This document shows, one piece after another, positions 1-64,000 of a stretch of 64,000 bases of DNA (the first letter of the stretch is position 1; each line of letters opens with the position of its first letter). Location of the stretch: IMG/VR virus record IMGVR_UViG_3300045988_135160. One strand, 5' to 3'. Below the pieces are notes generated by a model. The model did not search any database. It saw only the letters and a list, made by a program, of their open reading frames with translations, and was not told the DNA's origin. This DNA is from a virus. Made by a program: the position numbers and the translations under genes.

Positions 1-9
1 GCTAAGTTT

Positions 10-1374
10 ATGAAAGGAAATTCTTTTATGAATCTTACCAATACAGATGATAAGGCTGGAGCCTTCCTGCTCGCCACAGCCATAACAACTGGTGTATCTG
101 ATGCCGTAGGGTTCAGAGAATACATGATGGATCCTTCAAGAGGAATAGATATTCTTAGTGCTATATCTCCGTCATTAGGAGCTAAGGTGAGTGCCGGCAA
201 GTTGGGGAAAAACATATCTGATGCTATTACAAGCGAGAATAATGGTTCTTCTACTGGTACATTGGCTCTTATTAATGGAATGAAGAAACTCAACGGCGAT
301 CCTGATTTTAATATATCTGATTATATGACCATAGATAAGGATGGTGATATAGATTTAAAAGATTATCAGGAAGGTGAACCATTAACTATTACCCAGCTAA
401 GATATGCTGAGAAAAACAGTAGAGTGTCTGATATGATAGCAGGTCAGATGCAGGATGAGATAAAAATGTCTGTATCTCCTGATCAGATTTCTGATAAGTT
501 ATCTCAGTATCATTACCTTGATTCTTACAAAAGATACAATTGGAATGCCGATTCGCCGGAAAAGTCTTTGCAGAAGGCTCAGTTTAGAAGATTGTCTGGT
601 TACATGGCAGGAAAGGTAAATAATCTGGATCCTACTGCTATTAATGCCATTAATATGGATGCCGAGATAGATAATGGCACTGTTAGAAGATTCTTGACTG
701 CTCAAGTAGGTTCCGGTAAAAATTCTTATGTTACAGAAAGGGTTGAGATTACGAATGACGAGCTTCTTAAGGCGGGTATAGATCCTTCGGTCGAGGAGCG
801 TAATTATCCGGTGGATGGTTACAAATCAAGTTTTGGAACCTGTGATTTTGTAGATACCGGAAAGAAGGAAGGTTATTCTTATGATAAGTATCTTATACGT
901 AATGGTCTTCCCCGTTTGGCTTCTAAGGCTGATGTTAAGAATGATCTTTATGATATAGTAAAGGTTCATGGTTCTTACCTTAAGCCAGAAGAAATGAATG
1001 TTGTTAAAACCCTTGTTGATAATTTTATTGACATGTCTGATAATATATCAGTTCAGTTGGAGGGAATGGACGATAGGGGTTCAAGAGAGGTAGCGGTCAA
1101 TTTCTATGACAAAAGGACTAAAAATTCTAAAAATCCTGCATTGTTGTTCTCGGATTTTGTTCCTTTGGATCCAGGTAATGATGAGTATGCGGATTACTGG
1201 AATAGCATTCACCAGAAGTGTCCTCAGTACTTCTTTGTAAAATATGTGAAGGAGGCTGTTCAAGAACGTCTTGATCAGATGAGGGATCCGTATATGAGAG
1301 GAATAAATATCACGCCCAATATGAATGACAAGTTTAGTAAGTTGAACGATTTTTTGCAGAAAATTTATGGCTGA
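10..1374 (+). CDS. hypothetical structural/virion protein (454 aa)
   Basis: Long ORF in six-frame track. Its 3' end overlaps the ATG (1367) of the giant gene by 8 nt, suggesting co-translation in a late module. No recognisable catalytic motif. Confidence 0.55.
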   Translation: MKGNSFMNLTNTDDKAGAFLLATAITTGVSDAVGFREYMMDPSRGIDILSAISPSLGAKVSAGKLGKNISDAITSENNGSSTGTLALINGMKKLNGDPDFNISDYMTIDKDGDIDLKDYQEGEPLTITQLRYAEKNSRVSDMIAGQMQDEIKMSVSPDQISDKLSQYHYLDSYKRYNWNADSPEKSLQKAQFRRLSGYMAGKVNNLDPTAINAINMDAEIDNGTVRRFLTAQVGSGKNSYVTERVEITNDELLKAGIDPSVEERNYPVDGYKSSFGTCDFVDTGKKEGYSYDKYLIRNGLPRLASKADVKNDLYDIVKVHGSYLKPEEMNVVKTLVDNFIDMSDNISVQLEGMDDRGSREVAVNFYDKRTKNSKNPALLFSDFVPLDPGNDEYADYWNSIHQKCPQYFFVKYVKEAVQERLDQMRDPYMRGINITPNMNDKFSKLNDFLQKIYG

Positions 1375-4300
1375 CAATAATATAGATAGATATAATCCTG
1401 CTGCTAAAACCACTTACGAAGATGTGGCAAGGCAAAGGAAATTAGCCGAAGAAGAGAATTACACTCCGGCTACATTACCAGAGACGACAACACCTCTGGT
1501 TCCTAATTATATGCCTGGTGAAGGTGTGTATGCCCAACCTAAATTTCCGGATTACGCATCAAGGATAGCTGCTGCCGAATACGAAGAACCGTATATAGCC
1601 AAGGAGATAAGCAACAGCTACTCAGAGGCACTGGCTCGTAACAGCTACAGGGGGGCTACACCTGCCCCGCCGCCTCTTAATCCCTATGGACCGAAGGTAA
1701 GTATCCGTGAAAGTCATCAGATGGGTAATGATGGGGTATGGCGTACAAAATATTCTAACTATATTCCGGGTATAAACAATGAGGATTATTATGCCAGAAG
1801 ACAGAGCGGATGGAGTAAGTTTTGGAATGGTGTAGGCAAATTCGCTTTAAAGTCCGCATTGTACGGTGCGCAAGGAGTTGTGTCATTGCCTGACAAACTT
1901 ATCAATATGGCATCTGAGGGAAGTTACAAAGCTGCGTTAAACACTAACATGGATAAGTTTGTAGGTGATCTTGACCAGCAAATAGACATGCTTCTTCCCC
2001 ATTATTACAAGAAAGAGGTAGAAGATTATAATTTTGGTCAGAAGCTTTTTAAGGATACCGGTAATTTCTTGTGGAATGACGTCCTTGGTAATGGTATGTC
2101 TTTTACCGTAGGAGCCATGATATCAGCGTACATGACCGGAGGACTTGGAGTTGGATCATTGGGTAATATAGGCGCTAAATTAGGTGGAAGAATCGGAGCT
2201 AAGTTAGCAGCAAGGCAAGCTGCCAATAGGGGCATAGGAAGCCTTAAAAGCGTGTTTAACGACTATGTAAGAAAAGGAGTTGCTACCGGAAGAAATGTAG
2301 GGGAGGCGGCTAAGACCATGACGTTGTTGGCTACCAGTGCCGGATTCGAGTCATCGGTTGAAGCAAATTCTTTTATGAAGCAATCTGAGTCTGATTTCAA
2401 GGATTATTATCGTAAGATTTATGGTCGTGATCCCAATGCAGAGGAAATGGCTGTTTTTCGTAATTCTAATGCTGATGTAGGTAGTGCTATATTTGCCGCC
2501 AATATGGGTATCGTAGGATTATCTAACTGGCTTCTTTTTGGTAAGTATATAGGGTTAGGAGGCAAGGCTATACCAGGGTTGGAAAAGAGGCTCAACAAGC
2601 ATTTATTTGGATTAGGGACGGAAGTTGCGAAGCCGGGAGAGATGGCTATTAAAATAACCAATCCCAATATAGGACAGAAGATAGCAGGCAATGTTTTCAA
2701 TATCATGAAAAGACCGGTATCTGAAGGCTTATGGGAAGAAGGATCTCAAGGTGCTGTTCAGAATACGGCTGAGGAATATGTTAAGTCAAGATATGATAAT
2801 GTCGCCATGAACGGAGCCGTTGATGTTCTTGATGCTATTTCTGAAGGATTTAAAAAGCAATATACGTCTAAAGAAGGATGGACTGAAATAGGAATCGGTG
2901 CTATTATCGGTTCTTTGTTTGGTATGAGAGAAGGCTTCTTTGGGGTGAAAGAGTATAGTAATAGTCAGATCTTGCTGGAAAGGCAAGTGAATGAATATAA
3001 CAAAGCATCTTCTAATCTTAACACGGCGGCTTTGAATACGTTGAAAAAATCAATGAGTTTAGGGCCTCAAGTTCGTTCCGATGCCCAGTCTATGACTGGT
3101 AAGGAGCTTGATGATGCTATGTTTGAAAAGATGTCTATTGACAACCAAATGGGAACCTTAGAGGATTCGGCTGAAAATTTCCGGCAGATGATTGATATGA
3201 TGCCTATTTCGGAAATAGCCGAAGCTAATGGAATGTCTTTGGAAGAGGCAAAGAAATACAAGGACTCTATTATTGATAATTATAATAATCGTCTTTCGGA
3301 TTTCAGATCTGCCCAGAGTTTTGCCGAAGATCTTATAGGTGATGATTCTAAGATTGAGTTTAGGAAATACGTGGCTCGTAATGCTTTTCTTGGTCTTCAA
3401 TCGGAATCAAGAATGAAAGACATAGCTTCTGTCATAGAAACGCTTTCGGGGCAGCCTCGCGTGGCGGATGCTCTAAGTACGTTCTCCCGGCTGTCGGACA
3501 GGGCAAGGGAGCGGGCGATGGCTATCCGTGGCATACGGTCAAGAATAGAAGAACTTGAATCCGAAATAGAAGATCTTGCTACCCGCCCTCGCAACGTAGA
3601 AGGGAAAGATCCACAAGCTGAATCCATACAACGAAAAACCAAAGAATTGGAAAGCCTTAGAACCAATTATAACAATTCGTTGTCTGAGTTATCAACGTTA
3701 ATAGGAAAAGAGTTTTCGATAGAAGAGTTGGTAAGTAAAACCGAATCTGTTTTATCATCTCCTCTTTCTCCCATAAGTTCACAAGATGTAATAGAAGCCT
3801 ATGATACTCTTGTGGCTTTTGATGATTATTTTAATGTAAAATCAAGACAGGAAAAGAAGTTTACAGCCAAAGACAAAGCCATGAGATCCTTGGTAAATGA
3901 ATACCGTAGGAGTTTGATGGACTATAGGAATATGAATAATTTCTTGTCTAAGATGCTTGATAAAAGATTCTTAGCTGAGGAAAACAGGGGATTTTCAAAA
4001 GCGCTGTCTTCTCTATGGTCTACTCCTTATAAGGGGGATGACAAGGTTCCTGATTTTGCAGAGCCTAATAAAGTCGGTGAATATGACACTGATGAGGTAG
4101 TAGATCAAGCTGTGTCAGAAGGTAAGATTTCGGAAGACGAAGCTTGGACTATTAAAGCATTTATGCATGCTCTTGATAAAGTAAGAGAAGATAGGATGAA
4201 GGAAGCGGAAGATAATATAAAAGAGTCACCGCTTACGGAGTCTGTATCAGATGAAGATTATGAGGCTGCTATGGATAATCCTATTATGGTTCCGGTAGTA

Positions 4301-7300
4301 AGGCAGTCTATAATTGATAAATTATATACAGGAAATGCTGATCTTCTTACTGCAAGAGAAAAAGATGTGTATGATAAATACAAACAAGATTTTGATGATT
4401 ATGTATCGTCTTTGGGTGACAGTCCTGTTAATCTCATAAAATCATTATCTGAAAAGGCTGACAGGCTTACAAGTCCGAGATCAGTGTATGAGGAAAATAA
4501 AGCTATTATTGATATGGCTAAGTCTAATTTGGAACCAGATCAAAGGCAGGAACTTGATGATGCTATTTCTTCGTATGTTGATATAATGAACAGGCGGGAC
4601 AAAGGAGAGAAAGTTGACGAAGATAAACTTGCAGATTCGGTATTTACCATAGAAGATCTTGGCCGGGTTGGAAATATCACTGACCTCCTTCCTTATATCG
4701 AGCAAAACAGGATTATCGATAAAGGTCGTATCTCTGAATCTACGTTAAGTAATTTCGGGGAGGATGATGCTAATATAGATTCTCTTGTAAATGAGTTAGA
4801 CGAATCCGATAATACGCCGGGAGCTAACATAGATAGTGCCCAGAATCCAGAGACGTTGATGGTTAGAAGAATATCCAACGATGGCAACGAAAGGTATGAA
4901 ATTGCGGGTCTTAGAGCCGATAAATTTATATCTTCTATAAAATCATTGGTTCCTATTCAAATAAGCTCTGAAACGAACGCTAATGGCACTAAAAGGTATT
5001 CTCTTAACATAGGTGGGGAAACAGCTACTATAATTGAACTGCCTTATCATGCGAGATGGTCTATAGACAAAGAATCGGCTCGTGTTCTTAACCGTTACAC
5101 AGACGTGTCTATTCAGGACGTGGGTAATTCCTATTCTTTGGTTTATAAGCGTCTTGATTCAGATGAGTTGGTTCCGTACAGAACGGGTGTCGGATTCGGA
5201 GAGAATGAGGTAGATAAAATAGATCAGGAAGCATTATCTTCTTTGAAAAAAGGAGATAAGGTTAATCTCGAAATAGATGTAAATGATACTTATAATCAGT
5301 CTCTTTTTGCCGAATACAATGATGCTGTTCAGTCCGGCGATAAAAAAAGAATAGAATCTGCTGAGAATAAACTGGTGTCCAATATGGTTATCAAGGTCAT
5401 GAGTGGGAACAGATTCGTTTCTGTTGTAAAAGCTGATACAGGAGGCATAGATGGTATAAGTAAAATAAGAAGAACGGCTTTTAACAAGTGGAAGAAGGAC
5501 GCCGGCCGGTCGGCTACCATCGGCGTCGGCACGCATGTTGTTGCCCAGACCCTTCCCGGAAGACCGGTGTTTAACATGAAGGTGAACGGTCAAGGATATG
5601 GCCAGGTAGAAAATCTCCCTATTACCGAAAAAGGTGCTGAAAAAGTATCTGATGTCGGATATGTATTAAATGGCAAAGTCGTGCTTAAGAACGGATCTAA
5701 ATACACAGGCTTCCCATTTGCTTATTCTATATTAAATGACAAGGGGAATAATTACAAAAATGTAAGAGTTCCGGTAGTCGTCATCAAAGGTAAAAACGGT
5801 CTTAATTATCTTTTCCCAGTTAGCCTACGTTCTGTAGAATCAGAGGAAGGGCAGAAATGGATGTCTTTTATAGATATGCTGCTTGAATCTGGTGATTCTG
5901 AATTGCTACAGATGGGTCAAGATGATATACAAGATCTTAATGCGTATCTAACCAAGTTAGGTCTTGATCCGGCTTCGTATCAAGTATCGTATTTGAATCC
6001 TATTTCAGGTCTTAGAAAAGCTCGTGAGGCTATAGAAGAATTATCTACAGTTCCTGATGTTGTTAAGTGGGTAGAAGATGGAAGTAGGAGTGTGAAAGAC
6101 ATTGTGACGTCTGAAGTAGAATCTGGAATAGATTTCGAAGGTGAGATGTTTGTCGCTCCTAAGATCAGGATTCAGTTTGGTAAATCATCTTCCAGCCCTA
6201 AGTCGCTTATAGAGGATGATCTTCCTTTCTCTGATGAGGGTAAGACCGTTACTTCTAAAGAATACGTGGATGTTTATGAAGAGGAAATGCCAGAGGAAGG
6301 GACTATCCTGGGGACTCAGCCGGCGCCATTAGCTCAGCCGGCTCCTGCGGCACAAGCCGCGCAGTCTTTACCTGGCAAGAAGCGTACCTCCAGGAAAAAC
6401 TTCTCTCTTATGTTAAACGAAATAGAATCTCATATAGAAAAAGAAGGATTGCCGTCTTATGCTAATATTTTTGATTTTATAGCAAGGAAGATTGTAGGAG
6501 GTGATTTGAGGTTTCTTCGTGAGAGAGGTAATCCTAAAAGCCTTAAGGAAGAAATGGGATTAGAACCTAAAGGAACAGTAGGTGATAAAATATCCACTCC
6601 TTCTAAAAAGGGAGGTAAGACCTTAGAAGAATATGTTTCTTGGCTTCGTTCTCAAACAGATCAGGTGGTGGTTGATTATGTTGGTCCAAGATCTGACGAA
6701 CAAATTATATCAGAGTTGAAAAACTTTTTGAAATATATTAATTTTGTTCCAAGTAAGGCTTTAAATTATTCTCTTAGAGTCAATGGCATGGATACCCTAA
6801 AAGAATATGGCACAAAAGAGGAAGTAGAAAAAATGGAATCTGATATCAATAGTTTGGTTTCTAAAGTTTTGCCTACGGTGGATAATAAAACTGTAGAAGA
6901 TGTTTCTACTGCAATAAAATCAAACAACTTGCCTGCCATATGGAGGCCCGTGGAAAGCCTTGATATGACAAACGAGGAAAAAATAGAGTTTTTGAATAAC
7001 GTAGCAGATTTCCTTAGCGGCATACCAGAGTATGATGCTGTCGTGGAGTCTATAGAGTCAGAATCAGATAATATTTTAAATGATGGAAAAGAAGGAAGTG
7101 CAGAAGGCGGTGCAGTACGCGCTGAGGAAGATGGCGATAAAAAGGGAGATGGAGAAGGCAAAGGACAATCCAGAACAAATGTCGAAGTTAAAGGAAATGT
7201 CGAATTACCTGGATCTGAAGAAGGAAGAGTAGATAACTATAGGAAGAACGGAGATAAGTTCTCTGACATTGCTGAAGTTACTTTATGGCTACTTAGAAGG

Positions 7301-8008
7301 GCTGCCGGCATAACCTCTATCCCGGAAGGAGAAGAGGTTTATGTAGAGGGAGATGAGGTTAATAGTATTATGACCGATATGGAATCAAGGTATGGTATAG
7401 ACACCATCAATCACTCGCATACGACTAAGGCTATAAGGGATCTTAACGGCGTATCAGGTTATAAAGTAGAATACGGCTTAACCTTTTTAACATACGATCC
7501 TTTTATTAGAATATCCAATCCAAGGAAAGAATCTAAGGCCGAGAAAGACGAACCTCGTATATCCGAAGAACCGCTTACTCACATATCAAGGGTAACAACC
7601 CCTTATTTCCTGTACGGCGGCGATGAAGCATATACATCTGTTCCGGCTAAGGTAGAACCTATACCGGAGAAGATAATGGGTCGTAATGGCATTAAATTTG
7701 GTATGAGTGTAGTCGAGTTAACCAAATTAGGGTACAAAAAAGCTGGTGGAAACTGGATATATAAATTCTATATGAACTCAGGTGTGTATGATTTGTATAA
7801 TATCAGTACCGGTGAAGCGTTTAGGGCAAAACCGGATCTTGGAGTTAAGATAAGTTCCAGCGCATTCATCCGTTCTTTATCTCAATCTGGTAGAAAAATA
7901 CAAAATATGATGAGTAGCATGAGCCAGGAAGAGATAGATAGGAATAAGAATCTCGTAGAAGGTTCTGATAATTCGGATTCGATAAATGAGTTAAATAAGG
8001 AGTGTTGA
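1367..8008 (+). CDS. giant 2213-aa protein, probably a virion structural, tape-measure-like or ejection protein
   Basis: Uninterrupted 6.6-kb ORF. Gly-rich hydrophobic segment (GGLGVGSLGNIGAKLGGRIGAKLAARQAANRGIG) typical of tape-measure/internal virion proteins. Long coiled-coil stretches and low-complexity Pro/Ala and Asp/Gly patches. No polymerase DxDGD motif seen. Confidence 0.75.
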   Translation: MADNNIDRYNPAAKTTYEDVARQRKLAEEENYTPATLPETTTPLVPNYMPGEGVYAQPKFPDYASRIAAAEYEEPYIAKEISNSYSEALARNSYRGATPAPPPLNPYGPKVSIRESHQMGNDGVWRTKYSNYIPGINNEDYYARRQSGWSKFWNGVGKFALKSALYGAQGVVSLPDKLINMASEGSYKAALNTNMDKFVGDLDQQIDMLLPHYYKKEVEDYNFGQKLFKDTGNFLWNDVLGNGMSFTVGAMISAYMTGGLGVGSLGNIGAKLGGRIGAKLAARQAANRGIGSLKSVFNDYVRKGVATGRNVGEAAKTMTLLATSAGFESSVEANSFMKQSESDFKDYYRKIYGRDPNAEEMAVFRNSNADVGSAIFAANMGIVGLSNWLLFGKYIGLGGKAIPGLEKRLNKHLFGLGTEVAKPGEMAIKITNPNIGQKIAGNVFNIMKRPVSEGLWEEGSQGAVQNTAEEYVKSRYDNVAMNGAVDVLDAISEGFKKQYTSKEGWTEIGIGAIIGSLFGMREGFFGVKEYSNSQILLERQVNEYNKASSNLNTAALNTLKKSMSLGPQVRSDAQSMTGKELDDAMFEKMSIDNQMGTLEDSAENFRQMIDMMPISEIAEANGMSLEEAKKYKDSIIDNYNNRLSDFRSAQSFAEDLIGDDSKIEFRKYVARNAFLGLQSESRMKDIASVIETLSGQPRVADALSTFSRLSDRARERAMAIRGIRSRIEELESEIEDLATRPRNVEGKDPQAESIQRKTKELESLRTNYNNSLSELSTLIGKEFSIEELVSKTESVLSSPLSPISSQDVIEAYDTLVAFDDYFNVKSRQEKKFTAKDKAMRSLVNEYRRSLMDYRNMNNFLSKMLDKRFLAEENRGFSKALSSLWSTPYKGDDKVPDFAEPNKVGEYDTDEVVDQAVSEGKISEDEAWTIKAFMHALDKVREDRMKEAEDNIKESPLTESVSDEDYEAAMDNPIMVPVVRQSIIDKLYTGNADLLTAREKDVYDKYKQDFDDYVSSLGDSPVNLIKSLSEKADRLTSPRSVYEENKAIIDMAKSNLEPDQRQELDDAISSYVDIMNRRDKGEKVDEDKLADSVFTIEDLGRVGNITDLLPYIEQNRIIDKGRISESTLSNFGEDDANIDSLVNELDESDNTPGANIDSAQNPETLMVRRISNDGNERYEIAGLRADKFISSIKSLVPIQISSETNANGTKRYSLNIGGETATIIELPYHARWSIDKESARVLNRYTDVSIQDVGNSYSLVYKRLDSDELVPYRTGVGFGENEVDKIDQEALSSLKKGDKVNLEIDVNDTYNQSLFAEYNDAVQSGDKKRIESAENKLVSNMVIKVMSGNRFVSVVKADTGGIDGISKIRRTAFNKWKKDAGRSATIGVGTHVVAQTLPGRPVFNMKVNGQGYGQVENLPITEKGAEKVSDVGYVLNGKVVLKNGSKYTGFPFAYSILNDKGNNYKNVRVPVVVIKGKNGLNYLFPVSLRSVESEEGQKWMSFIDMLLESGDSELLQMGQDDIQDLNAYLTKLGLDPASYQVSYLNPISGLRKAREAIEELSTVPDVVKWVEDGSRSVKDIVTSEVESGIDFEGEMFVAPKIRIQFGKSSSSPKSLIEDDLPFSDEGKTVTSKEYVDVYEEEMPEEGTILGTQPAPLAQPAPAAQAAQSLPGKKRTSRKNFSLMLNEIESHIEKEGLPSYANIFDFIARKIVGGDLRFLRERGNPKSLKEEMGLEPKGTVGDKISTPSKKGGKTLEEYVSWLRSQTDQVVVDYVGPRSDEQIISELKNFLKYINFVPSKALNYSLRVNGMDTLKEYGTKEEVEKMESDINSLVSKVLPTVDNKTVEDVSTAIKSNNLPAIWRPVESLDMTNEEKIEFLNNVADFLSGIPEYDAVVESIESESDNILNDGKEGSAEGGAVRAEEDGDKKGDGEGKGQSRTNVEVKGNVELPGSEEGRVDNYRKNGDKFSDIAEVTLWLLRRAAGITSIPEGEEVYVEGDEVNSIMTDMESRYGIDTINHSHTTKAIRDLNGVSGYKVEYGLTFLTYDPFIRISNPRKESKAEKDEPRISEEPLTHISRVTTPYFLYGGDEAYTSVPAKVEPIPEKIMGRNGIKFGMSVVELTKLGYKKAGGNWIYKFYMNSGVYDLYNISTGEAFRAKPDLGVKISSSAFIRSLSQSGRKIQNMMSSMSQEEIDRNKNLVEGSDNSDSINELNKEC

Positions 8009-8088
8009 GTATGAGAAGGAGATTTTTTAATGCTGCGGATAATTTCGTGGGAGGATGTTATAATAAGTTATCCAATGAAGATAGGTGA

Positions 8089-8112
8089 GGTGATTATATA
8101 CCACTTTACACC
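8089..8112. repeat. left 24-bp terminal inverted repeat / conserved 24-mer (reverse orientation)
   Basis: 23/24 match to the reverse complement of 9412-9435. The same 24-mer also occurs at 49288-49310 and 57552-57575. Confidence 0.7.
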
Positions 8113-8134
8113 AAAAGCGTAAAGTAATACATAT

Positions 8135-9358
8135 TTATACGGAAATCCGTACTGGGTTCCACCAAAACCCTCTACCTTCTGGTAACATCGTTACATCAAA
8201 GGATTCTTTTGCTGATTTTCTAATGATGTTAAAAGCACCATTGATATCAGCATTAATAGTCCTACCAAACGAGGTTTTAAACAATCCTCGTTTGGTCCTT
8301 CTTCCTTTGTAAGATTCATGTTTACAAATCCGTTCATTATCCAAAAAGCTACATTTTGAAGTATAAGATTCTTCAACAATCTTAACATTAATACCTTCTA
8401 ATGTTGCTTTATACGATATCATACTGATAAACGAATTAAAAGGAATAGATACAAAGTTCTGATTATTTCGTTTTCCGATATTGATCTCTTGTTTCCAGCA
8501 TTTGTTATGACCGATTATGATCGTATTAATACCATTGGAAACTACGTGATTAATCAATATCCTACTCGCTTTGTGAAGATAATCTTTGATCTTGTTATTT
8601 CTTTTGTTGGTTAATGACCTGATTTGTTTTGAAGTATGTTTATTATCTTTTAATTTAGATTTTAAGAATGCTAATCTTTTATTATAATATTGGTTGATAG
8701 ACTTTAGTGGTCTACCATTGATAATAAAACAAGAACCTGTGTTTGAAACACAAGAAGCTAAATTATCTAATCCTATGTCGATGCCAAGATAGTTCCCATT
8801 ATCGGACATAAGATCTTTTTCCTTCTTATTGTAAACTATTTCAAGAACAATATATCCATTCTTAGGAACGAATCTAAGTTGTTGAATATTTTGTTTATTG
8901 GTTCTTGTTGTAAAAGAAAACTGTTTTGGTAACTTAACAATACCTTGTTTTATCCATTTTTGAGAAAAAGCGATTGTTGTAAAAACAGCAGTAAACAAAC
9001 CATTTTTGTTAAGATACCCAGGCATTCTAACAAATTCAGAATACTCACCTCTATTCTTTTTATTTAAAAGATTGAAGAATGATCTAAAGTTTCTATCTAC
9101 CATCATCAACACTTGCTGAGCAACCGGTGTTGGTAAAGCACGATAGTCGACATCATTTTCTATTCTTAGTTTCTTTTCGAGAGAATAATAATTGAGATAT
9201 TTGTACTTTACAGTATTATCATCCTTGTATTGGAAATAGTGTTGTCTAACAACATACAATCCTTTGTTGTATAAGTTTTTACACTTATGCAATAGGTCTT
9301 GAAGCTCATTGTAATATATTGAACTTTGTTTGATTATATGTTGTTCAACTAATCTCAT
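8135..9358 (-). CDS. tnpB: TnpB (OrfB, IS605 family RNA-guided RuvC nuclease), copy 1
   Basis: RuvC-I LGIDIGLDNLA, RuvC-II VEESYTSKC, zinc finger CSFLDNERICKHESY, RuvC-III INADINGAFNI. Probable start is MRLVEQ (9358) rather than the track start 9397, by analogy with copy 2 (MRLVYKF). Confidence 0.85.
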   Translation of the reverse strand: MRLVEQHIIKQSSIYYNELQDLLHKCKNLYNKGLYVVRQHYFQYKDDNTVKYKYLNYYSLEKKLRIENDVDYRALPTPVAQQVLMMVDRNFRSFFNLLNKKNRGEYSEFVRMPGYLNKNGLFTAVFTTIAFSQKWIKQGIVKLPKQFSFTTRTNKQNIQQLRFVPKNGYIVLEIVYNKKEKDLMSDNGNYLGIDIGLDNLASCVSNTGSCFIINGRPLKSINQYYNKRLAFLKSKLKDNKHTSKQIRSLTNKRNNKIKDYLHKASRILINHVVSNGINTIIIGHNKCWKQEINIGKRNNQNFVSIPFNSFISMISYKATLEGINVKIVEESYTSKCSFLDNERICKHESYKGRRTKRGLFKTSFGRTINADINGAFNIIRKSAKESFDVTMLPEGRGFWWNPVRISV

Positions 9359-9411
9359 GACACAAATGTAGGAATTATTATTTATATAAAAAAACAATTT
9401 CTTATATTTGT

Positions 9412-9435
9412 GGTGTAAAGTTGTATATAATCACC
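9412..9435. repeat. right 24-bp terminal inverted repeat / conserved 24-mer GGTGTAAAGTTGTATATAATCACC
   Basis: Inverted partner of 8089-8112. Lies 14 nt upstream of the ATG at 9449. Confidence 0.7.
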
Positions 9436-9448
9436 AAAGTTAATTACA

Positions 9449-11707
9449 ATGGGTGTCAAATGTCAGATAGAAAAAAAGGAAAATGAAATAAAACGGGTTA
9501 AGGCTCCTAACGGGGAGCCTTCCGTTCTTTACGAAAGTGCTTTAAAAGTATTAGGAAACAGCGAGCGGGCTCTTCAGGTATGGGCTAAGGCTTACACTCC
9601 TGGTTTTTTGTCGTATTACGGTCATTGGAATAACCCGGCTCCAGGGGAGATATTTAATACCGATCCCAATGGCGAACCTCTTTTAGAAGACGTGCTGTCG
9701 TATATGAAGCGTCAGGCTTATTTTGCTGATCCTTTAACGGCTCAGGACATTAAGGATGTAAGGGATTTCCTTTTGTCTACTCATTATTTTTTCAATGCGT
9801 CTTCATTGTCTAATGCTATCCTCTTCGATTTTTATGTAGATGGCAGTTTGATACTGAATGAGCAGAAATTAAGGAGATCCGGTTTGTATGATGAAACAGA
9901 AATAAGTCGTATTTTATCCGATCCTTCTGTTTTAAACGAGGTTTTGACTTCCATGAGAAAGTTAATAGATTCTTCTATTAACGAACATGATAGGGAAAAA
10001 GATAATTATTTTATGTCTATTGACTATCAGTATGGTCCTATTGTTTACAAGGAGGGAGTGTTTAACCAATTTGGTAAAAAGGTACCATATAATCCTTCTG
10101 AGCTTTATTATGCTATGCGTAAAACAGTAGCCGGCATAAAAAACTTTTCTGAATTTTCATCTGCTTTTGAATCGTTGAGAAATTCCTATCCTGAACTGGT
10201 TGAGAAATTCGTTTCTGATAAAGAATTTGCCGAATCTATGTTTGATGAGTTCTCATCTACGAATAAGATTCCGGTAATAAACATAGAAGGGGATGATGTG
10301 GTAGAAGGCAAGAGAAGATCCTTGTCTAAGTTACAAGATCTGTCTTATTACAATCCTGGCAAAATAGAGTTCCTAAGAGCTCGTATATCAGCTTATTTAC
10401 ATAGGGCTAATGCCGACACCGAATCCGATTTAAGAAGCATGATATGGGATATAGAAGAGGCTTGTACGTGGTTTGGCATAGATATAATAGGGACATCGGA
10501 AACTTATGATGGCACAGAAGAATCTTTGAATAAGATAGATAATTTGATGCTGGATCTTGATATTTATGTGGCCAGGCATAATGATGTAAATTATGCTCCA
10601 ACGCTGGCATCTTCTATAGATGATGTTCTTGGTGATAGCACAGATTATTATTCTGAATTATTGCCGGAGTATATGGATAATTTGAATATCGTTTATTCTG
10701 AATCCAATATAGACCCAGTAGAAGCGTTTGAGAAACATTCATTGCTTAAGGTAGGAGATAATCTATATCAAAGGATCAGCAAAGATGATATTAACGAGAT
10801 GTATCAAATATCAACAGTGTTAGCCAAGCACAACCTAACTCATTTTTCTACTAAAATATATCCTGAATCTTGTTTTAAGAACGGCGTTTTGGATAAAGAG
10901 AAAGTACGGAACGTAGATAATAATACGCTCATGGCTTCCATTAAAAAATACGTCAGATCGTTCATGGATTCTCAGAACACGGAGGACATGATAATGACCA
11001 GGATGGCGTTTGGACACCCGGCGGTACTTGACGTTCCTTACGTGGATGTGGATCGGGAGTATAGTCGATACATGAACAAAAAACAAGATAGCGAAAACCC
11101 ATTATCCTTATTCGATTTATACCAATCTTACCTTGACAACAAACTCCATAAAACAAAATTATATGATAATGCCTATAAGTATCTTGACTTCAAACCTGGT
11201 CCATCTTTGGGTCTTATTTCTGATGATCCTGATATTTTGAAATCAATAGAATTATCTTTATCTGGAAAAGACAGGTTGATGTTGTTTGATTATAGCATGA
11301 CCAGTACCGACCCTTCTTTATCAGAATTGTTTTATTTGGAGAAGTATGACTCTTCGTATGCCGGGAATGATTTTGAACACTATTTTTACACCAGGCACCC
11401 GTATCTGTTAAAAGAAAAATCGGGCCCTAATATCGTAGAGCAAGATGGTGTTATAACAGCCGAAGGTATTTATGATAATTTTATAAGAGTAGGTAATAAG
11501 ATATGGTCTAAAGTAAGCGAGAGTAGTTCCGGCTCTATCTACCAAAATCTAACAGGAACCGAATCGGAGGTGAAATACGATTCTACTCAGAAGGCTAAGA
11601 CGGTAGAAACCGATTACGCTCCATACCAAAACAGATCTGGCTTGACGCAAGATATGACCGTAAGCAAGTCTGAATTGGATGATCTTAATAAATTGGAATG
11701 CAAATAA
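9449..11707 (+). CDS. hypothetical 752-aa protein; probable C-terminal body of an MRRRF-family gene split by the TnpB-1 insertion
   Basis: Long ORF with no recognisable motif. The in-frame fusion to the MRRRF mini-ORF at 8010 after removing the TnpB-1 element is an inference from the sequence. Confidence 0.7.
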   Translation: MGVKCQIEKKENEIKRVKAPNGEPSVLYESALKVLGNSERALQVWAKAYTPGFLSYYGHWNNPAPGEIFNTDPNGEPLLEDVLSYMKRQAYFADPLTAQDIKDVRDFLLSTHYFFNASSLSNAILFDFYVDGSLILNEQKLRRSGLYDETEISRILSDPSVLNEVLTSMRKLIDSSINEHDREKDNYFMSIDYQYGPIVYKEGVFNQFGKKVPYNPSELYYAMRKTVAGIKNFSEFSSAFESLRNSYPELVEKFVSDKEFAESMFDEFSSTNKIPVINIEGDDVVEGKRRSLSKLQDLSYYNPGKIEFLRARISAYLHRANADTESDLRSMIWDIEEACTWFGIDIIGTSETYDGTEESLNKIDNLMLDLDIYVARHNDVNYAPTLASSIDDVLGDSTDYYSELLPEYMDNLNIVYSESNIDPVEAFEKHSLLKVGDNLYQRISKDDINEMYQISTVLAKHNLTHFSTKIYPESCFKNGVLDKEKVRNVDNNTLMASIKKYVRSFMDSQNTEDMIMTRMAFGHPAVLDVPYVDVDREYSRYMNKKQDSENPLSLFDLYQSYLDNKLHKTKLYDNAYKYLDFKPGPSLGLISDDPDILKSIELSLSGKDRLMLFDYSMTSTDPSLSELFYLEKYDSSYAGNDFEHYFYTRHPYLLKEKSGPNIVEQDGVITAEGIYDNFIRVGNKIWSKVSESSSGSIYQNLTGTESEVKYDSTQKAKTVETDYAPYQNRSGLTQDMTVSKSELDDLNKLECK

Positions 11708-11751
11708 TTTTTGTATATATATAATATATTTTTTTCATAATTACGATTTGG

Positions 11752-11783
11752 GAAGTGAGGCTTGTGAAAGTCTCACTTTTCTC
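11752..11783 (+). terminator. hairpin with GNRA-like GTGA tetraloop downstream of the 752-aa gene (terminator-like)
   Basis: GAAGTGAGGCTT-GTGA-AAGTCTCACTTT makes a roughly 12-bp stem followed by a T-rich tract. Confidence 0.45.
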
Positions 11784-11917
11784 ATATATGTACGTATATC
11801 AATAACATACAAGAAAAGTTAGATTTTCATTGTTTATGAATTATTTTTGTTAAGTTTGCAATATTAGTTTCAGGAAGGGATTATGGAAAGGTGATTATAT
11901 ACCAAAAATAAAACAAT

Positions 11918-12268
11918 ATGGGATTTATAATCAGAAAGTCAATCATTTATAATATGATGGACGGCAATCAATTAAATTATGAATTTGACAACAGGGATTT
12001 AGATCATATCACATTTAAAGGTGATGGTAAAGAACCTTTTTCATTTAACAGAGTCCTTGTTGAAAATTTAATTGAGACATTTGAGACTATGCAAGATATA
12101 TACTCTGATAATTACGGAATTAAGGTTTATACCGGTAATTGCATAATTCAACTGAATGTAAATCCAAAGAACTTAAGTGAATCCTTTTTTGACGTATATG
12201 ATAGAGATGGGATGAAATTGATATATAGCATACAAAATAGTATCTTGAAAGAAATGTTTGTCATATGA
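11918..12268 (+). CDS. hypothetical protein (116 aa)
   Basis: ORF track. A partial copy of the 24-mer (GGTGATTATATACC, 11890-11903) lies just upstream. Confidence 0.4.
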   Translation: MGFIIRKSIIYNMMDGNQLNYEFDNRDLDHITFKGDGKEPFSFNRVLVENLIETFETMQDIYSDNYGIKVYTGNCIIQLNVNPKNLSESFFDVYDRDGMKLIYSIQNSILKEMFVI

Positions 12269-12582
12269 TTACTAAACAAGATATACAAGCAGCAGCATCG
12301 TATATTTTCCGAAGCAGTTTTGTCTCGGAGGACCAGGCAAGGAAAGCAATGGTAAAAGCCGGCAATAACGCTACCAAGATCCTCGTCAAGACCTTTAGAG
12401 GCAAGTTGTTCAAGAAAGCTTTTGAAAGAGCCCGTAGAGGAAAGGATATCAGTTCTTTTGAAAGACAGGAAAAAGAAAGTGGTTTCAATTTTCTACATAA
12501 TCCTAATAATGGTCGTATGCAAAGCGGTCATATTATAATAGATGGAATTGGTCTGTTTAAACAAATAATTCATGAAAGGTAA
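12265..12582 (+). CDS. hypothetical basic protein (105 aa)
   Basis: ORF with a 4-nt overlap onto the previous gene. Followed by a strong terminator. Confidence 0.4.
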   Translation: MITKQDIQAAASYIFRSSFVSEDQARKAMVKAGNNATKILVKTFRGKLFKKAFERARRGKDISSFERQEKESGFNFLHNPNNGRMQSGHIIIDGIGLFKQIIHER

Positions 12583-12748
12583 AAAAGTTGATATTCGTTT
12601 AGGCAGAGGTCTGGCGAATCAGATTAAGATAAACAAAACCATTCCAGTGTCTCATAAACCAAAAGAAGAACGTCGAATGATGTTTATTTGTGGTGATGAT
12701 ATTGCTTCTCTTATAAAGCGGTTTGAAAACGAATCAAAGTAATATAAA

Positions 12749-12778
12749 GTCGGACATGTGTCTTGTCCGACTTTTTTT
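12749..12778 (+). terminator. rho-independent terminator
   Basis: GTCGGACA-tgtgtct-TGTCCGAC stem followed by a T7 run. Confidence 0.7.
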
Positions 12779-13258
12779 ATATATTTGTGGCATGGCAAGA
12801 GGTTATTATTGGATACCACAAACAGATGAAACGTTAAATGGCAGAAGCTATTACGTGGCTAAGATAGTAGGAGATATCACGTTTGATACTAAACGAAAAA
12901 GAATCGTATTTCAAGCTGATAGGTATTTCCCTGTAGGATCTGTTTTCCATTTTACGCACAATTGCTTCAATTATATCATAACTTGCCGACTTCGTAAGCC
13001 GGGGCTTTGGTTTGAAGCCAGGAGAGAGGATTCGGGCCCTATTTGCCCTGAAGATATTGAGCGCTTTGAATCGGGAAGGTTTATACACCGAGATGGGTAC
13101 ATGCATTACATATAAGCTGAACTTGACGATTTTTCGTCAGATTATAATTTTTTTTTCATATTATTTTTAAGCCATCAGACTGAGAAGTTAGGTGGCTTTA
13201 TTTTTTATGATATGCTTTATTTTTAACTACCTTTGTCTCATAACAAAAATGTTTTATC

Positions 13259-16200
13259 ATGGTATCAACGTGTATTATTAAAAGAGATAATAAAAAGAAA
13301 GTTGTTTCTGTCTCTACCAGATCAGGGGACAGGTCTATGTTGTTTGATAAGATAGCATCTATTCCTCTTATGGAGAACAGGGAACGGGCTACTACTGTTT
13401 TTAAAACCGTATTTTCTAATAAGTTCTTAAAGGATTTTGGCGACTGGAGAAAGAGAGTGCCTATCAACAAACCGGCTTATAATAAGGTTAAATCCAACAT
13501 TGATCTTATTCCGGAAGCTTATAGAGAAAGGGTACTGGATAAGGCTTCTAAGATGAGCAACCCTATTCTTGTGTCAAAATCAGATACACCTTATGGAATC
13601 CGAGAATCGGGCTTTGGATTCTACAGCCAAGATCTGGGTGATAATATTATGTTGGTGGATGCTATGGTTCCGTCAAGTATTTCCGTACCGGAAGGACCTG
13701 GAATAGACGCCGGGCAGTATTTACAAGATGCTATATCTTCGGACTTCACTCCCGTATCTATGGTACAGGATAAGGGTGTTAATTATATGGTTATAAAAGA
13801 CGGTCTTAAGATATTTAGCCCAGAAGAGTTACCACAGACAGATTCTAATCCTGTGGGTGTAACGTATCATACTGGAGAGCCTCGTTTGTTTTTCATGAAC
13901 GATCGTAGTCAATTATTTGAAGATTACGGAGAAGCTCTTCGCTCTGGAGGGAATGATATTAGAATAGGATTCTTATCCGGCACCGTTCAAGAATCTGCCG
14001 TGGATGGCGTGGCAGACATTACTTACAAGGCTGGAAAGTATGTTCTTAATAATCCCAAGTCTTTTATACCGGTCATGACCGCTTCTGCTTCTACTTCTTT
14101 ATCAACAAAAGGTGGTATAATTAACTACCTTATAAAGAAAGGTCTTTTGTCCGGATCCAAGATATTCGATCCGGAAACAAGAAGCTATTATATTACAGGA
14201 GAAGGACATACAGGACAAATTAGACTTTTCAATTCAGCCTTATCCTACACTGAGCTCCGTAATCATTTTGGTTCCGATGTTTCCATGAACGACCAGGGTA
14301 TGATAACCATAAATTCATTGGATAATAGTAAGGTAACTATGAGACTCGCCACCGGAGGAACAGAAAGAGTTAGCAAGGAGCAGATAAAGAGCGATCTTAA
14401 GTCTGGAAGATACAATGAATTGGATGCTAAATACGATCACTTTGATGCGCTTGTAGTTTCATTTATATTAGAAGACAATGATCTTTATGCTGATACTAAA
14501 GCTAAGATAGTATCGGATTATAGCCAAGAGGAACGTAATCAACGAAATTCTATTGTTGAGATACTGAAAACGCTGGGCGTTAGTGTCGTTGGCATGACCG
14601 ATTATATAGAGAAGTACCAAACTAAATACGGACACGAACCTTCTGCTAAGGCATTGGCGGATATTGCCAATAACGTAATAGCAGTCGGTGAAGATGCTAC
14701 TTTGTCTGACTTAGTAGAAGAAACAGCACACTTTCTCGTAGAGGCGTACAGAGATCAGAATGCTGTTGAATCTGTTTTGCAAGATGTAGAAGGCACTGAA
14801 GAATGGAATCAGTATGCAGGTCAGTATTATAATACATACGGTAAGGTATATGAAGGCTCTGAACTTGATAATGCTGTTAGGAGAGAAATTCTTGGAAAGA
14901 TCCTCGCCAGGGAGATGCAGACCGGCACAGCACAGGCGCCGGTAGAGCCCACCTCCTTCCTGGGGCGCGTCCGGCAGCTTTTCTCTGGAATCGTAAGCTG
15001 GCTTAAATCAGCTTTATCAACCCAAAGACAAGATTTGAATAACGTTATTAAAAACATTCGTGATCTTGCCATTACTGACATAGATAAAGGATTTGACACC
15101 TCTCTGTTAAAGGATAATGACTTTACATTATACTCCCTTTCTTCTATGAACAAGAACAAGTTTCTTGAGTCTAAGATCCTGGCATTAAGGAAAACATTAA
15201 GAGACTTACGTCAGATAAGCTCTGATAGGGCTGTAACTACGTCTATGACCCTTGCTCAGCTTAAGACCATAGAAGATAAGATAAATAAGGTAGAGACCGA
15301 AATAGACAAGAATGAGATGGCGGCTGCCATGAACAGCATGATCTCTACAGCCGAAGCTCAGGTCAGATACTTAAGCAATGTGGTGAACACCATCCTTCAT
15401 GGTGATACCAAAGACGGTAAGCTTCACTTCAATACCAATGATCGAAAGAACGTAGATATTATCAACAATCAGGTTCTTCCGATCATGAACGATCTTCGAG
15501 GATATATCCGTAACAGAAGTACCGAATTTGATGAACGTGAAAAGCAGGATTATACAAATAGGATCAATACCGTCATTGCCGACATCAATGGTATTCAGTC
15601 TGATATTAAATCAGTACAAGACCTTGATGAAAGTACGTTGCTTGATAAGTTAATGAACGAACTTCATGTGCCGGCAGATAAGGTAAAGAGAGTAAAAGAA
15701 TTTTTCGACAAGGTTCAACACGATGTTTCTTGGATAAGTAGGTGGTTCGGTATATTAGAGCATTCTTCCAGTCCGTTCAATAACGCTCTTGGAGCTATGA
15801 TTGCCAAAGACAATTACAATGCGATGGTGAATGCCCAGCCCGCCATATCCGATTTCCTGGCATATGCGAAAAAGCATGGTTTTAACAAATCTGAATTTGA
15901 AAAACTGCTTCAGAAAGTAGACGGCAAAACTTCTAATTACCTTCGTAGTGCTCTTGATATGGCTAAATACGATCGTAATAAGAAGCTGGCGCAGATGCGA
16001 GCGTTTGCGACTGCCATGAACATAGAGATATCAGAAGAAGAAATTGGTGATGTGGTTGACAATAACCGTAATTACGTATTTAAAAGAGAAGTAGTTGACA
16101 AGGATGGAAATACGGTTACTGAAAACGCTAAATTCAAACCATCGTCTGATAGGGTTAATACCGATATTTTTACCATCGAGCAGGAAAAGATCTATACAGA

Positions 16201-19200
16201 GCAGATGGAAAAGTGGGATGCTGAAAATTCGGAACTGGAATTTAGCGAAAGTTATGCCACAAGAATGGAATCCATATACAAAAAGGCTGAAGAAGAATTA
16301 GGGTATCCGGTTTCTCAAACAACCAAAGAATATCTTAATGCCCTATCCCGGCAAAAACGGATATTGAGGCAGCCTTTTATTGATAGCGGTGGTAATTTTG
16401 ATGAGGTTGCCTATTTTAAAAGCAGCAATTACGAAGAAGAAGGACTGCTTCGTAAACAACGTAAGGAAGCAGCTTCAGAATACATATATGTAGGAACCAG
16501 GAGAGTGGAAAAAACCGGCGACCAACTTAAGATGGCCAAAGAAATACAAGCTATAAATGAAGTTTGGAGAAAGGAATCAAATAATGCCACTAATGCCGTA
16601 TCAGAATCGTTTTTGCAAAAATTAAGAACGATTCAGAGCGAGTCTGGAGGAGAAGCTGCGCTGAAGACACTTATGTTGGGAGGTCACCTGTCATTCAACG
16701 ATCGGTTTTGGAATGATGTAGAATCAGAACAGTCGGCACGTACCGAATCAAATAACAAGGCTTCGTATCTTAAAATGGCGCATGATATCATTAGTTCTAC
16801 GACAAGTGATAGAGATGCGACTGACGTGGATTCTATTGTGAAAGATATAGAAAAAAATAAGGCTATTATCAAGGAAATAATCGGAAACAATCGCGATGTG
16901 GCTGATATCGGAGAAATTAACGAAGCGACATTTACCTCATCCGAAAGAGATGCTTTTAGGGCCGCATCTGAAGCTATTGAAGCCGATTACGCTATTTTGA
17001 TAGATTATGCTAAGATGGTGGGTCTTGAAGATATTGATAAGTACCTTACTAAAAGCAGTAAGGCTGAAAACGAAGTAAATCAGTCTTATTTAAATGCTCT
17101 TGCTGACTCCAAGGAAGTGGAATGGAAGTTCGTACAACGTCATACTACGGCGAAGAAAGCAAAAAGGATTCAGGCTTTAAGGGATAAGCTGTTTAAGGCT
17201 GCTGATAACCGATATCTGTTTACCGTATCTGAAACCAACTACCTGTCAGAAAAGCTTGGTATAAGCAAAGAATTAGACGGTAGAGATTTCAGGAATGCTG
17301 TTAATGCTAAGATGGCCAGCTTATTTTTAAATAATACAAGAGAAGAGGGCGTAGAAGAAGCTAATGCTATTGTTAATGAATTTGCCAGAAGCCAGGTTTT
17401 TTCGTACTATAAACGCATGGCGCCTACCGGATATGCAGCTATGATCGACAAAATCGGTCGAGGTGAGATAGATGTGGCGCAAATGGTTAAGGACGTACAA
17501 AACGGTACATCCACCCAAGATTATGGCATGGACATATCGTACTTGTCTTTCGACCCTGCAAGGGCATGGGTGGCTGAATCTGAAGCCGAAAATAGCGGTC
17601 GTAATCCTGATTATGTAAAAGATCATGGGTATGGTCATCGAATGCCTAAGAAAAGCCTGTATCGTGACGAATCGTATTTCAATGACTTTGGTATCAAGTA
17701 TGATGCTGACGGTAATGAGGTTGCTACTAAAAACGTAGAGCAGTGGAATATGATTCAAAAACTCAAGGAAATAAAAAGACAATCCCTTGATCTATACAAA
17801 GAGCAGAGCCCGAACCTGTATGCTATTCCACAGATATCCAAACAAGATATAGAACGTGTAGAAGGATTGGGTATTAACTTCAAAAATACGGTTCGTAATT
17901 TTGTATCAGATCTGTGCCTGGACAGAGTAGACGATTCTCTATATGGTAAGACCAGGCAAGGAGAAGTGTATGATCCAGAAGACAGGCTTAGGTCTATACC
18001 TAAATACTACATATATGAATTGGAGAACCAAGATGATGTATCTCACGATTTTGGCTACTCTTATTCGATGCTTATGATGCAGTCATCGTTATACAACGAA
18101 AAGCAGAAGTCTATAGAGCTCGCTCAAGGACTGGAGCAGATGTTACTAAATAAACAATTTGAAGGTGGTAAAAAGGCTGAAGCAACCCAAGCATATCAGA
18201 TGTTCAGGGACTTCTTCAACGATCATTATTATGGCATTAGGATGAACACCAAAAAACTTACGGTGAACATCGGAGGATATACGGTAGACCTTACAAGAAT
18301 TATGATGGCTGTTGAAAGGTTTATGTCGGTCATGAACTTGGCACTGTCTCCATTTGTGGCAGCTACCGGCGCCCTTACCGGCCATATCAACCTCATCATG
18401 GAATCAGCCGTAGGACAGTATATAAGCAAAGATTCCCTTAAATACGCATCGGCTGAGTTTTCCCGTCTTGCGCCATCTTGTATAGCAGAAACCGGAGACA
18501 TAGATAGGAAAAGCAAATTATATGTCATAGGTGAGAGAATGGGGATATTCAATATCCGAAATCGTATGTATGGTGCCGGATACAATAGAGCGGCCAGGAC
18601 CTTAATGCGTTCGCCTATGTATGCTTTTATGGAAATCCTGAACTACCCTCTTGATCCGCAGGTTATGATTGCTACTATGGACAATGTTCGTTATTACAAA
18701 GGCCGGTTCTACACGTTCCAAGATTTCAAGATGGAAAAAGAACGTAATAAAGAACAGAGTACCATAAAAAGAGAATGGAATGCATTAAAAGATCGTACTT
18801 TATGGAGTATGGTAGACGTCGTGGATGGGAAGGTGGTTGTAAAGCCAGGATCGGGTGTTACTGTTGAGGAAGTTGAAACCCAGATGGCTATAACCAGAAA
18901 TCAAGTTCGTAGCTTGTCGCAGATATGTAACGGATCTTTGAATGAAGAAAACCGAACTGCCGCATCGCGCAACTGGATAGCCAGGTTCATGACCGCCCAC
19001 CGAGGATGGTTGGTGCTGGCGGCTCAACGTCTGTGGAAAAGACGTGGCTTCAATTTCCAGACAATGCAAGAAGAGGAAGGGTTGTCAATTACGTTAAAGA
19101 ATATGATAGCCAAAACATTTAGCTTAGCTTCCGAGTCTGGTATGAAAAACATCATAGATGCCTGGAACGAAAATAAAGACAATATGAATGAGGTAGAGAA

Positions 19201-19681
19201 AACCAATATAAAACGTCTCAGTGTCTATGCCGGCACGTTCCTTATCATGCAAGCCGTATCCATGCTTCTTGCCGGATGGCGTGATGATGATGAAAACGAA
19301 GAAAGTTGGCTTACTCAATTTGGATCCTATGTCGGATTCAGAACCATAAACGAAATAGCTTCACAGATGCCGTTTATTATGGAGCTTAACGTTGTAGATA
19401 TCATTAACGACCCGTTTGTCATGGGGCGGAAGTTGAAGGATCTTACTGATCTTAGGAATTACTCACTTGATAAAGTAACATCCGGCACATACAAAGGAGA
19501 GTCTAAGTTATTTAGGCAACTCGCCAAACAGACGTTTATCAAACAATGGTATAATATCAAGACGCCGGAAGACGTAGCGCGTGCCTATAACTGGTGGCAG
19601 CAGACGAACAACAAGTCAATGATGTTTTTCATCGGTGCCACTCCTGATTCAGAAGGAGACGATGATGTGAGCTACAAGTAG
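13259..19681 (+). CDS. giant 2140-aa protein, probable virion/tail structural protein
   Basis: Uninterrupted 6.4-kb ORF that is coiled-coil rich. No DxDGD RNAP motif found, so it is not called a polymerase. Confidence 0.75.
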   Translation: MVSTCIIKRDNKKKVVSVSTRSGDRSMLFDKIASIPLMENRERATTVFKTVFSNKFLKDFGDWRKRVPINKPAYNKVKSNIDLIPEAYRERVLDKASKMSNPILVSKSDTPYGIRESGFGFYSQDLGDNIMLVDAMVPSSISVPEGPGIDAGQYLQDAISSDFTPVSMVQDKGVNYMVIKDGLKIFSPEELPQTDSNPVGVTYHTGEPRLFFMNDRSQLFEDYGEALRSGGNDIRIGFLSGTVQESAVDGVADITYKAGKYVLNNPKSFIPVMTASASTSLSTKGGIINYLIKKGLLSGSKIFDPETRSYYITGEGHTGQIRLFNSALSYTELRNHFGSDVSMNDQGMITINSLDNSKVTMRLATGGTERVSKEQIKSDLKSGRYNELDAKYDHFDALVVSFILEDNDLYADTKAKIVSDYSQEERNQRNSIVEILKTLGVSVVGMTDYIEKYQTKYGHEPSAKALADIANNVIAVGEDATLSDLVEETAHFLVEAYRDQNAVESVLQDVEGTEEWNQYAGQYYNTYGKVYEGSELDNAVRREILGKILAREMQTGTAQAPVEPTSFLGRVRQLFSGIVSWLKSALSTQRQDLNNVIKNIRDLAITDIDKGFDTSLLKDNDFTLYSLSSMNKNKFLESKILALRKTLRDLRQISSDRAVTTSMTLAQLKTIEDKINKVETEIDKNEMAAAMNSMISTAEAQVRYLSNVVNTILHGDTKDGKLHFNTNDRKNVDIINNQVLPIMNDLRGYIRNRSTEFDEREKQDYTNRINTVIADINGIQSDIKSVQDLDESTLLDKLMNELHVPADKVKRVKEFFDKVQHDVSWISRWFGILEHSSSPFNNALGAMIAKDNYNAMVNAQPAISDFLAYAKKHGFNKSEFEKLLQKVDGKTSNYLRSALDMAKYDRNKKLAQMRAFATAMNIEISEEEIGDVVDNNRNYVFKREVVDKDGNTVTENAKFKPSSDRVNTDIFTIEQEKIYTEQMEKWDAENSELEFSESYATRMESIYKKAEEELGYPVSQTTKEYLNALSRQKRILRQPFIDSGGNFDEVAYFKSSNYEEEGLLRKQRKEAASEYIYVGTRRVEKTGDQLKMAKEIQAINEVWRKESNNATNAVSESFLQKLRTIQSESGGEAALKTLMLGGHLSFNDRFWNDVESEQSARTESNNKASYLKMAHDIISSTTSDRDATDVDSIVKDIEKNKAIIKEIIGNNRDVADIGEINEATFTSSERDAFRAASEAIEADYAILIDYAKMVGLEDIDKYLTKSSKAENEVNQSYLNALADSKEVEWKFVQRHTTAKKAKRIQALRDKLFKAADNRYLFTVSETNYLSEKLGISKELDGRDFRNAVNAKMASLFLNNTREEGVEEANAIVNEFARSQVFSYYKRMAPTGYAAMIDKIGRGEIDVAQMVKDVQNGTSTQDYGMDISYLSFDPARAWVAESEAENSGRNPDYVKDHGYGHRMPKKSLYRDESYFNDFGIKYDADGNEVATKNVEQWNMIQKLKEIKRQSLDLYKEQSPNLYAIPQISKQDIERVEGLGINFKNTVRNFVSDLCLDRVDDSLYGKTRQGEVYDPEDRLRSIPKYYIYELENQDDVSHDFGYSYSMLMMQSSLYNEKQKSIELAQGLEQMLLNKQFEGGKKAEATQAYQMFRDFFNDHYYGIRMNTKKLTVNIGGYTVDLTRIMMAVERFMSVMNLALSPFVAATGALTGHINLIMESAVGQYISKDSLKYASAEFSRLAPSCIAETGDIDRKSKLYVIGERMGIFNIRNRMYGAGYNRAARTLMRSPMYAFMEILNYPLDPQVMIATMDNVRYYKGRFYTFQDFKMEKERNKEQSTIKREWNALKDRTLWSMVDVVDGKVVVKPGSGVTVEEVETQMAITRNQVRSLSQICNGSLNEENRTAASRNWIARFMTAHRGWLVLAAQRLWKRRGFNFQTMQEEEGLSITLKNMIAKTFSLASESGMKNIIDAWNENKDNMNEVEKTNIKRLSVYAGTFLIMQAVSMLLAGWRDDDENEESWLTQFGSYVGFRTINEIASQMPFIMELNVVDIINDPFVMGRKLKDLTDLRNYSLDKVTSGTYKGESKLFRQLAKQTFIKQWYNIKTPEDVARAYNWWQQTNNKSMMFFIGATPDSEGDDDVSYK

Positions 19682-19817
19682 ACGAAGAATATCGGACTTG
19701 CATTGTTTTTGTATGATTCCAATATGTTATATTAGCATCGTCAAAGAGTAGATTGTACGTTTTTTGTTCTTACTTGAAAGATTATGTAGGTTAAATTTTT
19801 TCTGAAATTGTTTTCTT

Positions 19818-19860
19818 ACCGGTTCTCAGTCAGAGATGATAGGGAACCGGTTTCTTTTAT
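19818..19860 (+). terminator. rho-independent terminator after the giant gene
   Basis: ACCGGTTC ... GAACCGGT stem followed by TTCTTTT. Confidence 0.5.
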
Positions 19861-19895
19861 GTTGTCAATTATTGCTATCTTGCAAACAAAAAATC

Positions 19896-20513
19896 ATGAG
19901 ACGAAGATTTCAAATAGGGATGGGGGTAAATCCCTCGCTTATAATCAATAAAGGCATATACATCCAACATGTAGATGGAGGATTATATACAAAAGAAAAT
20001 TGGTCTAATAAAGGATATTCCAATGATCTATGCAATGGAATAGCTCTTGTAGATAAAGTGTGTTTTGTTATAGCCACCGAATATATTGGCACATTTAGTT
20101 GGGGTAAGGATGGAGAAATAGACAATATATTTGCACAAGATAGTTCTCATATGGGAACTATTAAAAAGGATTATTGGGGGCGTGAAAATCAGAATGCGTA
20201 TCTTGAATATGATACCAGTAATACAGATTACGCTTTTAATAAAGCTAATAGCTATTTATTTAAAAATGGTCAAAATGGATATGTAGGTGGCGCCGGAGAG
20301 TTTTTTTTGATATCATTGTATGCTAATGAAATAAACGAATGCCTTTTAATGGTAGGAGGTACGATAATGAGTAATAGAATGTGGACATCCACTCGAAATG
20401 AAAAATTTTCCTATTCGTGGTATTATGATATAAACATCCAAGGAGATCATTTGGGTACAGGTTCAAGGGGTAGTTCACGTTATGTCCGTCCTTTTACTGA
20501 ATTAATTTTATAA
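19896..20513 (+). CDS. hypothetical protein beginning MRRRF (206 aa)
   Basis: ORF. Start moved to ATG 19896 (MRRRFQIG), because 19836-19895 overlaps the terminator hairpin. Shares the MRRRF N-terminus with 20518 and the mini-ORF at 8010. Confidence 0.5.
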   Translation: MRRRFQIGMGVNPSLIINKGIYIQHVDGGLYTKENWSNKGYSNDLCNGIALVDKVCFVIATEYIGTFSWGKDGEIDNIFAQDSSHMGTIKKDYWGRENQNAYLEYDTSNTDYAFNKANSYLFKNGQNGYVGGAGEFFLISLYANEINECLLMVGGTIMSNRMWTSTRNEKFSYSWYYDINIQGDHLGTGSRGSSRYVRPFTELIL

Positions 20514-20517
20514 AATT

Positions 20518-21255
20518 ATGAGAAGAAGATTTGAAAATAATGCTAAACTATATGAGTATAAGATAGTTAGCGATTGTATAGGGGGGGGGGTAATCGTAGA
20601 AGGAAAGAAAGTAGGCACCATTCCACAGGGCGGGCAATTTATCTTTCTGTCTAAAAAAGAACGGCTGGATTCCATAAGTGTCCAAGGCGGTGTTCCAATG
20701 GAAGATAGGCAAGAGATCGATAGTCAGGTTGATACGACAGAGGAATTGCTTGAACAGGATTCGGTGGTTCTTGCTATTGCTTTAACAACCTCTCCTTATT
20801 ATGGATTTAGAGTAAGTGTGATAGCACCTGATGAGTTTACGCTAAGAACAACCAATAGGATTAATAGAACCTTTTTAATAACAAGCTTTACTCCACCTGC
20901 TGCTATATACGGTGTAAACTTTGGTGATCCTATTGTCCTTAATTATGATAGTTACCAATATAAGATGCCAGATCTTGTAATTGATGGACCTCATGATAGA
21001 ATAGTTAGGGCAGATCCTAATCTTACTTGGGTTGTAAAATGTACAGACGCCGACTTTAAACCTTTGCCATATCCAGAATCATGGTCTGGCCAAGGTTTAA
21101 ATTCTATGTTCTTATCAGATATGAAACGTCTTGCTCCTGGTGATCATCATGTATCATATACAGCTTATATTAATTTGGACTTGATAAATGATGGCGGAAG
21201 TAAAGTTCATACTGAATATCTGATATTAAAAAAAACACTTAATTTTACGATATGA
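20518..21255 (+). CDS. hypothetical protein beginning MRRRF (245 aa)
   Basis: ORF. Contains a G10 homopolymer at 20581-20590, encoding GGG. Confidence 0.55.
   Translation: MRRRFENNAKLYEYKIVSDCIGGGVIVEGKKVGTIPQGGQFIFLSKKERLDSISVQGGVPMEDRQEIDSQVDTTEELLEQDSVVLAIALTTSPYYGFRVSVIAPDEFTLRTTNRINRTFLITSFTPPAAIYGVNFGDPIVLNYDSYQYKMPDLVIDGPHDRIVRADPNLTWVVKCTDADFKPLPYPESWSGQGLNSMFLSDMKRLAPGDHHVSYTAYINLDLINDGGSKVHTEYLILKKTLNFTI
20581..20590 (+). repeat. G10 homopolymer inside a coding sequence
   Basis: Ten consecutive G within ORF 20518-21255 in an AT-rich genome. Confidence 0.8.
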
Positions 21256-21301
21256 CAACAATCCCCAACCGTACGCCTATTGTATGGTTGGGGATTGTTG
21301 T
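21256..21301. terminator. perfect 15-bp-stem hairpin at the convergent junction of plus and minus gene blocks (bidirectional terminator)
   Basis: CAACAATCCCCAACC (21256-21270) and GGTTGGGGATTGTTG (21287-21301). Confidence 0.65.
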
Positions 21302-21344
21302 AGTTACCATCTTTTCTTGTATAAGCAGAACATGAAATAAGTTT

Positions 21345-21833
21345 CTAAGCATTAACTTCATGACCTCCCCTATCTGTGAAAACTAAACCAATACCTTCTA
21401 TGATATGTCCTACTACAGGAGCTTTGTCAAATTCCTCCTTCGTAGCCCAAGTAGCATTATCAGGCATAAGATCCTTGAATGCGTCCGAAACATCACCTTG
21501 GCACCAGCAGTTATTTGATACAACAATGCCTTTCCCTTCGATATTGATATACATCTTTCTTCCACCACATCCAAGGCTGTTCCATCCGCTCGGTACGTTT
21601 TCCACCATAGGCTTAAGCACCCAGCTTTCACCGTCTATCCTAACCCATCCTGGATCGTCTTTGTGCTTGTCGTACATATTTTGCCAAAAAGAGCATTCGT
21701 AGCACCACCCCCTGTCTTCCATGACAGTTCTTATCTCACACCTTTCAAATCCATCTGCATCCATCGTGTGCGGAGAATGAGGCTGGTGAGGGGTGCCACA
21801 TTTTGGGCATACGAGTTTTAAATTATTTTCCAT
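21345..21833 (-). CDS. hypothetical Cys-rich protein (162 aa)
   Basis: ORF with the same strand as the minus-strand block. CPKCG and CYEC Cys pairs. Confidence 0.5.
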   Translation of the reverse strand: MENNLKLVCPKCGTPHQPHSPHTMDADGFERCEIRTVMEDRGWCYECSFWQNMYDKHKDDPGWVRIDGESWVLKPMVENVPSGWNSLGCGGRKMYINIEGKGIVVSNNCWCQGDVSDAFKDLMPDNATWATKEEFDKAPVVGHIIEGIGLVFTDRGGHEVNA

Positions 21834-21834
21834 A

Positions 21835-22071
21835 TTATTTTACTTTCACGATCTTAATAGAATCTCCGATATTGTATTCCCCTTGGTATCTAACGAATTT
21901 TATGATTCTATTATGTTTAAATATTGAAATTCTTTCGTCTTCAGCATAATACATCACACGTCCACCCTGTAAAGGACGTAAATCATATATAACCCATCCG
22001 TTATTAACCTGACTATCATCATGCGAACATGATGATAACACAAGTGTCATCAATAAAACAAAATACCTCAT
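21835..22071 (-). CDS. putative small lipoprotein (78 aa)
   Basis: N-terminal signal peptide with LSSC lipobox-like motif. Confidence 0.4.
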   Translation of the reverse strand: MRYFVLLMTLVLSSCSHDDSQVNNGWVIYDLRPLQGGRVMYYAEDERISIFKHNRIIKFVRYQGEYNIGDSIKIVKVK

Positions 22072-22266
22072 ATTATTTTCAACATAAAAATTTATAACCT
22101 ATTTTTACTGCCTCTGCTTCTTCTCTCGTATCAAACATTAAGGTAGTGACAGCTCCTATGCCTTCACAAACGTAAGACACTTTCACCCACCACCTAAAAA
22201 CCCCAGAGCCATAATCATCATAGTACGGCTCAGAAAGAACTTCTTCTACATACCCATCCAAATAAT

Positions 22267-22989
22267 TCACGATCGCTCCTCCTTATTTTTAGATTCAGCC
22301 TCTTCAAGTATGCTGATCACCTTATCAACAATATCCGAATCAGACATTTTCTCAATAAAAATATCCATTGCCTTAGTTATGTCATTGGCTTCTTTTTCCT
22401 CAAGAGCTATTTCCCCACCGGTAATAGCATCAGATAATGATGTAGATAAGTGTCTTATCTTATCAATGCTCATAAACGTAAATGGATTACCACCTTGACC
22501 CCCACCCATTTCTTTCATGATCTGATATCCACCTGAGATAAGTCTGCCTGATGTCGTGGCCAAGGAGGATACGATTAGGGACAGTACCGCCGCTTCCGTC
22601 CGCTCCTCGGACACACCCCTCGACCACACGGCTGTCCTTATAGCGCCGGCCAGATCGTCTATGTATGGCATGAGGCAATCTTCCATCGCTTGTGTTATAT
22701 CAGCTATAACCTCACTACGCTCTTTATTTATGTAGTAGATAGAAGCATTGTACCTCTTTATCTCTTTGTCCATATCATTTAAAAGACGCTTGATATTGTG
22801 CTTATACATAGGACCACCCTTAATCACTTCCTTTAGCTTAAGAATGTAATTATAAGCCTGGTCGTTTACGAACAACGTCATGGTCTCAACCGTTGAATGA
22901 AGCGTGTTGAGACTGTTAAGAATCTTATCGAAATTGTTTATCAAATAAGCTTTTCTGGCTTTTGCTGCATAGTTAATCATCGCATTCAA
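22267..22989 (-). CDS. hypothetical protein (240 aa)
   Basis: ORF in a tightly packed, same-strand array. Confidence 0.5.
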   Translation of the reverse strand: MNAMINYAAKARKAYLINNFDKILNSLNTLHSTVETMTLFVNDQAYNYILKLKEVIKGGPMYKHNIKRLLNDMDKEIKRYNASIYYINKERSEVIADITQAMEDCLMPYIDDLAGAIRTAVWSRGVSEERTEAAVLSLIVSSLATTSGRLISGGYQIMKEMGGGQGGNPFTFMSIDKIRHLSTSLSDAITGGEIALEEKEANDITKAMDIFIEKMSDSDIVDKVISILEEAESKNKEERS

Positions 22990-23515
22990 ATTTTAGATTT
23001 TCAAGTTCGTGTATTTGTAACCTAAGAGACTTAATTAAATCCGTTCTCTGTTCCTCTGCATGTTTTAAAGCCTCTTCCTTGCTTTCAAAAGCACAATCCC
23101 CTATCTGATAAGGGGTGTAACGACCAGGAGTGTCGGCTAATAAAAGACCACCACAATCTTCTATTCTGGCTTTTACCTTTCTTATTTTCCCATCTTTTAG
23201 ACACATGTCTGTAACCCATACGAATTTACCATATAATTTATCATACTCTTCTGATCTCTCTTCTTGCAATTCATACCATTTAGGCTTAGGAAATCTTAAT
23301 GTGAATTTAACCTCAGTATCTTTTTCTAAGACATTAATATCGTATGCTTCCGGCCACAGCTCTTTTATGCTGTCTTCGTCTTCGGCATACGCTACAAGTA
23401 TGAATGAATCATCGGATTCACCACTATACCAATATGGATATTTTATAGGCCATTTGACTGGACGGTAGTCGTTACCGCAGTCGGATTTTTTAATGTAAAA
23501 TCTTGCTCTAATCAT
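22973..23515 (-). CDS. hypothetical protein (180 aa)
   Basis: ORF overlapping its neighbours by a few codons. Confidence 0.5.
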   Translation of the reverse strand: MIRARFYIKKSDCGNDYRPVKWPIKYPYWYSGESDDSFILVAYAEDEDSIKELWPEAYDINVLEKDTEVKFTLRFPKPKWYELQEERSEEYDKLYGKFVWVTDMCLKDGKIRKVKARIEDCGGLLLADTPGRYTPYQIGDCAFESKEEALKHAEEQRTDLIKSLRLQIHELENLKFECDD

Positions 23516-23522
23516 ATCGTTA

Positions 23523-23834
23523 TTAATCTGATAATTTTTCTATTTTAATTAATTTTGATGATAGATACATATTCCATTTCCCTCTGCCTCTGTCACCTTT
23601 TTCGTTTTGTTTTTGGATTGTCAAGTACAGATCTCCGTCTTCACATACTTCAACTTTTTTCAAGAAGCCTATCATTTCATCTCCTGTTTCGTGTAAAATA
23701 CGGATCTTATCTCCTTCTTTTAACCCATAATTGGAATCAAAATATTCTTTTTTGATTCTATCAATGTTGTCTTTATGGTTTTTTATAGCATAAAGCTCTT
23801 TTCTTAATAAATAATTTAGTTGTTCTATTGTCAT
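23523..23834 (-). CDS. hypothetical protein (103 aa)
   Basis: ORF with a 4-nt overlap onto the upstream gene. Confidence 0.45.
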   Translation of the reverse strand: MTIEQLNYLLRKELYAIKNHKDNIDRIKKEYFDSNYGLKEGDKIRILHETGDEMIGFLKKVEVCEDGDLYLTIQKQNEKGDRGRGKWNMYLSSKLIKIEKLSD

Positions 23835-24388
23835 TTCTTTTCCTCCTTATTTAATGGTATCAACCCTTTTCCATGCTTGTCATACCACAGCATAGCTATG
23901 CAGTTCCATGCACATTGTGCAAGATGAAAACATCCTGTATCGGGATCCACTCTTTCCCCTTTCATGTATTCCATCAGGTGTCGAAACATCGCAGCACGGT
24001 ACCGTTCAAATCCGTTGTCAAGGTTCTGCCAAGTATTAGGATCGTACTTTTTGGCTCCGGCATGATAGACTTTTACAATGTCCTCAATCTCTTCCATTGG
24101 AAGCAAATCCCATCGTAGTTTATCATCAATGATGTCATTTTTCACCGATTTGTTTTCTATGGGGTCTTTGGTAAGAATAATATCCATAATATCCGTTTCT
24201 ATGACGAACGTCTCCCCATTGCAACAAACCTCAGCATATTTATCATTTACTTCTATGTCTGATACTGCCTCCGCTATAGCTCCTTTGACGATTTTAAATT
24301 CGGCACTGATTATATCATCTTTTAATATGCGAAAAATAGATCCTTTTGGATAAAGGATATTTTCAGTATTATCATCCATCTTTTCCAT
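23831..24388 (-). CDS. MazG-related dATP/dGTP pyrophosphohydrolase-like protein
   Basis: Segment RYRAAMFRHLMEYMKGERVDPDTGCFHLAQCAWNCIAMLWY resembles the phage dATP/dGTP diphosphohydrolase (DUF550-like) signature RHxxxxxxGxxxDxxSGxxHLAHxxxN. Confidence 0.45.
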   Translation of the reverse strand: MEKMDDNTENILYPKGSIFRILKDDIISAEFKIVKGAIAEAVSDIEVNDKYAEVCCNGETFVIETDIMDIILTKDPIENKSVKNDIIDDKLRWDLLPMEEIEDIVKVYHAGAKKYDPNTWQNLDNGFERYRAAMFRHLMEYMKGERVDPDTGCFHLAQCAWNCIAMLWYDKHGKGLIPLNKEEKK

Positions 24389-24440
24389 TGCTTTATCGTT
24401 GTTTTACCTCATTTCGATAGTAATATAATCCATCTTCGTC

Positions 24441-24728
24441 TTACACTCTATCATTCCTGTTTTTCTCAAAATACTGCCTTACGGCTTCAATCGCCTTATC
24501 GTCATCAAAAGCCTCTACAAATTCCTCATAGAATCTATTTCGTTCCATAGAGAACGTGTTGCTTCCTTCCGGAATGGTTCTGAATACAACTACTTTCTCT
24601 CCGTCTATGTTTGTTCCTATTATGTTATTGTGAAGAATAATAGAATAGCGCCCAGAGCTTTTGTTCTGGACGACACTATGTTCGAGATTGTAGAGTCTAA
24701 GTAGTTCTCTTATTTCTTTTACTCCCAT
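24441..24728 (-). CDS. hypothetical protein (95 aa)
   Basis: ORF track only. Confidence 0.4.
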   Translation of the reverse strand: MGVKEIRELLRLYNLEHSVVQNKSSGRYSIILHNNIIGTNIDGEKVVVFRTIPEGSNTFSMERNRFYEEFVEAFDDDKAIEAVRQYFEKNRNDRV

Positions 24729-24770
24729 GTTATGAAAAATATTAAATTCAATAAAATCTATTATGTTTCT

Positions 24771-26028
24771 TTATAAGTTTCCGGATATATTCATTTTGTA
24801 AAATACATTCGTAATCCTTACCGGGTTAAACAATAACCCTCTATCGATTATCCTACGAATTGATTCACAGGAATCACCGACTACTTTTCTCATAATGTTT
24901 AATGCTCCATTTATGTCTGCATTTATGAGTTTTCCTACCGAGGATTGAAACAATCCTCGGTTCTTCCTCTTTCCTAAATAGTTTTCATGTTTTCCTATCT
25001 TCTCAAATGCTAATGAATCACATTTTGAAGTATATGACTCTTCATGAATAACTATTTCAATACCAGCTAATTCACATTTATATTCTAAGTAACTCACCAA
25101 TCTCGCAAAAGGGATTTGTGTGAATTTCTGGTTATTCCTTTTTCCCATATTCACATTCTGTTTCCATCCCTTGTTATAGCCTACAACTAATTTTGTTATC
25201 TTAGAATCGACAAGCAAATCAACTATCTTTCTACTGATTTTATGAAAGACATCTTCTATGTACTGTTCCCTATCATAATATAATTTCTTTATTCGCTTTG
25301 TTATTCCTTTTATCTTTTGTAAATCCTTGATACTATTTAATTTAGCAAGTGTTTTATTAAATAATTGATTGTATGATTTAACAAATTTACCACTAAACAA
25401 AACAGTAAAATCCTCACTTACTAATGTTGCAAGATTATCAATCCCTAAATCGATTGAAGCAACTTTCTCTTCCCTACATTTAGATACTCCAGTATCTTTT
25501 ACCTCATAAATGATTTCTATTTTATATCCACACGCTAATGGTTTTATTCTAATCTGTTTGAAATCTTTTATCAAATCAGAATACTTTTCATATTGAGGAA
25601 TACTTATTGAAATATCTTTTGATAGGATTATTTTTCCATCTTTTATTTTGCAACTCTGATTCGTGTAATACAAATTAAATTCAGATCCTCTTTTTTCTAT
25701 AACTTGGAAGGCCTGGTTTTTCCCTATACTTATTATAATTTTTCTTGTAATCTTGGACCGATTTGTAGTAACCTTTAATGTTTTTATCAAGAATACGAAG
25801 AATTTGTTGTGAACATTGCGCCTTTAATAATTTGTAATTAATATCTCCATCCAAATTCTTGGTATTTTTCATGATAGCATCAAGTTCAAAATAGGACAAC
25901 CACTTATCTTCTTTAGAAAGTGTTTCTCTGAAAATATACAATGCCTGATTGTACAAGTTGTTGCTAATCTTGCATAAAGATGATATATTTTCATTTTGTC
26001 CTATGTTAAACTTATATACTAATCTCAT
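24771..26028 (-). pseudogene. tnpB: TnpB copy 2, disrupted by a frameshift (N-part 25681-26028, C-part 24771-25790)
   Basis: The two overlapping ORFs together align to TnpB-1. They share MRLVYKF, SIDLGIDNLA, EESYTSKC, CDSLAFEKIGKHENY and INADINGALNI. The frame switches within the run at 25691-25696. One extra base there would give a single roughly 430-aa ORF. Confidence 0.75.
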
Positions 26029-26134
26029 GATTTTTAATACATTAAATGCTATTTACAAACCATACATCTAAGATACATATTCCATTTATATTACAGAATA
26101 GAATCAATTATTTTTAATGTTATTTTACATTATA

Positions 26135-26902
26135 TTATTTTACTTTTTTAGAGGTTACAGCCTCTTCTCCCCATTTCTTTACATATATAGATCTCATCAT
26201 GTTCATTAAATTAGAGAAAGAAGAGATGGTTCCCATCTCTATGCAGAATGCAAGATTAGACTGTAGGGTTTCAAGTTCTTTCAACTGCTCCTGTGTAGCC
26301 CTATTTCTTATCATGCTTTCATGCTCATTAAATACAATCCAATTTAAGCCTTTAGCCATCTTGGAGTAATCGGCATCCGGAAATCTTGATATAGCTCTTG
26401 ACAAGACATTGTATTTATCACCTGCCTCTATTCGGTTTAAGATAAGCTTATCTGTTAACCACGTAACAACCTCAGCATACAACATAGGGTTTAGTTCCAT
26501 AGCTACAAGCACCCATATATATGGATTACACATAGTTCTCCTATTCTCTCCTCTACCCATTGTCTTATAAGCTCCCATTTTTTTCATCACTTTTATAAGT
26601 GACTCTTTTTCAACAGATTGTATAAAACCAGGAAATCCTGATTCTATCTTATATCCTTGTTTTTCAAGGATATAGTAAACACGTTCCGCACTCTCCTTAT
26701 TAGATAGGATATTCTCTATTCTCTTTTCATTCCACCCCATCTCAACCCTCTTCTTCGTATAGGCTTCCTGAAGGTCTGTTAAGGACATAAACGAAGTTTT
26801 AGTGTCCTGCTTAATTATTACGCCAAATAATTCTCGGTCTTTTGATACCATTGTAACATTTGTTTTCATAAAATATAACACATAAAAAATAATACGATAC
26901 AA
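26135..26902 (-). CDS. KilA-N domain protein
   Basis: Segment NPYIWVLVAMELNPMLYAEVVTWL matches the KilA-N C-terminal signature (GtWvhpdLA..fA.WlsPeF). Confidence 0.45.
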   Translation of the reverse strand: MYRIIFYVLYFMKTNVTMVSKDRELFGVIIKQDTKTSFMSLTDLQEAYTKKRVEMGWNEKRIENILSNKESAERVYYILEKQGYKIESGFPGFIQSVEKESLIKVMKKMGAYKTMGRGENRRTMCNPYIWVLVAMELNPMLYAEVVTWLTDKLILNRIEAGDKYNVLSRAISRFPDADYSKMAKGLNWIVFNEHESMIRNRATQEQLKELETLQSNLAFCIEMGTISSFSNLMNMMRSIYVKKWGEEAVTSKKVK

Positions 26903-26966
26903 AAATATGTATCGTATTATATCTATACAAATATATTGTGTTAAATTTTATGATTATATTTTTACG

Positions 26967-27329
26967 TTATGCGCCTATGGCTGCCTCTAAATTCCCTATA
27001 ATACCAGTTTCTATGTCATTGATTTTATCATCAATGGTTGAAACCGCATTCTCTAAATCCCCTACAATACTTTCTATATCATCAACAACCGCCTCCATAT
27101 TAGCTACAGCCTCATCTGATTGATAATATCTTTCTGTATCTTGTAACGACTCCGGCATATTATCTCTTGCTTCCGTCTCTTCGTCTAAAATCATATCAAC
27201 ATCATCCTTGGCTGAATCCAGATTATGCCTAACCTCTGACAGCTTTGATTTGATAAACTCAAGATCTGTTTTATGCTTTTCCAAATTGGAAATAATATCC
27301 TCTATTTTCTTACGTCTTTTGCTGTTCAT
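26967..27329 (-). CDS. acidic hypothetical protein (120 aa)
   Basis: ORF with a 4-nt overlap onto the helicase gene. Confidence 0.4.
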   Translation of the reverse strand: MNSKRRKKIEDIISNLEKHKTDLEFIKSKLSEVRHNLDSAKDDVDMILDEETEARDNMPESLQDTERYYQSDEAVANMEAVVDDIESIVGDLENAVSTIDDKINDIETGIIGNLEAAIGA

Positions 27330-28747
27330 GCTTTTATTCTATTATAATATTCGATAATCTTTTCTTTCCTGTCTCCTGGTTTTACTGCCATATTCTCAGC
27401 CAAGAACCTAAAATACGACACTGGTATGTCCTTGAATCTAATTCCTTCATATTTTCCAAACCACATTATTATGCTGTCAAGATCGTCCTCTCTCCTACCA
27501 TCTCCATTTACGGATTTAAGCGAGGCTGCCCGACGAAGGATCTCGTCTTTGGTAATAATATCACCCATCCTTATATTAGACAGAAGTTGATCGCCGGCAA
27601 ACATACACCAGCCCTTAGAAGGGAATTGCTCGATTGTCAGGTCTTCTATCCGACCAAAGCGCCTCATGTTGTCGCAGCAGTCAACTATCAGCGCCTCTTT
27701 CTTGTCAGGATGGATGCGGACGCACCTGCCGAGCACCTGGTAATATGTTGAATATGAGAATGTTGGTCGTCCAAACATCACACAATCAAGTTCGGGAAAA
27801 TCAAATCCGGTAGCAAGCGTTGAATAATTAAAAACCACCTTCAACTTACCTTCTTTGAAATCGGATATGATTTGCTCTCTTTTCTTTTTGGTTGTTAGCG
27901 ATGTTACGACACCGGTTATGGCTCCCATCCTGGCATTCATGAACTCTGATATTCTATTACATGATTCGATAGAATCCATGCAAACCAAAATAGCTTTACG
28001 CTCGTTCATAAGTTGAAGAAGGCGCTTGTAGATAGAGTTGTTTAAGCCGTTTCGTACGATGCTTTCTTTAATAGATTCGTTGGTATATTCGGCTCCGGTA
28101 CTGTTTAATATCAGAGCCGATTCATCAAACGACCATCGTTCGTACTTAAGAGGGCACCAAAATCCCTGAGAAGTTAGCTCTTGTATTTGAGTCACATGAA
28201 CTATCTTCTTAAAGAAATTATGCTCGTCTTTCGTCAGCATATTAAGTTTGCTGTAGTTTCCTTCCAGCATGGAGCTGTAGGTCCGGAGGCGGCAGGGCGT
28301 GGCGGTGAAGCCCAGCACCTTCGCCTCTGGGAACCTGTTCATAAACTCCATAAATTCAGAACCTTCTTCAGGAGAATACCCGCTATGCACCTCATCTATC
28401 AATAATGTGTCTATCCCTATATCTTTCAACCTTGCTACGTCTTTCTTTATGCTTTTAAGTGTAGCATAAGTCATAGCCGATAACTCTTTTTTTTTACATG
28501 AAGCAGAATATATGGTAGGTTTAGAACCGAATGATACAGCCTTCGCATAATTCTGCTCCAGAATCTCTTTAGATGGCTGTAATACAAGGATAGGTCTTTT
28601 TAATTCATGAGCTATCTTGCTAATTATCAAAGACTTCCCCGCTGCACACGGCAAGACTTCTATGCCAGGCTTCTTAGATCTTCCTGTAAGGAACTTAAGC
28701 CCGGCATCTACTGCCTCTTTTTGGTAAGGTCTAAGTTCAAAGCCCAT
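27326..28747 (-). CDS. SF2 DEAD/DEAH-box helicase with a C-terminal DUF3820-like tail
   Basis: Walker A PCAAGKS, DEVH box, FTATP, QVLGRCVRIH motif VI. C-terminal MWFGKYEGIRFKDIPVSYFRFL small phage domain. Confidence 0.8.
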   Translation of the reverse strand: MGFELRPYQKEAVDAGLKFLTGRSKKPGIEVLPCAAGKSLIISKIAHELKRPILVLQPSKEILEQNYAKAVSFGSKPTIYSASCKKKELSAMTYATLKSIKKDVARLKDIGIDTLLIDEVHSGYSPEEGSEFMEFMNRFPEAKVLGFTATPCRLRTYSSMLEGNYSKLNMLTKDEHNFFKKIVHVTQIQELTSQGFWCPLKYERWSFDESALILNSTGAEYTNESIKESIVRNGLNNSIYKRLLQLMNERKAILVCMDSIESCNRISEFMNARMGAITGVVTSLTTKKKREQIISDFKEGKLKVVFNYSTLATGFDFPELDCVMFGRPTFSYSTYYQVLGRCVRIHPDKKEALIVDCCDNMRRFGRIEDLTIEQFPSKGWCMFAGDQLLSNIRMGDIITKDEILRRAASLKSVNGDGRREDDLDSIIMWFGKYEGIRFKDIPVSYFRFLAENMAVKPGDRKEKIIEYYNRIKA

Positions 28748-29114
28748 CGCAATCTATTTTACTGTTTTTTGAAAGTTCTATTATCGCCTCTTTCAACATC
28801 TCCCTTGCTTTATCTTCGTTATCTTCAAGCAAGCATACACTGCACGATATGCCCATACGATCCCCATAAGCCTCGGCATTACCTAATGTGAATGCGCAGC
28901 AGTAATCATAATCCATGTTTTTTGCTACGGCAATAAACTGATTATCTTCTATCAGTACAGCATATTCAGCATCAGTTTCACACATGATAATGGCTTTATC
29001 TTTTTTTATAGACAACACCTTGTTTCTGAAAAGTCCGTTATAAATCCATAGTTCTTTTCCTGTATTTTTATAAAACACAGCCATATCTTCCTTGATTGTG
29101 ACTTCTTTTTTCAT
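28737..29114 (-). CDS. hypothetical protein (125 aa)
   Basis: ORF track only. Confidence 0.45.
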   Translation of the reverse strand: MKKEVTIKEDMAVFYKNTGKELWIYNGLFRNKVLSIKKDKAIIMCETDAEYAVLIEDNQFIAVAKNMDYDYCCAFTLGNAEAYGDRMGISCSVCLLEDNEDKAREMLKEAIIELSKNSKIDCDGL

Positions 29115-29117
29115 GAC

Positions 29118-29474
29118 TTACTTGTGTTTAACATCAGTAATTAAAATGTATTTTTTAACAATATCTTCAAGACTCACAGAAGAACGTATATATGGTTTTT
29201 CTTCGTACTCATATAGAACGTACCCTTCTTTTATGTCTAATATCTTAATCACATGCTTGCCTCTTTCAAATGGATCCTCAAAGTAGTTCTTATGTTCGTA
29301 TCTTTGACCGACTTTGATTTTGTCAGTTTTCTTCTTCATCTTATAACGATCTACTGCTCTACCTGTTTTTATGAAAGCTGTCGTGAGTAAGTATAATAAA
29401 ACTAAATACAAAAGGATCGCTACTCCACATATTAGATCTTCTTTCATTGGACTCCTTTTAAATAGTTGAACCAT
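29118..29474 (-). CDS. membrane protein (118 aa)
   Basis: One predicted TM helix (ILLYLVLLYLLTTAFI). Confidence 0.4.
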   Translation of the reverse strand: MVQLFKRSPMKEDLICGVAILLYLVLLYLLTTAFIKTGRAVDRYKMKKKTDKIKVGQRYEHKNYFEDPFERGKHVIKILDIKEGYVLYEYEEKPYIRSSVSLEDIVKKYILITDVKHK

Positions 29475-29613
29475 ATATCCTCCATCTTCTCCTGAAGCTC
29501 AAACGCTTTCTTGAAATTCCCGCATCGTACAGCAACGTCTCTCATGTATGTCAAGTTTATAACTTCCGGATCTTGCCGGTATTTTGTTCTTAACTTTTGA
29601 ACATCCTCGTATT

Positions 29614-30633
29614 TCATCGTTTTATCTTTTTAGACGGATCCCAATCTGAAGAGAAAGGGCATTCGTTTTTGTTATGTAATCCAAAGTCACAATAGTAACA
29701 CAGTGCTGACGGGCAGGGTAGCTTGTTTTGCGGAACAGGCTGGCTTAGGGTGGCACGCCGCTTGCTATACCTGGCTCCTTCTGCTCCCTGGATGTATGCC
29801 TGAAATGTTTTTACACTATTATCTTCAAAATCATACATTTTAGACAAAGTGTCATTTAGCATCTCTATAGATTTTGTTTTACGTTCCTCATCCACCTTAA
29901 CCTTTTGGTATTGTCTGGTCCTGGTAAAGAAATAGATGTTCATATCTGGCAGAACTCCACCATATTTTCTATAGATGTAAAACGAATATATAGGATGCTG
30001 TAAATTCGTTTCCAACTTCTTAGAATCAAAAACCTTATTACCTGATTTCCAATCTATGACATAATGGTGAACTACGTTCTTGCTTTTTATAGCCAGATGA
30101 AGGTCTACCGATCCTACTATGTACACATGAGTATGAATTACTCCATTTATGTTAACAGGCTTAGGAAGACGGTACGGCAGCACAAAATCTTCTTCGACTC
30201 CAACTATAGCGCCGTGTCTGATAAGTTTCTCGCAGGGATTAAGATCACTATCAGCTATCATAAACCTATTGCCGTCTTTTTTGAACAGATCCACAATCCA
30301 AGCAAGAAGCTCTCCAGATTGCTTCATGGCTATCATCATATTTTCCGGTGATTGCCAAGGTATGTCTTCTTGGTAAGCATAGTAACTTATAGCTTCCCCC
30401 AGGTCTTTGCCAGAAGGCTGTCTTCCGTTCTTGAAGAAGTATTCCAGTGTCTTATGAATAACCGTACCATAAGACGTAGCTTCTTGTTTTTCCGTAGACC
30501 TTTTGCCCTCCACGTAAGTTTTATACCATTTCATTGGACAAGTAAGAAACGTATCTATCTGGGAATAAGATATGGCAAGACGTTTCACACCATTAAACTC
30601 CTTATATAGCAAATGCGTTTCCGGGACCATCAT
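29614..30633 (-). CDS. Cas4/RecB-like PD-(D/E)xK nuclease with Cys cluster
   Basis: Motifs SYSQIDTFLTCP, GSVD, VIDWK (ExK) and QHPIY (QxxxY). Cys cluster CPSALCYYC plus the N-terminal Cys fits a Cas4-type Fe-S ligand set. Confidence 0.6.
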   Translation of the reverse strand: MMVPETHLLYKEFNGVKRLAISYSQIDTFLTCPMKWYKTYVEGKRSTEKQEATSYGTVIHKTLEYFFKNGRQPSGKDLGEAISYYAYQEDIPWQSPENMMIAMKQSGELLAWIVDLFKKDGNRFMIADSDLNPCEKLIRHGAIVGVEEDFVLPYRLPKPVNINGVIHTHVYIVGSVDLHLAIKSKNVVHHYVIDWKSGNKVFDSKKLETNLQHPIYSFYIYRKYGGVLPDMNIYFFTRTRQYQKVKVDEERKTKSIEMLNDTLSKMYDFEDNSVKTFQAYIQGAEGARYSKRRATLSQPVPQNKLPCPSALCYYCDFGLHNKNECPFSSDWDPSKKIKR

Positions 30634-30989
30634 AAGTCATTGTCTTTAAATCCTTCTGGGTAATATACAACATATTTCTTGCCATCCTCCGGCGTCATGG
30701 CGAATTGCATGTAGTTATTACGATTACGATGTTTGCCATCCAATCCTCGTTTCCAATACAGGATACCGTCTATATCCACATAAGATCGGCCTCGGTCGGC
30801 TCTAACCACGTCCGTGTGTAGCAGATACCCGTCGGAAGACACAATCCACACTTTATCCCCTTTGCTTAAATAAGATATTCTTTTTCTTACAACAACCCTT
30901 TTCTTATTATCCAATACAAATTCCTCGTCAGTCATACTCTTCATCCTCCTCTTCTTCTGTTTCAAAATCAATTCCATAATACTGATCAT
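30630..30989 (-). CDS. hypothetical protein (119 aa)
   Basis: ORF with a 4-nt overlap. Confidence 0.45.
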   Translation of the reverse strand: MISIMELILKQKKRRMKSMTDEEFVLDNKKRVVVRKRISYLSKGDKVWIVSSDGYLLHTDVVRADRGRSYVDIDGILYWKRGLDGKHRNRNNYMQFAMTPEDGKKYVVYYPEGFKDNDL

Positions 30990-31142
30990 AATGCTTGGTC
31001 AGTTCTTCTGGTTCTAAATCTTGTCCAAAATCCATGTTAAAAATATCGTAATTAGTAAAGCACTGTTCCTGCCGGCAGGAAATCTATGAATGCTGCTTTT
31101 ATTTCTTCAATTAGGCCCAAGTGTAACCCTGGGCCATTGTAT

Positions 31143-32843
31143 TTATTTTTTGTCATCTCCTTTTAGCTTCTTTAAAGTATCTGCAATCGGAAGCTGATCA
31201 ATGACTCCCAATGCCGGAGCGACGGTCTTAACAACATTGTTAAGGAAATTACCGGTACTGTTCTGACCGCCGTCAAATACCGTGATATTTCCGAGGTTAA
31301 TGTGCTCAAATGCCTTAACCTGTTCTCCGGCAATTTCTTTCCACTGATTAACCATCTTGTACTGGATGGCGATCTGAGGATTGGATTCTGCTGCTTCCAC
31401 CATAGCCTTAAATCCGTCGGCTTCTGCCATCAACGACTTTTTCTTACCTTCGGCTTCCGCTTCCAGCTTCATCTGAATAGCTTTTGCTTCCGCCTCTGCT
31501 TTTGCCAAATGTGCTGCTGCTTCAGCATCGGCCCGGCGTTTGATCTTCTCGGCCTCGGCATCAGCTTGCAACATAGCCTCCTGCTTCTGAATTTCAGCCG
31601 GCACAATCTTTTCAGCTTTAAGCGCAGCTTGAACCTTCTTAGCTTTAGCTTCTTCCACTTCTTTATCAGCAAGCTCTTTTGCCGTTTTCACAGCCGCTTC
31701 CGATTTAACTTTCTCTTCTCCGGCTTTCTTTTCTGATTGAGCTTTGATAACCTGCAATTCTGATTCTGATACAGCAACCTCTTTCTGGGCATTGTTGTAG
31801 CCTACAGAAGCATTTTTCTCAGCCTCAGCTTTCTTAATCTGAGCTTCAGAGTCTTGTATTGCTATAGCTGCTTGTTTGTCAGCTTCAGCTTTATTCTTTC
31901 CAACTTCTTCCATTCTTTCGGCTTCAGCTTTGTTTACTTCAAGTTCCGCCTTAGATCTTGCAATCGCTGATTCCTTGTCAGCCAAAGTCTTTGCTATAGC
32001 CGCAGCCCTATCTCTATCGGCTTGAGCTACACCGATCTGTTTTTCTTTATCGGTTAAAGCCAAAGCTACTTCTTTTTCTTTCTTTGTTTCAGCTACTACC
32101 GTTTCTTTTTCTTTTTCAGTATAGGCAATTTGAATCTCTTGCTCTTTTTGGGTATTAGCTACAGCCGTTTCTTTTTCCTTCTGTTGTACAGCAATCTTAA
32201 TAGCACCCAGCTTTTCCTGTTCTTCGATATTAGCCTGTGCTTCGTTCAGAGCCTTGCTTTCAGCCTCTTTACCAAGATTCATGATGTAGCCGGCTTCATC
32301 TCTGATGTCACTGATGTTAATGTTCAAAAGATAAAGACCCAATTTATTAAGTTCGTTATCAATGTTTTTTCTTGCCTTATCCAAAAACTCATCCCTATCA
32401 GAATTAAGTTTTTCGATTGTCATTTCGGCAATAATCAAACGCATCTGACCGTAAACGATGTCTGTAATAAGATTTTCAGTAGATTCGGTATCCATCCCCA
32501 AAAGTCTTTCTGCTGCATTTTGCATGATTTCAGGATTTGTACTGATAGCTACTGTAATAGTTGTAGGCACATCTACTCTAATATTCTGAGATGACAAAGC
32601 ACCGGTAAGCCTACAATCTATTTGCATAGGCTCCATAGACAAAACATCATAGCTTTGAATAATAGGCAAGACAAATGCCGCTCCACCATGATATAATTTT
32701 GCCGACTTCTTTTCCCCACCTGTCTTACCGTAAACGACCAAGACCTGATTAGGCTTACATCTACGATACCTTGATAAGACTCCGATGATTGTCAAAATAA
32801 TCACTACAGCTAAGATGGCTGACACGTACATAATTGTTGTCAT
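31143..32843 (-). CDS. flotillin-like SPFH (band-7) domain protein
   Basis: N-terminal TM helix, SPFH core (QVLVVYGK...GGAAFVLPIIQSYDVLSMEPMQID), then a long Glu/Ala/Lys-rich flotillin-repeat coiled coil. Same architecture as FloT/YuaG. Confidence 0.8.
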   Translation of the reverse strand: MTTIMYVSAILAVVIILTIIGVLSRYRRCKPNQVLVVYGKTGGEKKSAKLYHGGAAFVLPIIQSYDVLSMEPMQIDCRLTGALSSQNIRVDVPTTITVAISTNPEIMQNAAERLLGMDTESTENLITDIVYGQMRLIIAEMTIEKLNSDRDEFLDKARKNIDNELNKLGLYLLNINISDIRDEAGYIMNLGKEAESKALNEAQANIEEQEKLGAIKIAVQQKEKETAVANTQKEQEIQIAYTEKEKETVVAETKKEKEVALALTDKEKQIGVAQADRDRAAAIAKTLADKESAIARSKAELEVNKAEAERMEEVGKNKAEADKQAAIAIQDSEAQIKKAEAEKNASVGYNNAQKEVAVSESELQVIKAQSEKKAGEEKVKSEAAVKTAKELADKEVEEAKAKKVQAALKAEKIVPAEIQKQEAMLQADAEAEKIKRRADAEAAAHLAKAEAEAKAIQMKLEAEAEGKKKSLMAEADGFKAMVEAAESNPQIAIQYKMVNQWKEIAGEQVKAFEHINLGNITVFDGGQNSTGNFLNNVVKTVAPALGVIDQLPIADTLKKLKGDDKK

Positions 32844-32874
32844 AACTTTTAAAATTTAATTGTTGATAAAAAAA

Positions 32875-33369
32875 TTAGATAATTAATTCTCCTTCTTCGT
32901 ATTTTATATTCACCTTGTCACCGTTTTTGTAAGTTTTTCCAGACAAGCATCTTACTCTCATTTGCTCCTGTCTTCCATTTTTCGAAATATTTACCATATA
33001 ATGATTCTTCCCTGATCTAAACACTATCTCCACCTCTCTGCCATTTAAATCTTCCGGACATTCGTACACCATTTCTTGCTTTAACTTAAGAAGTAACTTA
33101 TATACGTAAAACAAAACGATAAAGAAAAACGACCCTATCACAACCCCTACTAAATGGGAACCCGAAAAGTAGGTAGTCCAGCTATATCCAAGAATAAAAT
33201 GTGTTATGCCCTTGAATGATATGATGTCCGACAAAGACATACTTAAATCAGAAGCATCATCAATATCAATATCCGTATCCAGATCAGATCCTAATATCGA
33301 CAACAAAAACTGTATAACAAAAGCAAATGACGCTATTAAAGCCATGCATAAAATTATGTCACTTCCCAT
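32875..33369 (-). CDS. NfeD-like membrane protein (flotillin partner)
   Basis: 2-3 TM helices plus a C-terminal beta-rich soluble domain (GKTYKNGDKVNIKYEEGELII). Sits immediately upstream of the flotillin gene, as in the yuaF-floT pair. Confidence 0.5.
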   Translation of the reverse strand: MGSDIILCMALIASFAFVIQFLLSILGSDLDTDIDIDDASDLSMSLSDIISFKGITHFILGYSWTTYFSGSHLVGVVIGSFFFIVLFYVYKLLLKLKQEMVYECPEDLNGREVEIVFRSGKNHYMVNISKNGRQEQMRVRCLSGKTYKNGDKVNIKYEEGELII

Positions 33370-33610
33370 ATCCTTCTGTTATTATTTTGTAAACAAGATC
33401 AGTCATATCTTTGATGGTCTCCATATCATAATCATTAATAACAATATTGAATTTTTGTTCCACCATCACTTCCAGTTCAATTTGATCGATAGAATCTAAT
33501 CCAAGTTCTTTAAACGTCACATCTTCTTCATGAACTATATCTATTTCCGAATTAAGAAACTGAGTAATAATTATATCCTCTATTATCTTTCTGATTCTTA
33601 CTTTTTCCAT
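33359..33610 (-). CDS. acyl carrier protein-like (83 aa)
   Basis: LGLDSIDQIELEVMVEQKF matches the ACP phosphopantetheine-attachment DSL/helix-II signature. Overlaps both neighbours, suggesting translational coupling. Confidence 0.55.
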   Translation of the reverse strand: MEKVRIRKIIEDIIITQFLNSEIDIVHEEDVTFKELGLDSIDQIELEVMVEQKFNIVINDYDMETIKDMTDLVYKIITEGYGK

Positions 33611-34311
33611 TGCTTTCTAATTTTGTTAAATAAATACGTTTTTATGTTTTTCAATCGCTCTTTGTCTGTTTCAGAACTTCCGGTAAACAAATAATCCGGA
33701 TTGCCTTTAGCCGGCGGCGTAGGCAATTTAGATACGGCAAACAACCAATCCATTTCCTTATTCTTCTTAGACTCCAAATAAGGCTCGGTAGCGATCTTAA
33801 ATTTTTCAGCTATTAAGTCAAAGAGCTTTGAATTTTTAAGGTTCATATGGACCGAAAAGGCCTGAGAAGGCGGTTTCCATATGAAGTTACATAAGCTCAT
33901 TGTATAATCTCCTGACTCTGCTATATAAGATTCCGTTACCTGAAGTATGACCTCTTTCTTGAATGAGGTGTTACCCATAAACCAACACAACCTGGATTCC
34001 GCTTCTTTTCTGCTGACACCTATGTCTTTTGAATACGATTCGTACATTCCTATCATAATCTTCAACGTTTCCAGAACCTCGTCTGTCATCTCCGGTGTCT
34101 CTATATAATTCACAAAAGACGTTCCTTTGTTGGTCAATCTCATCACGCCTGATTTTAATTTCTCAACCAGGCCAAGCTCTATATACCTCCCAGCATCTTT
34201 TTCCAGCATGGCTTCGATCATAACCGTATCCTTCTGTCTTATAGCAAGAAGATTAGCCAGATCATTAGGAGTCATGTCTGATGCTGCAAGTTGTCTGAAA
34301 TTGATGTACAT
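33598..34311 (-). CDS. hypothetical protein (237 aa), first gene of the ACP/NfeD/flotillin operon
   Basis: ORF with a 13-nt overlap onto the ACP gene. Confidence 0.5.
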   Translation of the reverse strand: MYINFRQLAASDMTPNDLANLLAIRQKDTVMIEAMLEKDAGRYIELGLVEKLKSGVMRLTNKGTSFVNYIETPEMTDEVLETLKIMIGMYESYSKDIGVSRKEAESRLCWFMGNTSFKKEVILQVTESYIAESGDYTMSLCNFIWKPPSQAFSVHMNLKNSKLFDLIAEKFKIATEPYLESKKNKEMDWLFAVSKLPTPPAKGNPDYLFTGSSETDKERLKNIKTYLFNKIRKQWKK

Positions 34312-34313
34312 GC

Positions 34314-34523
34314 CTAATCAGCTTTAATAAAAATAACATCCTTACCATCCTCCCTCTCTACGTGATTACACGGGCCTGCGACTACATCTACCGACCCGCA
34401 TGTAATGTGGTCATTAAATATACATCCTTCACATCCTAAGTCTGGCTCTGGAGCATCCACACATTTTAATCTCACAAGTCCGGCATCAAACACTTCTCCT
34501 ACTTTAAATTCCTTCTTTTCCAT
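34314..34523 (-). CDS. small Cys-rich protein (69 aa)
   Basis: CxxC pairs (CEGC ... CNH). Confidence 0.35.
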   Translation of the reverse strand: MEKKEFKVGEVFDAGLVRLKCVDAPEPDLGCEGCIFNDHITCGSVDVVAGPCNHVEREDGKDVIFIKAD

Positions 34524-34538
34524 ATTTCCTCCTTGTTT

Positions 34539-35141
34539 TTAACTGTTGTACCCTTCTTTGATAATCGAATTTCTACCGGTAGATACCGACTGTCGAAGAT
34601 CGTCATGTACAGAATCTACCGTAGAATACTTGTTTCTGGTTGTAAAAATCACTTCCAGCATCTCCTTGTAATCACCTAAAGCTACTTCATATCTCGGATC
34701 TACTTTGGCTTTTCTTTCGGCCTCGGCATTACTCTTAGCCAGCTCTCGGTCAAGAAGATCTTCTTTGATTCGGTCAGCAATCATATCAAGTTCTTTTTTT
34801 ATGACTTCTCCTGCTGCCCGAAGTTGACCTTCTACGTCGCCAAGCTGATCTTGGACGGTTCCTATTTCTTTCTTTAGGCGATCGTATTCGTTAATCATAC
34901 CCATATCACCTGCATAGCCGGAAAAGTCCTTGATTATTCTGGTTCCTTCTTTAAGGAGTTCAATAACTCGTCTTTTACGTTCTCTGCTTATTAAAGACGG
35001 AAGACGATAATTCATATCCGCCACCGCCTTATCATGTATGGAGTTGATTAAAAACATCTCTCTTTCATCCCCTGCAAACTCAGTAAGAACCAAAAGGAAC
35101 TTACTTATCAGGTATTCGTTTTCTTCTACTGTTAGTCTCAT
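34539..35141 (-). CDS. hypothetical coiled-coil protein (200 aa)
   Basis: ORF track only. Confidence 0.5.
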   Translation of the reverse strand: MRLTVEENEYLISKFLLVLTEFAGDEREMFLINSIHDKAVADMNYRLPSLISRERKRRVIELLKEGTRIIKDFSGYAGDMGMINEYDRLKKEIGTVQDQLGDVEGQLRAAGEVIKKELDMIADRIKEDLLDRELAKSNAEAERKAKVDPRYEVALGDYKEMLEVIFTTRNKYSTVDSVHDDLRQSVSTGRNSIIKEGYNS

Positions 35142-35156
35142 GGTTCTTATTTTTTT

Positions 35157-36293
35157 TTAATACAATGACTGTTCTTCCTTTGTCTCTTGTTCTTGATCTT
35201 GATTGTTCGTAACGTCTTCCACAGTATAGAGCTTGGGCGGCGTCGGCGGCTGGTTGGGGTTCACGAACTTCGTCCCGCCCTCCCCGTACATCCATCCATG
35301 TCCCGGCAGTATCTCTGGGTGGATTGTATTAGTAAGCTCTTCCATACTAACTTGCCTTACCTTCAGTATATGATGAAATACCAGTCCGGCTGTCCTGAAT
35401 GATGTTTTGTTTTCAGTTTTAAACCTATCAAGGGTCTGATACCAGTCTTTCCCAAATATCATATACTTATCCAGCCCGTACCTACGAGGATTGTGCAAAC
35501 CTATCATTAACGTACATAACTGACCCAGCGTATCGGATTGGTAAAAATCAGAAAGACGCGGAGGCTGCTCTTGTGGGCTTTTTATCCTTCCTTCTATTTC
35601 TCTGTTGAATTGGGATATGATGAGGAAAAATATGTTTTTATATACTAATTTAGCTTCGTTCATAACCGCCACCAAATCATCTATAGCCGACTTAGGATCT
35701 AATCCCATTCTTTTTATCAAAGCAATATGATCGACTTTAAATATTATAAGACGTTTGTCTTTATGTTTGGTAGCTATATGATACACAGCCGCCTCAAACT
35801 CTTTTACCGTACACGGAGCATCGATGTATATTATATTATTCCTGATTTCACCTTGAAGGATTTCAAACATCCTCATCTCTTCTACTGTATTAGAATCTTG
35901 CCTTCTTAATATTTCAGGAGCTCGCATTTTCATATCCTGGCTCATTCTACGAAGAAGAAGATCTTGAGGATTCATTTCGAACTCGCAATTAACAAGAAAA
36001 TAATCTTCTGCTTGCGGGTTGATCATCGGATTCATAACATTTTCCAATATCTTTTGAGCCACATACGATTTACCTACAGATGGCCGGGCTCCTATGGCAA
36101 TAGCGTGCTGAGGAAAAATACCTCCAAGCAAAGCCTCATCAATATAATCGTATCCGGTTTTAGCGGGGATAAGCTCTCCCCGCCTGTATTTCAAGATATT
36201 CTCATACGCCTCTTCCATAACCTGTTTGGAGGTTTTGAAAATATTCCGGATGTTAACTTTTGTCGTTTTGTTATCGAATGTTCCAAACTCCAT
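35157..36293 (-). CDS. DnaB-like replicative helicase (RecA-fold C-terminal domain)
   Basis: GYDYIDEALLGGIFPQHAIAIGARPSVGKS is the DnaB Walker A/H1 region. Walker B-like LIIFKVDHI. Confidence 0.65.
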   Translation of the reverse strand: MEFGTFDNKTTKVNIRNIFKTSKQVMEEAYENILKYRRGELIPAKTGYDYIDEALLGGIFPQHAIAIGARPSVGKSYVAQKILENVMNPMINPQAEDYFLVNCEFEMNPQDLLLRRMSQDMKMRAPEILRRQDSNTVEEMRMFEILQGEIRNNIIYIDAPCTVKEFEAAVYHIATKHKDKRLIIFKVDHIALIKRMGLDPKSAIDDLVAVMNEAKLVYKNIFFLIISQFNREIEGRIKSPQEQPPRLSDFYQSDTLGQLCTLMIGLHNPRRYGLDKYMIFGKDWYQTLDRFKTENKTSFRTAGLVFHHILKVRQVSMEELTNTIHPEILPGHGWMYGEGGTKFVNPNQPPTPPKLYTVEDVTNNQDQEQETKEEQSLY

Positions 36294-36298
36294 TGTGA

Positions 36299-37558
36299 TT
36301 ATTCGTTATTATGTGTATTTGCTTTATATCCATATGATTGATCTACTTCAATAGAAGTCAATCCATGTCCTATATATTTTAATTTTTTATATGATATATT
36401 TTTCTCATTTTCCCCATCTATATCTTTTATTTTAAAACTACCAGAAAGTCTTCTTGCGTAAATAAATCGTTTTTCACCATAAAACATTACTTTATCAAAT
36501 AGTCTAAACCCAAATACCCTAAATGGTGATTGATTCATTCTTTTGATCCCTCCCTTTTGCATCTTCATTTTATGAATTTGCCTATTATGTCTCCGTGTGA
36601 GTTTCATCTTGAAATGATATCCAAGCCTTTTTGCTTTAAAATTCTCTGAGATAACAAATGCATCAGAAACATGGGACTTTTCGATTCTATGTTTTATCCG
36701 ATTATGTTTCGTTATATATCCAAATGTCATACTAACGTTTGGATATAATGACTTCAATTTATCGAATAACTTCCATTTCATGATTCCCATCGCGGCCGCA
36801 TCACGAAGTGAAGTTCCTCTTTTTACCTTCAATTTAATATTCCCCTTATGGTACTCCTTATGGCAAGTTTCACATAAAGTAATCAAATTAGAAGGTGAAT
36901 CTCCACCAGTCTTTCGCGATTCGATATGGTGGATATTAAGAATAGGATTTTTCGATTTTCCCTTACAATGCTGGCATTTGTGACCATCACGAAAAAGTAT
37001 GTATTCTCGAACATTCCAAAATCCAAGTTGCTCGCCTTGCTGGTATTCTTTTCCCAATATATCAGGATTCTTAATCTTTTGAGTATCAAACTGAGAAGTT
37101 TCTATAATTAATCTTGAAACAGGAAGGATAGAATGTATAAAACTGACAACCTTAATATGGGAATCAATTTTTTGACAAACAGATGGAGCTATCCATCCTT
37201 GGCGCTTCGACTTTATTCTGTTATTAAATCTCGGCTTTCTATACCTTATCCTATTCCTTCTCGCTTTCCTCAATTCTCTTCTTGTCGAAAGCAAATTAAT
37301 GATATCATTTCTCAGAATAACTTCACTTGCGTAAAGCTCCTTGCTTTTCGTCGTAGCTGATAGACCAACATGTTTAGTTCCAGCATCAACGCCTAACACA
37401 ATTTCCTGTTTGTAATCAGATGTGACGTACATTAATTTGATGGTAAACGGACATAAGTTGACAACAACTGCCTTTTTGTCTTTAAGCAGTCTTCTAACCT
37501 TACCATGCCTTGTTGTTGGCATCAAAGGTTTACCATCTATGTCTTGTACGTACACCAT
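36299..37558 (-). CDS. iscB: IscB RNA-guided nuclease (PLMP, split RuvC and HNH), copy 1
   Basis: N-terminal DGKPLMPTTRHGKVRRLLK (PLMP domain). RuvC-I LGVDAGTKHVGLSA. HNH CQHCKGKSKNPILNIHHIESRKTGGDSPSNLITLCETCHKEYH. RuvC-III SHVSDAFVI. Size of 419 aa is typical of IscB. Confidence 0.85.
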   Translation of the reverse strand: MVYVQDIDGKPLMPTTRHGKVRRLLKDKKAVVVNLCPFTIKLMYVTSDYKQEIVLGVDAGTKHVGLSATTKSKELYASEVILRNDIINLLSTRRELRKARRNRIRYRKPRFNNRIKSKRQGWIAPSVCQKIDSHIKVVSFIHSILPVSRLIIETSQFDTQKIKNPDILGKEYQQGEQLGFWNVREYILFRDGHKCQHCKGKSKNPILNIHHIESRKTGGDSPSNLITLCETCHKEYHKGNIKLKVKRGTSLRDAAAMGIMKWKLFDKLKSLYPNVSMTFGYITKHNRIKHRIEKSHVSDAFVISENFKAKRLGYHFKMKLTRRHNRQIHKMKMQKGGIKRMNQSPFRVFGFRLFDKVMFYGEKRFIYARRLSGSFKIKDIDGENEKNISYKKLKYIGHGLTSIEVDQSYGYKANTHNNE

Positions 37559-37810
37559 TTGTTACAAACTAATTTTTAATTAATAACTACTATTCGTAGT
37601 AAGTCAGATATATTTCAATCTGTTAGTACCCATCGCCAATGTTATTCAGAGGTTTCTTACAAGCAACACTGTATCCAAATACAAATACTGTTTAATCACC
37701 TGCCTTAGAGCCTGGAGCTTGGATAAACACTCCAGGGTAACTATACATTCTCCGATAACGTAGTGCTCGAAGCACTTAGGCTAATAACCGGCCAGTAAAA
37801 CTGGATATAC
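36377..37810 (-). mobile_element. non-autonomous IS200/IS605-like IscB element 1 (iscB plus upstream omega-RNA block; boundaries approximate)
   Basis: Similarity to copy 2 extends from about codon 394 (YKKLK) through the roughly 230-nt upstream conserved block, then stops. Confidence 0.45.
37559..37810 (-). ncRNA. putative IscB omega-RNA (guide at the 5' end, about 37791-37810)
   Basis: Non-coding block immediately 5' of iscB-1, conserved with the block 5' of iscB-2. Two hairpins show compensatory changes: CCTGGAG/CTCCAGG versus CTACGAA/TCCGTAG, and GTGCT/AGCAC versus GTGTT/AACAC. Confidence 0.55.
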
Positions 37811-37843
37811 AAAAAAGTAAAATTCTATTTGTCTTTTTGTATA

Positions 37844-38119
37844 TTATTTCGGAGATCTTGCATTTTTGTCACCTTTCGTATCCGACTTGGATCCCCTATT
37901 AGCTTTTACTGATTTATACCTAAGACCGTTCTTGGTATGAGAACAATCCTTGCCTTTCCTCCAGCCCTTGCCCTTCTTCTTGTCCGTTTCGTAGTTTTTA
38001 CGACCAAGCTCCCGGCGTTTGGCTTTCTGTTCCGGTCTGGCATTTATCTCCTTGTCCTTTTTAGCCTTTTTCTTCCTGGCTTCTGGATGAGTCCTGTAGT
38101 ACTCTGTTGATCTGCCCAT
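37844..38119 (-). CDS. highly basic Lys/Arg-rich small protein (91 aa)
   Basis: ORF with more than 35 percent K+R. Confidence 0.4.
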   Translation of the reverse strand: MGRSTEYYRTHPEARKKKAKKDKEINARPEQKAKRRELGRKNYETDKKKGKGWRKGKDCSHTKNGLRYKSVKANRGSKSDTKGDKNARSPK

Positions 38120-38171
38120 GTGCTTATATTTTTTTTGATTAATAATAGCACAAAGATAGGCAATTCGCGCC

Positions 38172-38738
38172 CTATTTCAACCTGCCGTAGCTCATATCAG
38201 GATCACACCAGACATACCCATCTTTCTCATCATGGAGATACTCAGGACATCCTCTACATGCGCTACTTCCTGACACTATTTGATTGTTCTTATTAGGGCA
38301 CTTATCTCCAGGCTTATGCCATTCTATTCTCGAACCTGATCGTTCTTTGTTTACATGACAGAACTGAAAGATTTTTCCCATCGTCTTCTCGCCGAACATA
38401 CCTATATGTGTGTATTCTTCCGGTATAGAGAGAAATCCAGATAAATCTTTATACATCCTTTTCCGTTCCTCCGGCGTAGACCATAGTCTGTCAAGTTCGG
38501 CATGGACTCTTATCTTAAGAGATCTCAGTGATGGCCCCGCAAGCCGGCCTTTAGCTTTTCCCTTATTCGGCCCTGATTCATGAACACCGACATAAGCGTT
38601 GCATGGTTTGCACATCATAACCATACCTAAGCCTTTTCTGCTATATATTTTATCGGCATTGACCAGCTCGGTTTCCCTTCCGCAATAAGGACAAATTTCG
38701 CCTCTTAAAACCCGTTGTTGGCGCTCATTAAGTTCCAT
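38172..38738 (-). CDS. zinc-finger protein (188 aa)
   Basis: CPYCG, CKPC and CRGC Cys pairs. Confidence 0.5.
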   Translation of the reverse strand: MELNERQQRVLRGEICPYCGRETELVNADKIYSRKGLGMVMMCKPCNAYVGVHESGPNKGKAKGRLAGPSLRSLKIRVHAELDRLWSTPEERKRMYKDLSGFLSIPEEYTHIGMFGEKTMGKIFQFCHVNKERSGSRIEWHKPGDKCPNKNNQIVSGSSACRGCPEYLHDEKDGYVWCDPDMSYGRLK

Positions 38739-38980
38739 ACCCTATTCTTTTGTTTTTCTTTAAACTTTTCATACAAACTGCTTTCAGTTTCCATTTCCGA
38801 AACCTCTACCTCTACGTCCTCTCTTTTGAAAATTACTTTCTTGGCTGTCGGATACGCGCATTTAGAGATACGAATAGCATTACGAATAGCGTAAACAAAA
38901 TACGTTTCTGGTGACGATTCGATCACCACTACCTCATTTAAAGTGTTTTTGTAATTTTCCATATTATCTACTTGCTTCAA
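38705..38980 (-). CDS. hypothetical protein (91 aa)
   Basis: ORF track only. Confidence 0.35.
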   Translation of the reverse strand: MKQVDNMENYKNTLNEVVVIESSPETYFVYAIRNAIRISKCAYPTAKKVIFKREDVEVEVSEMETESSLYEKFKEKQKNRVWNLMSANNGF

Positions 38981-39314
38981 TTATATAACCCGGATGATCT
39001 TCGCACGCCTCTTTATATTCGATAAGAAACTTAAGAAATGAATCATAAGACCCCCATCCATTTTCTGGCTCGTATTTCAAAAGACTTTTTCTCTTGGAGA
39101 TCATAATACATATACCTTTTGTAAGTACATTCTTCATCTCATTGGTATATATTTCTCTATACAATTCTTCTGGTCTCCAAACATAATCGTACAGCGTTTC
39201 TTTATTTTCTGATACGAATATTCTTTGTGCCATCTTGTTCATGTTGTGGGTGATGTTTGCAACCCATTCACGATCCTCTTTCTTCTTGTTCTTAATATAA
39301 ACATCCAGGCTCAT
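38964..39314 (-). CDS. hypothetical protein (116 aa)
   Basis: ORF track only. Confidence 0.4.
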   Translation of the reverse strand: MSLDVYIKNKKKEDREWVANITHNMNKMAQRIFVSENKETLYDYVWRPEELYREIYTNEMKNVLTKGICIMISKRKSLLKYEPENGWGSYDSFLKFLIEYKEACEDHPGYIIEASR

Positions 39315-40305
39315 GATATTTTTCTTTTATCTTGTTACTAATTATCAAATCTGCCACATCATCTCCGTCTCCTACATTTTCAACATTTTGAAGATAGTCC
39401 GATACTTTTATCCTTGACTTCATCATCATCCCATCTATCTTTTTACTCCATGTCTCAAATGCTTGTCCTTTGTCCGGAAAAGCTACAGTCTTTCTATCTT
39501 TTAAAACATCTATCACTTCCGGCCTTAGATTCTGCAACCCACCGGTAGCTACAAATAACTCATCCGGTTTATTCACGGCGCATATAATAGCCGTCTTTTC
39601 TGATTCCACCAGATTAACCACCTTATCCGGATACTGGCTTAGAAGATGCTCTCCGAACAGGCATTGTCTAAACAAGAAGTCCCTTGCATGCAACGAATGA
39701 TAAAACATAACATGAGGCCGCTCATTGTCACCGTCTTTTTCCTTCACTCTTTTTACATCAATCTCATTCCCCTGGCTGTCGGTCTTTATATAAAAGTCCA
39801 TGATCTTGCCGGTTCTGCATACAAAGTCCTTATCTATCTGCCAGAATATACAACACCCTTTCCATCCCCATAAGTCCATTGTTCCGACATGATACCTTCT
39901 GAACACATCAGATACCCTTTCTTTTCCCCATAGAGACGATAAAAATCTAAATACGGTGTTTCTATCGTCTGGAACCACAGTCCTCTCAAACTCGCTAAAA
40001 GGTATGTAATTTACAACGTCAGGATTTACAGGAGGACGATAAGCTCTTATGCACTTATTTCCCGAAATCCAAAGATCTTTGTCACCTACATCCTTGCCGG
40101 TAGGTCGTTTATCATAACCGCAAGTTCGTTCATGATCGCATCTTCCAAACTCATTGCCAACGACCTGACCGGTCGCCACATCAATATAAGGGGTAAGGCA
40201 CCGGCTTTTCCCGCAAGCCGGGCAGGTTAGCTTCAGTCGGCTCCTGCCAGGCCTGCGGTCAAGTTGAAACCGAGGTACGTTTTCGTATTTTCTAAAATCA
40301 AGCAT
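39292..40305 (-). CDS. DNA primase-like protein (zinc finger plus TOPRIM-like region)
   Basis: Zn ribbon CPACGKSRC...CDHERTCGY. Downstream acidic cluster VESEKTAIICAV ... AFPDKGQ compatible with TOPRIM. Confidence 0.45.
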   Translation of the reverse strand: MLDFRKYENVPRFQLDRRPGRSRLKLTCPACGKSRCLTPYIDVATGQVVGNEFGRCDHERTCGYDKRPTGKDVGDKDLWISGNKCIRAYRPPVNPDVVNYIPFSEFERTVVPDDRNTVFRFLSSLWGKERVSDVFRRYHVGTMDLWGWKGCCIFWQIDKDFVCRTGKIMDFYIKTDSQGNEIDVKRVKEKDGDNERPHVMFYHSLHARDFLFRQCLFGEHLLSQYPDKVVNLVESEKTAIICAVNKPDELFVATGGLQNLRPEVIDVLKDRKTVAFPDKGQAFETWSKKIDGMMMKSRIKVSDYLQNVENVGDGDDVADLIISNKIKEKYHEPGCLY

Positions 40306-40327
40306 CCTTAGCTCCTCTCATTGCTTT

Positions 40328-41656
40328 TTATATCATGAATCTTTTAGACATTTCCTCTGCAATATCATATACAACCGTATGATCTTCTTCATTGTACGGC
40401 TTATTGATATTCAACACTCCTTTTCTCACTTTAAACTTCTTATCTTTTCTAAGGTGATTCAACATACCTTGTTGGAACACGCAGTCCGCCTTTTCAAGTG
40501 CTATACTGTCTTCTGTCCATTCTTTCAACGTATATCCTTTGCTGCTCGTGCTTTTTGGAGAAAAGTTCATAATACGTGCATCAATCCCATACCATGCTTT
40601 AACCATTCTTCTTTCAGCTTCTAATTGAAATGCGTATGATTCCCATATTCCCCCTGATTTAAAGTCGAGAATAACCACTTCTTCCTTCTCCACGTCTCTT
40701 ACCTCCTTCTTCGGATCACCTTTTTTAAACTGCCCTGTAGCCCTTTGATACACGGCTCCAAAATAACCTTCTTCTTTGTATTTGAATGTCATTTTAACCA
40801 TCGCATCTATCGGCGTAGCTACTAAATAGTCTTCTAATGACAATATTCTTTCAATCATCATCGGCTTAACCTTATACTCTGAACAAAATTTGGCAAACTT
40901 CATAATTCTGACAATCATATCATCAAGATCATCAATACTGTTAAAAAACCGATCAAGATTTTTCTTAGATATTTTCAGCTTGCCTTCTTGCACTGTCTTA
41001 ACTACAAAGCTTCGATTTAAGACCATATCTCTACCTGTTAGGTACAATCCGTACAGATAGTGCATGATCGTTCCCCTGTCGGCTTCATACTGTGCCACCT
41101 CTTCCGGATTGCGACCAAGCATCTTCATCTCTTGCTTCCATTCCTGAAGTGCGGTCTTATCATCTACATACCCATCTTTGATTAAAGTTGTTACCGAAGC
41201 ATATATCTTGGCCGTTCCATCATCCATCTTCCTTACATAAAAACGATTATCGTCTAATGTCAATCTTACGAATTTGGGAGTCTCAATCTTCTTCAACTCA
41301 TCGCAGATATAAAACGGCTCTAACGTTTCTTGATTTTCTGTAAACGGATTCGAATCTTCCTCTCCAGGGTTAGGATCTGCTTCCTCTGCCGGAGCTTCCG
41401 GTTCTTCTCCCTGGGCCTGCTCTGGCTCAGGCGCCGGCTCTTTAACTACTGGAACCTGTCCGCCTCTTTCTGCTATGTCTTTGTTTTTTATTAAAGACAT
41501 AACTTCCTTTCTCAATTGCTCCGGTGTTTGATTAGGATCTGACACCGACATCACAACATCGTTCATTCTAAACAACGTATTTTCTACTCCTTCCACCATA
41601 GGGACAAACCCTAAATCTGTTAATATTTTAATCTTTTCTTCTATCATACCTGTCAA
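40328..41656 (-). CDS. hypothetical protein, possible PD-(D/E)xK-fold (442 aa)
   Basis: Pro/Glu-rich linker. C-terminal VVILDFKSGG ... YAFQL resembles a (D/E)xK core. Weak. Confidence 0.45.
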   Translation of the reverse strand: MTGMIEEKIKILTDLGFVPMVEGVENTLFRMNDVVMSVSDPNQTPEQLRKEVMSLIKNKDIAERGGQVPVVKEPAPEPEQAQGEEPEAPAEEADPNPGEEDSNPFTENQETLEPFYICDELKKIETPKFVRLTLDDNRFYVRKMDDGTAKIYASVTTLIKDGYVDDKTALQEWKQEMKMLGRNPEEVAQYEADRGTIMHYLYGLYLTGRDMVLNRSFVVKTVQEGKLKISKKNLDRFFNSIDDLDDMIVRIMKFAKFCSEYKVKPMMIERILSLEDYLVATPIDAMVKMTFKYKEEGYFGAVYQRATGQFKKGDPKKEVRDVEKEEVVILDFKSGGIWESYAFQLEAERRMVKAWYGIDARIMNFSPKSTSSKGYTLKEWTEDSIALEKADCVFQQGMLNHLRKDKKFKVRKGVLNINKPYNEEDHTVVYDIAEEMSKRFMI

Positions 41657-42155
41657 TTATTTCAATAATCAACCTACCTCTTTCTTTAATCATTCCCCTG
41701 CTTTCCATATCCAGTACCTTCTTTACCGCATACTTCCACACAAAAGGAAATTCTGTTTCAAGTTTATCAAATTCCATCCGGTCAAGATACATGTCGAATA
41801 CCGTATGCTCCGATTCATGTAGAAAAACTATATTATCTCTGCAAGTGGCAACAGACTTATATATCCTTTTTGGAAGTATGTGACATACGTTACATACTGT
41901 AGGAAAATGGATAGCCCTACCAGTCATAGACATCCGAATACTATTCAGCTCTTCCAGCATAAGACGAAAAAACCCGGATAAATCCGGGCTCTCTAACTTT
42001 TTCTTCTTGCTGCTGTTTTTAATGGATGTAATTCTGTTTTTTTTCTTCGGAGTCAACTCTTTGCTCCTGCAAGCCTGGCATAAGCCATGACTTCTTATCA
42101 TCACTTTTCGTCCGCATCGTTCGCAGACGTATAGTTTCTTTTCCTTGCTTTCCAT
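41628..42155 (-). CDS. zinc-ribbon protein (175 aa)
   Basis: CERCG...CQAC and CNVCH motifs. Confidence 0.45.
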   Translation of the reverse strand: MESKEKKLYVCERCGRKVMIRSHGLCQACRSKELTPKKKNRITSIKNSSKKKKLESPDLSGFFRLMLEELNSIRMSMTGRAIHFPTVCNVCHILPKRIYKSVATCRDNIVFLHESEHTVFDMYLDRMEFDKLETEFPFVWKYAVKKVLDMESRGMIKERGRLIIEIIDRYDRRKD

Positions 42156-42340
42156 TCGAATAATAATGATATTATTGAAAAGAACAATCCCGCTGAAGCC
42201 AGTAGATAAGGTACGTTCATTAATAATTTAGATACCTCGTCTGTCTTAATCACTATCAGAAGGAAAGCGCCTGCTGAAAGCAATAATATTATCGCCACAA
42301 CAAGCGCTATGTTGGAAACTACATCAGCCTTACTCTTCAC
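42101..42340 (-). CDS. small membrane protein (79 aa)
   Basis: Two hydrophobic helices. Confidence 0.35.
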   Translation of the reverse strand: MKSKADVVSNIALVVAIILLLSAGAFLLIVIKTDEVSKLLMNVPYLLASAGLFFSIISLLFEWKARKRNYTSANDADEK

Positions 42341-42827
42341 TCTTCTTCTCGCCTAATTTTTCAGCTCCCTTCTGAAGATCATATTTGAATACGTCAATGA
42401 TCTTCGTTTCAGCAATAGCTTCGCAATTCCAGTCGCCTAACGTGCCCTGCATGCCTTTAGTCAACACAGCTTCGGCATCCTTGGGATTGCCGGCCTGGAC
42501 ATACATATAGCATGGTGTTTTCTTTTCTTTACCTTTCTTTTCATCCAGTGTAATGTAATTCACCTTACACTTATACCAGTACTCAGCTTCTCCGTTGAAG
42601 AAGATTTCCGACACTTTAATAGGATTTATTTTAACAATGTCGAACACTTGAAATAAATCCTTGAAAATCTCTAAAGATCTTGATTCTGCCTCTGTATAAG
42701 ATAAGGCATCTACCAAATACTTTTCAGTTACCTTCTTTTTTTTGCCGTTCTCGATATTATCAATCTCGGCTTTTACTGTGATTTCAAACCAACGATTCAT
42801 GTCTATATTTTTATTCAAATTAATCAA
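42330..42827 (-). CDS. hypothetical protein (165 aa)
   Basis: ORF. Its start overlaps the iscB-2 stop. Confidence 0.45.
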   Translation of the reverse strand: MINLNKNIDMNRWFEITVKAEIDNIENGKKKKVTEKYLVDALSYTEAESRSLEIFKDLFQVFDIVKINPIKVSEIFFNGEAEYWYKCKVNYITLDEKKGKEKKTPCYMYVQAGNPKDAEAVLTKGMQGTLGDWNCEAIAETKIIDVFKYDLQKGAEKLGEKKSEE

Positions 42828-44050
42828 TCCATTTCCTTTTGTACCATAAAGCGTTTACACCTTGATAATTTCAATTTCTTGTATGTAATATCTCTTTGGT
42901 TTTTACCATCAATATCTCGAATATTAAAACTACCGGTTTTACGCCTTGCGAATATAAAATAATAACTGTTTTCAAACATAACCCTATCAAACAATCGGAA
43001 ACCAAAAACTTCAAAAGGAGATTGATTTGGTCTTTTTATCCCTCCTTTTGGAATCTTTTGTTTATGGATCTGACGATTATGTCTTCTTACTAATCTTACT
43101 TTATAATAATATCCTAACCTTATAGCATCAAAGTTTTTAGAAATAACAAATGCATCGAAAACATGAGATTTTTCAATACCATGTTTAATCCTATTGTATT
43201 TTGTAACATAACCGAAAGTCATAGAAACTCTGTTGTATTTAGACCTTAGTTCTTCATACAATCTCCATTTCATTATTCCCATTACGGCTGCGTCGCGAAG
43301 CGACGATCCCCGTTTGATCTTTAAATCTATATTACCTTTATGGTATTCTTTATGACAAGTTTCACATAAGGTAATAAGATTAGATGGGGAATCTCCACCT
43401 GTCTTTCGTGATTCAATATGATGAACATTCAATACTGGGTCTTTTGACTTTCCCTTACAATGCTGGCATTTATGTCCATCTCTTGCTAAAACATATTCCC
43501 TAACGTTCCAAAATCCAAGTTGATCACCCTCCTGATATTCTTTACCTGATATATTAGGATTGTTAATCTTTTGAGTATCAAATTGAGCTACTTCGATAAC
43601 AATACGAGATATTGGTAATATAGAACATACATTGTCAATAACACGAATATGGGCGTCTACTTTGTATTTCACCGAAGGTGCTACCCATCCCGGACGCTTA
43701 CTTTTTATTCTATTATCAAAACGAGGTTTTCTATATCTCAATCTATTTCGTCTTGATCTTCGTAGCTCCCTTCTGGTAGACAAAAGATCTACGATATCAT
43801 TTCTAAGGATAACTTCACTGCTGTAAAGTTCTTTGCTTTTCGTTGTAGCCGATAGACCAACATGTTTAGTACCAGCATCAACGCCTAACACAATTTCTTG
43901 TTTGTAATCAGATGTTACGTACATTAATTTGATGGTAAACGGACATAGGTTTACAACGATTGCCTTTTTGTCTTTAAGCAGTCTCCTAACCTTACCATGC
44001 CTTGTTGTAGGCATCATAGGTTTACCATTTATGTCTTGTACGTACACCAT
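42824..44050 (-). CDS. iscB: IscB RNA-guided nuclease, copy 2 (about 80 percent identical to copy 1)
   Basis: Same PLMP, RuvC and HNH motifs (MVYVQDINGKPMMPTTRHGKVRRLLK; CQHCKGKSKDPVLNVHHIESRKTGGDSPSNLITLCETCHKEYH). C-terminus diverges from copy 1 after YKKLK. Confidence 0.85.
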   Translation of the reverse strand: MVYVQDINGKPMMPTTRHGKVRRLLKDKKAIVVNLCPFTIKLMYVTSDYKQEIVLGVDAGTKHVGLSATTKSKELYSSEVILRNDIVDLLSTRRELRRSRRNRLRYRKPRFDNRIKSKRPGWVAPSVKYKVDAHIRVIDNVCSILPISRIVIEVAQFDTQKINNPNISGKEYQEGDQLGFWNVREYVLARDGHKCQHCKGKSKDPVLNVHHIESRKTGGDSPSNLITLCETCHKEYHKGNIDLKIKRGSSLRDAAVMGIMKWRLYEELRSKYNRVSMTFGYVTKYNRIKHGIEKSHVFDAFVISKNFDAIRLGYYYKVRLVRRHNRQIHKQKIPKGGIKRPNQSPFEVFGFRLFDRVMFENSYYFIFARRKTGSFNIRDIDGKNQRDITYKKLKLSRCKRFMVQKEMD

Positions 44051-44300
44051 ATCTACAAACGTTTTTAATGTTTATTCAACATAAGTCAGAGTGAAACTCT
44101 GTTAGTACCCATCGCCAATGTTATTTAAGGTTTTTTTTGTAAGCAACACTGTTCCTGAATACCAGAACTGTTTAATCACTTACCTTAGAGCTACGAACTT
44201 GGGCAAACATCCGTAGGTAACTATCTATTCTTAAATAACGTAGTGTTTGTTTCAACACTTAGGCTAATAATCGGAATAGCTTTTGGCTATTATGCATAAT
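42869..44300 (-). mobile_element. non-autonomous IS200/IS605-like IscB element 2 (boundaries approximate)
   Basis: Extent of nucleotide and protein similarity to element 1. Confidence 0.45.
44051..44300 (-). ncRNA. putative IscB omega-RNA, copy 2 (guide about 44281-44300)
   Basis: Conserved with 37559-37810. Compensatory stem changes support a structured RNA. Confidence 0.55.
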
Positions 44301-44509
44301 ACAATACAAATTGTTTATGATTTGTATGGGTTATGCATTATTCTCGATTATTTACTATCGTGGCCACGAAATACTTACACCCCTCTAAGTGCGTCAGGGC
44401 TTCAATCATAGCTTCTTTTATCTCTTTTTCTTCCATTCTGTTTGTTTTTTTGGACAAAGATATGCCTTTTGATAATAAAAAAGATTCAAAATGATTTAAT
44501 TTAGCTTAA

Positions 44510-45178
44510 TTACTGCTCTTTTGATTCGTCCGGTATAGGCATGTCAAACTTTTTTCTGATAAACGACTCTGTTTCTTCGTTGAATGGATAGGCCTCCTCG
44601 ATAAAATTCATAGCTACCTCCATGTCACCGTCTGCTATATCTTTATACCTTTCAAAGATACCAACCAGGTCATTGTTGTATGAACGTTCTTGTTTTATGT
44701 TGTACACGTATTTCAATACCCTGTCTTTGATTTCATTGGCTTTTTTCACAGTATCATTGAAAGAATTTATACTTTCCAATTCTGGATCTTTGTTTTCCTT
44801 GTTTACCTTATCAAACTCTTCCTTGCTATATCCCGCTTCTCCTGTAATGGCTGGGCAAACACTTCCATTTATGATCCAAAACTGCTCATACGATCCTATC
44901 AGAAACTTTGATTCCATTTTAAATGCATTATATTTAATAAGCAAATTAGCCACCTCTGTTGCACCTTCTATGGTTCTAAAACCGATGCCGATATCTTTTA
45001 ACATAAATACTGGAACTCCAGTTCTTGGATACACGACTTCTTTTTTGTTCTTTATATTCCAGTTTTTAGCTTCAATTGGAATACCTTTACCAGCAAGCTC
45101 TTTGTCTATATACAGATATATCTCTTTGCATGTCAATGACACAATCTCATCTCTGCTTAAATCAAAAACTGTTTTCAT
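44510..45178 (-). CDS. hypothetical protein (222 aa)
   Basis: ORF. An antisense ORF at 44622-45200 was rejected. Confidence 0.5.
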   Translation of the reverse strand: MKTVFDLSRDEIVSLTCKEIYLYIDKELAGKGIPIEAKNWNIKNKKEVVYPRTGVPVFMLKDIGIGFRTIEGATEVANLLIKYNAFKMESKFLIGSYEQFWIINGSVCPAITGEAGYSKEEFDKVNKENKDPELESINSFNDTVKKANEIKDRVLKYVYNIKQERSYNNDLVGIFERYKDIADGDMEVAMNFIEEAYPFNEETESFIRKKFDMPIPDESKEQ

Positions 45179-45378
45179 TTATTTTTATTTATTAAATTAA
45201 ACAATCTACCTCTTTGTTCGGGCTCCGTATATTCAACCCATATATCGGCTGCCACATTTCTAAGAAATTCCATAAAGTCTTGATGATCCCTGTATTCAGC
45301 AGAATCAACTTTTCTCACAAAACTTAGAATTTCCTTTAACATCTTATTGTTTTCTTCAAGAAGTTCTCTGTCGGTCAT
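45175..45378 (-). CDS. hypothetical protein (67 aa)
   Basis: ORF with a 4-nt overlap. Confidence 0.35.
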   Translation of the reverse strand: MTDRELLEENNKMLKEILSFVRKVDSAEYRDHQDFMEFLRNVAADIWVEYTEPEQRGRLFNLINKNK

Positions 45379-45498
45379 AACCTTTCATATTTTCTTCTTA
45401 AGTCTTTACCTGCCCAGATATCATGATCTTTTTCTTGTTCTTGATAAATCTTTGCTGCTTTTTCAATATCTTCTCTTTTCATAATTTTATACTTTAAT

Positions 45499-45834
45499 CT
45501 AACCTCCAATAAAATCATCGGGAGTTATATATCCTACTGATTCCATACGGTCTATAATCTCATTCGCATTCATTTCTGAACCGTTCCATTCAAGTATGAT
45601 TTCATTTCCTGAAGCCATGCTCAAATTAGGCTCATTATCTCTAAATCCTGAGAAAGCAAGATGTTCCCAAATGGATTGCAGTGCAAGATCCGCTTCGTTT
45701 TGTTTGTTTTCTGCTTTCTTTATGGCATTTCTTAATTTTTTATTCATTATCACCCCCTTTCTTCTTCGCATGGGAGCAAGTCCTCGATGTATGCCCAGCG
45801 CATATAATGATCCTTTTCTGAAAGTTCTTCCCAT
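45499..45834 (-). CDS. hypothetical protein (111 aa)
   Basis: ORF track only. Confidence 0.4.
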   Translation of the reverse strand: MGRTFRKGSLYALGIHRGLAPMRRRKGVIMNKKLRNAIKKAENKQNEADLALQSIWEHLAFSGFRDNEPNLSMASGNEIILEWNGSEMNANEIIDRMESVGYITPDDFIGG

Positions 45835-46001
45835 GGCTTGCTCTTGGTTAAATAGACCAAATCATAAGCACCGTCAATATCCTCCACAATGAGCAGTTTC
45901 CCTTTGTCTGGCTTTTCTCTTGCATCGTGCCACACGCTGTTAATGCGCCATTCTGCACCAGCTTTAAAAAGAGGAACAGCAAATTCTATATCTTGTTTCA
46001 T
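45750..46001 (-). CDS. hypothetical protein (83 aa)
   Basis: ORF track only. Confidence 0.35.
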   Translation of the reverse strand: MKQDIEFAVPLFKAGAEWRINSVWHDAREKPDKGKLLIVEDIDGAYDLVYLTKSKPWEELSEKDHYMRWAYIEDLLPCEEERG

Positions 46002-46045
46002 GTCTTATTATTGTTTAATTAATTTAAATATTTTTAGTTTTGAAA

Positions 46046-46291
46046 TTATTTAATATGCTTATCGGCTGGATTGATTATCAATCCATCGTCACATGAAGGG
46101 AATGATATGTTAGATTCTCCATTATCAAGATTAGTCAGTTTAACCGTTCCAGCATATTCATCATCCACAAAAAACAATTGATCCGAAGAAACCACAAACC
46201 TGCATTGATATGCATTCATCATTGCTCCAAGTTGTCTAATCTTAGTTTTAATCTCTAAAAGTTGAGCGTTGTTGATTATATTCTTATTCAT
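46046..46291 (-). CDS. hypothetical protein (81 aa)
   Basis: ORF track only. Confidence 0.35.
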   Translation of the reverse strand: MNKNIINNAQLLEIKTKIRQLGAMMNAYQCRFVVSSDQLFFVDDEYAGTVKLTNLDNGESNISFPSCDDGLIINPADKHIK

Positions 46292-46444
46292 ATTTTATTA
46301 AAGTTTATCTATTATTTTGTCACCCATTTCCTGCCATTCATCACTCACGCTTATAACCAATCCTATGACAGTGAATGATAATAACAACGTAAAAATAAGC
46401 CATAACAGAAAGCAGATAAAAACACATACATACCTCATGATTTT

Positions 46445-47191
46445 TCAGTTGTTAGATAAAAGCAAAATCGGTTCATTTGACTCCGCAATTGCTTTTATTT
46501 GTTCTGGATTGATAAAACTCTTGACTTGTTCACTTATCTTACAAATAGATTTGATCATATCAACGAATAATTTTGAGGTGCATTCGTTGCATTCCACTTC
46601 CATTACCGGCTTATATCGATTGTATGACATACCTGCTACACAATTCAGCCAGTGCGCATAGGTTCCTTTTTCTGTATTTAACCTGCTGTATTCTACTTTT
46701 GTCTCTCCATTTCCATATTCAATTACTCTTTTTAGAAATGGTTTTGCATAAACACTAAAACCGAAAGGTTGGGTGTTTAAGGCATCTAAACGGGAAGTTC
46801 CATCCCTCCATTCTCCATTTTCATCGCCTCCTGTCCATTCCTTAGAGGGGTTAGGGACAATATTTCCGTTTTTGTCATAGGAAAACATGCAATTCGTTTC
46901 CAGTTGATACTTAATAATAGGCACTTCTTCTACTATTTTATAACTCAAACATCTCTTTAAAACTTCCCTGATTTGACTTTCCAAATCAGAAAGTGCTATA
47001 CTATTAAAATATCCTTCATTGCCTAATCTGTTTGTAGGTAATTTGATCCCATAAGAATGAATCTTGTCCACATCTTCTTTTGACAAGGTAGTGGTAAACA
47101 CTCCTTCTTTGGTGACATTTACTTTAACAGTTACGGACAAACTGTTGTTAGCATTCTTTTCCGTTATATTTAGTGTTGTTAATGCTGCCAT
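46445..47191 (-). CDS. hypothetical protein (248 aa)
   Basis: ORF track only. Confidence 0.5.
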   Translation of the reverse strand: MAALTTLNITEKNANNSLSVTVKVNVTKEGVFTTTLSKEDVDKIHSYGIKLPTNRLGNEGYFNSIALSDLESQIREVLKRCLSYKIVEEVPIIKYQLETNCMFSYDKNGNIVPNPSKEWTGGDENGEWRDGTSRLDALNTQPFGFSVYAKPFLKRVIEYGNGETKVEYSRLNTEKGTYAHWLNCVAGMSYNRYKPVMEVECNECTSKLFVDMIKSICKISEQVKSFINPEQIKAIAESNEPILLLSNN

Positions 47192-47209
47192 AATCAGAAC
47201 TTTTTAAAA

Positions 47210-47461
47210 TCAATTCGAATAAATATAATACATTCCTGCTTCATATACCTTATGTACATCAGGGTCATTCTTGTCTTCCGGTTCCAATTCACTCTCTTCG
47301 CGAGTATAATCCCATTCAGAGTTGTAGTACATATCCTCATTTGTTTTCTCCAAGGAGCAATCTTTCATCAAATTCATATTTTCTCCCCATACTGCAACTT
47401 CTTGTCGTTGCTCTTCTTCTGTCATAAGGGATATTTTGTCTTTTAATTCTTTCCAGGTCAT
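47210..47461 (-). CDS. hypothetical acidic protein (83 aa)
   Basis: ORF track only. Confidence 0.35.
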   Translation of the reverse strand: MTWKELKDKISLMTEEEQRQEVAVWGENMNLMKDCSLEKTNEDMYYNSEWDYTREESELEPEDKNDPDVHKVYEAGMYYIYSN

Positions 47462-47485
47462 GATTTCTAAAATATGATCAATAAT

Positions 47486-47869
47486 TCATTCTACATCAAA
47501 AAGTTGATCTAACACCAATAATTCTGCATCCATATCTTCATCTTTCGGGAAACGAACTTTTATATTTCCAAACTTAGATGTCTTAAACAAGATGTAGGGG
47601 TTCATGTCTTCGGCGGTCACCGGCTTATATTCCTTAACTTCCGACATCTTGAGATACCAGTCACCTATTTTTACAAACCCAGAAAAGATAGAACACAGAT
47701 GCGCTTTTACAGACTGTATCTCCTTTTTATCTTTGAAAGGTATAATTTCGTCCTTTCCCCTTATCCTGATTGACAAGAAAGGACGAATGTTATCTGTTTC
47801 ATTTTGAAATTTGAAGCCTGTTATGGCTTGCTTGGGGATTCTTCTTCCCATTAATATAAAATAGCTCAT
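47486..47869 (-). CDS. hypothetical protein (127 aa)
   Basis: ORF track only. Confidence 0.45.
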   Translation of the reverse strand: MSYFILMGRRIPKQAITGFKFQNETDNIRPFLSIRIRGKDEIIPFKDKKEIQSVKAHLCSIFSGFVKIGDWYLKMSEVKEYKPVTAEDMNPYILFKTSKFGNIKVRFPKDEDMDAELLVLDQLFDVE

Positions 47870-48180
47870 TGTGATAAGTGATTTTGTTTTATGTTAGGTA
47901 AGTAATTTGTAATAACATCAAGTGATATCCATAACTCTGGCTCTATGCTGTTTTTTATTCTATCACTGAAAAGAGAATTATCATCACAATCACAATGAGA
48001 GATTGTGATATAACAATCTTGATAATCCCACCAATGAGCCGATTTAAAATCGTCTCCTCCATTCCAAAACCCTATTCTTATACCTCTTGGGTTGAAATCT
48101 TCATCTATCCAACTTGGGTGATAAGCCAACACTTCTTCTCCCTCTGAAGGTTTTTCCTCTTTGTATTTCTTCCAGTCCAT
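47866..48180 (-). CDS. hypothetical protein (104 aa)
   Basis: ORF with a 4-nt overlap. Confidence 0.45.
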   Translation of the reverse strand: MDWKKYKEEKPSEGEEVLAYHPSWIDEDFNPRGIRIGFWNGGDDFKSAHWWDYQDCYITISHCDCDDNSLFSDRIKNSIEPELWISLDVITNYLPNIKQNHLSQ

Positions 48181-48191
48181 TTCACTTTTAA

Positions 48192-48992
48192 TTAGTTAGA
48201 TACAAATATACAAGTTTTACTAAGATACCCTTCTGTCATCTCTATAAAGTTCACACAATCTAATTTGCTTAACTTGTAAATCAATGCCGGATTGTGTACT
48301 ATGGCTATAATTTGTGTTTGTGGTTTATGGAATGACAATACATTATAAATTTGCATTATGTTGTCAATGTCAAGATTCCTATCTGGCTCATCCATGAGAA
48401 CCGTGTATTCAAAACTGCTTTCTGTTAATGTTATGCGGTTTCTTTCATAATACTTCAACAGGTTATCAATTCTTTTAATCCAAAACGCATTTGATTTTTT
48501 CTTGTATTCTACAAGATCTTGTATTGGAAACGTATAATCCTTTTGACCGAACATTAAATTGAAAAGTGATTCCAATGATAACACCACTTTCTCTCCATAA
48601 GATCTTCTAATATTATTCACATACAAATCTAAGTTGCTGATGTTTTTCAATACACTATCTCGATTCATCTCCGCCGATGGCAATAAACGGAATACTTTCC
48701 CTGCATAATCGGATGATATGTCAATCCCATCAAGAACCTTGTCATCATCATCATCAAATATAGGTGGAAAATCCAGTGCCTCGATCGGTATTTCAGAGCA
48801 CATGGATTTCTCACATAACGCATACATTGATATGATGTTAAGCAAAGTTGATTTTCCACTACCGTTTTTACCTACAATCACATTCACTCCTGGCTTGAAA
48901 ATAAATTCTCTACCATTTTCAAACGCTTCTATGTCAGAAACGTATTCAAAAGGAGTTTTTGTATTGTCTTTTATTTTTACTTTATATATCAT
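48192..48992 (-). CDS. P-loop ATPase (ABC/AAA_21-like)
   Basis: Walker A VGKNGSGKSTLL, Walker B/D-loop LMDEPDRNLD, H-loop IVHNP. Confidence 0.6.
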   Translation of the reverse strand: MIYKVKIKDNTKTPFEYVSDIEAFENGREFIFKPGVNVIVGKNGSGKSTLLNIISMYALCEKSMCSEIPIEALDFPPIFDDDDDKVLDGIDISSDYAGKVFRLLPSAEMNRDSVLKNISNLDLYVNNIRRSYGEKVVLSLESLFNLMFGQKDYTFPIQDLVEYKKKSNAFWIKRIDNLLKYYERNRITLTESSFEYTVLMDEPDRNLDIDNIMQIYNVLSFHKPQTQIIAIVHNPALIYKLSKLDCVNFIEMTEGYLSKTCIFVSN

Positions 48993-49287
48993 TTTATACT
49001 GGCTATGTTATAAAACATACGGATGTTATTTAATTTCATATTTTTCTTCTCTAACTTTGTTTTACTCAATCGAATCATATAGTCCCTTGTTTCGGACAAG
49101 ACGGTTGGGTAAAAGAGGTCTTTGATATAAGGTTTTACCCTAAAAAAATATTCGTTGGGTAAGTAAAATCAAAAACGTTTTGTTTAGTAAAAGAATCCGG
49201 TGATCTCACTTTCGAGCAACCGGTAGAGGGTATTGGTGATACCCAGTATGAAGTTTCATACAAATGTATATTGTTTTACGCTTTTTT

Positions 49288-49310
49288 GCGTAAAGTGGTG
49301 TATAATCACC
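49288..49310 (+). repeat. solo copy of the conserved 24-mer (GCGTAAAGTGGTGTATAATCACC) with an upstream hairpin
   Basis: Matches 9412-9435 and 57552-57575 at more than 20 of 24 positions. Preceded by TTTACGC-tttttt-GCGTAAA hairpin, as in the copy at 8084-8134. Confidence 0.6.
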
Positions 49311-49333
49311 TTGATGTTATCATTGTAATCCTT

Positions 49334-50314
49334 TTAAAAATCAATTACCGCCCGAACCATGTCTCCGATGTGCTTGTTGCCGGTGCCCGTGAGGCCACTG
49401 GAGAAGACCACGTACCACGCGACGGCCTGGCTGCTCTCAGTACTGGACCAATACCACGTCGAGGAGAGGGGAGATGCCGAAACATAAGTGAATGCTTTGT
49501 TTAGTTCGTCCATATAATGGGCCATTAAATTTAATTGACCAAGAGATGGTATATACTCGCCATCTTCCAGCAGATTTCTCAATTTTGGATTTCTGGCTAC
49601 AAGGCGTTCCGTATTGCCGCATCCGTCAATGTCAAACAGCGCATCACATTCACGTTCGTAATATGTCCCACTTCCGGATTCTTCACGGCTATCATCGTCA
49701 AGCAATTGTACGATATCATGCTCCGTCAGTGAGATTGCAAATGACATGTATCTGTGCTTCAACCCGATGTATCGTACACAATCTTTGGAGTTATCGCCGG
49801 TAAACGGCTCTGCATGTCCGTCTTCGTAGATTATATACAGTCCGTCAGTTGACTCTTTCTTATCCTCTTCGGATGGTACTCTGTTTTCACATGTACATTT
49901 CTCACTTTTGGATCTTACGATTATATTCAATTCATTTAATACATGATTCCTGATGACATTCTCGCACGCTCTTCTTATAAAATCATGATCTCTTTGTTTG
50001 AGTTCATCATTCACCATGCATCTGATCCAGTTTTCTATCTGGTTGTCACCTCCATATGTATTAACCATGTACCGTTTTACGTGTTTCTCCAATAACGGCT
50101 CTATGTTTTTGATTATATCTTCTTTGGTAAGGTGAAGTTCATTTAATATACAGTTCCTTACTGCCCTTAACGGACAATTTGACGAATTGTCTTCATATAC
50201 GATTTCTGCTCTATTTTGTCCTTTCTCTGTCACAATACGACCTGCTATTTCCCCTATGTTTATTTTTTTCGCCGTTTCTAAATCAAACGGAATTGTTGCT
50301 GTTCTCTGTTCCAT
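49334..50314 (-). CDS. hypothetical protein (326 aa), paralog of the downstream gene
   Basis: N-terminus MEQRTATIPFDLETAKKINIGEIAGRIV resembles MENPIIVPFDLNTARKIKSGEIEGSV of 50319-51062. Confidence 0.5.
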   Translation of the reverse strand: MEQRTATIPFDLETAKKINIGEIAGRIVTEKGQNRAEIVYEDNSSNCPLRAVRNCILNELHLTKEDIIKNIEPLLEKHVKRYMVNTYGGDNQIENWIRCMVNDELKQRDHDFIRRACENVIRNHVLNELNIIVRSKSEKCTCENRVPSEEDKKESTDGLYIIYEDGHAEPFTGDNSKDCVRYIGLKHRYMSFAISLTEHDIVQLLDDDSREESGSGTYYERECDALFDIDGCGNTERLVARNPKLRNLLEDGEYIPSLGQLNLMAHYMDELNKAFTYVSASPLSSTWYWSSTESSQAVAWYVVFSSGLTGTGNKHIGDMVRAVIDF

Positions 50315-50318
50315 GATC

Positions 50319-51062
50319 TTATTTGCTTTTATTAGTTCCTAAAAGATGCTCATTTCCTTGGTATGGGATACACTCTTTGTATCTCAAACCTCCCAAGCAT
50401 TCATATTTATATTCTTCTTCTCTTACTCTGGCAAATAAGTGTAGATTCCAATTTCCCAAATTGCTCGCTCTCACCAAGACTTGATCGAATGGCTTAAAAT
50501 CGTATTTCTTTTGTCCGTCAAGTAAATATTCGTACTTACTTAGATATTGTTTTATTATTCCTGCTTTTTTAAGGTTTTCTGTATTAGCAATTCTTTCAGC
50601 AAAAGATTTTTTCTCTTCCTCTGTGGCTAATCTAACATACTTGGATTTATCCTCACCACACACACTTGTCCATATTGGAACTTCTTCAGATGTAATCTCG
50701 CCATATGCCGATATACCATATATGCATCCCATATCTCCTTCTCTATTAATAATACCATTATATATAAATGGGTTCCCAAGCGTGCTTATTAATACATCTC
50801 CTTTCTTAAAATACGCTCCAGCCTCTACTTCCAATTCCAGAACGTTGTTGAAAAAAGTACGACCTTCTGTATCGGCATATATAGCACTTATCCCAGATTC
50901 ATCTTTTTTTACAAAAAGTAAATTATAACGATCTGCACAGTCTTTTGACTCATATACAAATTCTATTTTAATATTACCAATTAATACTGAACCTTCTATT
51001 TCTCCGCTTTTAATTTTTCTCGCCGTATTTAAATCAAACGGAACAATAATTGGATTTTCCAT
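50319..51062 (-). CDS. hypothetical protein (247 aa), paralog of the upstream gene
   Basis: Shared N-terminal domain. Confidence 0.5.
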   Translation of the reverse strand: MENPIIVPFDLNTARKIKSGEIEGSVLIGNIKIEFVYESKDCADRYNLLFVKKDESGISAIYADTEGRTFFNNVLELEVEAGAYFKKGDVLISTLGNPFIYNGIINREGDMGCIYGISAYGEITSEEVPIWTSVCGEDKSKYVRLATEEEKKSFAERIANTENLKKAGIIKQYLSKYEYLLDGQKKYDFKPFDQVLVRASNLGNWNLHLFARVREEEYKYECLGGLRYKECIPYQGNEHLLGTNKSK

Positions 51063-51108
51063 ATCTTTTTATTTTTAATTATGTAATCAATAAAACAAGA
51101 TGGGTTAC

Positions 51109-52170
51109 TTAAACCCATCCCAGTTGTTTTGCTATTCTCTCCATTTCGTTATATGCTATCCTATGACATCCAGCGGTTAGCAAATCGTTTTCGTACCGAT
51201 TTAGACTCCACTGGCGACCGGTGATGTCCTCCACCAGACCGTGCCGAAACTCGGCGCCCCGGTGCATTGCCGACACAGCCCGCCACAGTTTTCTGGCTTC
51301 TGCTACTCCAATCTTTATCTGTTTACTTGTCTCAATAATATTTCCTTTTATACGGATCCAGGCGTTAGGTTTTTCACCAGGAATATAGAAAGGTGTATTC
51401 AAGAAATTTATTTCTCCTGACTTCCACTCTTCCAGTTTTTCATCAAAATCCTTGTAACGGGCTTCTTCTTCCTTTCTTAATCCCTCTAATTTTATTCTTT
51501 CTCTTTCTTCCTCACCCTTTCTCCATCTTTCAGATCTTTCTGAATACTTAATCCATGTACCTTCCCCGCAAACTTCATCTACAATCACATTTACGGTCCC
51601 TAACACTTTTAATCCTTGATGATCCAATAAAATTTGAAAGATGCGTTTTAATTCATGTACGTGCTTACGCTTGATACTATCTCCGCTCTTGGATAATTCA
51701 TGATTGGTTCCAAGCCAATCATTAGCACTCTTTTTAAGGATACTCTTAGCAGTTCCCATGTTAAAGAACTGAATGTAATCCATCATATTCCCAAAAGCGC
51801 CCCAAATATCTGTATAAGATAATTCTGTTTTAGCTCTTTTGTATTTTTCAATAGACTTCTTAATTGATTCCAGTTTGCTGGCAACAAACCTCATATTACC
51901 AGTATCCGATATATTATCCCCTACACTGAAAACCATTGCCCAAGTTGGTATCGCATTACGAACATAGCATTGATGTTTGCTCGTGATAGCAGAATAATAA
52001 TCTTCATTTATCAGGTATGCTTTCTTCCCTTGTTTGTTTTTTACTATTCTCCCGACTTCAAAGTGATACCCATAAGAATAAATACTTGTACCTTCAAAGA
52101 AGAAATTGCTCCCTGATGCTGATTCTTCTTGTTCATGAGCCCACAAGTGAGCGACCATTGAATTGTTCAT
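51109..52170 (-). CDS. hypothetical protein (353 aa)
   Basis: ORF track only. Confidence 0.5.
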   Translation of the reverse strand: MNNSMVAHLWAHEQEESASGSNFFFEGTSIYSYGYHFEVGRIVKNKQGKKAYLINEDYYSAITSKHQCYVRNAIPTWAMVFSVGDNISDTGNMRFVASKLESIKKSIEKYKRAKTELSYTDIWGAFGNMMDYIQFFNMGTAKSILKKSANDWLGTNHELSKSGDSIKRKHVHELKRIFQILLDHQGLKVLGTVNVIVDEVCGEGTWIKYSERSERWRKGEEERERIKLEGLRKEEEARYKDFDEKLEEWKSGEINFLNTPFYIPGEKPNAWIRIKGNIIETSKQIKIGVAEARKLWRAVSAMHRGAEFRHGLVEDITGRQWSLNRYENDLLTAGCHRIAYNEMERIAKQLGWV

Positions 52171-52182
52171 ATAAATATCTTT

Positions 52183-52497
52183 TTAATTGTTTAACTTACC
52201 TTTATCATATGACATTCTCTTTTCGTATTTTTCAATACGTTCGGTTATCATATCGCAGAAGACTTGCCCCTCTTTTTCGGAACCTCTGAAGTAACCAATC
52301 ATCTTCAGGATATTCCCGTTAAACTCATGGACAAACTTGTTATAATAATGTTCACCCATAACTTTCCCGTATTTTCCCATAAACAAATCCTTGTCTAACG
52401 ACTCATCCTTGAAACAACGGTTGTAATCCCATCTTACAATACGAAACAATGTTTCAAAATCCAATCTTTCCATATCCTGTATTTTATTTAAGCTCAA
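52183..52497 (-). CDS. hypothetical protein (104 aa)
   Basis: ORF track only. Confidence 0.4.
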   Translation of the reverse strand: MSLNKIQDMERLDFETLFRIVRWDYNRCFKDESLDKDLFMGKYGKVMGEHYYNKFVHEFNGNILKMIGYFRGSEKEGQVFCDMITERIEKYEKRMSYDKGKLNN

Positions 52498-53380
52498 ACT
52501 TAATACCTTCCGGCAACTGAGAGCGGTCTACCTTATTCACAAAATCATCAAACTCTTCCTGTGTGATTTTTTCTCCATAACCGTTCCAGTTGAAAGACAA
52601 AGTGTTCGTGTGAGAATAATATATAACATTATCGGTAGACAACCCATAATCAAACACACAGAGCATTATCTTCTTTTCTGCTTCTGCTTGTCTGATTTTC
52701 TTATCGTATCGCTCACAAATTTCAGCACGCTTTGCCGCCATCTTTGCTTTATGGGCTTCCACTCTGCGTTTCTCTATATTTTCTGAGGAATAATGCCCGG
52801 CTTTAATACGCTCTTCAATAAGAGATCGTTCCTCGTCCGTTAGTGTTAAAACAAATCTTTCTTCTTCCGGCTTATATGGATTAACCCACTTCTTACCACA
52901 CAATTTTTCAAGTTCCGCAATAAGTTCTTCTGATTCTCTTTTCCATCTATCCACGATCCCAAGATTGAAAAGCATATACTTGAAATACAACTTATCCTCA
53001 GAGGCTTTATATAATTCTACGCATTCTTGTTCTGATATACGCAAATACTCCATTGCCACAGACATACCGCTTCTTCTAACGTGATATATGCCATTTTCCA
53101 CCGGATACATAGGAGCACCATAATGGTTACAAAGATGCAACGATATGAATTTTGCCAATTCCGGAAAATGTTTTGCAACTTCATCATGGCAGCAGCCTCC
53201 TAAGTAATCCTCATATTTTCCATGCTTGTTTTTCCAGTCAACGTCGGCTGTTATGCTCCAGTCGCATATGTTATTTTTGCAGTCATCATCCAAAGAGATT
53301 CTAACTGTTATTCTATAATCTTCTTCATTTTCTGTAAAGAATTTTGTACCTGAATAAAACAGTTTGTTTGTAGTTTCCAT
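52484..53380 (-). CDS. hypothetical protein (298 aa)
   Basis: ORF track only. Confidence 0.5.
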   Translation of the reverse strand: METTNKLFYSGTKFFTENEEDYRITVRISLDDDCKNNICDWSITADVDWKNKHGKYEDYLGGCCHDEVAKHFPELAKFISLHLCNHYGAPMYPVENGIYHVRRSGMSVAMEYLRISEQECVELYKASEDKLYFKYMLFNLGIVDRWKRESEELIAELEKLCGKKWVNPYKPEEERFVLTLTDEERSLIEERIKAGHYSSENIEKRRVEAHKAKMAAKRAEICERYDKKIRQAEAEKKIMLCVFDYGLSTDNVIYYSHTNTLSFNWNGYGEKITQEEFDDFVNKVDRSQLPEGIKFELK

Positions 53381-53391
53381 ATTGTTTTAAT

Positions 53392-53625
53392 TTAATCATT
53401 ACACTTATGAAAAATAAAATCTGCACACTCTCCGGGAAGTGTTCCTGCGTCATTACAACGGTAAAACCCCTGCGTTCCCCAGTCTACATCTACCGGATAA
53501 CCTTCTGCTGCTTCCAAGAAGCGTTGGATTTCCTCACATTCTTCATCCGTTAATCCAGTGTAATCATCATTGATTAACGGGCAAGCCCAATAAGAGGGCA
53601 GTCTGTATCTTATTACTTCTATCAT
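53392..53625 (-). CDS. hypothetical protein (77 aa)
   Basis: ORF track only. Confidence 0.35.
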   Translation of the reverse strand: MIEVIRYRLPSYWACPLINDDYTGLTDEECEEIQRFLEAAEGYPVDVDWGTQGFYRCNDAGTLPGECADFIFHKCND

Positions 53626-54014
53626 GGCTTTATCAGTTTACAAATTGCATCTTCAAATACCGGAATCATCCCTTTTTCTCTAAAATAAGCGGTAGCCACT
53701 TTGAAAGCATACAAAGGATTTACCTTCTTAATTTCATGCGACGATTTATAAAAAGCAAGTGGCTGACATACATAGAAGTTTTCATTGCCAAGACATCCGA
53801 AAACTCTATTCATAGTTATTTCATTGCAATTACTACCGCCTAATATTATTAAGTCACATCCGGTCTTTCTGGTTCCCAGAATAAATATCTTATTCTTGTT
53901 TTTCGGTTGCATAAATATCTCCTTGTCGATTTTAAACCAGTCACTCTGGCAACTCTCCACATCCCGACGAACGATTTCGTCAATTTCACGGGCATATTCT
54001 TCTTGTGTTTTCAT
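53622..54014 (-). CDS. hypothetical protein (130 aa)
   Basis: ORF track only. Confidence 0.45.
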   Translation of the reverse strand: MKTQEEYAREIDEIVRRDVESCQSDWFKIDKEIFMQPKNKNKIFILGTRKTGCDLIILGGSNCNEITMNRVFGCLGNENFYVCQPLAFYKSSHEIKKVNPLYAFKVATAYFREKGMIPVFEDAICKLIKP

Positions 54015-54051
54015 AAGATATGTTATTAAAAATGATAACTAAATATGTTTC

Positions 54052-54465
54052 TTAAAAGAAACTCCAACAAAATGTTACGATAAATTCTCCCATTCCGTAT
54101 TCAGCAAGTTGCTTAAACGATTCTATCCCATTGCAGTAACAAAAAACATCATCATTGTCATCATCGTTGATGTTCAATGATAGTTTCATTGTCTTTCTTT
54201 GTTCATCTCCTGTCTCTTTCCGTACAATCTGACATTCTACGTATTCAGGCTCCTTCCCTGTTCTTTCTACAAATTCATGAAACCTTAAATCAATTTCATG
54301 TTTGACTTCTTCAATGTTGGATATTATCACCTCGTTTTCACAATTCGAGCAAATAGCATGCATGAAAGATCCATCAAAATAATCTATTATTTTTCCGGTA
54401 TTCGGATTTACTATGGCTTCACAGGCAACATTTGTTCCACCACATCTTGTACATATATATCCCAT
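54052..54465 (-). CDS. zinc-ribbon protein (137 aa)
   Basis: CTRCG ... CSNC pairs. Confidence 0.45.
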   Translation of the reverse strand: MGYICTRCGGTNVACEAIVNPNTGKIIDYFDGSFMHAICSNCENEVIISNIEEVKHEIDLRFHEFVERTGKEPEYVECQIVRKETGDEQRKTMKLSLNINDDDNDDVFCYCNGIESFKQLAEYGMGEFIVTFCWSFF

Positions 54466-54609
54466 AATTATCTGTTTTTAAAATGTTCAACAATTTCATC
54501 TACTGTAGTCTTACGCCACACAAAGCAGGCCGCATCTCCCATAAACCGGAGCTCTTCGCACTTTATCCACTTGTCTCCTGTGGCGTCCGTCACTATCAGC
54601 CATTATAAC

Positions 54610-55419
54610 CTATTCTTCTAAATCATTCTCTATCATAACTTCCTTTATCAATTCATCTGTCTCCTCGTAACATCCCCAGCAAGAATCAACCTCTTCCCAT
54701 TCTTCACAATCTTCATCCTCTCTTGATTCGTCTTTGTATTTCTTGGTAAATGCTACCTTCTTTTCAAGAACGTACCCTTTTACATCTCCCCACATCCACA
54801 TACCTATGGACTTTACTTCATTATCTATAATTTTGGCACAATCTTCTTTCCAGTCTCCTTCCTTATCGCAGACTTCATTATCATATTTTTCTTTTGTAAC
54901 GTATGCTATCCCTTTTATATAATCACCTTGACTATAACCCCTTGTTGACCACTCTATAGCCACCACATCTTTTCCATATTTGGATATGATATCTAACAGG
55001 TCTTCATCATCCAGATCCTCTATTAATTCCCCTCTGCAATCAAAGTCCGTCAAATCACTTGGAAAAAACTCTTGACCTATATATGGACTTGTCTTATGCT
55101 TCAACTCCCATACATTGCTACCTCTGTTGTATGTGAATGAGATCCCATTCGCTTCCCCTTTCTTTAAATATTTTACAATGTCTTTCTGTTCTATATGCTT
55201 CATTACAATAGCATCAATAACATCTCTAAGATTATGCTTGTTATCGTAGAAGAAAGTTTTCCAATTGCATTCATCATGCAATCGATGCATATCAGAGTAT
55301 TCAAAAAAGAATGACCCAAACAAACCCCAATTAGTTATAGGGCATTCTGAATCACGGCAATAATACACTTTAATGCGATAATCACCTACTTCTTTTGTTG
55401 TAATAAGATCGTCTTCCAT
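54610..55419 (-). CDS. hypothetical protein (269 aa)
   Basis: ORF track only. Confidence 0.5.
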   Translation of the reverse strand: MEDDLITTKEVGDYRIKVYYCRDSECPITNWGLFGSFFFEYSDMHRLHDECNWKTFFYDNKHNLRDVIDAIVMKHIEQKDIVKYLKKGEANGISFTYNRGSNVWELKHKTSPYIGQEFFPSDLTDFDCRGELIEDLDDEDLLDIISKYGKDVVAIEWSTRGYSQGDYIKGIAYVTKEKYDNEVCDKEGDWKEDCAKIIDNEVKSIGMWMWGDVKGYVLEKKVAFTKKYKDESREDEDCEEWEEVDSCWGCYEETDELIKEVMIENDLEE

Positions 55420-55430
55420 GTCTTTATATT

Positions 55431-55883
55431 TTAAATAGTTCTTAATTTTTCTTCGATAAATTCATCTATTACATCATAGTATGAGCCATCAAAATCCCCA
55501 TATTTCTCTGTAAACTCTTTAGCCCACTCTTGAATGATGGCAAATGCCTCTTCCCTGCTACATTCTTTTAATCCCATTAGATCATCCACGGCTATCACCG
55601 ACATCTCTTGCAGATTTCGTAAATAATTCAAATCTATGCTATATGGTAGCTTGCCTACTTCTATACATACATAATGACCTTGTTTAAAGGCATCCTGCAA
55701 GTCTTCAAGACTCTCTATCAATGACTCAGACTCATCATCTATTCTTATCTTGTATAACTCAAAATCTTCATTTTCTGCCGACACCCATATCTTATAGGCT
55801 TTTTCGTTGGACAATCTTTTCCAAACAAATCCGTCACTGAATACAATTAGGCTACCTGTTACTATCGTATTTTTCATAACCAC
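55431..55883 (-). CDS. hypothetical protein (150 aa)
   Basis: ORF track only. Confidence 0.45.
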   Translation of the reverse strand: MVMKNTIVTGSLIVFSDGFVWKRLSNEKAYKIWVSAENEDFELYKIRIDDESESLIESLEDLQDAFKQGHYVCIEVGKLPYSIDLNYLRNLQEMSVIAVDDLMGLKECSREEAFAIIQEWAKEFTEKYGDFDGSYYDVIDEFIEEKLRTI

Positions 55884-55885
55884 TT

Positions 55886-56200
55886 TTAATCTGTTATTCT
55901 GTAATAATAATCAAGTTCTTCTCCCTTAAAGTTGTTCATGGCATACTCGTCAGCTTCTCGCCACAACCGGTCATACAATGCAGCCAGTTCGCGATCACCT
56001 TCATAATGCTGCCAGATTTTATGATTCAATACAAGCGTTAATTCCGTGAAAAACTTATAATCATCTTTCCATTCATTAAACGCACGTCTGTAGGTATCCT
56101 TGACACCTGCTATACCATACTTGTCGGCTATGCTGAAATCTTCCCAAAAGGTAGTCATTAGGTTATAGCCCACTTCTTTCATAAATTCTTTGAATGTCAT
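55886..56200 (-). CDS. hypothetical protein (104 aa)
   Basis: ORF track only. Confidence 0.45.
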   Translation of the reverse strand: MTFKEFMKEVGYNLMTTFWEDFSIADKYGIAGVKDTYRRAFNEWKDDYKFFTELTLVLNHKIWQHYEGDRELAALYDRLWREADEYAMNNFKGEELDYYYRITD

Positions 56201-56325
56201 AAGCTATTATTTTAGGTATATAATTACCTCATTAAATTTTTGAAGGTAGTTATATACAATATTATACCAACCATGTTGTAGAACATAAAGTAAAATAGTA
56301 TATATCTTATTTTAATCACGTAATT

Positions 56326-57558
56326 TTGTATCATAAAACTGATAAGGAAATGATTAAAGGTTACAAATATAGATTAGATCCTACACCGGAACAGATTGTC
56401 CAAATGGAGAAAACATTTGGATGTTGTAGGTATGTCTATAATTGGGCTCTTGATCTGAAAATTAAAACTTATCAGGGTGAAAAAAGATCTTTGTCAGCAG
56501 TTGATTTATGCAAGCAGCTAACATTACTCAAAAAAGATGAGAACCATCTTTGGCTAAATGAAGTATCTAATGAATGCTTGCAACAATCTATACGCTGTAT
56601 GGATAGTGCCTTCACCAAATTCTTTAGAGAACATACCGGATTTCCCAAATTCAAATCCAAACATAGGGATAAGAACGTTTTTAAGAATGTCAATTCTGTT
56701 AAGTTTGATTTTGAAAATAACAGAGTTAAGATTCCTATCATTGGTTGGGTAAAGTTTTTTGCCAATCGGTCCTTTGAAGGTGAGATTGGTACGATAACAA
56801 TATCTAAATCATCAACCGGTAAGTTTTATGCAAGTGTCTTAATAGATGACGGTATTCCTAATCCTGACAAATTTGCTATCAATTCCGATACAACAGTAGG
56901 AATTGATGTGGGAATTAAGGATTTCGCCGTCTTATCCAATGGGCAGGTTTTTAGTAATCCGAAGTATTTGGAATCTGTGCAGAAAAGATTAGGATGCTTG
57001 CAAAGAAGGTTTAGTCGCAAACATAAAGGAAGCAACCGATACAAGAAGGCAAAACATGATATTGCCGTTTGTCATGAACGGATTCGAAACCGTAGACAAG
57101 ATTTCTTACACAAGGTCAGTAAGAAGATAGTAAGTGAAAACCAAACTATTATCATCGAAGATCTTAATGTAGAAGGTATGTTGAAAAATCATTGCCTTGC
57201 TAAGGGTATTGCTTCTGCATCTTGGAGCGAGTTCTTCAGGATGCTGCAATATAAATCAGATTGGCGCGGTGTTAATTTAATTCGGATAGGTAGATTCGAG
57301 CCGAGTTCTAAGATGTGCGGATGTGGATACATACATCGTGATCTTAAGTTATCGGATCGAGTATGGACTTGTCCTGAATGTGGCGCCGTCAATGATCGTG
57401 ATTTACTTGCAGCGAATAACATTAAAAGATTTGGGTTAGAAAAGAAGAATCTTCTAACCCAAGAAAATATTAACAAGACACCGGTGGTGAACCGGGAGGG
57501 GGACGTGGAGTTGTCGGCGGTAGCCGGAGCTGTGAAGCGTCAAAATGTACTGGTGTAA
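56326..57558 (+). CDS. tnpB: TnpB (IS605 OrfB family), copy 3, from a different subfamily than copies 1 and 2
   Basis: N-terminal YRLDPTPEQ HTH. RuvC-I VGIDVGIKDFAVLSNG. RuvC-II IIIEDLNV. Zn finger CGCGYIHRDLKLSDRVWTCPECG. RuvC-III NDRDLLAANNI. Opposite strand to the surrounding genes. Confidence 0.85.
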   Translation: MYHKTDKEMIKGYKYRLDPTPEQIVQMEKTFGCCRYVYNWALDLKIKTYQGEKRSLSAVDLCKQLTLLKKDENHLWLNEVSNECLQQSIRCMDSAFTKFFREHTGFPKFKSKHRDKNVFKNVNSVKFDFENNRVKIPIIGWVKFFANRSFEGEIGTITISKSSTGKFYASVLIDDGIPNPDKFAINSDTTVGIDVGIKDFAVLSNGQVFSNPKYLESVQKRLGCLQRRFSRKHKGSNRYKKAKHDIAVCHERIRNRRQDFLHKVSKKIVSENQTIIIEDLNVEGMLKNHCLAKGIASASWSEFFRMLQYKSDWRGVNLIRIGRFEPSSKMCGCGYIHRDLKLSDRVWTCPECGAVNDRDLLAANNIKRFGLEKKNLLTQENINKTPVVNREGDVELSAVAGAVKRQNVLV

Positions 57559-57929
57559 ACTGGTATATAATCACCTTCTCTTATATCTTTATATTCTTCT
57601 GGTCGTTTTCTGTTACCGTCTTTTATATAATTTACCCACAGTCTATCTTCTATGCTCTTAATCGCATTCTCTATAGTAAATTCGTCGCTGACACACATTA
57701 AACACGAAGACCCTGTTTTCTTATGTGGTTTATATACCCTTGAAAAAGACCACATTTTTATCCTGTCGTATATATATCCGTTGTTTGGATAAACGAATCC
57801 TATCCGGCTGTCACCTTCTTTGGCATAAAATACACCTGGCTCCTTCCCGCCCTTTCTATATACTACGAATCCTTTTTCTTTTAGGATCTTAACCACTTTA
57901 TTTAATTTATTTTCTACGTTCATTTTCAT
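57540..57929 (-). CDS. hypothetical protein (129 aa); C-terminus encoded by the 24-mer
   Basis: ORF. The last codons (GDYIPVYTSTF) read through the reverse complement of the 24-mer and overlap the tnpB-3 3' end. Confidence 0.45.
   Translation of the reverse strand: MKMNVENKLNKVVKILKEKGFVVYRKGGKEPGVFYAKEGDSRIGFVYPNNGYIYDRIKMWSFSRVYKPHKKTGSSCLMCVSDEFTIENAIKSIEDRLWVNYIKDGNRKRPEEYKDIREGDYIPVYTSTF
57552..57575 (+). repeat. conserved 24-mer GGTGTAAACTGGTATATAATCACC overlapping the tnpB-3 stop codon
   Basis: Near-identical to 9412-9435 and to the reverse complement of 8089-8112. A partial direct copy, GGTATATAATTACCTC, lies at 56215-56230 upstream of tnpB-3. Confidence 0.65.
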
Positions 57930-58380
57930 GCAAAAATTTAAAAACGACCTTCATTACATTTCCAAAGTTCTCCACCTTAACCCACTCGTGAGCTACTGCT
58001 CTAAGTACGGATGTTTCGTATGTCGGAATATCGTCTTCTTCAACCACCTTACAAGAAGCCAGAACTCCTTCAGTCGGCTTTAGTCCGAGGTCATGCAGCT
58101 CGCAGAGACCGCCCGGCTGGCGGAATGCGCACCACCCGTCTTTCTCTGTTGGCTGGATCATCGCTATTGGTTTTTCTTTCACTGCAAGATACCCTACCAT
58201 CCACATTGTTTCTTTTAACCTGTCAGCGTATCCGGCATCTATGATAGCCTCTATGTCTTTTGGCGTACCAATACAAGGAACTTTACACATGTTTTTACAT
58301 TTATCACATGTACAAGGTTGCTCCCATCTGTTATGATCTATGCCTACCAACTTCTTTATCCGTTCTACTTCTTCTTTCAT
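57907..58380 (-). CDS. Cys-rich hypothetical protein (157 aa)
   Basis: CTCDKCKNMCKVPC cluster. Confidence 0.45.
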   Translation of the reverse strand: MKEEVERIKKLVGIDHNRWEQPCTCDKCKNMCKVPCIGTPKDIEAIIDAGYADRLKETMWMVGYLAVKEKPIAMIQPTEKDGWCAFRQPGGLCELHDLGLKPTEGVLASCKVVEEDDIPTYETSVLRAVAHEWVKVENFGNVMKVVFKFLHENERRK

Positions 58381-58381
58381 A

Positions 58382-58663
58382 TTATACTATCTCTGTTAGT
58401 TTTTCATAATACAACTTCATTTCCGGTGAAGCATATTCCATGAATGCTTCGAATAAGTAGGGTACCTCTATTATCATATTCACATTACAACCTTCTGCCT
58501 GTGAAAGAGATTCAAGATCATTGCTGTATGAACACGTTACATGAGCTCCTACATTAAACACATGTAAATCTAATCTTACATATTCCATACATAAATCTAA
58601 CGCTTTAAACAAGTTTTCTACCTCAATCTCCTGAAATAGGTCTATAAACATCCTTAAATCCAT
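58382..58663 (-). CDS. hypothetical protein (93 aa)
   Basis: ORF track only. Confidence 0.4.
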   Translation of the reverse strand: MDLRMFIDLFQEIEVENLFKALDLCMEYVRLDLHVFNVGAHVTCSYSNDLESLSQAEGCNVNMIIEVPYLFEAFMEYASPEMKLYYEKLTEIV

Positions 58664-59046
58664 TATTTTACTACCCTTTCTATGTGTTTAATTAATACTA
58701 CCGCCATTCCATTGCCGGTTTTTATCGCACATTCCGATCCTTTTATCCATTCTACACATCCTACATACTTTTCTGTAGAATGAAAACCTGGATTGTATTT
58801 TCCAGATGTACTGAACTCTACCGTATCCCCTACCTTCAGATCATCAAAAGCAATAGACCATGTGGTCCAAATTCTATCATGTCTCCCAGGCTGAATGGCT
58901 CCGATTACGCCTTTTTTACGACCGTTTTTTATCGCTCTTAGTATTATCTTTCTATCACCTTCGATAAGGCTGCAAAAGCGCCCGTAAAAGGTCAAATCAA
59001 CCTGTTTTCCTCCTATTTCTTCTCTTATTTTTGTTATTCTGTTCAT
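58663..59046 (-). CDS. hypothetical protein (127 aa)
   Basis: ORF track only. Confidence 0.45.
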   Translation of the reverse strand: MNRITKIREEIGGKQVDLTFYGRFCSLIEGDRKIILRAIKNGRKKGVIGAIQPGRHDRIWTTWSIAFDDLKVGDTVEFSTSGKYNPGFHSTEKYVGCVEWIKGSECAIKTGNGMAVVLIKHIERVVK

Positions 59047-59270
59047 TTTCTGATTTTGTTTTATTTTTTTCCTTGTTTTTTCTATCTTCTATAGAAGATG
59101 ATAATAACATTATCTTTTCTATGTTACTTTTTGACTGTAAAAAAGAATCGCATTTCATTACTACTACCACCTTCTTAAGTTCCCCATTATCGTATAGCGA
59201 TACACGCATCATGTTTTGCACCTCGTCCACTATCAGACCTGGAGTAGTCTTAGCCATTTTGCGTAGCTTA

Positions 59271-59555
59271 TTATACTCCGGTCTTTCCATTTCCTCTGTT
59301 TATTACTCTATAGTATTTATCCTTATCCCCTTCTTTCAACTTCTCCAGATAGAAAATTCCATCATGTAAATGAGACAAACAAAACCTGTATCCGTATTTC
59401 TGTACTCTTCTTACATGATCCCGCAGTCTTATCTCTTCACTTTTGTCTTGTACTTTGATTTTAATACTGTCTCCTTCTTTGATTGTGTATAAAATAGTTT
59501 GAATCTCTTCTTTTTTCATCTTATAAAATATTTTAACGGCAGCACCTATACTCAC
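59271..59555 (-). CDS. hypothetical protein (94 aa)
   Basis: ORF track only. Confidence 0.4.
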   Translation of the reverse strand: MSIGAAVKIFYKMKKEEIQTILYTIKEGDSIKIKVQDKSEEIRLRDHVRRVQKYGYRFCLSHLHDGIFYLEKLKEGDKDKYYRVINRGNGKTGV

Positions 59556-59582
59556 GCACCACTACTGCCTTATGTTTAACAA

Positions 59583-60392
59583 TTAAATACTTAACTCTTC
59601 AATGGTCAAGCCTTTTTCTTTTGCCCACTTTAGCATCGCGCATAATTCTGTTTCTGACTTATATTTCGGATCACGCCACGCCCATCCGAATTTATCCAGG
59701 ACATGATGATATAATTCGTCGGCCTTTGCCGTGTAAATGTCTTTGAATAAATGCTCCGAACCTTCCGGTATAAGCATCTCTGTTGTTGCAAAATCGGAAT
59801 ACGATAAACATCCGTAAGCATATTCTGTTATTTCACTCCATGCTTCTCCGGCTTTAAATCCAAATTCTTTTACAAAAGCCAAAGTTAGATACATATTTAA
59901 TAATATTGTTACATCATATCCGGAATCCGACTTTCTTTCTATTATTTCCTTTTCAAATTCCTTTAAATCTTCAGGTCCTAAAAAGATGTATCCTGATACC
60001 GACCGGTAATTAGTCTCCGCATACTTCTTGCATTTATCATCATTGACAATCTTACTAATGTTAGATAACATCTTTTGCCTCCATTCATCACAAAACTCTA
60101 CCTCTACGTTCATCCAATCAGTACCATAATTATATTCTTTCGGATATCCGACCGATGTTACCTTTATGTTATTCACGCCATATCCGTAAAGGCGTTCACT
60201 TACCTCATTCGCCCATTCCTGTACAAAAGGAATAAACTTATTGTAATAAGAATCAAAATCAAAATCCGATTCCTCCTCATATTCTGGCATCTCTTCATAA
60301 TCCTGTTCAAAGAAATGACGAGGATCTGCTATTGTTTCGTAGAAACTTACGTTAATGAAACAAAACTCGTTGGTTGTCGTTTTTAATATCAT
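59583..60392 (-). CDS. hypothetical protein (269 aa)
   Basis: ORF track only. Confidence 0.5.
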   Translation of the reverse strand: MILKTTTNEFCFINVSFYETIADPRHFFEQDYEEMPEYEEESDFDFDSYYNKFIPFVQEWANEVSERLYGYGVNNIKVTSVGYPKEYNYGTDWMNVEVEFCDEWRQKMLSNISKIVNDDKCKKYAETNYRSVSGYIFLGPEDLKEFEKEIIERKSDSGYDVTILLNMYLTLAFVKEFGFKAGEAWSEITEYAYGCLSYSDFATTEMLIPEGSEHLFKDIYTAKADELYHHVLDKFGWAWRDPKYKSETELCAMLKWAKEKGLTIEELSI

Positions 60393-60643
60393 AACTTTTT
60401 GTATTTACGTACATTTTTCTTGCCATAGAATCTACACATGGCACGAATCTGACTATAAAATACTTTTGTCCTCCTGGCCTCAAAGTATTTAAACATTTCT
60501 TCATTCTTTGTTTCCCAAACGTAATCCGTTTGGGAACTCATGCGATCTTTCTCCTTGCGTGAATAATGGTAATATGATACCACAACACGTTTCATACCAT
60601 TCTTTACAGGTACGATATTTACGTCTATACTATTCTCTGTCAT
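60389..60643 (-). CDS. hypothetical protein (84 aa)
   Basis: ORF with a 4-nt overlap. Confidence 0.4.
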   Translation of the reverse strand: MTENSIDVNIVPVKNGMKRVVVSYYHYSRKEKDRMSSQTDYVWETKNEEMFKYFEARRTKVFYSQIRAMCRFYGKKNVRKYKKL

Positions 60644-60762
60644 ATTATTATTGTTTTATGCATTATACAAATACAAAGAGCGCATACCTTCACAGGCCGG
60701 CGCTCCTTTCAATAAAAATGAAAAAACTAATATTACATAAACATATTGTTTTCTACTCTTTA

Positions 60763-60996
60763 TTACAATACTTTTGTTCCGCAATTATTATATCTTCCGT
60801 ACTCTTTTTTCGTATCATTCAAGATTTCAAAAACCATCTTCTTGTGATCTTCGTTTGGTAACCTATCCTTAACAGCCGATATTACGCCCGCTATAGACGT
60901 AAAGCCTGAATCTGTTATTGAACACAGCAACACGCCTCTGTCGGCTCCGGTGCTTATTGCTGACGCCTTTATAATATCATTCTTATATATTCTCAT
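60763..60996 (-). CDS. hypothetical protein (77 aa)
   Basis: ORF. The tRNA-like element lies immediately upstream. Confidence 0.4.
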   Translation of the reverse strand: MRIYKNDIIKASAISTGADRGVLLCSITDSGFTSIAGVISAVKDRLPNEDHKKMVFEILNDTKKEYGRYNNCGTKVL

Positions 60997-61017
60997 AACT
61001 TTTTTGTTTTATTGTTT

Positions 61018-61100
61018 GTGAGATGCCCAGAATCGAACCAGGACCGGCACATACGCACCGGCACGCCGCGTCATCCCCTCTATGATGCAGAAATAGGCAT
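61018..61100 (-). other. tRNA-like element 1 (T-arm GGTTCGATTC plus acceptor-like ...CATCTCACA); a full cloverleaf could not be folded
   Basis: Minus strand reads ...CCTGGTTCGATTCTGGGCATCTCACAAAC. Shares this 3' module with 62262-62350. A matching 5' acceptor strand was not found. Confidence 0.3.
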
Positions 61101-61171
61101 GCCTATCCTCACGAACCGACATGCCAAAACCCAAAACTTAATTTGATGAATAAAATAGATTAACAAAAATA

Positions 61172-61486
61172 CTATTCTAATTCTTTTATAATATCTTTCA
61201 CAATATTCAGCCTTACCTCCTTCGTTTCTGGACTAATACAGCCAAACCATCCATATATCCTCCATTCTTCTTCTGGTTCTGTAGCCATACTTTTCTTTTC
61301 CTCCAATTCCGGGAAATATATTCTCACCATTTCGTCTGAACGAAACTCATAGATATTTTTATGTGTTTTGAAATACATAAACACTACATTTCTTAACGCA
61401 ACACATATGTATTCCCCATCCTCTAACCTATCAATCATCTCATATACCTTTTTCCATATGAATAATCGCTCTTCTTTTGTAAACAT
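61172..61486 (-). CDS. hypothetical protein (104 aa)
   Basis: ORF track only. Confidence 0.45.
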   Translation of the reverse strand: MFTKEERLFIWKKVYEMIDRLEDGEYICVALRNVVFMYFKTHKNIYEFRSDEMVRIYFPELEEKKSMATEPEEEWRIYGWFGCISPETKEVRLNIVKDIIKELE

Positions 61487-61494
61487 ATCTTTCT

Positions 61495-61842
61495 TTATTT
61501 TTGTGGTATTATTTGACTGTACGCAGACTTTTCCATGTACACAACACTATGTTCCCGTCCAAGTATTTTCTTTGCTGCTTCTTTCTTTATCGCGCAATAT
61601 CTCCCTGTACGATACGGATTCTTTTGATCTGATCCATCCTCGACTTCGATAATAAAACAACCTCCGTCATCTATTATCTTTTTGCAATTGTCACATATTT
61701 CTCCCGTGCATATATGATGCGGCGCCTGCCCTTTGATGTTATTCCCTAATAAAGCAATCCCCATCTCTTCACCGCATACTATGCATAGTTCTATGGATGG
61801 ATTCAACCCATGCTCTGGATGCAATACAATACCGTCTTTCAT
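61495..61842 (-). CDS. Cys-rich zinc-binding hypothetical protein (115 aa)
   Basis: CIVCGEE ... CTGEICDNC Cys pairs. Confidence 0.45.
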   Translation of the reverse strand: MKDGIVLHPEHGLNPSIELCIVCGEEMGIALLGNNIKGQAPHHICTGEICDNCKKIIDDGGCFIIEVEDGSDQKNPYRTGRYCAIKKEAAKKILGREHSVVYMEKSAYSQIIPQK

Positions 61843-62243
61843 TTTCTATCCTCCTTTATTAATTCTATTATAAACTTTTTATCTTGTTCCCACAATGGCA
61901 GCCCTTCTTTTACTGTGTATGCCACTGTTTCCCTCTCTCCTATTAATCGCACGGCAATCTCTCTTGCTTTCAAGTCATCCTCCTCATGCGATTTGTTTAT
62001 TAAATCATAGGCACATGATTCCACCTTTTGCCTTTCGATTATTATCGAACCCATTAACTCGCTTATATGCGATCCTAAAAACGATAAGACATTAATAGCT
62101 TTCCCAATATCATTTGAAATAGCACTTGCTAAATACATCTTATCCATATACTCCGGCAAAGCCTCGTATGCCGTTTCTATGTTTTTATACTGATTTTCGT
62201 TTACCTCCCTTTTAATCAGTTCTTCAAATTCTTCTTTTAACAT
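61839..62243 (-). CDS. hypothetical protein (135 aa; start moved to MLKEEF)
   Basis: The track ORF 61839-62390 has a 49-aa N-terminal extension. That extension is the translation of the conserved tRNA-like element. ATG at 62243 chosen. Confidence 0.45.
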   Translation of the reverse strand: MLKEEFEELIKREVNENQYKNIETAYEALPEYMDKMYLASAISNDIGKAINVLSFLGSHISELMGSIIIERQKVESCAYDLINKSHEEDDLKAREIAVRLIGERETVAYTVKEGLPLWEQDKKFIIELIKEDRK

Positions 62244-62261
62244 GTTCTTCCCTATTTTAAT

Positions 62262-62350
62262 GTTGTGTGAGATCGCCGGAATCGAACCGACTTGCTGCAC
62301 CATGAATCCCATAAAGCAAATGCTCCGATCTTCGCAGATGGGAGCATTCT
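62262..62350 (-). other. tRNA-like element 2 (GTCGGTTCGATTCCGGCGATCTCACAC)
   Basis: Same T-arm/acceptor-like 3' module as element 1. Sits directly 5' of the gene at 62243. Confidence 0.3.
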
Positions 62351-62578
62351 GTCTAAAGCATAAGAAAATTAATGAAGAAATTTTTCTCACTTACGCCATA
62401 GCATCTAAAATAGCTATCAGCACTATTTCTATGACAAACATAATAGAAAATATCTTAAATGCCTTTTTCATATCGCTATCTCCTCCTTTTTATTTTTTTT
62501 AGTTCCACAATAAACTGTTCCGGCTCTGCTCCGACCTACGTTCCACCTACAACCGCAGGCCTTAGCCCAAGGCGCCGC

Positions 62579-62848
62579 CTACTCCCCCTCTATGGCAGCC
62601 TGTTCGTACCTACAAATCCAATCTCCATCTATACAACTATCACTACGCGATAATAAACATTTATCCTTATAACAATCATAAAAAATACACCTATCACAAC
62701 TGTAATCCTTAACGTCTACACAGCTAACTACCTTAGCATATACTATTCCATCACTGCCTTCTATTCCTTTTACCCCGAAAATAGAACCTTCTACCTCCTT
62801 ACTCAAATCTAAGTCAGGCGCAAAGTCATATACGTTCATACCATCCAT
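62579..62848 (-). CDS. Cys-rich hypothetical protein (89 aa)
   Basis: ORF. CDRCIFYDCYKDKC cluster. Confidence 0.4.
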   Translation of the reverse strand: MDGMNVYDFAPDLDLSKEVEGSIFGVKGIEGSDGIVYAKVVSCVDVKDYSCDRCIFYDCYKDKCLLSRSDSCIDGDWICRYEQAAIEGE

Positions 62849-62937
62849 ATTTTAATTGTTAAACATCCCGCTTAAAAAAAAATACTCACATAATGCAGTC
62901 CTCAACCCTTAATCTGTTGGAAGGAACCTATATAATG

Positions 62938-63044
62938 CTGTTTTAAACCCTTATCATATTGAATTTTGTGGAAATGATCTACAGAACACTGTTTTAAAAC
63001 GCTTATCTATTGAATTTTGTTGGTTATCTATTGAATTTTGTTGG
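62938..63044. repeat. iteron-like direct repeats (two 21-bp tandem units TTATCTATTGAATTTTGTTGG plus a degenerate third, within a roughly 40-bp higher-order unit)
   Basis: 63003-63023 and 63024-63044 are identical. 62951-62971 is a variant. CTGTTTTAAA(C)CC..TTATC precedes units 1 and 2. Confidence 0.7.
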
Positions 63045-63573
63045 TAGGGAGTGCCCTCCCTCTCCCCCTCTCCAACCCCGGCTAATCCTCCGGCTTTCCG
63101 CATAGAACCTGCGCTCTCGGCCTCACTACCGGCATACGGAGAGCGCTACAAGCTTATACTCTGGCATGAAGTATGGGGTATTTAGAGATAATATCATTCC
63201 ATAGAGAGAATAGAGAGCCTTCAGCCCACGCCCTACCGCCTGCTCCTCCTATCAAGATAGATATTTAAGCCTATAATCAAAGCCAATAAAGAAAAGCAAA
63301 AGACCATTACAATATTATACTGATCCGGTCCGTACTCCAACATAGAGCGAATACCAACCGACAGAAAATACAAGTCAGCTACTAATAAAAACCACCACAT
63401 AAAATAAAAAAAATACAATAAGTATGTCCGAAAATACGGGGATTATAAAACCTAACTAATTGATAATCAAGCATACATAATTTTTAAGAAAAGTACAATA
63501 AGCCTAATTTTCAATCCATAGAGACGAAAAAGGCGGAATCCGGAACCCTATTTTGGGCCAGAAAACCGCATAA

Positions 63574-63667
63574 AGTTTCGTTTTAGACCAATTTTAACGA
63601 CATGATATAGACAAAATACCGGCATTATATCCAAACTATCCTATTTTAGTTTCGTTTTAGACCAATA
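63574..63667. repeat. 19-bp direct repeat AGTTTCGTTTTAGACCAAT, two copies (63574-63592 and 63648-63666)
   Basis: Exact match seen in the non-coding tail. Confidence 0.7.
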
Positions 63668-63771
63668 TAGCTTACATCCGCCGTTCACTCTCAGAATATC
63701 CTACCCGTAAATAGAAAGAGTAGGATACAAAAATAGGGCTGCTCCGATATTCGAAACAACCCTACTCCTGT

Positions 63772-63978
63772 TTAAATACTGTTTATGTTTTCCTTCACGT
63801 AAGTTCGTGATGTATGGACTTTACGTTTGCATTTGTCCTTTCCCGTATCGGCATGATACGCTTCTTTGAGATCACGATACAACATAAATTCCCGATACGC
63901 TCTTTTCCGCTTTTCTTTAGCTTCTTTCCTGGACAGACCGCGGACGTCTACCATATGAGATTTAAATTTCCTTTCCAT
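63772..63978 (-). CDS. basic small protein (68 aa)
   Basis: ORF at the window edge. Lys/Arg-rich. Confidence 0.3.
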   Translation of the reverse strand: MERKFKSHMVDVRGLSRKEAKEKRKRAYREFMLYRDLKEAYHADTGKDKCKRKVHTSRTYVKENINSI

Positions 63979-64000
63979 TTTCTTTATGCTTTAATTATGA

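Follow-up and report, generated by a model that had tools for sequence, protein, structure and literature searches.

An IscB/omega-RNA insertion element in an epsilon crAss-like gut phage with a putative flank-derived guide and probable homing into uninterrupted alleles

IscB proteins such as OgeuIscB and the ISGst5 IscB of G. stearothermophilus have a PLMP/RRXRR N-terminus, a split RuvC domain and an HNH domain. In IscB elements of the ISC / IS200-IS605 type, the omega-RNA is directly upstream of iscB on the same strand, the scaffold begins at the element end and the guide comes from flanking DNA. As a rule, iscB loci lack tnpA in cis, and the TAM of GstIscB is TTCAT, i.e., ATGAA on the iscB strand (PMC10055086). 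IscB homologs are present in 31 of 50,697 GenBank phage records, all with < 60% identity to the sequences described here; they include Clostridium phage c-st and Ralstonia and Staphylococcus phages and are mostly annotated as 'HNH endonuclease'. None of the 31 records is from a crAss-like phage. TnpB but not IscB was reported in the phage group of crAssE-Sib (PMC11054128), and no published report of IscB in crAss-like phages was found in the open-access literature. A second type of system for comparison is that of the T-even phage homing genes SegB-G and MobE, together with the proposed 'transposon non-restorative homing' (PMC13565253).

The window analysed is a 64,000 nt stretch of viral DNA (IMG/VR record IMGVR_UViG_3300045988_135160) that carries two IscB elements, A and B, and three TnpB genes. 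The phage is an epsilon crAss-like gut phage, and element B lies within its replication-gene module. The closest phage, the epsilon crAss-like crAssE-Sib, has neither insertion A nor insertion B. Its homology to the window ends at 42800 and picks up again at 44351, and the ends of element B recur in copies at no fewer than 14 other sites. Element B is an ISC / IS200-IS605 type insertion with iscB as the sole gene and an upstream omega-RNA, with the protein and RNA arrangement described above; it is a known kind of element. The DUF4494 gene downstream has its ATG at 42798–42800, adjoining the 3' tail of the element. The features are listed in Table 1.

Table 1. Positions of features of elements B and A in the window
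Feature	Position	Strand	Basis or remark
Element B, non-autonomous IscB/omega-RNA (HEARO) insertion, 1551 bp	42801–44351	minus	crAssE-Sib homology break
3' tail of element B (TTAATTTGAATAAAAATATAGAC)	42801–42823	minus	between IscB stop codon and DUF4494 ATG
IscB-B coding sequence, 408 aa	42824–44050	minus	ORF, domain and motif matches
Omega-RNA (HEARO) scaffold, copy B; Rfam core 44101–44266	44051–44351	minus	Rfam RF02033
P1 5' strand ATAATCG, first 7 nt of element B	44345–44351	minus	pairs with 44267–44273 (CGATTAT)
Hairpin 1 within P1 (the long inverted repeat of the original prediction)	44294–44336	minus	conserved hairpin, fold z = -6.3
Hairpin 2 within P1 (AATAGC-CAAAA-GCTATT; the guide of the original prediction)	44275–44291	minus	
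Putative guide, copy B (GTGGCCACGATAGTAA)	44352–44367	minus	flank DNA inside truncated 86-codon gene
32-codon ORF, first 27 codons of 86-codon phage gene	44338–44436	minus	enters element, stops at internal TAA
TATCTTTG, match to -7 promoter box, ~20 nt upstream of remnant ORF	44455–44462	minus	read from sequence
Element A, paralog	36294–37856	minus	IscB-A 36299–37558; omega-RNA 37559–37856
Putative guide, copy A (GTGACAAAAATGCAAG)	37857–37872	minus	flank directly 5' of tip ATCTCCG
Alternative DnaB N-terminus (MEFGTFDNKTTKVNIRN...)	36240–36293	minus	always accompanies element A

IscB-B and IscB-A (419 aa) have 79% identity over 394 aa. The N-terminal PLMP/RRXRR domain is matched by Pfam RRXRR (E = 3e-60 for IscB-B and 2e-58 for IscB-A), and both proteins carry Pfam HNH (E = 4e-9). 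The NCBIfam equivalog NF040563 (guided_IscB), with a cutoff of 175, gives 361 bits for IscB-B and 357 bits for IscB-A. The RuvC D/E/H-D motifs and the HNH HH motif are present in IscB-B, and alignment with OgeuIscB chains (E = 1e-42 to 1e-44) pairs GVDAG, IEVAQFD, NVHHIESR and KSHVFDAF with the corresponding motifs. These matches establish, at the level of sequence, that the element B protein is an IscB with every catalytic motif in place. IscBs of solved structure have ~30–50% protein identity to the two proteins. The nearest matches to this IscB clade from bacterial genomes (79% and 69%) are on short, probably viral contigs and are followed by matches of 55% or less, and the clade appears almost restricted to phage contigs. 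Reading frames are broken in several IMG/VR copies (L003, L004, L018, L025, L065 and L071).

Rfam RF02033 (HEARO, gathering score 83) is found directly upstream of both iscB genes, at positions 44101–44293 with 113 bits (B) and 37622–37847 with 101 bits (A). The similarity between copies A and B is not limited to the coding region but extends to the non-coding scaffold, where differences in the stems are compensatory. A comparison of 12 subfamily representatives shows compensatory changes in 17 of the 54 predicted pairs of scaffold B. P1 has 7/7 pairs in B, and other subfamilies display the compensatory variants ATATCCG/CGGATAT and ATAACCT/AGGTTAT. Hairpin 1 keeps its hairpin form with a sequence that varies across subfamilies; the stem variants of hairpin 2 (ATAGCT..AGCTAT and ATAGTTT..AAACTAT) keep most pairs in copies with unrelated flanks. 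The 5' tip and the hairpins are conserved next to flanks that are unrelated, and the 90-nt 5' module of omega-RNA B has a fold z of -6.3 to -6.5. Scaffold B and the insertion begin at the same base (44351).

AATAAT/ATTATT was dropped as P1 in favor of the tip/CGRTTAT pairing, which covaries. The own-versus-cross pairing score of the latter is 5.75 against 5.33, only slightly higher because the stem ends are invariant. The position that Rfam assigns to P1 in copy B (44289–44293) was rejected as an artefact: unlike that of OgeuIscB and ISGst5, this P1 holds an unusually long inserted hairpin, which causes the model to misplace it. The Rfam match under-calls the 5' end of omega-RNA B by 58 nt, and guides taken from the Rfam boundary are therefore wrong.

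Members of the IscB clade occupy many different places in these phages, with exact empty sites and an ATG (mostly ATGR) directly 3'. At least 14 sites with precise empty sites are found in IMG/VR, always directly before an ATG that is usually a start codon. All 14 distinct 3' flanks begin with ATG after the conserved tail. The fourth base after the insertion is a purine in 15 of 16 tabulated sites, which are the 14 3' flanks and two internal 5'-junction sites in the 86-codon gene. This ATG(R) motif resembles the GstIscB TAM. About 20 comparisons of occupied and empty alleles read ...AT|G...; apart from a 2-nt AT ambiguity the target is not duplicated, and six empty sites are exactly at start codons annotated in crAssE-Sib. 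In simple insertions, the guide plus TAM rebuilds the empty site by construction. Two IscB loci are present on at least eight IMG/VR contigs of this phage group; two copies per phage are common in the group and not unusual, as had been supposed.

Unlike in OgeuIscB and ISGst5, a left-end hairpin is not detectable in element B: no significant hairpin is present in the 98 nt at 42803–42900 (z = +0.6 to +1.1 compared with shuffled sequences). Strong structure is present on the right-end side (z = -6.5, top strand). The 3' tails vary greatly from one subfamily to the next (5–56 nt). Given these variable tails and the missing left-end hairpin, transposition through a canonical TnpA is hypothetical. 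A tblastn search with phage TnpA revealed none in the element or the window, and tnpA is likewise not inside the element in ~98% of iscB loci. In 2.5 Mb of DNA from related phages, a motif scan for Y1 (HUH) TnpA found a single one, in an IS605 of a sibling phage (L277). That IS605 has a TTAC target and an unrelated GC-rich hairpin, so its TnpA is an unlikely mobiliser.

We infer that guides A and B are the 16 nt of flank directly 5' of each scaffold, a length assumed from OgeuIscB. In copy B, conservation 5' of the scaffold is lost from 44352 outward. The consensus of the Bacteroidetes -7 promoter box is TAnnTTTG, and TATCTTTG may give rise to read-through transcription of guide B and the omega-RNA.

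IMG/VR holds 192 alleles of the DUF4494 locus and 519 of the DnaB locus in all. The B locus was sampled in 80 IMG/VR alleles, 63 empty and 17 occupied. Most empty alleles have GATAGTAA-ATG-AAG precisely at the 5' junction of the window. The guide B sequence followed by ATG (ATGAAG) is present in 48 of the 63 (76%), with 1–2 TAM-distal mismatches, and this fits RNA-guided homing. The two common protospacers of empty alleles are GTAGCC… and GTGGCT…. A perfect guide B match with TAM is present in none of the 63, which is as compatible with a drive that is spent as with plain vertical inheritance. Sib-type alleles were rejected as a guide B target, having ACG in place of ATG. The 86-codon gene is intact in crAssE-Sib (L001 2684–2944) and in 61 of the 80 sampled alleles, and two further empty alleles (L164, L165) have a TnpB insertion within it. 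Insertion B is not simple: the two junctions are at different ATGs, 190 bp apart. Occupied alleles are on several flank haplotypes (MAFFT, fast settings): their nearest neighbours are empty alleles 0.1–0.4% away, and the nearest occupied allele is 3.7–5% away.

Element A has a 3' tail of 5 nt, TCACA, followed by the DnaB ATG. The alternative DnaB N-terminus is seen only beside IscB-A, on four contigs in IMG/VR and one in JGI metagenomes, and a search of both collections gave no case without IscB-A. The DnaB start in 76 empty alleles encodes MQEE.../MHEE... instead. The guide A protospacer is found in all 76, always followed by AGG where ATG is expected, and copy A may therefore currently have no target. 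The predicted canonical donor joint of copy A (…GCAAG|ATGGAG…) has no exact match in IMG/VR or JGI metagenomes. The original prediction had called for mapping of the guides to host/phage genomes: among phage alleles, with corrected guides, B finds its sequence with ATG in the 48 alleles above and A does not.

The whole is probably best explained by an IS200/IS605-type IscB element with a flank-derived guide that homes into uninterrupted alleles. Read-through transcription of 16 nt of phage DNA (44352–44367) together with the scaffold would produce the guide. IscB-B with guide B would cut the same sequence wherever ATG comes next; relatives that co-infect and have the 86-codon gene uninterrupted would offer this target. 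In the phage itself ATA comes after the protospacer, which would spare that copy. Recombinational repair off the IscB-bearing genome would copy the element and delete the rest of the small gene. A first arrival at a new ATG would need a TnpA-type transposase, supplied in trans. Directly before the DUF4494 start codon, the A/T-rich tail of element B takes the place of the native leader, and the start of the downstream gene is thereby preserved. At the DnaB start, copy A would in principle do likewise under its own guide. A more far-reaching proposal can be made only tentatively, i.e., that these IscB/omega-RNA pairs act as RNA-guided gene drives when epsilon crAss-like phages co-infect, landing at ATG(R) before start codons and cutting the uninterrupted allele of rivals. 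The sampled population would then already be in the aftermath, each empty allele at the two loci having a lost TAM (AAT to AAC, which is synonymous, or AGG) or a guide mismatch. The insertion would then cost little, since its own tail replaces the leader.

The absence of a perfect target from the empty B-locus alleles is also expected if the elements are stranded passengers, that is, single ancestral insertions passed on by vertical inheritance or ordinary phage recombination that cut nothing useful now, with a nuclease intact only because the insertions are young. AGG after the guide A protospacer in 76/76 empty alleles, the donor joint of A not found in IMG/VR or JGI, the broken IscB frames in several IMG/VR copies, and the absence of a cognate TnpA from the window and of a left-end hairpin from element B are in keeping with this. 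However, the presence of near-identical elements at no fewer than 14 sites, with exact empty sites, implies recent mobility, and the omega-RNA stem pairing is kept through compensatory changes. Guide B is followed by ATG in 76% of empty alleles with mismatches only TAM-distal, and occupied alleles are scattered across flank haplotypes. We consider passengers of this type unlikely. It is still more improbable that IscB is a weapon domesticated by the phage, kept to destroy competing phages or host DNA and not for spread of the element. Guide B does match a gene of related phages and the clade is nearly restricted to phage contigs, but the guides are merely the DNA beside each insertion, as in ordinary IS200/IS605 elements, and presence/absence polymorphism with many insertion sites is the pattern of a selfish element.

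The arrangement given in the original prediction has the least probability of all. It placed the guides at 44281–44300 and 37791–37810, where the sequences of A and B do differ, and regarded the outer 210 nt as an unrelated spacer with a repeat and an ORF. These positions fall on hairpin 2 and the P1 3' strand. The bases there are constant within a subfamily across unrelated sites, the hairpins keep most pairs, and P1 (44345–44351 with 44267–44273) encloses the proposed positions, which refutes this layout. Variable, flank-derived sequence is found only 5' of 44351 (B) and 37856 (A), ~70 nt further out, and at these corrected positions the guides of the two copies differ, as had been stated. 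Both the long inverted repeat (44294–44336, in the 90-nt module) and the 32-codon minus-strand ORF (44338–44436) are real. They do not form a separate feature: the first ~58 nt of the 210 nt are the 5' part of the omega-RNA (P1 5' strand and long hairpin), which explains the repeat, and the remainder is the guide and the 5' remnant and promoter region of the truncated 86-codon gene, which explains the ORF. The central claim, a second, diverged IscB plus omega-RNA element, is borne out, with Pfam, NCBIfam and Rfam HEARO thresholds passed. The predicted ~80 percent protein identity agrees with the alignment; the extent of 42824–44509 does not, the element being 42801–44351. The data also support the view that the copies are neither a recent duplication nor an assembly artefact.

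As with the T-even homing genes, a nuclease gene flanked by conserved phage genes is polymorphic for presence or absence, the allele without it has the predicted target, flank travels along (here the alternative DnaB N-terminus with copy A) and the element is on several flank haplotypes. The last two are indirect signs of biased transmission into empty alleles. Unlike in the T-even genes, the target here would be recognised by an RNA guide and a 3–4 nt motif and not by a protein, and unlike classical homing genes the IscB element can colonise new sites. In contrast to known IscB, residence and spread are in crAss-like phage genomes and not bacterial chromosomes. The data also yield two compact IscB/omega-RNA pairs (408 and 419 aa) whose scaffold ends are well defined and whose predicted motif, ATG(R), is short, and the Rfam HEARO boundary is seen to mislead guide calling for this omega-RNA. 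For OMEGA nucleases, selfish spread under RNA guidance has until now been demonstrated in bacteria by means of engineered constructs. If the homing reading is true, the crAss-like phages that abound in the human gut would offer a natural setting in which to observe such spread, and it would be readable from population data, where occupied, susceptible and apparently resistant alleles are all sampled.

The two IscB proteins of the window are 79% identical (312 of 394 residues, zero gaps), and by Pfam both have a full-length RRXRR domain and an HNH domain. Against the 175-bit cutoff of the NCBIfam equivalog model 'RNA-guided endonuclease IscB' they reach 361 and 357 bits, and they match solved OgeuIscB chains with E = 1e-42 to 1e-44. 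The RuvC Asp/Glu/His-Asp and HNH His-His motifs align with OgeuIscB in both. An Rfam scan of the whole window gives exactly two above-threshold matches, both to HEARO (RF02033), the IscB omega-RNA, and each is directly upstream of one iscB gene on the same strand. These results agree with the original prediction of a second, diverged IscB and omega-RNA copy of about 80% protein identity. Sequence comparison reveals that the non-coding similarity between copies A and B is real; the likeness is not confined to the coding region, and since a non-coding scaffold is common to both copies, the basic claim holds. Element B is a genuine, intact member of the known IscB family and not a new kind of system.

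Features of the two IscB elements and the TnpB-like genes in the window
Feature	Position	Strand	Remarks
IscB-B coding sequence	42824-44050	(-)	408-aa protein
IscB-A coding sequence	36299-37558	(-)	419-aa product
P1 stem, copy B	ATAATCG 44345-44351 with CGATTAT 44267-44273	(-)	folding and subfamily comparison
Element tip, copy A (ATCTCCG)	starts at 37856	(-)	
32-codon ORF	44338-44436	(-)	27-codon remnant running into the element; stop is a TAA inside the element
TnpB-like gene 1	8138-9358	(-)	96% identical to crAssE-Sib TnpB
TnpB-like gene 2	about 24810-26028	(-)	in segment absent from crAssE-Sib
TnpB-like gene 3	56359-57444	(+)	in segment absent from crAssE-Sib

Close relatives of IscB-B are encoded in 298 IMG/VR stretches and those of IscB-A in 179; 160 loci were examined. 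The element 5' boundary was set by aligning the copies over the region that precedes the HEARO core. Positions 44281–44300, formerly proposed as the guide, and the inverted repeat at 44294–44336 are constant or show mostly pairing-preserving changes despite unrelated upstream flanks, and 44281–44300 is hence part of the scaffold. Site-specific sequence begins only 5' of an element tip of the form AT(A/T)(A/C)TCG(A/C)G. The omega-RNA core has 54 predicted pairs, 17 of which are kept through two-sided changes among 12 subfamily representatives. When the 5' modules of 18 representatives are folded, all share a single architecture, in which the element's first 7 nt form a stem with the 7 nt that immediately precede the TAGCC pseudoknot strand; this tip-closed stem encloses one long and one short hairpin. 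Variants in other subfamilies are ATATCCG/CGGATAT and ATAACCT/AGGTTAT. The tip stem corresponds to P1 of the Rfam HEARO model, a stem which Rfam misplaces in copy B because the inserted hairpin exceeds the length the model expects. Compared with shuffles, the 90-nt 5' module has z = -6.3 on the RNA-sense strand and -6.5 on the opposite strand. The conserved tip and enclosing P1 stem therefore place the scaffold starts at 44351 (copy B) and 37856 (copy A), and any guide must be outside these positions.

B-type elements end with the IscB stop codon, a conserved 23-nt A/T-rich tail and then ATG, followed by 14 different downstream sequences. When every element's flanks were compared by BLAST with the window, the whole crAssE-Sib genome and all loci, about 20 occupied/empty comparisons showed the exact empty site. 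The empty site is ...AT|G... and the occupied ends are ...AT-TCTCGCG... and ...ATAGAC-ATG..., with no target duplication in these comparisons beyond the ambiguous AT. Six insertion sites are start codons annotated in crAssE-Sib, including those of the portal, phosphodiesterase and Ro60-like genes. Others are non-start ATGs, one ahead of a tRNA and one out-of-frame within a gene; what the sites share is thus ATG itself, whether or not it starts a gene. At 15 of 16 sites ATG is followed by a purine as the fourth base, to which codon usage after start codons could contribute. In one subfamily (L027, L028, L030, L034 and L064, compared with L160 at 48483) the element is inserted right after an upstream stop codon, within the start of the following gene, which overlaps the upstream one; the element's terminal ATG is the new start, and the downstream gene loses its first four codons.

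This insertion pattern is that of IS200/IS605 elements. In contrast to the textbook element, however, no TnpA was found in the window, folding against shuffles shows no significant hairpin on the left-end side, the left end is anywhere from 5 to 56 nt long depending on subfamily, and the two junctions of copy B are at different ATGs. Motif scanning across 2.5 Mb of DNA from related phages yielded a single TnpA, in an autonomous IS605 of a sibling phage (L277 633–2230, IMGVR_UViG_3300045988_131853). This IS605 is complete, with a 132-aa Y1 TnpA and a divergent 379-aa TnpB, and interrupts a zinc-finger gene whose intact counterpart occupies 38172–38738 of the window. It appears to target TTAC and has a GC-rich end hairpin; its TnpA is therefore probably not the mobiliser of these IscB elements.

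The nearest GenBank genome, epsilon crAss-like phage crAssE-Sib (OR575929, PMC11054128), matches both sides of both elements at 87–97% identity and is without either insertion. It has an 86-codon gene between the DUF4494 gene and a 222-codon gene, of which the window retains only the promoter region and first 27 codons. The inverted repeat and 32-codon ORF noted earlier in an 'extra 210 nt' do exist, but are explained as the omega-RNA hairpin and the remnant of this truncated gene. Most empty alleles have CGATAGTAA-ATG-AAGAGG exactly at the window's 5' junction, so this junction is a regular ATG site, at an ATG that lies inside the 86-codon gene but out of frame with it. The 3' junction falls 190 bp further downstream, at the start of DUF4494, and the intervening DNA is lost. 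A transposase-made adjacent deletion, recombination between two copies, or ATGAA microhomology could account for the junctions lying at two different ATGs. Another B-type copy (L019, compared with L160 12266–12433) has the same pattern: its 3' junction is canonical and lies at a start codon, and 167 bp of the upstream gene are lost on the guide side. In L004, L009, L013, L014 and L016 the element takes the place of the entire 86-codon gene, with its 5' junction at that gene's start codon and the same 3' junction as element B.

The guide of OgeuIscB is 16 nt. By the logic of IS200/IS605 insertion, and assuming this length, the guide of copy B would be the flank 5' of 44351, GTGGCCACGATAGTAA (44352–44367). 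The B locus is represented by 80 alleles in IMG/VR, 63 empty and 17 with the element. Of the 63, 48 contain the putative guide directly before ATGAAG, in every case with one or two mismatches, which fall at the TAM-distal end (guide positions 3 and 6). In 13 others the ATG after the protospacer is missing: 12, including crAssE-Sib, have ACG, a synonymous AAT-to-AAC change, and one has ATA. Two empty alleles (L164 and L165, ~2100–2390) carry the 3' part of a TnpB within the 86-codon gene, a gene struck by two different OMEGA elements. The window's own protospacer is followed by ATA. With guide and ATG in most empty alleles and ATA in the window, most relatives plausibly offer copy B a live target, and its own locus is plausibly protected from its predicted cutting.

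Occupied alleles are spread over several flank haplotypes; the nearest neighbours of several are empty, at 0.1–0.4% divergence, and the nearest occupied alleles are 3.7–5% away. Excision cannot restore a deleted gene, so this scatter requires recombinational transfer; it is compatible with homing, and with ordinary phage mosaicism as well. L005, L007, L008 and four alleles among L163–L242 have deletions of 6, 10 or 25 bp at the 5' junction that take out part or all of the putative guide and leave the tip intact, and the tip carries short tandem duplications in L011 and L013. Such changes could represent repair after leaky self-cutting, or microhomology slippage.

For copy A the inferred guide is GTGACAAAAATGCAAG (37857–37872). 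Carriers are only four IMG/VR contigs and one JGI contig. The protospacer is present in all 76 empty DnaB-locus alleles (54 exact, 22 with one mismatch), followed in every one by AGG, not ATG. A 54-nt alternative DnaB N-terminus is always 3' of copy A; it was not found without the element in IMG/VR or JGI metagenomes, and it resembles a tract acquired by co-conversion from a more distant donor. The predicted donor joint is absent from the same collections. It may be that the susceptible allele of copy A is exhausted, that the element uses a different TAM, or that it is simply stranded.

Counting two IscB and three TnpB, the window has five genes for OMEGA-type nucleases. TnpB-like gene 1 lies between Sib-equivalent positions 92041 and 92641, a different genomic position from its counterpart (Sib 64111–65460). 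Two IscB copies had been considered unusual, but at least eight IMG/VR contigs hold two loci, and thus two copies are not unusual in this phage group. Interrupted or shortened IscB frames are present in L003, L004, L018, L025, L065 and L071, copies otherwise 91–100% identical, and represent either decaying copies or assembly errors. Close relatives are nearly confined to viral contigs. In a search of 185,579 species-representative genomes, the best matches are 79% (on a 20-kb, probably phage contig of a Vibrio assembly) and 69% (on a Phocaeicola MAG contig of 6.9 kb), the rest ≤55%. The former (L323, NZ_JBHMEP010000019.1, marine Vibrio olivae) shares the tip/P1 architecture, and its 3' end is flanked by ATG; Vibrio is an unexpected host for an element of gut crAss-like phages, and the contig may be contamination. 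IscB homologs are found in 31 of 50,697 GenBank phage records, all <60% identical and mostly annotated as HNH endonuclease. The crAssE-Sib paper mentions TnpB and not IscB (PMC11054128), and no paper on IscB in crAss-like phages was found among the open-access papers searched. IscB element B thus represents a known family in a host group from which that family had not been described, with informative population data.

Follow-up and report, generated by a model that had tools for sequence, protein, structure and literature searches.

The locus lies in a 64,000-nucleotide stretch of viral DNA (IMG/VR record IMGVR_UViG_3300045988_135160), the whole of which is termed the window below, and consists of a 341-bp gap (48993-49333) between two minus-strand open reading frames (ORFs), 48192..48992 and 49334..50314. 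The first of these encodes an AAA/ABC-type ATPase; for the variable 3′ end of the second, no matching template repeat was found in the window. On the plus strand the gap carries GCGTAAAGTGGTGTATAATCACC at 49288-49310, exactly as stated in the preliminary description, which had reported a "solo" copy of a 24-mer in an intergenic region of about 340 bp. The hairpin described ahead of it, TTTACGC-tttttt-GCGTAAA, is present at 49276-49295, where it both precedes and overlaps the 24-mer, and it forms part of a longer 17-bp stem (49266-49305) in a single-sequence fold. The reported lack of an adjoining TnpB was likewise confirmed, since tblastn with the TnpB proteins of the window gave no match near 49290.

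The 24-mer is one of several related sequences in the window. Its 21-nt core occurs four times with at most three mismatches (0.01 expected by chance), and its outer 14-mer occurs six times with at most one mismatch (0.03 expected); the latter set includes the partial copy, GGTGATTATATACC, that had already been noticed at 11890-11903. Both tnpB genes of the window terminate at a copy of the 24-mer, and TnpB-1 also has an inverted copy just before its start. The hairpin ascribed to the TnpB-1 copy, CTTTAC-gcttttggt-GTAAAG, was found on the minus strand of 8089-8134. The preliminary description had combined hairpin and 24-mer into a conserved module of roughly 35 nt; the conservation stands, but the length does not, as the similarity to the TnpB-1 3′ end spans about 127 nt (49186-49311 against 8213-8088, 75.6% identity).

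Table. Positions of the mobile-element features and of the interrupted gene in the window (TIR, inverted terminal repeat)
Feature	Position	Strand	Details or basis
TnpB-1 element, 1347 bp	8089..9435	-	TIRs 8089-8112 (RE) and 9412-9435 (LE); tnpB 8135..9397
21-nt core copies	8089-8109 (-), 9415-9435 (+), 49290-49310 (+), 57555-57575 (+)		At most 3 mismatches
Isolated 14-nt TIR-tip fragment	11890..11903	-	Match limited to outer 14 nt
AAA/ABC-type ATPase gene	48192..48992	-	Pfam AAA_21 and SMC_N; empty-site comparison
Left target-site duplication copy, 8 bp, TTTTTACT	48974..48981	+	Empty-site loci, L216
Eroded left TIR TTATATATCATTTTATACTGG	48982..49002	+	Alignment with intact MITE copies
TAnnTTTG box TAACTTTG, candidate Bacteroidetes-type -7 promoter	49052..49059	+	Fixed position across MITE sequences
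OmegaRNA-like structured RNA scaffold, ~245 nt	49064..49310	+	RNAalifold, single-sequence fold; 5′ end predicted
Portion homologous to TnpB-1 3′ (omegaRNA) region, ~140 nt	49171..49310	+	Sequence alignment, joint alignment, covariance model
Terminal hairpin, 17-bp stem	49266..49305	+	5′ arm 49266-49282, loop 49283-49288, 3′ arm 49289-49305
Right TIR, the 24-mer TGCGTAAAGTGGTGTATAATCACC	49287..49310	+	Intact in window copy
Flank in omegaRNA guide position	49311..49330	+	Comparison with L216
Isolated 14-nt TIR-tip fragment	56215..56228	+	1 mismatch; 17 nt outside TnpB-2 left end
TnpB-2 element	56245..57575	+	Degenerate left TIR 56245-56269; tnpB 56326..57558; right TIR 57552-57575

The ORFs of the two TnpB elements, 8135..9397 and 56326..57558, both match Pfam OrfB_IS605 together with a Cas12f1-like TNB domain. 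A PDB sequence search with TnpB-1 gave no match at E ≤ 0.001, and the identification as TnpB therefore rests on Pfam. The two proteins share only about 23% identity over a fragment (tblastn). The window as a whole is 90%–95% identical to csAssE-Sib, an epsilon crAss-like phage in which the solo region is nearly unchanged and both TnpB elements are absent at the corresponding places; at the TnpB-2 end, homology resumes immediately after ATCACCT. The paper on csAssE-Sib mentions TnpB genes, and two only.

The label "solo" had to be abandoned once a degenerate left inverted repeat was recognised at the other end of the gap, making the whole intergenic region one element of 329 bp (48982-49310). 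The canonical left TIR is GGTTATTATATACTATTTTACACC; the window copy is without the outer 5 nt and differs by four substitutions, and both changes are shared by every copy at the ATPase site. No credible ORF inside the element appears in the ORF list of the window. The history of the site was read from 80 fetched relatives of the ATPase locus. About 70 of these are empty, with ttatttttac running directly into tgatgttatcattgtaatcc (tgatgtt...), and the insertion point at the empty sites is codon 4 of the AAA-ATPase gene. The preliminary description had held that absence of the 24-mer from related phages would speak against a conserved regulatory element; absent it is from these 70 or so loci, but this reflects mobility and not chance. 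One relative, L216, shares this insertion, flanked on either side by TTTTTACT (tttttact), and its right junction reads atcacc followed by tttttactgatg as against atcacc followed by ttgatg in the window. The window element thus sits between tttttact and tgatg, its right duplication reduced to T49311, with 6 nt (ttttac) deleted in the window lineage.

The insertion has also left its mark on the gene that it entered. The ATPase reading frame starts ATG ATA TAT AAA GTA AAA in the window versus ATG ATA ACA TCA GTA AAA at empty sites, so that its first four codons have been rebuilt (MIYK-VKIK versus MITS-VKIK). By comparison with the empty sites, ATG ATA TAT AA derives from the TIR remnant; the ATG itself (48990-48992, minus strand) lies within the eroded left TIR, and one of the TIR substitutions created the start codon. 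It appears that decay of the transposon end supplied the new start codon by which the ATPase gene was rescued.

Elements of the same kind are found well beyond the window. A scan of IMG/VR for the 21-mer returned at least 119 stretches, all of those listed being large gut-phage contigs. The listed matches lie at the 3′ ends of TnpB-1 (33), inverted at the 5′ ends of TnpB-1 (48), at the 3′ ends of TnpB-2 (18), at both ends of an element of 2.8-3.5 kb, or in a "solo-like" class (13), no listed copy of which has a TnpB within 1.7 kb. When the solo-like copies are aligned across sites, homology stops upstream at GG(T/C)(T/G)ATTATATACTATTTTACACC, the inverted partner of the 24-mer; intact copies run from GGTTATTATATACTATTTTACACC to GGTGTAAAGTGGTATATAATCACC, ends that are the same as those of the 2.8-3.5 kb element. 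A second scan with an internal 20-mer gave 75 stretches, which were pooled with the window, and the resulting census comprises 77 copies of 323-337 bp at no fewer than 23 flank pairs in gut-phage contigs. Eleven flank pairs in this census show perfect 8-bp duplications, and the sequences beyond the 24-mer differ from site to site. Two copies (L126 and L176) combine the left flank seen in the window with the right flank of another site, which points to recombination between copies. The suggestion in the preliminary description of a remnant or miniature (MITE-like) element end is thereby upheld in its main part, the unit being a non-autonomous element of about 330 bp present at many sites with 8-bp target duplications; the further suggestion of a PATE fails on the inverted repeats, the 8-bp duplications, and the IS1595-type DDE transposase partner described below.

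The left end of this MITE resembles that of TnpB-2 and not that of TnpB-1. MITE and TnpB-1 occur together on at least about nine contigs in addition to the window, among the matches listed. The MITE family has spread through crAss-like gut phages; in a scan of bacterial and archaeal genomes, there was no match to a MITE-internal 23-mer, and the TIR gave three matches, one of them beside an IS1595-like transposase in a Flavobacterium MAG.

The 2.8-3.5 kb element (L022, L036, L004, and L071) contains a 307-aa ORF, at 4290-5213 in L022, that matches PF12762 DDE_Tnp_IS1595 (E = 2.9e-42) and, weakly, the zinc ribbon PF12760. An identical type of TIR bounds four kinds of element in this transposon group, which circulates in epsilon crAss-like gut phages, namely this transposase element, TnpB-1, TnpB-2 (1320-1344 bp across loci), and the MITE; its tip, GGTGATTAT, presumably resembles the ISNwi1-group end of ISfinder. 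Perfect 8-bp duplications were found around 26 distinct insertions of TnpB-1, TnpB-2, and the MITE (nine of the MITE), as well as around the transposase element L071. The IS1595 family is recognised by its inverted repeats, 8-bp target duplications, and DDE_Tnp_IS1595 transposase (ISfinder), and the presence of all three, the last in the partner element, argues for membership of the group in this family. No IS1595 transposase gene is present in the window itself.

The interior of the MITE resembles a guide RNA gene. An RNAalifold consensus of 40 MITE variants contains 51 base pairs, five of them with changes on both sides; 99.7% of alignment cells are paired, a share that drops to 36%-45% with slid partners. 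A joint alignment of 19 MITE variants and 32 TnpB-1 ends over their last 140 nt yielded five common helices in which 96.7% of cells pair (37%-50% when slid) and eight pairs have changed on both sides (zero to four when slid). The covariation score of the joint alignment, 0.322, compares with at most 0.098 in slid and 0.205 in shuffled alignments, and none of 500 shuffles scored as high; the MITE variants are only about 11% divergent, much of this covariation stems from a few haplotypes and from the split between MITE and TnpB-1, and the independent events are therefore few. In the terminal helix, pairing is kept among variants through changes from G.U to G-C or A-U. G.U pairs make up 21% of paired cells, and the opposite strand would pair in 76.9% only; the structure thus belongs to the TnpB-sense strand, which at the solo locus is the plus strand and runs antisense to the genes on either side.

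In this RNA, the 3′ arm of the last hairpin is formed by the inner half of the TIR, after which come ATCACC and then the flank. In the TnpB-2 3′ region, too, the TIR provides the 3′ arm of a terminal hairpin, and a putative RNA encoded at the tnpB 3′ end, which would run to the transposon end and on into variable flank as guide, is a feature of both the TnpB-1 and the TnpB-2 loci. A covariance model derived from this alignment of MITE and TnpB-1 ends, when run on the window, scored the TnpB-1 end at 163 bits and the solo copy at 143 bits; next came a third TnpB, matched at its 3′ end (24783-24907, 26 bits), and then the end of TnpB-2 (19 bits), and the model found no further orphan copy in the window. 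Rfam at gathering thresholds gave two HEARO matches elsewhere in the window and no family matching the RNA region, whereas a permissive Rfam search of 48950-49350 gave miRNA and snoRNA matches at chance level only.

A TAnnTTTG box, which we take to be the -7 promoter motif of Bacteroides, precedes the first RNA helix with constant spacing. Of 65 distinct MITE sequences, 63 have it 7 nt ahead of CAATCGAATC, with the nn positions filled in four different ways, and similar boxes occur upstream of both tnpB genes. The box may drive the RNA of the element. Taken as a whole, these observations lend good support to what is the likely reading of the 24-mer, namely the right TIR of a fossil copy of a MITE of about 330 bp, which carries a guide-RNA-type gene without a protein gene and belongs to an IS1595-family group.

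Four other readings of the 24-mer were weighed. The first, already raised in the preliminary description, is that it acts as an outward phage or host promoter with an extended -10 element, TGGTATATAAT. TATAAT is indeed present, IS ends with outward promoters are a known phenomenon, and two of the six window copies precede a gene on the same strand: 9415-9435, which is 14 nt before ORF 9449, and 56215-56228, before TnpB-2. The solo copy and the right-end copies of TnpB-1 and TnpB-2, however, point into the 3′ ends of opposite-strand genes, and of 162 distinct ends read outward, 51 lead towards the beginning of an ORF on their own strand and 57 enter an opposite-strand ORF. The copies are inverted pairs at element ends, with an orientation unrelated to gene direction, the very outcome that the preliminary description had named as speaking against a promoter, and the motif travels with the elements and is missing from empty sites. 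A scan for sigma-70-type promoters called no -35 partner at 49290-49310, and the likely hosts are Bacteroidota, which use TAnnTTTG, the very box that the elements carry. A promoter function is therefore very unlikely.

IS200/IS605 elements have asymmetric ends and insert without target duplication. The 24-mer might be a PATE or right-end remnant of such an element, which a Y1 TnpA would mobilise in single-stranded form through recognition of the subterminal hairpin. TnpB genes do usually belong to IS200/IS605, a hairpin of this kind is present, and PATEs encoding omegaRNAs have been described (PMC10055086). Against this stand the 24-bp inverted repeats, the 8-bp duplications, and the DDE transposase partner found here, and G.U wobbles preserve the pairing of the hairpin on one strand, as suits an RNA rather than DNA. 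An unsystematic look at the examined loci also noticed no Y1 transposase, and we consider this origin extremely improbable.

Just as little can be said for the view that the solo region is what remained after deletion, in place, of a full TnpB-1-type element. The resemblance of its 3′ 127 nt to the TnpB-1 end would suit such a remnant, and internal-deletion derivatives of TnpB-1 do exist elsewhere (L013, 452 bp; L042, 272 bp; L316, 431 bp). But a unit of about 330 bp with the same interior occurs at no fewer than 23 sites with duplications of their own, so that the deletion must have happened once, before the spread, and the TnpB-2-like left end of the MITE is not what a TnpB-1 remnant would have. 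The last reading, also among the candidates of the preliminary description, is a native phage sequence favoured by TnpB elements as an insertion target, and it can practically be dismissed: the 24-mer does abut both TnpB genes of the window, but the 8-bp duplications lie outside the 24-mers and place the repeats inside the mobile unit, the sequences beside it vary at every site, and the 24-mer is missing both from the position of the TnpB-2 end in csAssE-Sib and from the empty ATPase sites, so that it arrives with the element.

Turned so that their RNAs all run the same way, the 26 validated insertions reveal a one-sided pattern at the target site: on the upstream side, T at -3 in 21 of 26, A or T at -2 in 25, and A at -1 in 25, and in the duplication, T at position 1 in all 26 and A or T at position 2 in 25. 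The opposite boundary of these insertions gave no mirror signal. Past the RNA-side end, 99 of 101 distinct flanks begin with T, against 16 of 27 at TnpB-1 left ends and 10 of 18 and 6 of 7 at the ends of the transposase element (Fisher p ~1e-5, calculated on an earlier count of 68/70). This motif of the RNA-bearing elements, TWA/T (the stroke marking the insertion boundary), looks like a TAM. Near-identical TIRs are not expected to orient an element on an asymmetric target; the bias fits selection by a TnpB TAM. Two TnpBs with only about 23% identity would then have to share one TAM. Alternatively, the motif could be a property of the transposase, in the form of an asymmetric preference; the small transposase-element sample that bears on this comprises 18 and 7 distinct flanks with one validated duplication. 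A second match to the would-be guide of the window copy, 17 of 20 positions, falls within the ATPase gene (48568-48587); it does not have an A followed by T across the boundary and was treated as chance.

These elements can be assembled into a tentative model, which we regard as possible rather than probable. An IS1595 family would have recruited TnpB twice, with the TIR serving as the last hairpin of the guide RNA, and a MITE that consists of the guide RNA only would home by means of a TnpB supplied in trans, leaving the TWA/T motif as the footprint of this drive. The IS1595 transposase would move the MITE in trans, and the MITE RNA would be transcribed and loaded, again in trans, by a TnpB, for which TnpB-1 is the candidate source. 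Because the DNA that flanks ATCACC would occupy the guide position of TnpB, each new insertion would gain a guide against its own empty site; cutting of empty alleles in co-infecting phages could then copy the element across. As the likely TIR of an RNA-bearing MITE, and irrespective of homing, the 24-mer would play a double role, as a transposase-binding end in DNA and as the end of the scaffold in RNA.

The window copy landed in codon 4 of the ATPase gene and subsequently lost the tip of its left TIR and 6 nt of its right duplication. As the TIR tip is gone and the remnant supplies the ATG of the ATPase gene, the copy is immobile and no longer a transposase substrate, and the loss of 6 nt from the duplication has shifted its guide register. 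Most likely, it persists as a relic, with or without continued production of its RNA; with its eroded left TIR and the deletion at the guide junction, it may be functionless.

Several consequences follow, first of all for the annotation of crAss-like phages, which are abundant in the gut. A recurrent motif in epsilon crAss-like genomes represents transposon ends, not regulatory signals, and a single 24-bp sequence would provide a natural and compact case of sharing between a DDE transposase and a TnpB guide RNA. The MITE, which holds only the guide RNA, seems to owe its spread to two proteins borrowed in trans. If TWA/T is the footprint of a TAM, it would be population-level evidence that RNA-guided homing influences what becomes of ordinary cut-and-paste transposons as well as of IS200/IS605 elements. 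The window copy, finally, appears to illustrate gene repair after a transposon hit, with a start codon taken from the element that caused the damage.

To our knowledge, neither TnpB or omegaRNA as IS1595 cargo nor phage-borne IS1595 MITEs have been reported. Literature searches on csAssE-Sib, on TnpB with IS1595, on TnpB with MITE, and on ISNwi1 found no earlier description of this MITE. The IS1595 family includes members with passenger genes (ISfinder; Siguier et al. 2009). The present group agrees with the family in its transposase (about 300 aa, zinc ribbon at the N terminus), its TIRs, its 8-bp duplications, and the passenger genes of its autonomous copies.

A eukaryotic parallel is offered by Fanzor proteins, TnpB homologues that reside inside DDE-type transposons with TIRs (Bao and Jurka 2013, PMC3627910). 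There, too, an RNA-guided nuclease of the TnpB family is a passenger of cut-and-paste elements; the Fanzor elements, however, are those of eukaryotes and giant viruses and belong to other transposon superfamilies, and no membership is claimed for the elements described here. Closer in content are the PATEs of IS200/IS605, which encode omegaRNAs for a TnpB that acts in trans (Meers et al. 2023, PMC10055086). Like the MITE, they are miniature and free of ORFs, keep the transposon ends and the omegaRNA, and would need transposase and TnpB from elsewhere. They differ in having asymmetric hairpin ends, in moving as single-stranded DNA via Y1 TnpA, and in leaving no duplication, in contrast to the 24-bp repeats, 8-bp duplications, and DDE transposase of the present group.

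Altae-Tran et al. (2023, PMC10691335) described TnpBs that accompany DDE transposases between inverted terminal repeats, among them solo TnpBs that are mobilised in trans. As in the window, these TnpBs lie within a transposon with symmetric inverted ends, with a 3′ end no more than 250 bp from the transposon end and a flank that can act as guide, and the solo TnpBs have ends in common with transposase-encoding copies. The main text of that work names IS630 for one branch and leaves IS1595 unmentioned, whereas the partner here is IS1595/ISXO2-like. The present group further differs in its crAss-like phage hosts, in the presence of two unrelated TnpB families on one TIR, and in having a derivative without any protein gene.

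The solo miniature element (MITE), an ORF-less unit of the terminal inverted repeat (TIR) transposon family, looks chimeric in its sequence since its left subterminal region is TnpB-2-like and its right part TnpB-1-like: the sequence ATGTTGTAAAACATA is common to the left subterminal region of MITE copies (for example, that at locus L128) and to the left end of the TnpB-2 element (L035; 56245-56328 in the window). The MITE copies at two further loci, L126 and L176, have the left flank and the eroded left TIR in common with the window (48960-49330 compared), and their right flank is that of another MITE site. This arrangement suggests homologous recombination between MITE copies, which would reshuffle modules of the phage genome.

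Further miniature derivatives of the TIR transposon family are found at L064 (5924-5974), L120, L042 (1853-2124), L013 (13394-13845), and L316. One is a 51-bp unit of two TIRs placed back to back; the remainder, 272-452 bp in length, derive from TnpB-1 elements by the loss of much of their interior, and perfect duplications flank some of these deleted forms. Isolated TIR tips in the window, possibly the footprints or remains of elements since lost, are listed in the table together with the IscB loci and the third TnpB.

The TnpB-1 element of the window (in the 8024-9448 region) is not flanked by a matching 8-bp duplication (ATAGGTGA versus AAAGTTAA). At the position of this whole segment, csAssE-Sib, an epsilon crAss-like phage 90%-95% identical to the window, carries a 192-aa ORF. 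At L032, a TnpB-1 element lies 15 nt from the window's insertion point and in reversed orientation; the stretch that follows the 2213-aa gene therefore seems to be a hot spot of insertion and rearrangement. At the right end of the TnpB-2 element (57540-57576), the minus-strand ORF 57540..57929 runs into the transposon, and its last ~11 codons and stop are therefore transposon-derived, TIR included; the homologue in csAssE-Sib terminates in native sequence.

Next to the solo MITE copy lies the minus-strand ORF 49334..50314, which has a weak Lcl_C match and is G+C-rich over its last ~100 nt (49334-49480 region). Its 3′ end is highly variable among relatives that are otherwise 95% identical, with single variable positions interspersed with invariant ones, a pattern like that of variable regions in diversity-generating retroelements; the window contains no template repeat for it. 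The would-be guide of the solo element, the flank directly after its RNA end, has a 17/20 match inside the ATPase gene (48568-48587, minus strand; ~0 expected by chance); the A|T context of genuine target sites is missing here, and the match is probably due to chance.

The 64-kb window holds six OMEGA-type modules: two IscB genes, three TnpB genes, and the MITE. The 24-mer is absent from both IscB loci, and the TIR is likewise absent from the locus of the third TnpB. The latter consists of two overlapping minus-strand ORFs (24771..25790 and 25681..26028) and may contain a frameshift; the omegaRNA model matches its 3′ end weakly (24783-24907, 26 bits).

IscB loci, third TnpB, and isolated TIR tips in the window
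Feature	Position	Strand	Remarks
Isolated 14-nt TIR tip	11890-11903		Without adjoining element sequence
Third TnpB	24771-26028	minus	40% identity to TnpB-1
IscB gene 1	within 36299-37847	minus	Pfam RRXRR + HNH
HEARO/omegaRNA before IscB gene 1	37622-37847	minus	Rfam match
IscB gene 2	within 42824-44293	minus	Pfam RRXRR + HNH
HEARO/omegaRNA before IscB gene 2	44101-44293	minus	Rfam match
Isolated 14-nt TIR tip	56215-56228		Without adjoining element sequence

A scan of bacterial and archaeal genomes gave only three TIR matches, one of them in an uncultured Flavobacterium MAG (L268, 5787-5807). At a distance of 1.6 kb from this match, the MAG encodes an IS1595-like transposase (7445-7999) with 56% identity to the phage-borne transposase, which hints at a Bacteroidota origin of the transposon family.

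Follow-up and report, generated by a model that had tools for sequence, protein, structure and literature searches.

The window analysed here was a 64,000-nt stretch of the virus record IMGVR_UViG_3300045988_135160 from IMG/VR. The gene of interest, tnpB-3, lies in it between two inverted copies of a 24-mer, and a phage gene on the opposite strand runs into the right-hand copy (Table 1). The 24-mer, GGTGTAAACTGGTATATAATCACC, was located on the plus strand at 57552-57575 and contained the tnpB-3 stop codon TAA (57556-57558), as the first-pass annotation had stated. Its reverse complement encoded the residues GDYIPVYT of the C-terminus of the minus-strand ORF 57540-57929, which had also been read correctly. 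No matches to the 24-mer occurred in shuffled sequence, and the chance expectation was 0. An inverted, imperfect copy at 56245-56268 had been missed. The inverted-repeat arms of tnpB-3 (56242-56269 and 57551-57578) were 28 nt long and 79% complementary. The terminal inverted repeats (TIRs) of tnpB-1 had been described as the same 24-mer, and both ends of that element agreed with this. The copies were found at 8089-8112 on the minus strand with one mismatch and at 9412-9435 on the plus strand with two, and the TIR identity was 22-23/24.

The proteins were compared using Pfam, phmmer and the PDB. TnpB-3 matched HTH_OrfB_IS605, OrfB_IS605 and the zinc-ribbon Cas12f1-like_TNB family, which bore out the N-terminal HTH and the zinc finger noted earlier. 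It matched ISDra2 TnpB (8bf8/8exa/8h1j) with E=1.7e-72. Its RuvC motifs GIDVG, IEDLN and NDRD aligned with GVDLG, VEDLN and HDRD of the designed homolog 9yyg and appeared intact in this alignment. TnpB-1 gave Pfam matches only, and no sequence match to it was found in the PDB. TnpB-3 and TnpB-1 were 23% identical over the 145 residues that could be aligned, compared to 41% between TnpB-1 and TnpB-2. This was consistent with the earlier placement of tnpB-3 outside the tnpB-1/tnpB-2 clade.

Table 1. Coordinates of the tnpB-3 locus and of related features in the window
Feature	Positions	Strand	Description
tnpB-3 element	56245..57575	+	1331 bp; probably non-autonomous IS1595-type; sole cargo tnpB-3
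tnpB-3 left TIR	56245..56268	+	GGTAGTTATATACAATATTATACC, slightly degenerate here; inverted repeat with 57551-57578
tnpB-3 right TIR	57552..57575	+	24-mer of the first-pass annotation; holds the tnpB-3 stop codon
tnpB-3 CDS	56350..57558	+	402 aa, ISDra2-like TnpB
Left flank	56234..56244	+	AAAT (56234-56237), then 8-bp block TTTTTGAA (56237-56244), the expected copy of the target-site duplication
Phage gene	57540..57929	-	native C-terminus FVGSFTKFYSSVELVEVK replaced by 11 residues GDYIPVYTSTF from the element right end
Predicted tnpB-3 omegaRNA (reRNA) scaffold	57430..57575	+	five helices; RNAalifold, 22 homologs
Predicted guide-encoding segment	57576..57595	+	TTCTCTTATATCTTTATATT; native phage DNA, 3' part of minus-strand gene 57540-57929
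Solo 14-nt terminal remnant	56215..56228	+	GGTATATAATTACC; precedes the ATG of minus-strand gene 55886-56200 by 14 nt
tnpB-1 element	8089..9435	-	1347 bp; right TIR 8089-8112, left TIR 9412-9435, CDS 8135-9358
Predicted tnpB-1 omegaRNA scaffold	8089..8202	-	16-bp terminal helix, 3' arm in the inner TIR, last 6 nt unpaired
Second solo 14-nt terminal remnant	11890..11903	-	GGTATATAATCACC; 14 nt upstream of a plus-strand ATG
TnpB-less miniature element	~48978..49310	+	~330 bp, same TIR family, left tip decayed

Boundaries of the tnpB-3 element

The right boundary of the element was exact. All 80 of the 80 IMG/VR relatives carried native sequence from 57576 on, and the homology to csAssE-Sib likewise ended precisely at 57575/57576. 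The left breakpoint was placed at ~56244/56245 using locus L084 and related loci. The 1331-bp unit was found with conserved tips in many different flanks, and the left flank in the window (56234-56244) agreed with the flank consensus of the tnpB-3 family, AAA/T-N7. A simple empty-site comparison with csAssE-Sib was unusable since window 54239-57575 replaces ~550 bp there, and the comparison was settled with the closer IMG/VR relatives instead. The native C-terminus of gene 57540-57929 was known from the csAssE-Sib protein alignment, and its native continuation was present in 80/80 relatives.

The right-hand copy of the target-site duplication (TSD) was missing from the tnpB-3 copy in the window, which was consistent with a later deletion. 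Beside the element, 1.8 kb of adjoining phage DNA with five small genes appears to have been lost. Since neither tnpB-3 nor tnpB-1 has matching duplications in the window, later rearrangement of the right flanks must be invoked for these copies. The exact right junction of the window had no match in viral contigs or metagenome contigs, and the pre-deletion state of this copy was thus not recovered. The deposited-phage collection gave no DNA hit for the tnpB-3 element.

Elements with common ends and 8-bp duplications

The comparison covered homolog loci in related gut crAss-like phages, about 50 for tnpB-3 and 80 for tnpB-1. In both families, conservation ran exactly to the 24-mer and the flanks diverged directly beyond it. 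All tnpB-3 homologs with at least 65% identity started with GGTAATTATATACAATTTTACACC and ended with ...GGTGTAAAYTGGTATATAATCACC between unrelated flanks. The start is the family consensus of the left TIR, with flank divergence beginning exactly at the first G, and the consensus TIRs of the two ends matched at 21/24 positions. The 80 homologous tnpB-1 units were 1346-1350 bp long with conserved tips, and the published csAssE-Sib genome carried a full copy. The end comparison that had been recommended for database homologs therefore located the 24-mer at element ends in both TnpB families, and the result that would have refuted the first-pass reading did not occur.

The TSD was established at the level of the family, since the window copies lack matching duplications. 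Among 78 unique sites, 18 matched at 8/8 positions and a further 9 at 7/8, compared to 0.6% and 0.7% of shuffled pairings. Only a length of 8 bp fitted, and it was seen in both TnpB families, with perfect duplications at 15 unique tnpB-1 sites. The conserved sequence AAATW-N6 upstream of the left end was ruled out as a promoter or part of the element, because the 8-bp duplication makes its T position 1 of the TSD.

The same TIRs and 8-bp TSDs bounded elements of 2.4-5.5 kb in sister phages, and these encoded an IS1595-family DDE transposase. For example, the element at L152 8891-12203 had the same TIRs, the TSD GTTTTTTA and a protein (L152:11011-11934) with DDE_Tnp_IS1595 (E=2.9e-42) and Zn_ribbon_IS1595. 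The survey covered 57 transposase loci in three identity groups, of which 43 were delimited by such TIRs, although the left tip of one, L348, is doubtful. A perfect 8-bp duplication was present in 16 of these 43. These results agreed with the hallmarks of IS1595, which are 8-bp TSDs and a transposase with a zinc finger and DDE domain (PMC8101967). No TnpB was found in the transposase elements of the surveyed loci, among which the 2.8-3.2 kb elements were checked for TnpB in cis, and no omegaRNA-like segment was present between their TIRs. The nearest bacterial transposases were at most 56% identical to the phage protein. No transposase was found in the 64-kb window (Pfam on 10 large ORFs and tblastn on the whole window) or in the complete csAssE-Sib genome, which has a tnpB-1 element. 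This meant that mobilisation would have occurred in trans from co-infecting genomes, or would be historical in those lineages.

Other members with the same tips were TnpB-less miniature elements and TIR-TIR palindromes. The miniature element in the window retained the 3' RNA segment of the tnpB-1 type and the right TIR. Over 329 nt it was 86% identical to the TIR-bounded units of 323-329 bp in L083 and L093. Its identity to the final 125 nt of the tnpB-1 element was 75%. The shorter direct copy that the first-pass annotation had placed before tnpB-3 was present as GGTATATAATTACC, identical at 13/14 positions to the final 14 nt of the 24-mer. It lay beyond the limits of the tnpB-3 element, in phage flank that is common to TnpB-free relatives.

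Because of the TIRs at both ends, the 8-bp TSDs and the same ends on transposase elements, the TnpB units were assigned to non-autonomous IS1595-type elements. We consider it quite probable that the 24-mer is the TIR of IS1595-type DDE transposons in epsilon crAss-like gut phages, with tnpB-3, tnpB-1 and the miniature elements as non-autonomous members. The two TnpB genes would share identical ends despite 23% protein identity because the same DDE transposase acts on both. The earlier suggestion of a terminal module shared by unrelated TnpB elements was right in substance, as the module is the right end of each. It was not an RNA module as such but the TIR of an IS1595-family DDE transposon.

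Predicted guide RNAs and flank motifs

Covarying five-helix structures were predicted in both TnpB families, and both stopped 6-8 nt short of the element boundary. In the tnpB-3 scaffold, 98.2% of the cells were paired, compared to at most 49% when the partners were slid, and 28 compensatory cells were counted against 8.6 in shuffles. The many G.U pairs meant that only the sense strand fitted. In the predicted terminal hairpin (57546-57554/57559-57567), the 3' arm was supplied by the inner TIR. Positions 57568-57575 UAAUCACC remained unpaired. The tnpB-1 scaffold gave a similar result, with 98.2% of the cells paired against at most 55% slid and with compensatory changes at five terminal-helix pairs. 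The register of the end hairpin differed between the two families. Rfam gave no match for the whole window at gathering thresholds or for 57250-57650 at E<=1. The right-end module very probably forms the 3' end of the guide-RNA scaffold, and the guide would begin at ~57576.

The segment 57576-57595 would then serve as the guide. TTCTCTTATATCTTTATATT was found in the relatives at 20/20 positions in 9/80 loci and with one mismatch in 57/80, of which 56 had the flank aacAAA. In unoccupied relatives this predicted tnpB-3 target was preceded by AAA, and the unoccupied allele can be written as AAA followed by TTCTCTTATATCTTTA.

The flanks 5' of the insertions differed between the families. AAAT was present at 13/19 tnpB-3 sites, compared to 1/38 tnpB-1 and 1/42 transposase sites, with a background of 0.9%. 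TWAT was present at 22/38 tnpB-1 sites, compared to 1/19 tnpB-3 and 9/42 transposase sites (background 1.7%). From their position, AAAT and TWAT are candidates for the TAM of each nuclease. If both TnpBs share one transposase, the differing motifs would be read-outs of the TAM. With the family-specific motif lying 5' of the TSD, the guide may begin at the TSD itself or at most one base away from it. A family motif beside TnpB insertions, but not beside transposase copies, suggests TAM-dependent homing. The motifs could in principle come from shared ancestry of sites that de-duplication left in.

A course of events can be proposed for the IS1595-type reading. Autonomous members carry an IS1595-family transposase and passenger genes, and the transposase would insert TnpB and miniature elements in trans, with an 8-bp TSD per insertion. 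Two unrelated TnpB genes would have been captured independently as cargo. In each, the omegaRNA scaffold would have been rebuilt on the right TIR. Base pairing of its inner 16-18 nt with sequence further upstream would create the terminal hairpin, and the final 6-8 nt (AAUCACC) would be single-stranded, followed by a guide from the flank, ~57576 onward. TnpB and its RNA most likely would cut the unoccupied allele (family motif and target) in co-infecting related phages. Recombinational repair would then copy the element in, or the rival genome would be damaged. The tnpB-3 copy in the window now provides the last 11 codons of gene 57540-57929.

A wider proposal is put forward tentatively, and we rate it a little short of probable. 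It holds that an IS1595-type phage transposon independently took up two unrelated TnpB-omegaRNA modules, that its TIR doubles as the terminal hairpin of the guide RNA with the guide beginning in the TSD, and that AAAT and TWAT read out the TAM of each TnpB. Which insertions spread would then be decided by RNA-guided homing among co-infecting crAss-like phages rather than by the transposase. If true, this would be a phage equivalent of the partnership between Fanzor and TIR transposons.

Other origins of the shared end and known systems

The 14- or 24-mer might be a native phage regulatory motif, a promoter or 5'-leader, beside which the TnpB elements inserted or which they captured. Each of the two solo copies (11890-11903 and 56215-56228) preceded an ATG by exactly 14 nt on the strand reading GGTRATTATATACC, and the copy before gene 55886-56200 was conserved across several relative groups that differ in upstream context. 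However, the first-pass alternative that both TnpB elements had inserted at a phage motif was not supported at the tnpB-3 right junction, where 80/80 relatives had native coding sequence without the motif. In every case the motif formed the end of a separate unit that had an inverted partner and an 8-bp duplication. At the 55886-56200 homologs, the upstream solo copy was present in some relatives and absent from the L153, L126, L095 and L114 groups, and its site was occupied in L091 by a 54-bp TIR-TIR palindrome. The flanks of this solo copy also agreed with the insertion-site consensus. A regulatory origin was therefore regarded as quite unlikely. The exact spacing of the 14-mers before start codons indicates that some copies may also be regulatory, and remnants may have been co-opted secondarily as promoters.

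An origin at the RNA level was judged very unlikely. In it, the shared end would be purely a 3' scaffold module without a role in DNA transposition, spread only by TnpB homing and recombination. The right TIR does lie within covarying RNA structure in both TnpB families, and many copies lack matched duplications, which indicates that recombination shuffles flanks. However, the same sequence was inverted at the left end, where no guide RNA ends, and it bounded transposase elements that have no TnpB or omegaRNA-like segment. The dozens of unrelated insertion sites, with their fresh 8-bp duplications, could not have arisen without real transposition. Ordinary IS200/IS605-type (IS1341-like) TnpB-only elements moved by a Y1 TnpA, with the 24-mer as a subterminal hairpin and cleavage site, would fit the close relation of TnpB-3 to ISDra2 TnpB. 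Both right ends also show a hairpin and then a short tail, superficially like the right end of IS608. Against this, IS200/IS605 elements have no TIRs or TSDs (PMC13565253), whereas 24-bp TIRs and exact 8-bp duplications were found here. The hairpins were rich in G.U pairs, and their register was not the same in the two families. Whereas no Y1 transposase was encountered, a transposase element of the IS1595 family had identical ends. This origin was thus considered extremely unlikely. The TSDs and G.U pairs ruled out an IS608-like reading of the end hairpins. Membership of IS607 was rejected by the presence of TIRs and TSDs, as IS607 is defined without either and has a serine-recombinase TnpA (PMC6188088, PMC13565253).

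The IS1595-type elements were compared with known TnpB carriers. IS200/IS605 (ISDra2, IS608) and IS607 resemble the predictions made here in an omegaRNA that overlaps the tnpB 3' end and stops at the right boundary, a flank-derived guide and a TAM on the 5' side of the insertion. They differ in having Y1 or serine transposases and neither TIRs nor TSDs (PMC13565253, PMC6188088). IS1595 insertion sequences and their passenger-carrying derivatives, as summarised from Siguier et al. 2009 in PMC8101967, share the 8-bp TSD and TIRs of ~24 bp. Their transposase likewise combines an N-terminal zinc ribbon with DDE_Tnp_IS1595, and some members have passenger genes. In contrast, the units in the window have no transposase and carry an RNA-guided nuclease instead.

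TnpBs associated with DDE transposases, and solo TnpBs mobilised in trans, were already described (Altae-Tran et al. 2023, PNAS, PMC10691335), and associations with ISL2, IS630 and IS1031 are known (PMC13565253). The text of PMC10691335 gives six DDE branches and, supplements aside, does not name IS1595. As described in that text, these TnpBs are similar to ours in lying inside a TIR transposon with the TnpB 3' end within reach of the transposon end. Ends nearly identical to those on copies with a transposase flank their solo units and imply trans-mobilisation. Compared to the cases in that text, the transposase family here is IS1595 with an 8-bp TSD, and TnpB and transposase were never found in one unit. 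The elements reside in crAss-like phages and place two unrelated TnpB lineages in one TIR frame. The phage IS1595 case is a new, well-resolved example. The two lineages in one frame make transposase preference separable from TnpB-specific flank motifs. As one transposase would move two TnpBs and many TnpB-free elements, this is a natural experiment on transposase target choice versus TnpB-imposed selection.

By analogy, the two TnpBs in transposase-less IS1595 copies may be viewed as the bacteriophage counterpart of Fanzor genes in eukaryotic transposons. The Fanzor1 / Fanzor2* TIR/TSD transposons (Yoon et al. 2023, NAR, PMC10711439; Bao and Jurka 2013, PMC3627910) also carry a TnpB-family nuclease as non-autonomous TIR cargo with short TSDs. 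They occur in eukaryotic genomes and in viral ones, giant viruses included, and their guide-RNA scaffold incorporates the right TIR, as predicted here. However, the Fanzor TSD is reported within the scaffold with the guide after it, whereas a conserved motif was found here 5' of the TSD. The phage proteins are not Fanzors but ordinary TnpBs of the prokaryotic kind, of which TnpB-3 is ISDra2-like.

IS1595, in an abundant group of human-gut phages, is added to the few prokaryotic cases of TnpBs borne by TIR/TSD elements, which are otherwise best known from eukaryotic Fanzors. The natural experiment makes it possible to test directly the "non-restorative homing" that has been proposed for OMEGA elements between co-infecting phages. 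TAM (AAAT, TWAT) and scaffold predictions are provided for two compact nucleases, including the ISDra2-like TnpB-3. These elements also appear to have remodelled crAss-like genomes by gene truncation, the 1.8-kb deletion, miniature elements and solo remnants.

Boundaries of the TnpB elements

The 24-mer that encloses the tnpB-3 stop codon was also found as inverted repeats around tnpB-1 (table), and no match to it occurred in 100 shuffles of the sequence. The first-pass annotation had recognised these copies. At tnpB-3 it reported the 24-mer at the 3' end and overlooked an imperfect inverted copy at the left end. It also set TnpB-3 apart from the other two TnpBs, which was borne out: TnpB-3 and TnpB-1 shared 23% identity over 145 residues, compared to 41% between TnpB-1 and TnpB-2, and the HTH domain was matched in tnpB-3 only. 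ISDra2 TnpB was a close relative of TnpB-3 (E=1.7e-72), in which the RuvC motifs were in place. There was no 24-mer TIR copy near tnpB-2. In the tnpB-2 region (24771-26028, minus), the N-terminal third was out of frame with the rest (tblastn pieces 1-118 and 136-406), and the gene is probably frameshifted or a pseudogene.

Features of the window bearing on the TnpB elements
Feature	Position	Strand	Remark
24-mer GGTGTAAACTGGTATATAATCACC	57552-57575		encloses tnpB-3 stop codon 57556-57558
Inverted 24-mer copy at tnpB-3	56245-56268		imperfect; arms 56242-56269 / 57551-57578, 28 nt, 79%
24-mer copy at tnpB-1	8089-8112	minus	1 mismatch
24-mer copy at tnpB-1	9412-9435	plus	2 mismatches
tnpB-3	56350-57558		HTH_OrfB_IS605, OrfB_IS605, TNB
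tnpB-1	8135-9358		HTH_OrfB_IS605 match absent
tnpB-2	24771-25790		HTH_OrfB_IS605 match absent
tnpB-3 terminal helix (predicted)	57546-57554 / 57559-57567
tnpB-1 terminal helix (predicted)			16 bp
Miniature element	~48978-49310		left tip decayed
IscB-like gene	42824-44050	minus	RRXRR + HNH
HEARO match	44101-44293	minus	113 bits
IscB-like gene	36299-37558	minus	RRXRR + HNH
HEARO match	37622-37847	minus	101 bits

The window belongs to an epsilon crAss-like gut phage, a relative of csAssE-Sib (OR575929). Homology to csAssE-Sib restarted exactly at 57576, the first base past the 24-mer. The minus-strand gene 57540-57929 ended in GDYIPVYTSTF, including the GDYIPVYT noted previously; its end was ...REFVGSFTKFYSSVELVEVK in the window and ...REGDYIPVYTSTF in csAssE-Sib. 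At this junction, 80/80 IMG/VR relatives of the gene had the native continuation TTTGTTGGTAGC..., and none of the 80 had the 24-mer. This meant that the 24-mer was foreign to the site and that the last 11 codons of the gene were supplied by inserted DNA. On the left, relatives with 99% identical flanks (e.g. the related phage locus L084) carried 1780 bp with five small phage genes where the window has 56245-57575. Since the left breakpoint (~56244|56245) was the exact start of the inverted copy and the right boundary lay at 57575|57576, the tnpB-3 element is 56245-57575 (1331 bp). An adjacent deletion accompanied this copy.

At the tnpB-1 site, a 192-aa gene of csAssE-Sib (MRRRYEDVSS...; cf. 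L162 2697-3275) was reduced in the window to a 25-codon stub (MRRRFFNAADNF..., 8012-8088), followed by the tnpB-1 element at 8089-9435. Because only this stub was left, the tnpB-1 copy was also linked to phage gene loss or replacement. The related locus L263 had a tnpB-1 element about 20 nt from this site in opposite orientation, and the complete csAssE-Sib genome carried a full one at 64111-65459. The central part of tnpB-1 gave distant DNA matches (65-67%) in the Prevotella megaphage Lak-A1 (MK250015 ~296610-297136) and in Bacillus phage G gp662, so TnpB-1-like nucleases are present in other large phages.

Shared ends and the IS1595-type family

Two explanations had been offered for the 24-mer: a terminal module shared by unrelated TnpB elements, or insertion of both at copies of a phage motif. 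The second was not supported by the tnpB-3 right junction of the 80 relatives, and database homologs supported the first. About 50 loci with TnpB-3 relatives (at least 65% identity) in many genomic contexts all ended in ...GTCAAAATGTACTGGTGTAAAYTGGTATATAATCACC and started with GGTAATTATATACAATTTTACACC in every scorable case, with flanks unrelated right up to the tips. TnpB-3 homologs of 40-43% identity had different ends. The 80 loci with TnpB-1 relatives showed the same pattern (GGTGATTATATACAACTTTACACC ... GGTGTAAAGTGGTATATAATCACC). With tips conserved in both sets, the motif was not missing from homolog ends, and the 24-mer is a conserved, inverted terminus at both ends in both TnpB families.

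Eight-bp target-site duplications were found in both families. At 18/78 unique insertion sites (tnpB-3 at L165, L197 and L207, tnpB-1 at 15 sites), the 8 nt preceding the left tip were identical to the 8 nt following the right tip, and 7/8 matched at 9 more; randomly re-paired flanks gave 0.6% (8/8) and 0.7% (7/8). No such matches were observed at lengths 6, 7, 9 or 10 among the 78 sites. IS200/IS605 and IS607 have neither TIRs nor TSDs (PMC13565253; PMC6188088) and were excluded by the TIRs and the fixed duplication, which indicated a DDE transposase. Where no matched duplication was present, as at the window's two TnpB copies, both flanks were still of the usual type, which indicates that copies later recombined and thereby exchanged or deleted flanks.

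Scanning the collected phage DNA for tip pairs yielded, in addition to the 1.3-kb TnpB units, short ones and two of 3.3-3.5 kb. One of these two, L152 8891-12203, had the ends GGTGATTATATACAACTTTACAC... and ...GGTGTAAAGTTGTATATAATCACC and was flanked by an 8-bp duplication without mismatch (GTTTTTTA). A 307-aa protein encoded in it matched DDE_Tnp_IS1595 (E=2.9e-42) and had the IS1595 zinc ribbon; lipoprotein-like passengers accompanied it. Such transposases occurred in many related phage contigs in identity groups of 98-100%, ~71% and 52-55%; bacterial homologs reached at most 56%. Among 57 transposase loci examined, 43 could be bounded by TIRs of this type (GGYAAYTATATAY...TTTACA), one (L348) on a doubtful left tip. 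These 43 elements spanned 2.4 to 5.5 kb with varying passengers; 16 had a perfect 8-bp duplication and none contained a TnpB. The defining features of the IS1595 family are 8-bp TSDs and a transposase that has a zinc finger as well as DDE (PMC8101967, citing Siguier 2009). No such transposase was found in the 64-kb window or in the complete csAssE-Sib genome, its tnpB-1 element notwithstanding. On this evidence, the TnpB units are best regarded as non-autonomous members of an IS1595-type family carried by phages. Their ends and duplication length, common with the transposase elements, suggest mobilisation in trans.

Most of the passengers (L152 9308-10397, L322, L328, L353, L358) were predicted to be small proteins of lipoprotein or outer-membrane-like type, with an OMP_b-brl-like match and DUF5640 among them, carried in a phage as transposon cargo. 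The left tip lay 106 nt from the start codon both in tnpB-3 elements (L164 and others) and in the 52%-identity transposase group (L353-L363), and the tnpB-3 left end had a subterminal hairpin (TTTTACA...TGTAAAA) like half of the 54-bp TIR-TIR palindromes. The equal spacing and the hairpin hint that tnpB-3 may have taken the place of a transposase ORF within a frame that already existed.

Smaller units had the same tips: 323-329-bp units keeping a tnpB-1-type 3' segment (perfect duplication in the L093 copy), a 431-bp internal-deletion derivative, 183-bp units and 51-64-bp TIR-TIR palindromes. At L189 (2711-2965 and 3001-4226), three family members were nested or adjacent: a 183-bp miniature (8-bp duplication perfect), a 64-bp TIR-TIR palindrome and an element of the tnpB-3 type. 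The partial direct copy previously described upstream of tnpB-3 was real at 56215-56228, and lay outside the element in phage flank common to TnpB-free relatives. Upstream of homologs of 55886-56200, this 14-mer occurred in some relative groups but not in all, and L091 had a 54-bp palindrome in its place. The 14-mers at 56215-56228 and 11890-11903 were read as putative solo terminal remnants. Since an ATG followed each of them at a distance of exactly 14 nt on the strand reading GGTRATTATATACC, these tips may have been co-opted as promoter, leader or regulatory elements.

Predicted omegaRNA scaffold and flank motifs

RNAalifold, applied to 22-23 non-identical right-end segments per TnpB family, predicted five helices in each, covering the final 115-145 nt as read on the tnpB sense strand. 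With the structures fixed, 98.2% of cells were standard pairs, compared to 32-55% with partners slid. Compensatory cells numbered 28 for tnpB-3 (8.6 in shuffles) and 18 for tnpB-1 (4.0). The predicted helices were rich in G.U pairs, which on the opposite strand would give A.C mismatches. In both families the inner part of the right TIR was the 3' arm of the predicted terminal helix, leaving only the last 6-8 nt (AAUCACC) unpaired beside the flank. The helices were in different registers, which suggested that each RNA adapted to the common TIR separately. The model fits an omegaRNA scaffold ending at the element boundary with a guide from ~57576, as the first-pass annotation proposed. The TnpB RNA regions had no Rfam match. 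TIRs folded into a guide-RNA scaffold are reported for Fanzors in eukaryotic TIR/TSD transposons (PMC10711439).

Transposase-bearing elements showed only a weak symmetric preference (T at duplication position 1, A at position 8), and TnpB-bearing elements had an additional strong asymmetric signal on the left. We scored the 4-mer at positions -11 to -8 relative to the left tip, composed of the duplication's first base and the three bases before it, after clustering flanks, which removed related sites. AAAT was found at 13/19 tnpB-3 sites, 1/38 tnpB-1 sites and 1/42 transposase sites (background 0.9%; p ~1e-7 in both comparisons). TWAT was found at 22/38 tnpB-1 sites, 1/19 tnpB-3 sites (p = 1e-4) and 9/42 transposase sites (p = 1e-3), with a background of 1.7%. 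The window copies fitted, with AAAT at 56234-56237 for tnpB-3 and TAAT for tnpB-1. Since all three classes have the same TIRs and presumably the same transposase, the simplest reading of the class-specific motif is that it belongs to the cargo, as a candidate TAM. An unoccupied allele has the motif immediately before the 8-mer, present there only once, and the right flank, the sequence that the predicted guide would carry. The predicted tnpB-3 target TTCTCTTATATCTTTATATT, preceded by AAA, exists in relatives: it was exact in 9/80 loci and had one mismatch in 57/80, with the flank aacAAA in 56 of the 57.

Proposed mechanism and related systems

We infer trans-mobilisation, the RNA ends, the motif as TAM, and homing, and propose the following model. 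The transposase of a sister element would insert a TnpB unit with an 8-bp duplication, and TnpB and its RNA would be expressed from it. If a unit happened to land just 3' of the motif of its TnpB, the complex could cleave the empty alleles of co-infecting relatives. Repair by recombination would then copy the element in, or the rival genome would be damaged; insertions 3' of the motif would spread and dominate the sampled set. Recombination between copies could yield shuffled flanks, the window's 1.8-kb deletion, miniature derivatives and solo remnants. The proposed cut-and-copy step matches the "non-restorative homing" treated in PMC13565253.

PMC10691335 already describes DDE-transposase-associated TnpBs that lie between inverted repeats, as well as solo TnpBs whose ends are those of transposase-bearing copies. 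DDE families named for TnpB association are IS630, ISL2 and IS1031 (PMC13565253). The crAssE-Sib paper (PMC11054128) goes no further than listing two TnpB "transposases". No mechanistic TnpB-IS1595 link was apparent from titles and abstracts of the literature mentioning both. Element anatomy, RNA pairing pattern and flank motifs were established here by sequence comparison. The additions are a phage-resident IS1595-type system, one TIR frame with two unrelated TnpBs, a TIR convergently used in the predicted RNA scaffold, and a transposase preference naturally separable from TnpB-linked flank motifs.

The window also contained two IscB-like genes, each preceded by a match to HEARO, the IscB omegaRNA, above the Rfam gathering score. 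The two units were 74% identical over 1.4 kb, and with the three TnpBs they gave five OMEGA-type nuclease genes in 64 kb.
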